Source of the DNA: Saccostrea echinata
Taxonomy: Eukaryota
Assembly: GCF_033153115.1 (NCBI RefSeq)
Contig: NW_026889779.1
Location: 7,316,001 to 7,380,000 of the forward strand
Length of the DNA: 64,000 nt
Direction: 5' to 3'
The notes below the pieces were generated by a model. That model saw only the letters and a program-made list of their open reading frames with translations. It had not been told where the DNA came from and made no database searches. Within the stretch, counting starts at the first letter, position 1. Every line of letters starts with the position of its first letter. A program made the translations under genes and the position numbers. Positions 1 through 64,000 of this stretch are shown piece by piece.

Positions 1-26153: not shown

Positions 26154-27190
26154 TTTTAGCTCATCTGAGCCAAAGAACAGCAAAGTCAAGATTAGTCACA
26201 TTTGTATGGAAGCATCCTCAGGTAGTGTAGATTCAGTTTTGTGCAAATAATAACTCCCTGGGGTAGGATGGGGCCACTATAGGCGATCAAATTTTTACGT
26301 AGGAAATATCTTGAAAATTCTTCTTATCACGAGCAGAAAGTCTGGATTAGACATACTAGTATTTGTATTGAAGAATCCCCAGGTAGTATATTCAATTTTG
26401 TTCATATCATGAAACCCAGGGGTTTGCTGTGACCAATATGGGCAATTAAAGTTTTAGTTTTACATAGTAATAAAAAGGTAAAATCTTCAAAATTCATCTT
26501 CTCAAGAACAGTAAACTCATTATTAGTCATATTTGTATGGAAGCATCCTCAGGTATTGCAGATTCAGTTTTGTTTAAATCTTTGGTGGGGCAACTATGGG
26601 CGATAGAAGTTTTAAATAGGAATACATAGGAAAAATCTTAAAAATTCTTCTTCTCAAGAACAGCACAGCCAGGATAAGTTATATTTGTATGGAAGCTTCC
26701 TCAGGTATTGTAGATTCGGGTTTCCTCAAATCATGAACTCAGATAGTATTGTGTAGACTCATGACCGTCGCCCGCTGGCACAGCCTTTGCTCTAGAGTCG
26801 CGGTGTAAGGAGTTGATCCTTACGTCGCGGATTCGAATCCCATTGCGGGACGTGGAGATTGGTCCTTCGGATAAGACCGTACAAATCAAGGTCCCGTGTC
26901 GCAGTAGGTGCTGGCACGAAAAAAAATCCCTCACTGCTCAATGACCCTGAGTGCAGCTCTCCACCGGCAAGTAGTGGCGTCTCCATATGGCCATGATTGG
27001 TGATGAATACACAGGAGGAGTCTTTTTTCTAGGGAACAGCAAAGCCATGATTAGTCATTTTTACATGGAAGCAACCTCAGATTCAAATTTGTTAAAATCA
27101 TGACACCTGGAGATAGAGTGGGGCTGAGGTAGGGTCGGGTCGCAATATCTTATCCTAATTTTACATACATGTAGGAATATATGGGGTCTG
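26154..27190 (+). repeat. Cg170-like HINE satellite array with a nested SINE
   Basis: TTTTAGCTCATCTGAGCC start, then repeated GGAAGCATCCTCAGGTAGTGTAGATTC monomers. Confidence 0.82.
26763..26990 (+). mobile_element. SINE with a different tRNA-like head and the same Deu-like core, 3'-truncated, inside a satellite array
   Basis: TGGCACAG and GGATTCGAATCC boxes, then TTCGGATAAGACC..GGTCCCGTGTC..TCCCTCACTGCTCAATG. Confidence 0.75.
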
Positions 27191-27602
27191 CTGATTCAGA
27201 TCTCGAGATTGATAAAACTATTGCATCGTAGAAATCAAGCTGCAATTTTTGTGCATGGCAGTCTTACACGCTGTAGTTGAATGGCCGGGGTGGGGTGTTC
27301 TAACAGCCATGTGTTGCTTTCTAAAGTAAAAAGATATTCATTTAAAATGTTTATCAAATCTCTGATGTTTTTAAATCGAGTTTTACCTTACTGTATTCAT
27401 TTTTGAAAATCATAAGATAAAAATATTTTGTAGATTACTACTTGTTGCGTTTCTTTTGCGTTTCAGTATACTTAAAAGTGCAAAACACAACCTCAAGCCC
27501 GTTGCAGTTGTGGACACACTTAATTCTGGCCAAAATATGATTCTACGCCTATATTCTGTACACGTCTTTTATTTTGTTATATTTCATGGTCGTTTTTAAT
27601 TT

Positions 27603-28205
27603 TAAATTTACAAAATGAGTCAAAATCATGTGTTTCTTTTAAGATAATTGTATCATAAAACAAAAGACTTTATGTGAAATATGAATAAAGCGAAGTGTTG
27701 TCAACTCAGCTGCACTGTAAAGCAAGAAAAGAAGTGCAAAACGTAAGTGCCGGAAAAACAAAGGTTTTATCTACCCCTTAGTTGTTATCGTGAATATCAA
27801 CAATGTCAAGGTCACGCACTTTTATTTTTAGCGTGAAACTTGTAAACAACATTGAATTTGGAGCAAGCAGAAGTAGTGAGGAATAAGTTCTGATCATCTT
27901 TATTGAAGATTGTATCAAAATCCTCGGTCATCCGATATTTATATCTATGGAATTGACACCATGGTAAATCCTTCAACTTTTCTGCGCATGCGTACAATAA
28001 AGAGGAAGAAGTGAAGCAATATTTTTGTGTTGGGGCAAACAAAAATTATATTTACTTTTATTTTTCTCCAAAAAAGTAGATTTTTAGGTTCTGAAACGTA
28101 TAATTTTCTGAAACCTAATATCTTCAAGAATTGAACAAAATTTGCATGTGTCAACAAAAATTCTACTTTTGTCAGTTTTAAATTTTTTCCGTCACGGTGT
28201 ATCTA
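27603..28205 (-). mobile_element. Dispersed repeat of about 600 bp, Kolobok-like, copy B
   Basis: Reverse complement of 10955-11552. Absent from the paralogous site near 15140. Confidence 0.75.
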
Positions 28206-28254
28206 AATTCTTCATATTAAATGTTAGTGATTTATGAAATGATTTGTTGAAAAC

Positions 28255-28820
28255 TATGGTGTCCGGATAGGGCCATTTGCAAAAGCTCAACAGCGCGTTC
28301 AGAAAAACACGCCGTCGCGCTGACACACAACACGCTGTCACGCTAACACAAGTTCGCACAACACGCCGTCGCGCTAACACACAACACGCTGTCACGCTAT
28401 CACACAACACGCCGTCGCGCTAACGCAACTTTACACAACACGCTGTCGCGCTGTCACACAGCTCGCTAACACAACTTTGTGATAGCGCGAATGCGAGTTG
28501 TGTGTTAGCGCGACGGCGTGTTGCTTGAAAGCGTGTTAGCACGACGGCGTGTTGTGCGAACTTGTGTTAGCGTGACAGCGTGTTGTGTGTAATCGCGACG
28601 GCGTGTTGTGCGAACTTGTGTTAGCGTGACAGTGTGTTGTATGTAATCGCGACGGCGTGTTGTGCGAACTTGTGTTAGCGTGACAGCGCGTTGTGTGTTA
28701 GCGCGACAGCGTGTTGTGCGAACTTGTGTTAGCGTGACAGCGTGTTGTGTGTTAGCGCGACGGCGCTTTTTTCTGAACACGCTGTTGAGCTTTTGCAAAT
28801 GGCCCTATCCGCACACCATA
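28255..28820. mobile_element. Palindromic non-autonomous DNA transposon (IS3EU-like termini), copy 1
   Basis: TATGGTGTCCGGATAGGGCCATTTGC ... GCAAATGGCCCTATCCGCACACCATA. Arms are built of about 54-bp CGCGCTAACACACAACACG subrepeats. Confidence 0.82.
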
Positions 28821-29320
28821 GGTTTGCACTGTCCATCTAATCTCGACAGCAAAAATATCCATATGCTTTATCTTTGTCATCGTTATCAAGCTTGGAAGTT
28901 CCAAAACCAGTTCCACTGTGACAAAAATATGTAGGCAGTTATCATCTCGCCGTGTGATTCGGTCACGCTATGACCTCTGACCCCGTAATAACTCCGCTCC
29001 CATATGAGTACAATGGCAAAGTCCATGGTATGCTATTAATATTGGAATGCCCAAATATGTGTCCAATTAAAATGTGATGTACAGTGGCACTATGTAATAC
29101 AGATTCAGTCTCTTTATACTTTATTTAGTGGTATAGGAGGAGTTGCAGTTAAGAGATGGGTACTCCCAGAGTAATGGACGGACGGACATCCCCATTTCGG
29201 GGGATATAAATACTGTATAGCAATCCATTGAAAATCATTGGGAAACCCGAGGTTAATAACAATCAACACGATCAAAGTAAGAACATGAAAAGATTAAATA
29301 TTGTAAATTTCTTTGTTTTC

Positions 29321-29889
29321 TATGGTGTCCGGATAGGGCCATTTGCGAAAGCTCAACAGCGCGTTCAAAAAAAACACGATGTCGCGCTAACACACAACAC
29401 GCTGTCACGCTAACAAAAGTTCGCACAACACGCCATCGCGCTAACACACAACGCGCTGTCACGTTAACACAAGTTCGCACAACACGCCGTCGCGATTACA
29501 CACAACACGATGTCACGCTAACACAAGTTCACACAACACGCCGTCGCGCTAACACGCTTTCAAGCAACACTCCGTCGCGCTAACACACAACTCGCATTCG
29601 CGCTATCACAAAGTTGTGTTAGCGAGTTGTGTGACAGCGCGACAGCGTGTTGTGTAAAGTTGCATTAGCGCAACGGCGTGTTGTGTGTTAGCGTGACAGC
29701 GTGTTGTGTGTAATCGCGACGGCGTGTTGTGCAAACTTGTGTTAGCGTGACAGCGCGTTGTGTGTTAGCGCGACGGCGTGTTGTGCGAACTTGTGTTAGC
29801 GTGACAGCATGTTGTGTGTTAGCGCGACATCGTGTTTTTTTTTGAACGCGCTGTTGAGCTTTTGCAAATGGCCCTATCCGGACACCATA
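29321..29889. mobile_element. Palindromic non-autonomous DNA transposon (IS3EU-like termini), copy 2, inverted relative to copy 1
   Basis: Same TIRs as copy 1. The central asymmetric spacer is the reverse complement of that in copy 1. Confidence 0.82.
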
Positions 29890-31095
29890 GTAGTAATTGC
29901 TATATAAAAAAAAGCGTGTTATTTAGATTTATTAATTATTGCCATTTTCCTCTGTTTGTTTTGTCAATTTTATTTAAAGATTGAAAATCTTAAATATATT
30001 CAAGTTTGAAATAGAAGACACTTACTCTGCTTTCAACTTCAATATTGCATTTTTTACGGTGGCACCTCGGGGTGACATATGCTTCTGCCTGTAATTACAA
30101 TATTTCCTGTTCATTTTCCACCCTGTCTTCCATCGGAGAATGAGTCAAAATACAGGCAGTCTTTACATGTACCGACATTATTGCAATAATCAAATATAAT
30201 TGATATCGTAAATTTCTCTTTAATTGAGAAATGTTTGACTGGATTTGCTCTAACTTGGCTTTCGAATACTTTTTCCTCCATTTGCTTTATCTGCCCAGGT
30301 GTCGCTTTGTGTTTCAATTGACCTGTAAAGTAAAGGTTCGCTTTTGAGTTCAAAATCCTTCAAATTGTATTTCACTGAACAATCCTTCTATTTGAGTTTT
30401 TTTTTTCTTTTGCATTCGTGATATTACTATATACAAGAAGACACAGAGTTTTATTGTTTTATTTCTTTTGTGTTTAGCTAGAAACCACCTTCATCATTCA
30501 CTTTTTACTCATGTTTCTCCTTTGATGCAGCCTGTATGGAAAACTAATTCACTATTCATTTTGAAATTGTACTGTTGTTCCTTTTTCTGTCAACAGTGCA
30601 TCTTTCCTTTTTAAGGACTGTAGACTTTGATCTTAATCTTAAAATGATTTTGTGAGAATCGTTACAAATTTTTCACAGACATTCTTTTCAAAATCTTCTT
30701 GTACGTATGAACATAGAAATTTCGATTTAATTGCGAACATTCTATGCACAGCTTACACGATATACTGAAGTCGTGATCCCTGGAAAAGGGATTTTATAGC
30801 AATATAAGGGCATTTCTTTTCATAAATCCAGCAAGCAAATACTGTGTTCATATTCAAGCCTTTTCATTATTTTCACAATAAAAATACTGATTTTTTTTCT
30901 CCAAAGCAAAAAAGACTCTACTTTATGTAATATTTATATCATGTATTTTTTTTTCAGATTAACTCTTAGTTCAGCTTTTGGTCAGCTGAGACCCTTTATA
31001 AGGGCAACGTGATTATTTCTATATACTTCATCTCCTTAGAATTCTGATACACGATAAGATAAGGTGTCTTTATGTCTAAGTTCAATCGCAGAAAA

Positions 31096-33276
31096 ATGGC
31101 GCCGGTAAAGATTCAACATGTACATGAAGTTGTCTTTTGTATTCTGTTATTTGCGTTTTCTTTCTGTTGCGCTTCAAACGCCAAAGAAGACTCAAGCATG
31201 CAATCTCAAATAACCCTAATGCAAAAATCTTTGACCATTCTTCACGAAACCGTTGAACGTCAAAACATCCGTATCAGTAAACTTGAGAATGACAATAGAA
31301 GACAGGAGGAACATATCAAAGAACTGTTGTCAGTGATTCAAAATTGTGAAAGGAAGAAAAAAGACGACAAGAACTCTGTGAACGATTCTACATCAACGAT
31401 GATGAAAGGAAACAATCAAAATCGTCAAATGAGTGGGTCAAAAAGGAATTTCATAACCAGTAAATATTACCTTTGCGTTGTTCATACTCTTAGATCGAAC
31501 AAATACTGTGTTACATGTACCTAATTTTTTTTCAAATCTATCTGCACGGGTTTAAAACAGCTGCCATGTTTTGATTTTTGTATTCATACGTTTTAACTTT
31601 TTAGTCGGGTACACTATAAGAAGGGAGAGGGTGTGGGGCTCTAACTCTGTTCTACAGAATATAGATGAATCATTTTAGATATATCTTATAAATCGCATCA
31701 GAAAACTAAAATGCAAAATGTGAATTATCTATCCTTCCATTTTCTGTAGATCGGAATTGATAAAAAAAAAAAAAAAAAAAAAAAAAGTAGAAAAATTACC
31801 GGTACTTGAAAAATTTGTTTTGATTCCAGCTGACAAATCTTGTAAAAATATACATGTAATCTTTGTTTGTAAGGCTCATTATTATAATTTTCATTTCATA
31901 TCTGGTATAAAATTCAACCTTTACTCAAAGTCCCCTTTCAATTTAAAAAATGACATTTTTAACATCAGCTTTCAGTTTTAAATACAATGTACTTTTAAAT
32001 CCCAGTCAATGGAAGTGAGGTTGATTTACCGTACCTATACTGGATTCTAAAACTTAGTAAAATTCCCAACAAAGAAAGACATATTGCAGGGTCTAGTATA
32101 CAGCTTATGATCAACCAAACCTTTATCCTTACTCTTCACCAAAATATTAACAGCAGCGAAGGAGAAACTTCAAACGTGCTAGTACTGTGCCACAATATAC
32201 TCAAGACGTCGTGTAAATCAAATGTGGATTCTAAATAAACTTCAAAACTTTTGGAAAATTTAAAATATGATTTTTTTTCAAACGTCAACATCATAGACAA
32301 ATTATTCCTCAATAAAAATGGAACTCGTAAATTTTCATATCTTGTGATTGGTCATCTACAAAATTAATTTATTATAAAAATATTCTGATTCTACATGAAT
32401 AGAATTTCAAATAGAATTCACATAAAAGAATAGCCGTTTAGCAAGGTTCGTTTATTTGAGGTCTTGCGATGATTAAAATACCAATGAATTTTTTATCATG
32501 TTTGTCTTTCGTTTGATATATCTCGGAGTAGATCTCAAAATTAATGAAATTTTTTTTTATAGAGAATTTTTTATCACATGTGTACATAAACCATGCTTTA
32601 TTTAAACTTCACATACTGTCATAAAGCAAAATTACAGACAATATTACTTTAAAACTGATATCATCTTAGTCAAAACTGTAAAATTTGGTTATTATAACTG
32701 TCTTTCCTTACAGTAGTTCCTAGTTGTATAAATTTAAAGCTACACAGGTAATTTAAATTAGAACTTCAGACAACATGTATAATCTAATGTTATTCTTCAA
32801 ACATCTATGTCATGTTGCTTTCAGAACGCCTTCTCTCACCGCCCTCAAGCTCACCTCCCCCATCGCAGGATTTTGTTGCTTTTTATGCCAGGATGTCAGT
32901 TACGGAAAAAGTCCCAAGTGGACACCATATCCTTGTCTTTGATAATGTGGTCACAAATATTGGACATGGTTACAATGGAGTTGACGGCATTTTTACTGCC
33001 CCAAAAGATGGAGTTTATGTTTTTATTTGGGTTATACGATTATATGAAGCTCAGCATTCCACGCAGCTCATGATCAACAATGTTGAGTATGGATCAACTC
33101 ACCTTCGCGCTATGAATAATGATGATGGATCTGTGAGTGGAAACGTTGTCGCGCATGTCAACAAAGGAGATGTAGTGTTTGTCCGTGTGTACCCTTATAG
33201 CGGATACATTGGAAGCGGAAATATCATCAGCAATGAACATGGAAAACCGTCGTTTTCCGGGTGGTTTCTGCAATAG
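31096..33276 (+). CDS. Secreted C1q-domain-containing protein 3 (diverged paralog)
   Basis: Exons 31096-31459 (alternative ATG at 31072) and 32825-33276, with a phase-1 junction giving ITKRLLSP. Signal peptide VVFCILLFAFSFCCA, coiled coil, and gC1q motifs VAFYA...FTAPKDGVYVF...SFSGWFL. Confidence 0.92.
31800..32390 (+). mobile_element. Decayed Naiad-like RT fragment in the intron of C1q gene 3
   Basis: FVLIPADKSCKNI..FVCKAHYY, with nucleotide similarity to about 20640-21270 (reverse complement). Confidence 0.8.
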
Positions 33277-33482
33277 ACTCTGATTGGTTTTTGAACACAT
33301 CTGATAAATACACAATTGTAATATATTCAGTCTCAAATTTTGACTGTGTTTAGGTCACCTTTAATTTTCTCTGTAATTTTGTGATATTTGTTAATTCACC
33401 TAAGCTGAAGGTTCAGGTATGCTTTTCTGATCCAAATTTGTCCGTAAGCTGTCGTTGTTGTCAGAAGCTTTTCTCATTTTCG

Positions 33483-34029
33483 TATGACAAACAAGATGAA
33501 TTCAACTTTTCCATCGGCAACTTTCCTTATTTATGAAATAATATCCTGCTATCATCTGTATACGGTATTTACATCTCCCAAATTATTCGATACTCAAAAG
33601 CATGCTCCTAGTACGATCACCTTTTTAACCGAGGCAGGCTACTGACACATAAGTTGAAGTTACATGTAAAGGGATTTCAACAACCTCCTTTAAAAGTCGG
33701 CATTTCGTAAAGTCCTTTATCGTCATAATGACCTTGTTAGCAAATATAGCTCATCATTGGGTCGCATTTTGGCTGACTTGTTTCATATCAATTGTTAGGC
33801 CTTTGTTTTATGCCGAAATTGACTACGGAATGTTCCGTCTACCTGATCAATACATAGGGCTCACGGCGGGCGTGACCGGTCAACAGGGGATGCTTGCTCC
33901 TCCTAGGCACCTGATTCCACCTATGGAATTTTCAGGGGTCCATGTTTTTATGCTCTCTTCACAGATTTGTATAATTATTGATAGATTTTCTGAGGTCGAA
34001 GACTGTTCGTTATCTTCACCTTTTTCCAT
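33483..34029 (+). mobile_element. Naiad-like 3' fragment (RT thumb plus 3' UTR) nested in a satellite-bearing element
   Basis: Decayed YDK.DEFNFSI.NFP.L...YG.YISQI coding, followed by the conserved CACGGCGGG...GGCACCTGA motif. Confidence 0.82.
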
Positions 34030-34522
34030 CTCCAGAACCAGAAGGCCAAACTTCAACCAAACGAAAAAAATGGGGGTCAGCATCCTTTTCCAAGGGGGGA
34101 TGATTAAGAATTAATTCTAAATCGGGTTGGGTCATTTAAAAAAAAGTTCTCAAGAACCACTGAGTCAGAAAAGATGAAACTTATACGTAAGCTTCCTGGC
34201 ATAAGTTAAATTCAAGTTTTTCCAATTCATGACCCTCGGAGGTAGAGTGGGGCCACTATGTATGATCAAAGTTTTACATAAGAAATCATAGGAAAAAATC
34301 TTTAAGAATCTCCTTCTCAAGAACAGCAAAGCCATGATTAGTCATTTTTATGTGGAAGCATCCTCAGGTAGTGTGGATTCAAATTTGTTCAAATCAAAAT
34401 CCCCAGGTATAGGAGAGGGCCACAATGGGCTATCAAAGTTTTCACTAGGAATACCGGTATTTAGGAAAAGTTTCTTCTTTAGAACAGCGAAGCCATGGTA
34501 ATCATATTTATATATATATATA

Positions 34523-35609
34523 GGCTGCATTTCGTTTCCGGAATTTTTATAAATATTCAACTTTTCATTACCGACATTTTGTAGTTTGCCGACATTTTAA
34601 AGTTTCATCTCCTGCATTTATCTTAAAGGCAATGAAAACAGAATTGAAGAATTTCCTTATTTAAAAAAAATTGAAAGAATAAATCATAAAGTCACCGACA
34701 TATAAATCAGTGGATATAAAATTTGATGAACAAAAATTGCACAGTCATTTAACTCATGAAAAACTTTTTAACTGGACTAAGTACTGCATTTAAAATACAG
34801 TGTATACATTTTTTTTAAATACAGTGTATATTTTTCTTCGAAAAATGTGATTTGGAATAAGTGCAATATTTATATTCTGTTAAAATTTTATTTCCGTCTA
34901 CTTGGTTACCATTAAGGAAATTCCACCCCCCTGTGATGTCATAGGTTTTAGCAAAAACTGTTATTATTTAAATTCATACCCATTAGAAAAATATCTTTCG
35001 AAAGAATGTTTTGCAATGGGTGTAATGAAAAATATTGTAAAGTTAAAGAGTTAAAAAATTGAATATTTTCCTTATTCAATCAATTATTTCATTCTTTAAA
35101 AATGTTGCTAAGGGCGGTAATTCCTGCTGACGTATCTTCATTCAGGCATTTTCTAAATTGTACTTCTAATATAAATTGGTTTCCCTGATATTCACAATTC
35201 AAACATATTTATAAAGTAGCAGTTATTTTTGGAACTTTCAGCATCGGAATTATGTATTTGAACCAGTTTTTACATAATTTTTATAATACTGTTTATTAAA
35301 ATATACGATTTTTTATGCTGACATACTTCTTGTTTATGAATGTCTTATGTCTTAAAAATATGGCAACCTATACATTTTTGGTGATTATTAATCAATTTAA
35401 ACTATATTCAGTGAAAATAAATGCAGTTTTTCTATTTTGAACCCATAAATTCATGAGGTTGGAAATACCTTAAATTGTCAAATAGGTAGTCAGGTGCCCT
35501 AAAAAAATTCCGGACATGTGAAAAAAAAAATAAATAAATAATAAATGTCGGAAATGAAAATAAAAATTTCGGAAATGCAATGCAAATTCCCGGAAATGAA
35601 TTGCAGCGT
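34523..35609. mobile_element. TIR element of about 1.1 kb inserted at a (TA)n run inside a HINE
   Basis: GGCTGCATTTCGTTTCCGGAATTT ... AAATTCCCGGAAATGAATTGCAGCG, with subterminal CCGACATTT / AAATGTCGG repeats. Confidence 0.65.
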
Positions 35610-36579
35610 TATTATATAATATGTAGCGTTAAATTCAAATGTTCAAATCATGACCCCAAGGGTGGGATGAGACCAGTATAGGCGATCCAAGTTGTACAAG
35701 AACAGCCTTATATATATTAGTCATATTCTCAGGCAGTGTAGATTCGTTTATTCAAATCATGATACCTGGGTGTAATGGCCACAATGTGTGGTCTGAATTT
35801 TACATAGGAATACGTAATTTAAGGGAAAATCTGCTGAAAAAGAACAGAAGGGTCATAGTGGCTCAGGCTTATTTGTGACCTAAGGGCCTCTTGCTAAATT
35901 TTGTTATGGATAATTACTGGTCCTAAATTCATTTCTATTTTACACTAGAGTATTCTAGTATGTAGCCCCGGCGCCCTTTTACACACGATGTGCAAATTTA
36001 ACATGTATGCAAATTTTTCTCCTGTGTGTATTTTGGCACATATGAAGGAGGAAAAGCAAGATTTGCACATGAGTAATTTTACTCCATGTGCAAAATTTAC
36101 ATGAAATGAGACTAGTTGCAAATTAATTTTATATATGAGTAATTTCTTCCTGTTTTTTTTCAGTCATATGAACTCTTCAGGGAAACATTCACACATATGC
36201 AAATATTGAAATTGTCATAAAACGACGCATCATTTCTCTGAAAAGGTGCATCATATTCTATATTGGAAAGAGCAGTGATACTATAGTGGCATATGTCTGC
36301 CCCCTAGATGCAAAAAAAATTATGTCATGCGAGAAAAGTATGATAACAAGCGAGATGATTAGGACTGCATGCATGATTATGATGTTGACATGCCAGTTAC
36401 TTATCATTTTAGAGAACCTGATTTTAATATGGGTAAAGCTCCTTACTTACTAACGCCAGTATCTGATGTCATATATCAAAGATGCAACATTTTAATGTTA
36501 ACATGCAATATAATTTTGTAGACAGGCGACTTATTTATGTCCACATGCGAGTTAATTAAGTAGCCAGAAACACCTTTTA

Positions 36580-37195
36580 ACTGGTAATGCACATGTCAAA
36601 TATGAAAGCACTATCTATTTTCAATCAAAAGTTATAAGCAAAGATAAAAAAAATTCGAAATTTAGGTCAAAATTCAAGGTCACGGGGTCAAGTGGGTTAA
36701 AAACCATAGTGTGTTTGGAAAGGTCTTGCCATAGGTAATACACGTCAAATATGAATGCCATATCTCTTCTCAACCAAAAGTTATAAGCAAAGATAAAATT
36801 TTTGAAAAGTAGGTCAAACTTCAGGGTAGAGGTCACGGGGTCAAAAATCATAGCATATTTGGAAAGGTCTTGTCACAGGTTATATACATAGAGAATATGA
36901 AAGCCCTATCTTTTCTCATTCAAAAGTTATTACCAATTTAAAGTAATATTAATTTTTGAAAAGTAGGACAAACTTCAAGGTCACGGGGTCAAAAATCATA
37001 GTATATTTGGAAAGGTCTTGTCACAGATAACGTACATCTGAAATATGAAAGCCCCATCTCTTCTCATTGAAAAGTTATGACCTAGGTTAAAGTTTTTGTG
37101 ACAAACGGACAGACTGACAGATGTACAGACTGACAGACAGACGAATGAGATTTAATGTCCCCTTGCTTTCGCGAATGCGGGGGGGGGGGGGGCAA
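36580..37195. repeat. HINE with AAGGTCA-type satellite monomers
   Basis: Repeated TCAAGGTCACGGGGTCAA and GGAAAGGTCTTGTCAC, then (GACA)n and a terminal hairpin. Confidence 0.8.
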
Positions 37196-37689
37196 AAATG
37201 GAATGCTTCAATACCAATACGTATACTCAACATGATCATACTGATCTGAAAAAGATTTTTTTCCCTGTAGATGTACATGTACAGTGGCTGCAACGTTATT
37301 GTTGAGAACATACATGAACGATCACGTTACACGAACGATTAACGCACGATTAAACCTGTTACACGAATGATCCTTCACGCACACGATTCTACACATTACA
37401 AGATCTTTCACGATTGCTAACGCAAACGCACGATTCCTCACGCAAAATAGTTAAAAATATTTAGGAGTGGATATTTTCAAAACTATACAAGGCTAAATAT
37501 AGTTATTTTAGATTACAAATTATTATTGATGCAATTCATCGACTTTGAAAAACTGAGAAAAAAAATTTAGAAATGGATATTTTTAAACTAAATAAGACTT
37601 AAGTTTTTTTTTTAGATCACTAATAATTATTAATTTATTCTCCAATTTTTTTTTATCTTTTCGAGACGATTGCTGTATGTTCTATCCGA

Positions 37690-38475
37690 TGATATAGGTG
37701 GGCCATGAGTTTTGATTCTATAAGATTTTGAGATATGCTGTAAGGGGGGACAAGATTTAAAAAAAAAAAATGGCATAAAAATGAAATAAAACTATGTCCG
37801 TCTTTCCAAGGGAGCCATGGTTTGAACAATCTTGATACACCTTGTAATGAAGCTTTCACCTAAGTTTCAACTTGCGTAGTGAGTCCTGAGAAGGTCTAGA
37901 CTACAAAGATATTTTTATCCTAGGTATTCCTGGGTAAAATTTTGATGTGGCCCCACCCTAGCCACCTGTCATGTATGATTGAACAAAATTTAACCTAAAC
38001 TACCTGAGGATGCTTAAACCTAAGTTTTAACTTTTCTCGCCCAGAGGTTCTTGAGAACAAAATTTTTAAAAGATGACATAAAGTTTTCACTTCTTCTTAA
38101 TTATATCCTCCTGGAAAAGAACTTGGTCCTTCGTTTGAACAAACTTGAATTACTTTTTTCCAAGGACGCTTTGCAGCAAATATGGTTGAAATTGGCCTCG
38201 TGGTGTTTGAGAAGAAGTCGAAAATGTGAAAAGTTAACAGAAGGACACCAGACAACATGTAATCAGAAAAGATCACTTGAGCCAAAAATTTAAAGTTTGT
38301 TCAAATAAAGAGTCTTGCACTCTTTACAGGGTATATAATGAAGAAAGGGAAAATAGGTTGGTGTCTTAAAAACTTTCTCCTAAAGAATCACTAGATCAAA
38401 AAAGATAATATATACTTTAAAGAAAGCTTCCTGGCATAGTTGTTCAAATCATCATGACATCTGGGAGTAGAGAGT
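37690..38475. repeat. Degenerate Cg170-like HINE pieces, minus then plus orientation
   Basis: ACTACCTGAGGATGCTT and AATCAGAAAAGATCACTTGAGCC are reverse complements of the 47951 element. Confidence 0.7.
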
Positions 38476-38487
38476 GTCTGCTGATGG

Positions 38488-51100: not shown

Positions 51101-54100
51101 AAGTCCTTGAAAATCATGGACTTAAATATGGAGATGAGTACAACATTTATCTACATTATTGCACATTTTCATTTGTAAGGAAGAGAACACTGACTTGGGT
51201 GAAAATTGTGCCCATGCCCCTCTCTCTCTCTTTTTTCCTTATTTGAATAATTATTTCAACAAGCGTTATACTTGTATCATTTTTGCATACATTTGATCTT
51301 GACAGGGTCAGTGCTACACTGCCCACAGGTCAGTTGTCCAATGTACCATGGAGAAGAACGGGTGTCAAATACACAAACAATGAAGCATACTTTGATGTGA
51401 TTGAGGAAATCGATGCCATCATTGATAAACAAGGAAACACAGTCATTGCAGAAGTCCAGGGATATGTAAGTGCTCACCATGACTAATCCGAGATTCCTCT
51501 GACTCTAACCCCTGCTTTTATATTGTGACATGTCCCCTGCACATGTCACTATATAAAAGCAGGGGATAGAGTCAGAGGAATCTTGGATTAAGTATGACAT
51601 GTGCTTTGTATAAACTTTCTACTGTGTATGCATTCATCTAAATATATATACTCATGTGAAGAAAAACACCCAGTCATTCAAAAGTGGGGGGGGGGGGGGG
51701 TTTGTGTTATACCTAAATTTTTTACACTTTAATGTCAAAGTCATGAAAATAAAAAAATAGATAAAATTGTCAATATTTATAGCACAGTAAATGCTTCAAG
51801 TTAATGAACTAGAGCTGTATGTTACAACATGTTTATTTCCTCTGATCTAATTACAGATAGATTGTTTGATTAAGTTAAGTGGGATGCCAGATTTGACCTT
51901 GTCCTTTGTTAACCCCCGACTCCTAGATGATATCAGCTTTCATCCATGTGTTCGGTATAAAAGATGGGAGGTAATAAAAATTTTTGTCATGCTTAATTTT
52001 TCTTTTTATGTAAATTTTATTGTAGTTATAACAGTTTTCTTGAACCTATCAATGTTCCAATTTATTGTAAATTTTTCATTTTCAGAGTGAAAAAGTTTTG
52101 TCATTTGTTCCCCCAGATGGAAATGTTCGATTAATATCATATCACATAGGATCAAATAAGTAAGTATCTATTAAAATGAAAAATGATAAATTTGATCTTG
52201 AAATGATATTTACTAATTTCAACAGTTAACCATAAAAATAACACAAATAATATATTAATATACATTCAAATTTATAAGGCTAAATTGTTTTGTTTTTGTT
52301 ACTTTTTTTTAAGGGGATGGGGTATTTCTTGCTTGTTTTAATTGAAAATTTTGGTCCTTTTTAATGTACATTGAATGCATGTTGTGTAGGAAGTTAGACT
52401 GTTGCACATAAAATATTAAATCTCAGCGCTTTATTCTGACTTTTTTCACAGTATGGTTGCTGTACCCCTGTATATAAGACATAATATTCAGTACAGGGAG
52501 GGCAGTGGAGGGAGGTTTGAAGTCACAATTGGACCAAAACAAACCATGGGAAAAGTGGTAAGACAAACTTATCTACTGAACATACAACTGCCAATTAATG
52601 CAGATAAATCACACTCATTGTATATGTGATGTACAGGTGTTATTTCAAATCTCTGAAAAAGTCTTTTGAGACATTTATAGAACCCAAGAGTATATCTTAC
52701 CCGGTAAACACTAAACTTAATTTACTGACATGTATTGGTACAGGTTAGGTTTTGACATTTGGTTGAATAAACTTTTGAGGTTTGAATTATATAACGATAA
52801 ATTTTATGATTGACATACAATGGGAGATTTTTGTAAAGGATGACTGCACTTAAGGACATGCGAAAATTGTGACAAAATAAACTTTCAAAACAAGCATTTT
52901 TCTTTTAATTGCACGAATGGTCAACATCTAATCTACAACTTTATGTAATTACATTAAATAAAAGTGCGTATTTACGAAGTACGAAGCTGTTTTCTAAGGC
53001 GGGGGTCATCACAATATCTTGAATCTCCGTTCGATAATGAGGACGCCCACTTTTTCACTGACTTTATACATAGTCAGCGCATGTTTGTCTATTGTTCTCC
53101 GTTTAACAGTAGTTGTATATTTGTATTAACAATGTTGTGTCAAAAGGAGATTAATAGACAAACATGCGCTCATGGTTTAAACGAGAAAAAACTGCTTCTT
53201 CTTACATTCGCTCTCTCTATTGTAACCAAGGGCTGTATCATGTTGAATATTATAATTCACCACGTGATTTCTTACCTCAGGTAAGTCTGTGAATACTAAA
53301 TTCCGTCACGTGACTTGTAAAGTAGCATGTTTTGTGCTAACTAGGACAAAGTGCTCGAACACGTTAAATTGTTAGGCATTGATTTAAAAGATTCTTTACT
53401 TACATGGACATCGCTCATATTGTTAATTTCGTTTTTGAAACCTCTGAACATAGTGTACTTGTGCCATACAGAATAAAGAGGGAATGGGAAAGAGTGATCT
53501 CGTATTTTTTTAATACATGTCATTGTTATTTATCTAGTCTAATTTTAGACCCATTCTTACAATATTAGCTCCACCTCTCATGCATACCTAATGTTTAATC
53601 AAGGGCAGGTAAGTGTAAATTCTCTATATTTGGAAAGAGTAAGGACAGAAAACATAGAATCATTTTATTGTATCACAGTCCAAGATCATTTTAATGTTTA
53701 AATTCGGCTCGAAATTGACAGGATTCTTTCATAAATATATAGAAATGAAATAAGATAATGATATAAAAGCAACAGAAGCGATCGAAAAAGACCCAAAACC
53801 CGGCGTTAAGTGCAGTCATCCTTTATTATTAAGTTCCTGGTGTAAGTAACATGTATTTATAATACATGTATATAATTTTTATCTCAAAATGGTAAATTCC
53901 AAAGGCATCATGCTCTTTATTTTGAGGTATGAAGTAGTCAAAAGCCTGTGGATTGCATATCCAAAATTCAGTTGAGTGCTTGTAATATCACTTTTGAAAA
54001 AGCTTTATTGATGAAATGCATGAAGGGAAAATACTGTAACAACTATATTTCCTTTGTTGCAGGTAGAAAACATTTCAATGGAGGTGCCCTTCCCAAAGTC

Positions 54101-56716
54101 AGTCCTGAATCTCACCCTGACACCCTCTCAAGGGAAGTACACCTTTGATCCTGTAGGTAAAATGCTCACCTGGGACGTAGGTAGAATGGATCCAACCAAA
54201 CTCCCAAGTATCAAAGGCAATGTAAGTAGTCTACAATTTCCAGTCTCTAACCAGAGTTATTGTTCCTTGTCATGCATAAACACATCTGTCAACTTCTTGT
54301 ATTTTAACATAACAATAATGACCCATGGGAAAAGTATTTTTATAGTGATATTTTTAAAACAATATATTTCATAGTTAAAACACAATTTCATCTGCAAAAA
54401 ATTCAGATTTTGTTAGAAAACAAATTTCCGTAATTTTTGAAGATCATAAAAAAAAGTATGACATCAGATACATAGCACTGAAAAACTACATGAAGACACT
54501 TTTTGAAATGTTGGTTCCAAGCGGGGCATATGTACTCATTAAAGCAGATTTTTTCCACATTGTTTTCTCCGCCTTGGACAATTTCAGTTTTGAAATTTGA
54601 TCACATGATTATTTATCAATTATATGACATTTAGCTATTCCATAGACATTGACAGAGATATGACAAGGAATGACAACTCTGCATGGATAGATATTGTATC
54701 TATTCAAATTCCCATTGAGAAGGGGTACATTTTTAAAAGTGGCACTTTGTTTAGCAAGAAGCATTGTAGGGGAATTTGCATACATCTTTTGTGACACTGA
54801 GATGTGAATGTTGAATTCTCTGAGTTTTTATAATTGATTACAGATAAGTCTACAGAGTGGTCATCCCATTCCAGAGTCAAACCCAACAATAAATGTAAGC
54901 CATTTTTTTTTCTTTTATACAGTGAAACTTGTCTAATCTGAATGTTGTGTATTCCAAAATCTTGTCTAATATGACTTAAACTTCAAGTCCCTTTCAGTGA
55001 TTTCAATTGTTTAAAATGTTGCCAAATCTGGAATGTTGTTAATCCAGCCAATTTCTTTGGAACCAGTGGTGGCCGGATTAGACAAGTTTTACTACATATA
55101 TGTAAATGATGCCATATTTAACCAATAAAATGCTTTCTTTGGTTGTTAGTACGGGAATTAATGTTGCAGCTGTTGCAGAAAAAATACATAACCCGCGTAA
55201 GGTTATGTAAATTTTTTCTGCAATATAGCTGTGACATTAATTCCCATACTAACAAACAAAGAAAGACATTTTATTGTATATATTTATATCTGCCTAAAAA
55301 AATCAAAGTAAAATGAAACACGTTAAATATTGTATTATAGATGTGTATGTCATGCATTGTATGCATAATTGACATGCATTGTATGCATAATTGATGGAAC
55401 AGCCTTTGCTCAAGAAATCTATGCAGGTGGCTAGTTTAGTGTTGTTTACTGACTGATGAACTGCAATGGTTTTCATAAGAAATAAAGGAAATGATATTAA
55501 GTAGATGTAAATATATGTAAATGATGCCTTTAAAATGAAATATGTACATTATTTTGCATCATATTGAGTGATGTAAGATTCTGTATTTTTGGTTCTCTGA
55601 ATCCTTGTAGATAAATTTCACAATTAGTCAGATGGCTATATCTGGGATCAAAGTTAACAGACTAGACATGTATGGAGAGGTAGGTCAAGCTAAAATGTGT
55701 ATTCTATTAATACAGACTTCCTGAAATAATATTTAATTTTACATTTTCTCTTTATCAAATTTGTACATTGCTTTATTACACTCCCTACAAATTTGGGGGT
55801 ATATTACAGTTAACTTGTCTGTCTTTCTGTGCTGTCTTGTCCAAACTAAAACTGGAAAGCTCATACTTCACAAAAAATTACTACTTCAGGTTTTGTACTA
55901 AACACCCTAACCTTTATCCAGGGTCATTTAGGCAAGTTTAGGACACTGGCAGAAAAAGTGCATATTCAGTTTTCTAATAGAGAACCATCGGTAGGTCATA
56001 TTTCACCAAGGTAATGTGTACCATTACCTTGACCTAAGGTCATTTGTACAAGGTCACGGGCAGAAAAATTCCTGTCCTATCTTGTAAGAGAGAAACATTA
56101 CTTATGGCCTGAGTGTGTGACATGACTTATACTACTTGTACCCAAGGTCATTTTGGTTAGTTCAATTTGTGTCTGGTCCACAACTTTCTTAAATTACAAG
56201 TGGGTTTTCATAGAAACAAAAAGATTGCCTGTTTACTTGAAGATGTGTCTTTAACTTTAATTCACTTGTGTTGTAACTTTGACTTCATTTGAGGAAGTTC
56301 AGGGTCAATAGCAAAAAAAAAGTTTAATATTGTGTTTGGTTCAAAACTTTCACAGAGAAAGAGAGCTTGGATGCAAGAATAAAAAAAATATAACAGGCGT
56401 ATAATTTTGTGACCTTGGTCTTAGTACCGACCTCTAGTTTAAATTGCTGTATATTCAGATTTAAATAGTTTTTTTGTATCTGTTTTATTTAAGAATCACA
56501 AATAATTTTACTGAATATAAACAAGTCATGGCTATATAGCAGCAATTTTTTTTATTTCTGTCCCCGTTTTATATTAAGGTTGGGAATGCTTTATACATAC
56601 AGGTCACTTTGATACATGAAATAACCATATTCTTGTTTCAATTTTTATAGAAATACAAACCATTCAAAGGAGTTAAATACATCACACGAGCTGGAAAGTT
56701 TCAGTTCAGGACGTAG
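46938..56716 (+). CDS. AP3M1: AP-3 complex subunit mu
   Basis: 13 exons: 46938-46972, 49158-49236, 49359-49464, 50197-50309, 50638-50762, 51306-51465, 51857-51970, 52086-52159, 52452-52557, 54063-54221, 54844-54894, 55611-55679, 56651-56716. Total 1257 nt = 418 aa + stop. Reads MIHSLFIIN..., LLDEMLDNGFP, PWRRTGVKYTNNEAYFDVIEEID, SFHPCVR, YKPFKGVKYITRAGKFQFRT. Confidence 0.97.
47951..48871 (+). repeat. Complete Helentron-associated interspersed element (HINE) carrying a Cg170-like satellite array of about 160-167-bp monomers, in AP3M1 intron 1
   Basis: TTTTTAGCTCACCTGAGCCGAAGGCTCAAGTGAGC left end, (GTC/GTT)n microsatellite, about 4.5 monomers (TCTCAAGAAC at 48211, 48378, 48536), and right end GGTGAGCGATGTGGCTCACGGGCCTCTTGT. 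Confidence 0.88.
51484..51590. repeat. 107-bp hairpin palindrome starting 18 nt after the AP3M1 exon 6 donor
   Basis: TAATCCGAGATTCCTCTGACTCTA..CCCCTGCTTTTATA / TATAAAAGCAGGGG..TAGAGTCAGAGGAATCTTGGATTA. Confidence 0.88.
52837..53822. mobile_element. Kolobok-like non-autonomous DNA transposon in AP3M1 intron 9
   Basis: Perfect 17-bp TIR AGGATGACTGCACTTAA / TTAAGTGCAGTCATCCT, flanked by degenerate TTAA (GTAA/TTAT). Confidence 0.8.
55780..56440. repeat. Degenerate HINE-like element in AP3M1 intron 12
   Basis: (GTCT) head, TGACCTAAGGTCATTT monomers, and terminal ACCGACCTCTAGT. Confidence 0.55.
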
Positions 56717-57418
56717 CCATTACAAATGTGGGTGGTATGACCTGGAGAACAATTTTTTTTATTGAAGGATGTGACAGAATGAAGTCAATCATACAATTAG
56801 TGATATATAATATACTGGTACTCATCTGATGTTGTGCAATTTATGTTCATACCATATTAATAATTTCATCAGGAACAATTCAGCAGTGGATTACAGAATT
56901 GAATTCCTGTATACTACGGCCTTTTTAGCTCAACTAAGTGAGCGTTTCTGATCACATTTTTCATTATTATTGTAATTGTTGTTCAAATATACTTAAAAAT
57001 TAAGATGTACGATATATTGTAGATGGCCAAAGTTACGGTTCAAATAATGGCTGTAACAGAATTATTGTTATTGTATAAAAGAAAAATGGAGTAAGTGCTA
57101 CATTTCAGATATTAAAATAATTTGTTTGTGTCAGTTTGACTTGATTTATTTTACAATGATTGACTAATAAGGTACTGTACATTTACTTAAAAAAGCAGGC
57201 TTCATATTTTAGCGGCTTTGGCGCAGACAATGATGCGCTAATTCATGAATATCGCTAAGAAATCATTTATAAATACAATATAAGGCACGGACATGTATAG
57301 CGCTAATTCACGATTTCGCCAACAACTCCATACTCAGTGATTGTGCTAAATTTTGAATATGCCAATTTATGTACACGTACAGATATCATACATGTACATA
57401 TATATTTATTGGTACATG

Positions 57419-57601
57419 TATTTAAGGAATGTTTTTAAGTTTTGTGTGAGTTATTGGTGTGTAAATCACACAGACTTGTCACGGAGGCATATTTCATTAA
57501 GCGTGCTAGCGCTTTATGAAAAATACATGTATGCCTACGTGGAAGTCTGTGTGATTTACACACCAATAATTCACACTAAACTTAAAAACATTCCTTATAT
57601 T
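57419..57601. repeat. Hairpin palindrome of about 180 bp
   Basis: TAAGGAATGTTTTTAAGTTT..TTATTGGTGTGTAAATCACACAGACTT / AAGTCTGTGTGATTTACACACCAATAA..AAACTTAAAAACATTCCTTA. Confidence 0.88.
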
Positions 57602-59206
57602 TACATTTTTCGTGTTCAAAGGCACCAAAAATATACTAATTCTTTGAATTATTCGCTGTCCTACATCGTTACATTTTTATTAACGTCTCTGTTGCTCATT
57701 GTGACATTACTTTAGCGCGAGTTTCTCCATGCATATTTCTACACGTGAGTATACACGAAAATGGCTTTCAAATCAATTTCACAGTTGGCTTAGTAGAAAA
57801 ACATAGCAAATGTAAACATTTCTTATTGTTTCTGATTTTGGTATTGGAGAATTAATATTAGGAAGAAACTTTGATACCCAGAGTAAACCTTTCACAAATA
57901 TTATTTTTATATGAACAAATTGTTGATTTGATAAAAACTGTGTTTGACACTACCCCCCCCCCCCACCCACCCACCCCCCCACCCCACCCCTACACTGTCT
58001 TTTCCTCTCTTTTTTTTAACACTATCAAACATCATACATAGATTGTAATATCATTTCATGACTTCACTGGGTTTTTTTTTAAATTATTGAATAATCTGCT
58101 TGAAATTTCAAAACTAAATTTTAACACAATGAGAAAAAAGAGCTTAAGTCCAAATTAGGTACATAAAAAGAAAAGTACATCCTTATTTTACTGATTTTGC
58201 CAAAAAAGTTTAAGCCCAAGAAAAGTACATTTTTAGTACAGTGAAAAAAGACTACTGTGGGAAAAAAACTTAATTCCAAATAAAGTACAATAAAGGACAT
58301 CAGCTTTCAGAGGCTATCTGGCCCAGTACAAAAAAAGGATACTTTTTCTGACCTTTATCTAAAATGCACAAATTGATATGGTACAAAAGTAGCATTAAAG
58401 TATACGTTTTTGTAATTTATTTGGTATGGGACTAGAAAATATTGAGTTTTCTGTTTATTACATTTCCTTTGATTTTCTCTTTGCCTTTGTCTTTTCATAA
58501 TGCACTGTCATATAGCTATAGGCTGTGATGTCATAGTTGAGCTGTTGAAAAGTCATAGCAATTGTGAGATTGAAAATAGATTTCAACAATATATTTGAAG
58601 AAACTTTGGCAGTTTTAGTCTCTGTCAGGATGGTTTATTTACTCTATCTTATAACATGCCAGGGAGTACTTTTTTACAACATTCTTCTTGAAGAGAAAGA
58701 AAGTTGAGTGTTTTGCTGCACTTCTGATATTCTGTCACACTGTGAAAGAATATTAATTTGATATTCTTTCATAGTGTGACTGAATATCTCTTTTATTCCA
58801 TAAAAAAAATTTACAGTATATCACTGTTGTAAATGTAATGAATTGAATTTCTCTTTTTGGCACAGATTTTGGCACAATGGAATCATTAAAAATAGAGAAA
58901 GCAGTGGTATATTTGGATGGAGTCAGTTTCTATTATACATTTTCACATAAATGTAGAATACTTCACAAACTGAGGATTGACAGGAAAATGATCAATGATC
59001 AATCTAATTCACATTTACAATGTAGGTCAAGTGGATTCTTTATACATGCTTACAACAGAGATTTGAGAGGTAATATGGCTCTCAATTAAGTGAGATTCAG
59101 AATTCCTCCATCTTTCATCCTTCCAATGAATTCCATTACATTGCACAAAACTTAGTAATATCACAGTACTGTGTTTATTGTGTAAACAGTGTTAGTAAGG
59201 CCTTAA

Positions 59207-61202
59207 TCAGAAATCTGGCACCCAACCACACCCTGTGCAGAGTTTATTGTTGCTATGGTGATCGTCCAGTTGCCGTGGACACACTTCCTGTTGGTGTAGG
59301 ACCTGAGATGGTAGATTTGTGTGGGTGGCATCACAGAAGGGTGGGTCCTTGGTGTACTTACAGGCACAGATCTGAAAAAGTCTCTGTTCTTTTGACACTG
59401 TCCACTTCAGTGGCTTAATCCCAGTGCCTTTATGGGATCCTAAGTAAAAATAATTGATTCTATCAATACCATCTTCATTAATTACCATCACACCAGAGCT
59501 GATAACCATGTAGAATAATTACCATCACACCAGGGCTGATTTTTACTCAGTCCACATGCACACCAAAGTTTGACATCACCTTTCTTGACACCAGAGACTG
59601 TGCAAGGACCATACTGAAAAATAGTTATAATAGATCACAAGACACAAAATATGTTTCTTACTTTTAAACTTTTTACATAATTATTTTCTTTAAGGATAAA
59701 TCATACTATGACAAAAATTGATTTATATTTTTTAAATGATTTTGAAAAAAAAAAAACATGACATAAATAATAAATTCCCATATAAATATAAAGAAATCAT
59801 ACATTAATTTCTGTATTCAAATATGTCACTTGTGCCATTTTCTACATAACTCTCTATCAGATTTCTGCACGTTATGAGATTATTACAAAATCTTAGATTA
59901 AAATTTCCGCACTTACTCTGTCAAACATTATATAAGTTACATGTATCTACATGAACATAATTCTGTTTTATATTGCCATGTAAACTTGGACCTCCTAGCC
60001 TAAGGGTGAATTGTATCTCCTTGCTAGAGTGGTTACATTTTCAGCAAATGTGAATTAATTTACATCACACAAAAGGGGCACATTAAATTTTATCATTTGT
60101 GGTTTTTAAAAAAGATTTTTAAAAGATCATTTTATTCCCCCCATTTTTAAAATACCATGAATGGAAGAGGGGCATTCAAGAAAGGAATTTAATCTCCTTC
60201 ACCAAAGGATGTAAAATTTGGTTCATATTTATCTGTAGTTCAAGAGAAGTAAGTGCTTATTGATAATTACCAGTAATCAATACCATTTGGAAAACAATCC
60301 TTTAAACAATGGAATAAAAACTAACATTTAGTGAGTGTAAATTGTCCTAGTTTTTGATTTACATTTTTTCAGACTGAATACACTGCAATATGAGATAATT
60401 CCTCTCAATAATGCATGGTTATCATTTATATTAGATCAAAGTTTCAATCTGACAACATTCTTTATTATAATATAATTATTTCTTGCATCTACAGTCAAAC
60501 CTTGTTATCGCGAACCCTGAATGGGACCAAGAAGTTAACTTCAGAGATATCCAATATGATTCAAAATATCAAGGTTAAAATACATAAAAGAAAAGTGGTT
60601 GTGACTGTTAAATCACTTCAACATATCCATTGTAGGTGAGATATTGAAGTTCTAGATAACAAAGTTCAACTGTATTTCATATGTACATGTAGGCCCTATA
60701 GCAAAATAAACACAAACATTTTATGACAACAGCTATACATAATTTTTACATTCTTGGAATGTATTATGTAGAGAAAATATATTTTATGTATGGAGATCGG
60801 GGGATGCCTTATTCTGCTAAAACATCATTTATCGACCTTTTTGCAAAAAAGGAAACCCAGATGAATTTATTTGATCTTTACTTTTTTTAAATAATCAGTA
60901 TTTTTATTATTTTGTTCAATTACCTTCACATAAAAGATAATAAAACACGTTCACTAAGAGGACCATTATCATATCTGGACCAGATTTCTTCCATGGAGGT
61001 CAAAAGGACCCCATGTGAAAGATGAACAGGTGCGAACACTGTTCAGACCGCTTACCGTTTGACAATTTAAACATGACGATGAACAACGTTCACCAACATT
61101 CTATATATACACACAATACATGGATCAACATATCAGACAAATTACCATTGCAACCGCAGGCAAATGTTTACTATCAGATTCTGGACCTGCCTTATTTGTC
61201 AT
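59207..61202 (-). CDS. CDGSH iron-sulfur domain protein, CISD3/MiNT-like (two CDGSH motifs, 126 aa)
   Basis: Exons 61202-61146, 59613-59523 and 59439-59207 (57+91+233 = 381 nt). Motifs WCACGLSKNQPWCDGSH and CACKYTKDPPFCDATH. Exon 1 is inferred from ATG, phase and donor. Confidence 0.88.
60492..60672. mobile_element. Tc1/mariner (pogo-like) MITE; relatives at about 5642-5780 and 54920-55094
   Basis: TA|CAGTCAAACCTTGTTATC ... GATAACAAAGTTCAACTG|TA. Confidence 0.72.
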
Positions 61203-61281
61203 TTCATATTCTTTGAATCATTGCACTGCAAATCCGGATGTTGTCAAGAAACATGTGCTACTTCCGGTTTGAAAATTGAAG
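61203..61281. promoter_or_regulatory. Compact bidirectional promoter / 5'UTR region between the CISD3-like gene and UCHL5
   Basis: Divergent ATGs 79 bp apart. ETS-type ACTTCCGG at 61260-61267, ATCCGGAT near 61232, and YY1-type AAGATGGCG overlapping the UCHL5 ATG. Confidence 0.7.
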
Positions 61282-64000
61282 ATGGCGACAAGCGCAGGAG
61301 ACTGGTGTTTGATCGAGAGTGACCCTGGTGTATTTACGGAACTTATCAAGGGATTCGGTATGATATAACGAACGTTCCAACTTTTTCGCTCTTATATTAT
61401 CTCTAATGAATTATTAAATTCTTTGAGTCACTGATGGGATTTAAACAAAAATCTAGATCAGAGAAAATTCGAATGCAACACAAGATGCATGAGTCTTGAG
61501 GTCTAAAATACATAAGCATTTGTTATCTACATCAATATGTTTGATACTTAATAAGGCAATAAGTTGTATTATGTGTTTTATTTGTATCGTACATATCAAT
61601 GTAGATGACAGCCAATATGCTTGTGAATTGAAAAATAGAATTATCAATTTATCAGCAAAAGAAAAGGACCCCCTATTTTAACTTTAAATTTTTTCTCGAA
61701 ATGGTTAAAACAGGTACATATCACCTTAAAGCTTTTTTGACGTTTTCCATTTATGTTATCGGGAAAAGAAGTAGGCCAGTCCAAAAACTATTTTCACTGA
61801 ATTATTTACATGTAATAGCTTTGTTAGAATTTAAAATCATGAAAAGCATGAAAATAAGACCTACTAATGATAGGCCAGTTTAAAAAGAGTTATTAAAGTC
61901 ATCTGTCTTCATGCAGAATCAAATCTGAATGATATGAAAACAAAGTAAGCATATTGTCAGCACTGTGACATAATTATACAACTAAAAAGACATTGGGACA
62001 GTGTTCTTTAGTATATCTTTAAAGTTTGCATTGAAAAATTACTCTTAATGGTTTCTGCTCAACTCGTAAACTGACCAACACATAACTAAGTCAACTCAAA
62101 ACCCAACACGTCAACTCCAAACTAAAAGGCAAAAGTCAACTTGTAAAAAAGACTTGTTACGAGTTGACTCCATCTTGTAATAATGATAATGTTTAACTAA
62201 ATGAATTATGATGTAATGATATTTCAATATTATTAAATGCACAATGGTAATCTTTTTTTTTTGACAAGAAAACTGTAAGTACACCATTTGTATACTATAG
62301 CTAACAATTACAAAAAAACAAAGAACTATTTTTCCAACATTTGATTTATTTTGAATGAAAATCTATGGTACTGTAATACTTAAAGTTAACTTGTAACCAT
62401 GCAGACACAAGGCAGGTTACAATTCAAATTTTGCCTTTGCTTAGAGTACCACTTGACTTCTCCCGCCATAAACCAAAAATGAACTTGTAACCAGCTGGGT
62501 CTTGGTTATGAGTTGACTTGTTGGGTTCAAGCTGACTTGGTTATGAGTTGGTCGGGTTATGAGTTGACTTAATACCTTCACTAATCTAAACTGGAATAAT
62601 GATGTTCTTGTGAAATTTTGTTAAAAATTGAAGTGCAAAATTTGTAAAAAGTAGAATTGAAACTGATCGAACACAACTTCTATTATTGATTTTTGAAGAA
62701 GTCTTATGCAGTTCAGTGTGTATTTATGATATGAAGTGAAGTATTTTCTTCAATTCTAGGTTGTGAAGGAGTACAGGTGGAGGAGCTGTGGAGTTTGGAC
62801 TCAACAAGTTTTGAGAATCTTAAGTAAGGCAAACATTTACCCACAATATAATTAACATGAAATTCTCTTGGAAACATTTAGAAGATATCAAGGCAAATTT
62901 ATGACTTCAAAACAGTTATAGAATTACTATCCTAAGACACAGGAGCTGTTGGAATTTCTGCCCCTGACCCAGATCATTATGAAATAATGAATTAAGGTTC
63001 ATACACCCTCTGCTCACTCATATAAAATGTTGCTTTAACTTTTATTGTTTTCCGAAAGAGATGTTCTTTATAAGTAAAATACAAACAATTATACCATAGC
63101 TTGCGGGGCAAAATTAAACAAAAAGGATATTTCAATTCACAAATCTATAAAGGAATAATAGACATTTATGTCATTAAGAGTTATTTCTCGTAGCCAGAGT
63201 ATCAATGAACCTTAATACCTTACATTTAATGATTAGAAATAGATATAAGATATTGTCATTATAGCTATTTTAATTTGAGCAGTTACCCACATTATATTAT
63301 ACATTTCTTAATTACCTATACTTTGGAGTATATGGCAATGTAAAATGACAACCACATCTTCATCTTGTATGTATACAAACCTCTAAATCAATAAACATGT
63401 ATATAGATTAAAAGTTATACAGTAGATATATTGGTTTTATAATGTGTTTTGTAGACCAGTTTATGGACTGATATTCTTGTTTAAATGGCAGCCAGAATCT
63501 GAACCAGAAGGCAGCATTGTCCAAGACAATCGCATAGAGAAAATTTTCTTTGCAAAACAGGTACCTACATTTTGTAAATTGTCTATGAGATTAGAAAAAA
63601 ATATATAAAACATAGTTAATTTGAAAACCTATACATTCAACACTGTTTATTTTTAATAAAGTAGTGAGGGTATGTATTTGCTGGACATATGAGAAAAAAA
63701 GTGGACCTAATTCACACAATTAAATGCTTTGTTTGTTTGTTGATATGGGGATTAATGATTGCAACATTGCAGAAAAAATTACATAACCTTCAGAAGCTAC
63801 CGCTCTAAATACAATAAATGGTGATGCAATGTGTTGTATCAAATTTTATTTCTGCAAAGATCTCTCTCTGGATAAGTACATTGGTATTTAAGTACAGAAT
63901 TCAGCTTCAACTGAATGATTTATTCTTTTTTTAGGTTATAAATAATGCCTGTGCTACACAAGCAATCATTAGTGTACTTCTCAACTGTCCCGAGAACGAG
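61282..64000 (+). CDS. UCHL5: Ubiquitin carboxyl-terminal hydrolase L5 (UCH37), 5' part; runs off the window
   Basis: Exons 61282-61357, 62760-62823, 63455-63560 and 63935 to beyond 64000. Motifs WCLIESDPGVFTELI, GVQVEELWSLD, PVYGLIFLFKW and FFAKQVINNACATQA (catalytic Cys). Confidence 0.97.
62055..62572. mobile_element. Degenerate TIR element with subterminal AGTCAACTC / GAGTTGACT repeats in UCHL5 intron 1
   Basis: Clusters of GTCAACTC at the left and GAGTTGAC at the right. Confidence 0.55.

Follow-up and report, generated by a model that had tools for sequence, protein, structure and literature searches.

The window, i.e. the whole stretch of 64,000 nucleotides analysed here, is part of a 36-Mb contig in a 923-Mb, 425-contig animal genome. 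It contains a tandem array of three immune-type C1q-domain genes (12551-15456, 22015-29320, and 30039-33273), with C1q-domain exons at 13345-13902 and at the two positions listed in Table 1; over 12551-13364, the first two genes share 96% of their sequence. A neurotransmitter-gated ion-channel subunit (Pfam PF02931) has exons at 8319-10444. Between the second and third C1q genes, the assembly sequence holds a flipped half-kilobase bracketed by two elements (28249..29895). This rearrangement is intergenic, with no exon touched and no gene broken. Other repeats in the window include a 600-bp sequence present at 27604-28200 and 10959-11554 in opposite orientations (91% alike), the former copy of which stops 54 bp short of element 1 and has no counterpart in the paralogous flank, and another palindromic element (4658-5248), about 590 bp long and with tandem units inside, that has no match to elements 1 and 2.

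Table 1. Features of the rearranged locus, its paralog, and the full-length copies of the parent family. Positions refer to the window unless a contig of the genome (G000) is named. TSD, target-site duplication.
Feature	Position	Strand	Details
Empty site (ancestral order) in the paralogous flank downstream of the first C1q gene	15150..15456	+	Alignment
C1q-domain exon, upstream gene	23745..24203	+	Pfam PF00386, E 7e-20; about 4 kb from the rearrangement, untouched
TSD GAAAAC, 6 bp, left copy	28249..28254	+	Single paralog copy at 15193-15198; top 0.5% target-like by the family TSD matrix
Element 1, non-autonomous, palindromic, IS3EU-like, subfamily A, intact	28255..28820	+	566 bp, TATGG..CCATA
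Orphan flank CAAACC (minus strand)	28821..28826	-	Top 2.4% target-like
Host-repeat piece marking the far breakpoint	28821..28852	-	Motif in 22/28 host-repeat copies, 51-90 bp upstream of the 29890 sequence
Inverted non-coding segment, 494 bp	28821..29314	-	Paralog 15199-15456 continues in reverse at 29071-29314
TSD, inverted copy GTTTTC	29315..29320	-	Exact reverse complement of GAAAAC
Element 2, same family as element 1 but opposite in orientation, intact member of subfamily B	29321..29889	-	569 bp, TATGG..CCATA
Orphan flank GTAGTA and rest of the host repeat	29890..29995	+	About 83 bp of the repeat missing before 29890
C1q-domain exon, downstream gene	32788..33273	+	Pfam PF00386, E 7e-19; first long frame from near 31063, untouched
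Young full-length copy	C5:13191516-13218432		Exact 6-bp TSD
Young full-length copy	C9:45154141-45184349		Exact 6-bp TSD
Young full-length copy	C12:183518-209670		Exact 6-bp TSD
Young full-length copy	C13:4502661-4544297		Exact 6-bp TSD
Young full-length copy	C36:2874395-2922516		Exact 6-bp TSD
Young full-length copy	C45:2048464-2073339		Exact 6-bp TSD
Young full-length copy	C52:7081504-7132286		Exact 6-bp TSD

An earlier note on this DNA had described an inversion with palindromic elements on both sides, and the assembly bears this out. Paralog positions 15150-15198 align to 28207-28254, ending in GAAAAC, and the directly following 15199-15456 align to the reverse complement of 29071-29314, with the two parts joining without base loss. 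Strand alignment of the middle (190 in reverse vs. 19 forward) agrees with the claimed reverse continuation of the paralog flank. The inversion is also confirmed from its far side, because copies of a host repeat carry its end motif upstream of the sequence beginning at 29890. The inversion of the middle segment is real in the assembly. Reads from four runs of one sample (word share 0.07) placed on 27300-30900 covered repeats only, leaving the unique stretch 30083-30324 empty. The inverted segment contains no reading frame of note, and a coding role for it was dropped on these grounds.

The short motif at the two element ends follows the same pattern. GAAAAC adjoins the left end of element 1 and, as its exact reverse complement, the left end of element 2, so that the paralog has one copy and the inversion locus two. 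An exact 6/6 match would arise by chance with a probability of 0.0004 given the base composition and 0.0013 given the target bias of the family. The remaining flanks, GGTTTG and GTAGTA, form no TSD between them. The TSD of this family is 6 bp long, and the proposal that GAAAAC is a 6-bp TSD split by the inversion is sustained.

Element 1 folds into a long hairpin (z -29, matched by none of 100 shuffles). The two elements have an asymmetric core and lie in opposite orientations, with an alignment value of 672 for element 1 against the reverse complement of element 2 vs. 583 against its forward strand. They are 95% alike over 512 aligned bases, and their closest relatives lie elsewhere: element 1 differs by 1.1%-2.2% from the copies L026, L061, L094, L057, and L115, and element 2 by 2.5%-2.8% from L060 and unit 1 of L188 vs. 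4.9% from element 1. Replicative duplication of one element was ruled out, with the copies 4.9% apart and each nearer to copies elsewhere. At eight terminal diagnostic sites, element 1 carries the subfamily A state throughout (8/8) and element 2 the subfamily B state at 7/8, the eighth being a length change in an A-run. The arm variants taken by the earlier note to be private to each copy are therefore subfamily marks: most of the family carries the variant of element 1 (TTCAGAAAA), and that of element 2 is common to at least two other copies (L060 and L188). Both elements are thus intact members of two subfamilies and neither is a visible recombinant; no diagnostic site shows a subfamily switch, the last one lies 48 bases from the terminus, and a crossover confined to the innermost 47 bp would leave no trace. 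Among the relatives, L188 (C30:11045175-11047121 in G000) consists of a subfamily B copy followed by two truncated head-to-tail units that start 18 bases into the terminal repeat, an array without a flanking TSD, and two further loci (L190, C1:23229081-23229097; L156, C51:9546567-9546583) have 16 bp of the right terminus duplicated.

The terminal 26 bases have 144 matches in the genome (reversed control, 0), and the exact terminal 16 bases mark 184 ends in 923 Mb. We examined 65 loci, with eight repeat-copy loci dropped: 50 have two ends within 1.2 kb and 15 have one end. The 6-bp TSD is exact in 28/50 of the two-ended short copies, of which a few share flanks and may be segmental duplicates, and it has one mismatch in 12/50. 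The other ten mismatch at three or more flank bases, indicating that flank loss occurs, with about half of these cases being small offsets. A 4-bp TSD with CTATGG..CCATAG termini was ruled out, the family TSD being 6 bp.

Several of the single ends pair up over 25-51 kb and represent full-length parent copies. Seven young copies (Table 1) all have an exact TSD, and the ends compared are 96.5%-99.8% alike; an older full-length pair on C3 is without a TSD. In the five copies read whole, the parent core is ~25 kb, with nested repeats adding to the length of some copies, and all five have the same TATGG..CCATA termini as the two elements. The terminal inverted repeats of the parent are about 350 bp long, 95%-96% alike, and built of 54-bp units. 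The short elements join the two terminal regions of the parent and are thus internal-deletion derivatives. A copy on C33 (27726231-27747056 and 27865439-27869535 in G000) is broken at element position about 4080-4096, its parts lying 118 kb apart in opposite orientation with an inverted 6-mer (one mismatch) as outer flanks; this is another and larger inversion, one of whose breakpoints falls within the element. In addition, pairs of element ends at C9:39915606-40104401 and C24:417260-606522 (G000) have identical flanks and a spacing of 189 kb, and C24 may be a haplotype duplicate.

The parent genes are intron-rich. A Pfam scan of 20 of the 94 listed parent reading frames assigned one exon to the integrase core rva_4 (PF24764, E 3e-7, above the cut-off), with another exon at E 0.004, and one of the 20 frames to HECT. 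An Atlas search with another HECT-side exon returned hits at 0.96, including a HECT-type cluster. Exons with the D, D, and E motifs are present in 5/5 copies read and converge with the HECT exons, which lie on the other strand. As judged from these exons and from the similarity of the copy ends, this genome has a young autonomous family with a putative integrase-core transposase and HECT E3 ligase exons.

TA..TA termini and a 6-bp TSD define IS3EU/GingerRoot elements (PMC10045372), and fungal IS3EU termini are described as TAYGG..CCRTA (PMC12730594). The family studied here resembles these elements in its TAYGG..CCRTA termini, 6-bp TSD, terminal repeats of >30 bp, integrase-related D-D-E transposase, and second gene in opposite orientation (PMC10045372, PMC12730594, PMC6839031). 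Its classification as IS3EU-like is based on the ends, the TSD, and the domain. It differs from the elements as described in these sources in several respects. GingerRoot elements are 3.9-12.9 kb long (PMC6839031), whereas the parent, nested insertions excluded, measures about 25 kb and has 350-bp terminal repeats of 54-bp units, intron-rich genes, and HECT exons. In the fungal IS3EU families described, the second gene encodes an alpha-kinase (PMC10045372, PMC12730594, PMC6839031). Maverick/Polinton elements, with AG..CT/TC termini and a DNA polymerase gene (PMC6839031), were rejected as a match: the termini here are TA..TA, and the 20 of 94 frames scanned contain no polymerase family. IS3EU elements were already known in oysters, since a table of oyster satellites lists two related to IS3EU (PMC8268682), and a bivalve transposon survey, searched by term, names neither IS3 nor HECT nor alternative transposition (PMC10294476). 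The literature searched contained no combination of IS3EU with HECT and no description of the seven full-length copies, nor was a HECT-bearing DNA transposon named in a title among the matches listed; Repbase, supplements, and subscription papers lie outside this search and may hold a HECT-bearing IS3EU entry.

The far breakpoint lies in a dispersed host repeat, which forms the sequence to the right of element 2. We fetched 28 of its 38 copies other than the locus itself and the paralog, and the 22 of these with the motif of 28821-28852 place it a median of 82.5 bp (range 51-90) upstream of the 29890 sequence; all 300 random controls fell below the cut-off, with a maximum score of 22. The resulting gap of about 83 bp falls exactly between the two orphan element ends. 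With eight host-repeat copies as queries, no copy of the lost spacer was found elsewhere in the window. A deletion via a 3-base match (ATA) at the right end of element 2 was rejected, as it needs a second small deletion and a plain T-to-G change is simpler; the G is found in 1/28 host-repeat copies.

Under the TSD matrix of the family, the target likelihood ratios are 9.5 for GAAAAC, 5.2 for GGTTTG, and 0.66 for GTAGTA. The CAAACC flank is likely to be the original target site of element 1, its partner copy having been lost. GTAGTA scores no better than background, although another copy (L122) has the reverse complement of this 6-mer as a real TSD. In the ancestral orientation both breakpoints (15193-15205 and the copies matching 28821-28852) read alike, as an A-run, C, AAAG, and another A-run, and the target preference is perhaps wider than 6 bp.

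We consider it probable that the locus was made by one reversed-ends transposition, in which both ends were inserted together at GAAAAC. Turning back element 1 and the middle would give an ancestral order of flank, GAAAAC, middle, element 1, spacer, element 2, and flank, with elements of different subfamilies pointing the same way and separated by about 90 bp within an old host repeat. From such a precursor, a putative transposase of the 25-kb parent family would have paired the two spacer-facing ends, releasing the spacer, and both ends would then have been inserted 0.5 kb upstream at GAAAAC. As each element would remain joined to the flank on its other side, element 1 would flip together with the 0.5 kb (28255-29314), GAAAAC would be duplicated with one copy inverted, and the spacer would be lost along with one copy of each older TSD, leaving two orphan flanks. 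The reacting ends would be the present left ends of both elements and not the inner ends; judged by their orientation, the two copies adjoin GAAAAC with opposite element ends, a normal pair. The precursor arrangement, the single step, and the enzyme are what we infer in this explanation. Inversions of the reversed-ends type are described as having both breakpoints occupied by an element, the two reacted ends flanked by a TSD, and the inter-element piece lost (PMC8225341). Correspondingly, the locus has an element at each breakpoint in opposite orientation, a new TSD at the reacted ends, and a lost spacer. Several points speak against a single step. It requires two independent insertions about 90 bp apart, which should be rare with 184 exact ends in 923 Mb, and the genome now has no facing end pairs that are abutted or within 30 bp (0 matches). 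In addition, GTAGTA, the predicted target site of element 2, is not target-like, and the 184 ends compared by eye contain no further two-element case with swapped TSDs.

A two-step origin, the main rival, is unlikely by comparison. Here, element 1 would have entered GAAAAC, an opposite element 2 would have landed 0.5 kb away, and ectopic recombination or template switching between the inner arms would have flipped the middle; a separate deletion beside element 2 would have taken one copy of its TSD and about 83 bp. Inversions arising by ectopic recombination, as with Galileo, have two split TSD pairs with the TSDs exchanged. At our locus, only one split TSD pair is found and the spacer is missing; of the two original TSDs that non-allelic homologous recombination should exchange, only GAAAAC pairs. 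The exchange would also be limited to the terminal 47 of 566 bp (8%), where the adjoining DNA is non-homologous, and the deletion would have to stop exactly at the element end. These two coincidences are not needed by a single step, which argues against the two-step origin. In its favour, CAAACC is target-like and GTAGTA is not, as expected for a TSD and a deletion end, respectively, and flank loss does occur in the family (10/50 short copies with three or more mismatches). The elements are moreover inverted repeats of a textbook kind for such exchange, as in the Galileo inversions (PMC4168063).

The earlier note had suggested an exchange at the inner termini by recombination or transposase action. 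A transposase was thus rightly among its guesses, but an exchange at the inner termini is not favoured, because the second split TSD is absent (GGTTTG vs. GTAGTA), the loss of about 83 bp at the far breakpoint stays unexplained, and a crossover would be confined to the last 47 of 566 bp. We also regard as improbable a version in which transposase cuts both inner ends of already inverted elements and end-joining restores the middle in reverse, with about 90 bp trimmed on one side. It would leave both elements intact, the spacer loss would be explained by trimming, and like ends might pair, given the 95%-96% similarity of the parent terminal repeats over about 350 bp; yet it needs base-exact rejoining at both termini with a whole TSD kept, and neither joint shows filler or microhomology. 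An assembly artefact, in which the palindromes flipped the middle and the genome itself has a normal TSD around element 1 and a deletion next to element 2, is very improbable: strong hairpins in both elements and inverted repeats in the inner arms speak for it, but the 1.6-kb structure lies in a 36-Mb contig of a 425-contig assembly, which suggests long reads, and the elements are 4.9% apart with their subfamily states kept, so that a flip would need to fall inside 47 bp. The earlier note raised the possibility that the segment is still invertible and polymorphic. Lying between 95%-alike inverted repeats 0.5 kb apart, the middle could flip again by host recombination, and the ancestor would not be restored thereby.

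In bacteria, the junction intermediates of IS3, IS30, and IS21 elements join the ends of two direct copies, with the DNA between them lost, and integration of such an end-to-end junction gives an inversion with a split TSD. No abutted junction of this kind is present in the genome studied here (0 matches), and the scar would be compatible with a cut-and-paste enzyme as well as with an IS3-like junction. The reversed-ends inversion proposed here is similar to those of maize Ac/fAc in the element at each breakpoint, the new TSD at the reacted ends with one inverted copy, and the inter-element loss (331 bp in maize, about 90 bp here), and differs in being a natural scar in an animal genome and in having a 6-bp rather than an 8-bp TSD, an integrase-core rather than a hAT transposase, and a 1-kb rather than an 81-kb inversion (PMC8225341). 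According to the list in the same source (PMC8225341), reversed-ends transposition has been demonstrated for Ac/Ds, P, impala, and Sleeping Beauty, and the literature on such inversions with a TSD comprises maize and rice, plus one yeast review, among the matches listed. Galileo of Drosophila buzzatii (Foldback-like, P superfamily) likewise has long, internally repetitive terminal repeats and copies at inversion breakpoints, which arose by ectopic recombination (PMC4168063).

A genome-wide search for swapped 6-bp TSD pairs, as the earlier note had proposed, recovered this locus as an exact case but no second two-element pair (184 ends, compared by eye). Among these ends, all with the exact terminal 16 bases as opposed to a changed 16-mer, the only other match is the split copy on C33, which has one mismatch, a single element, and a different cause.

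Beyond the earlier note, the new findings are the inverted orientation of the elements and their two subfamilies, the far breakpoint in a host repeat with about 83 bp missing, and the derivation from a 25-51-kb IS3EU-like parent. The rearrangement itself is small and intergenic, with a mechanism known from maize Ac/Ds; the little-studied parent family is the better lead. Still, it extends reversed-ends transposition to an IS3EU-like family in a host that the C1q array and the Atlas taxa suggest is a mollusc, with breakpoints that can be read to the base and an outside reference at both. More tentatively, the 25-kb IS3EU-like family might be pictured as recently active, with its own HECT ligase as a second gene, foldback-like miniatures, and end pairing across copies that inverts host DNA. 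If this is true, IS3EU would here have its first reversed-ends event resolved to the base, pointing to paired-end transposition in the superfamily. The seven near-identical 25-51-kb copies, with their exact TSDs and HECT exons, offer a handle on IS3EU movement and bear on the question of whether some of the many HECT-like genes in such genomes are transposon passengers.
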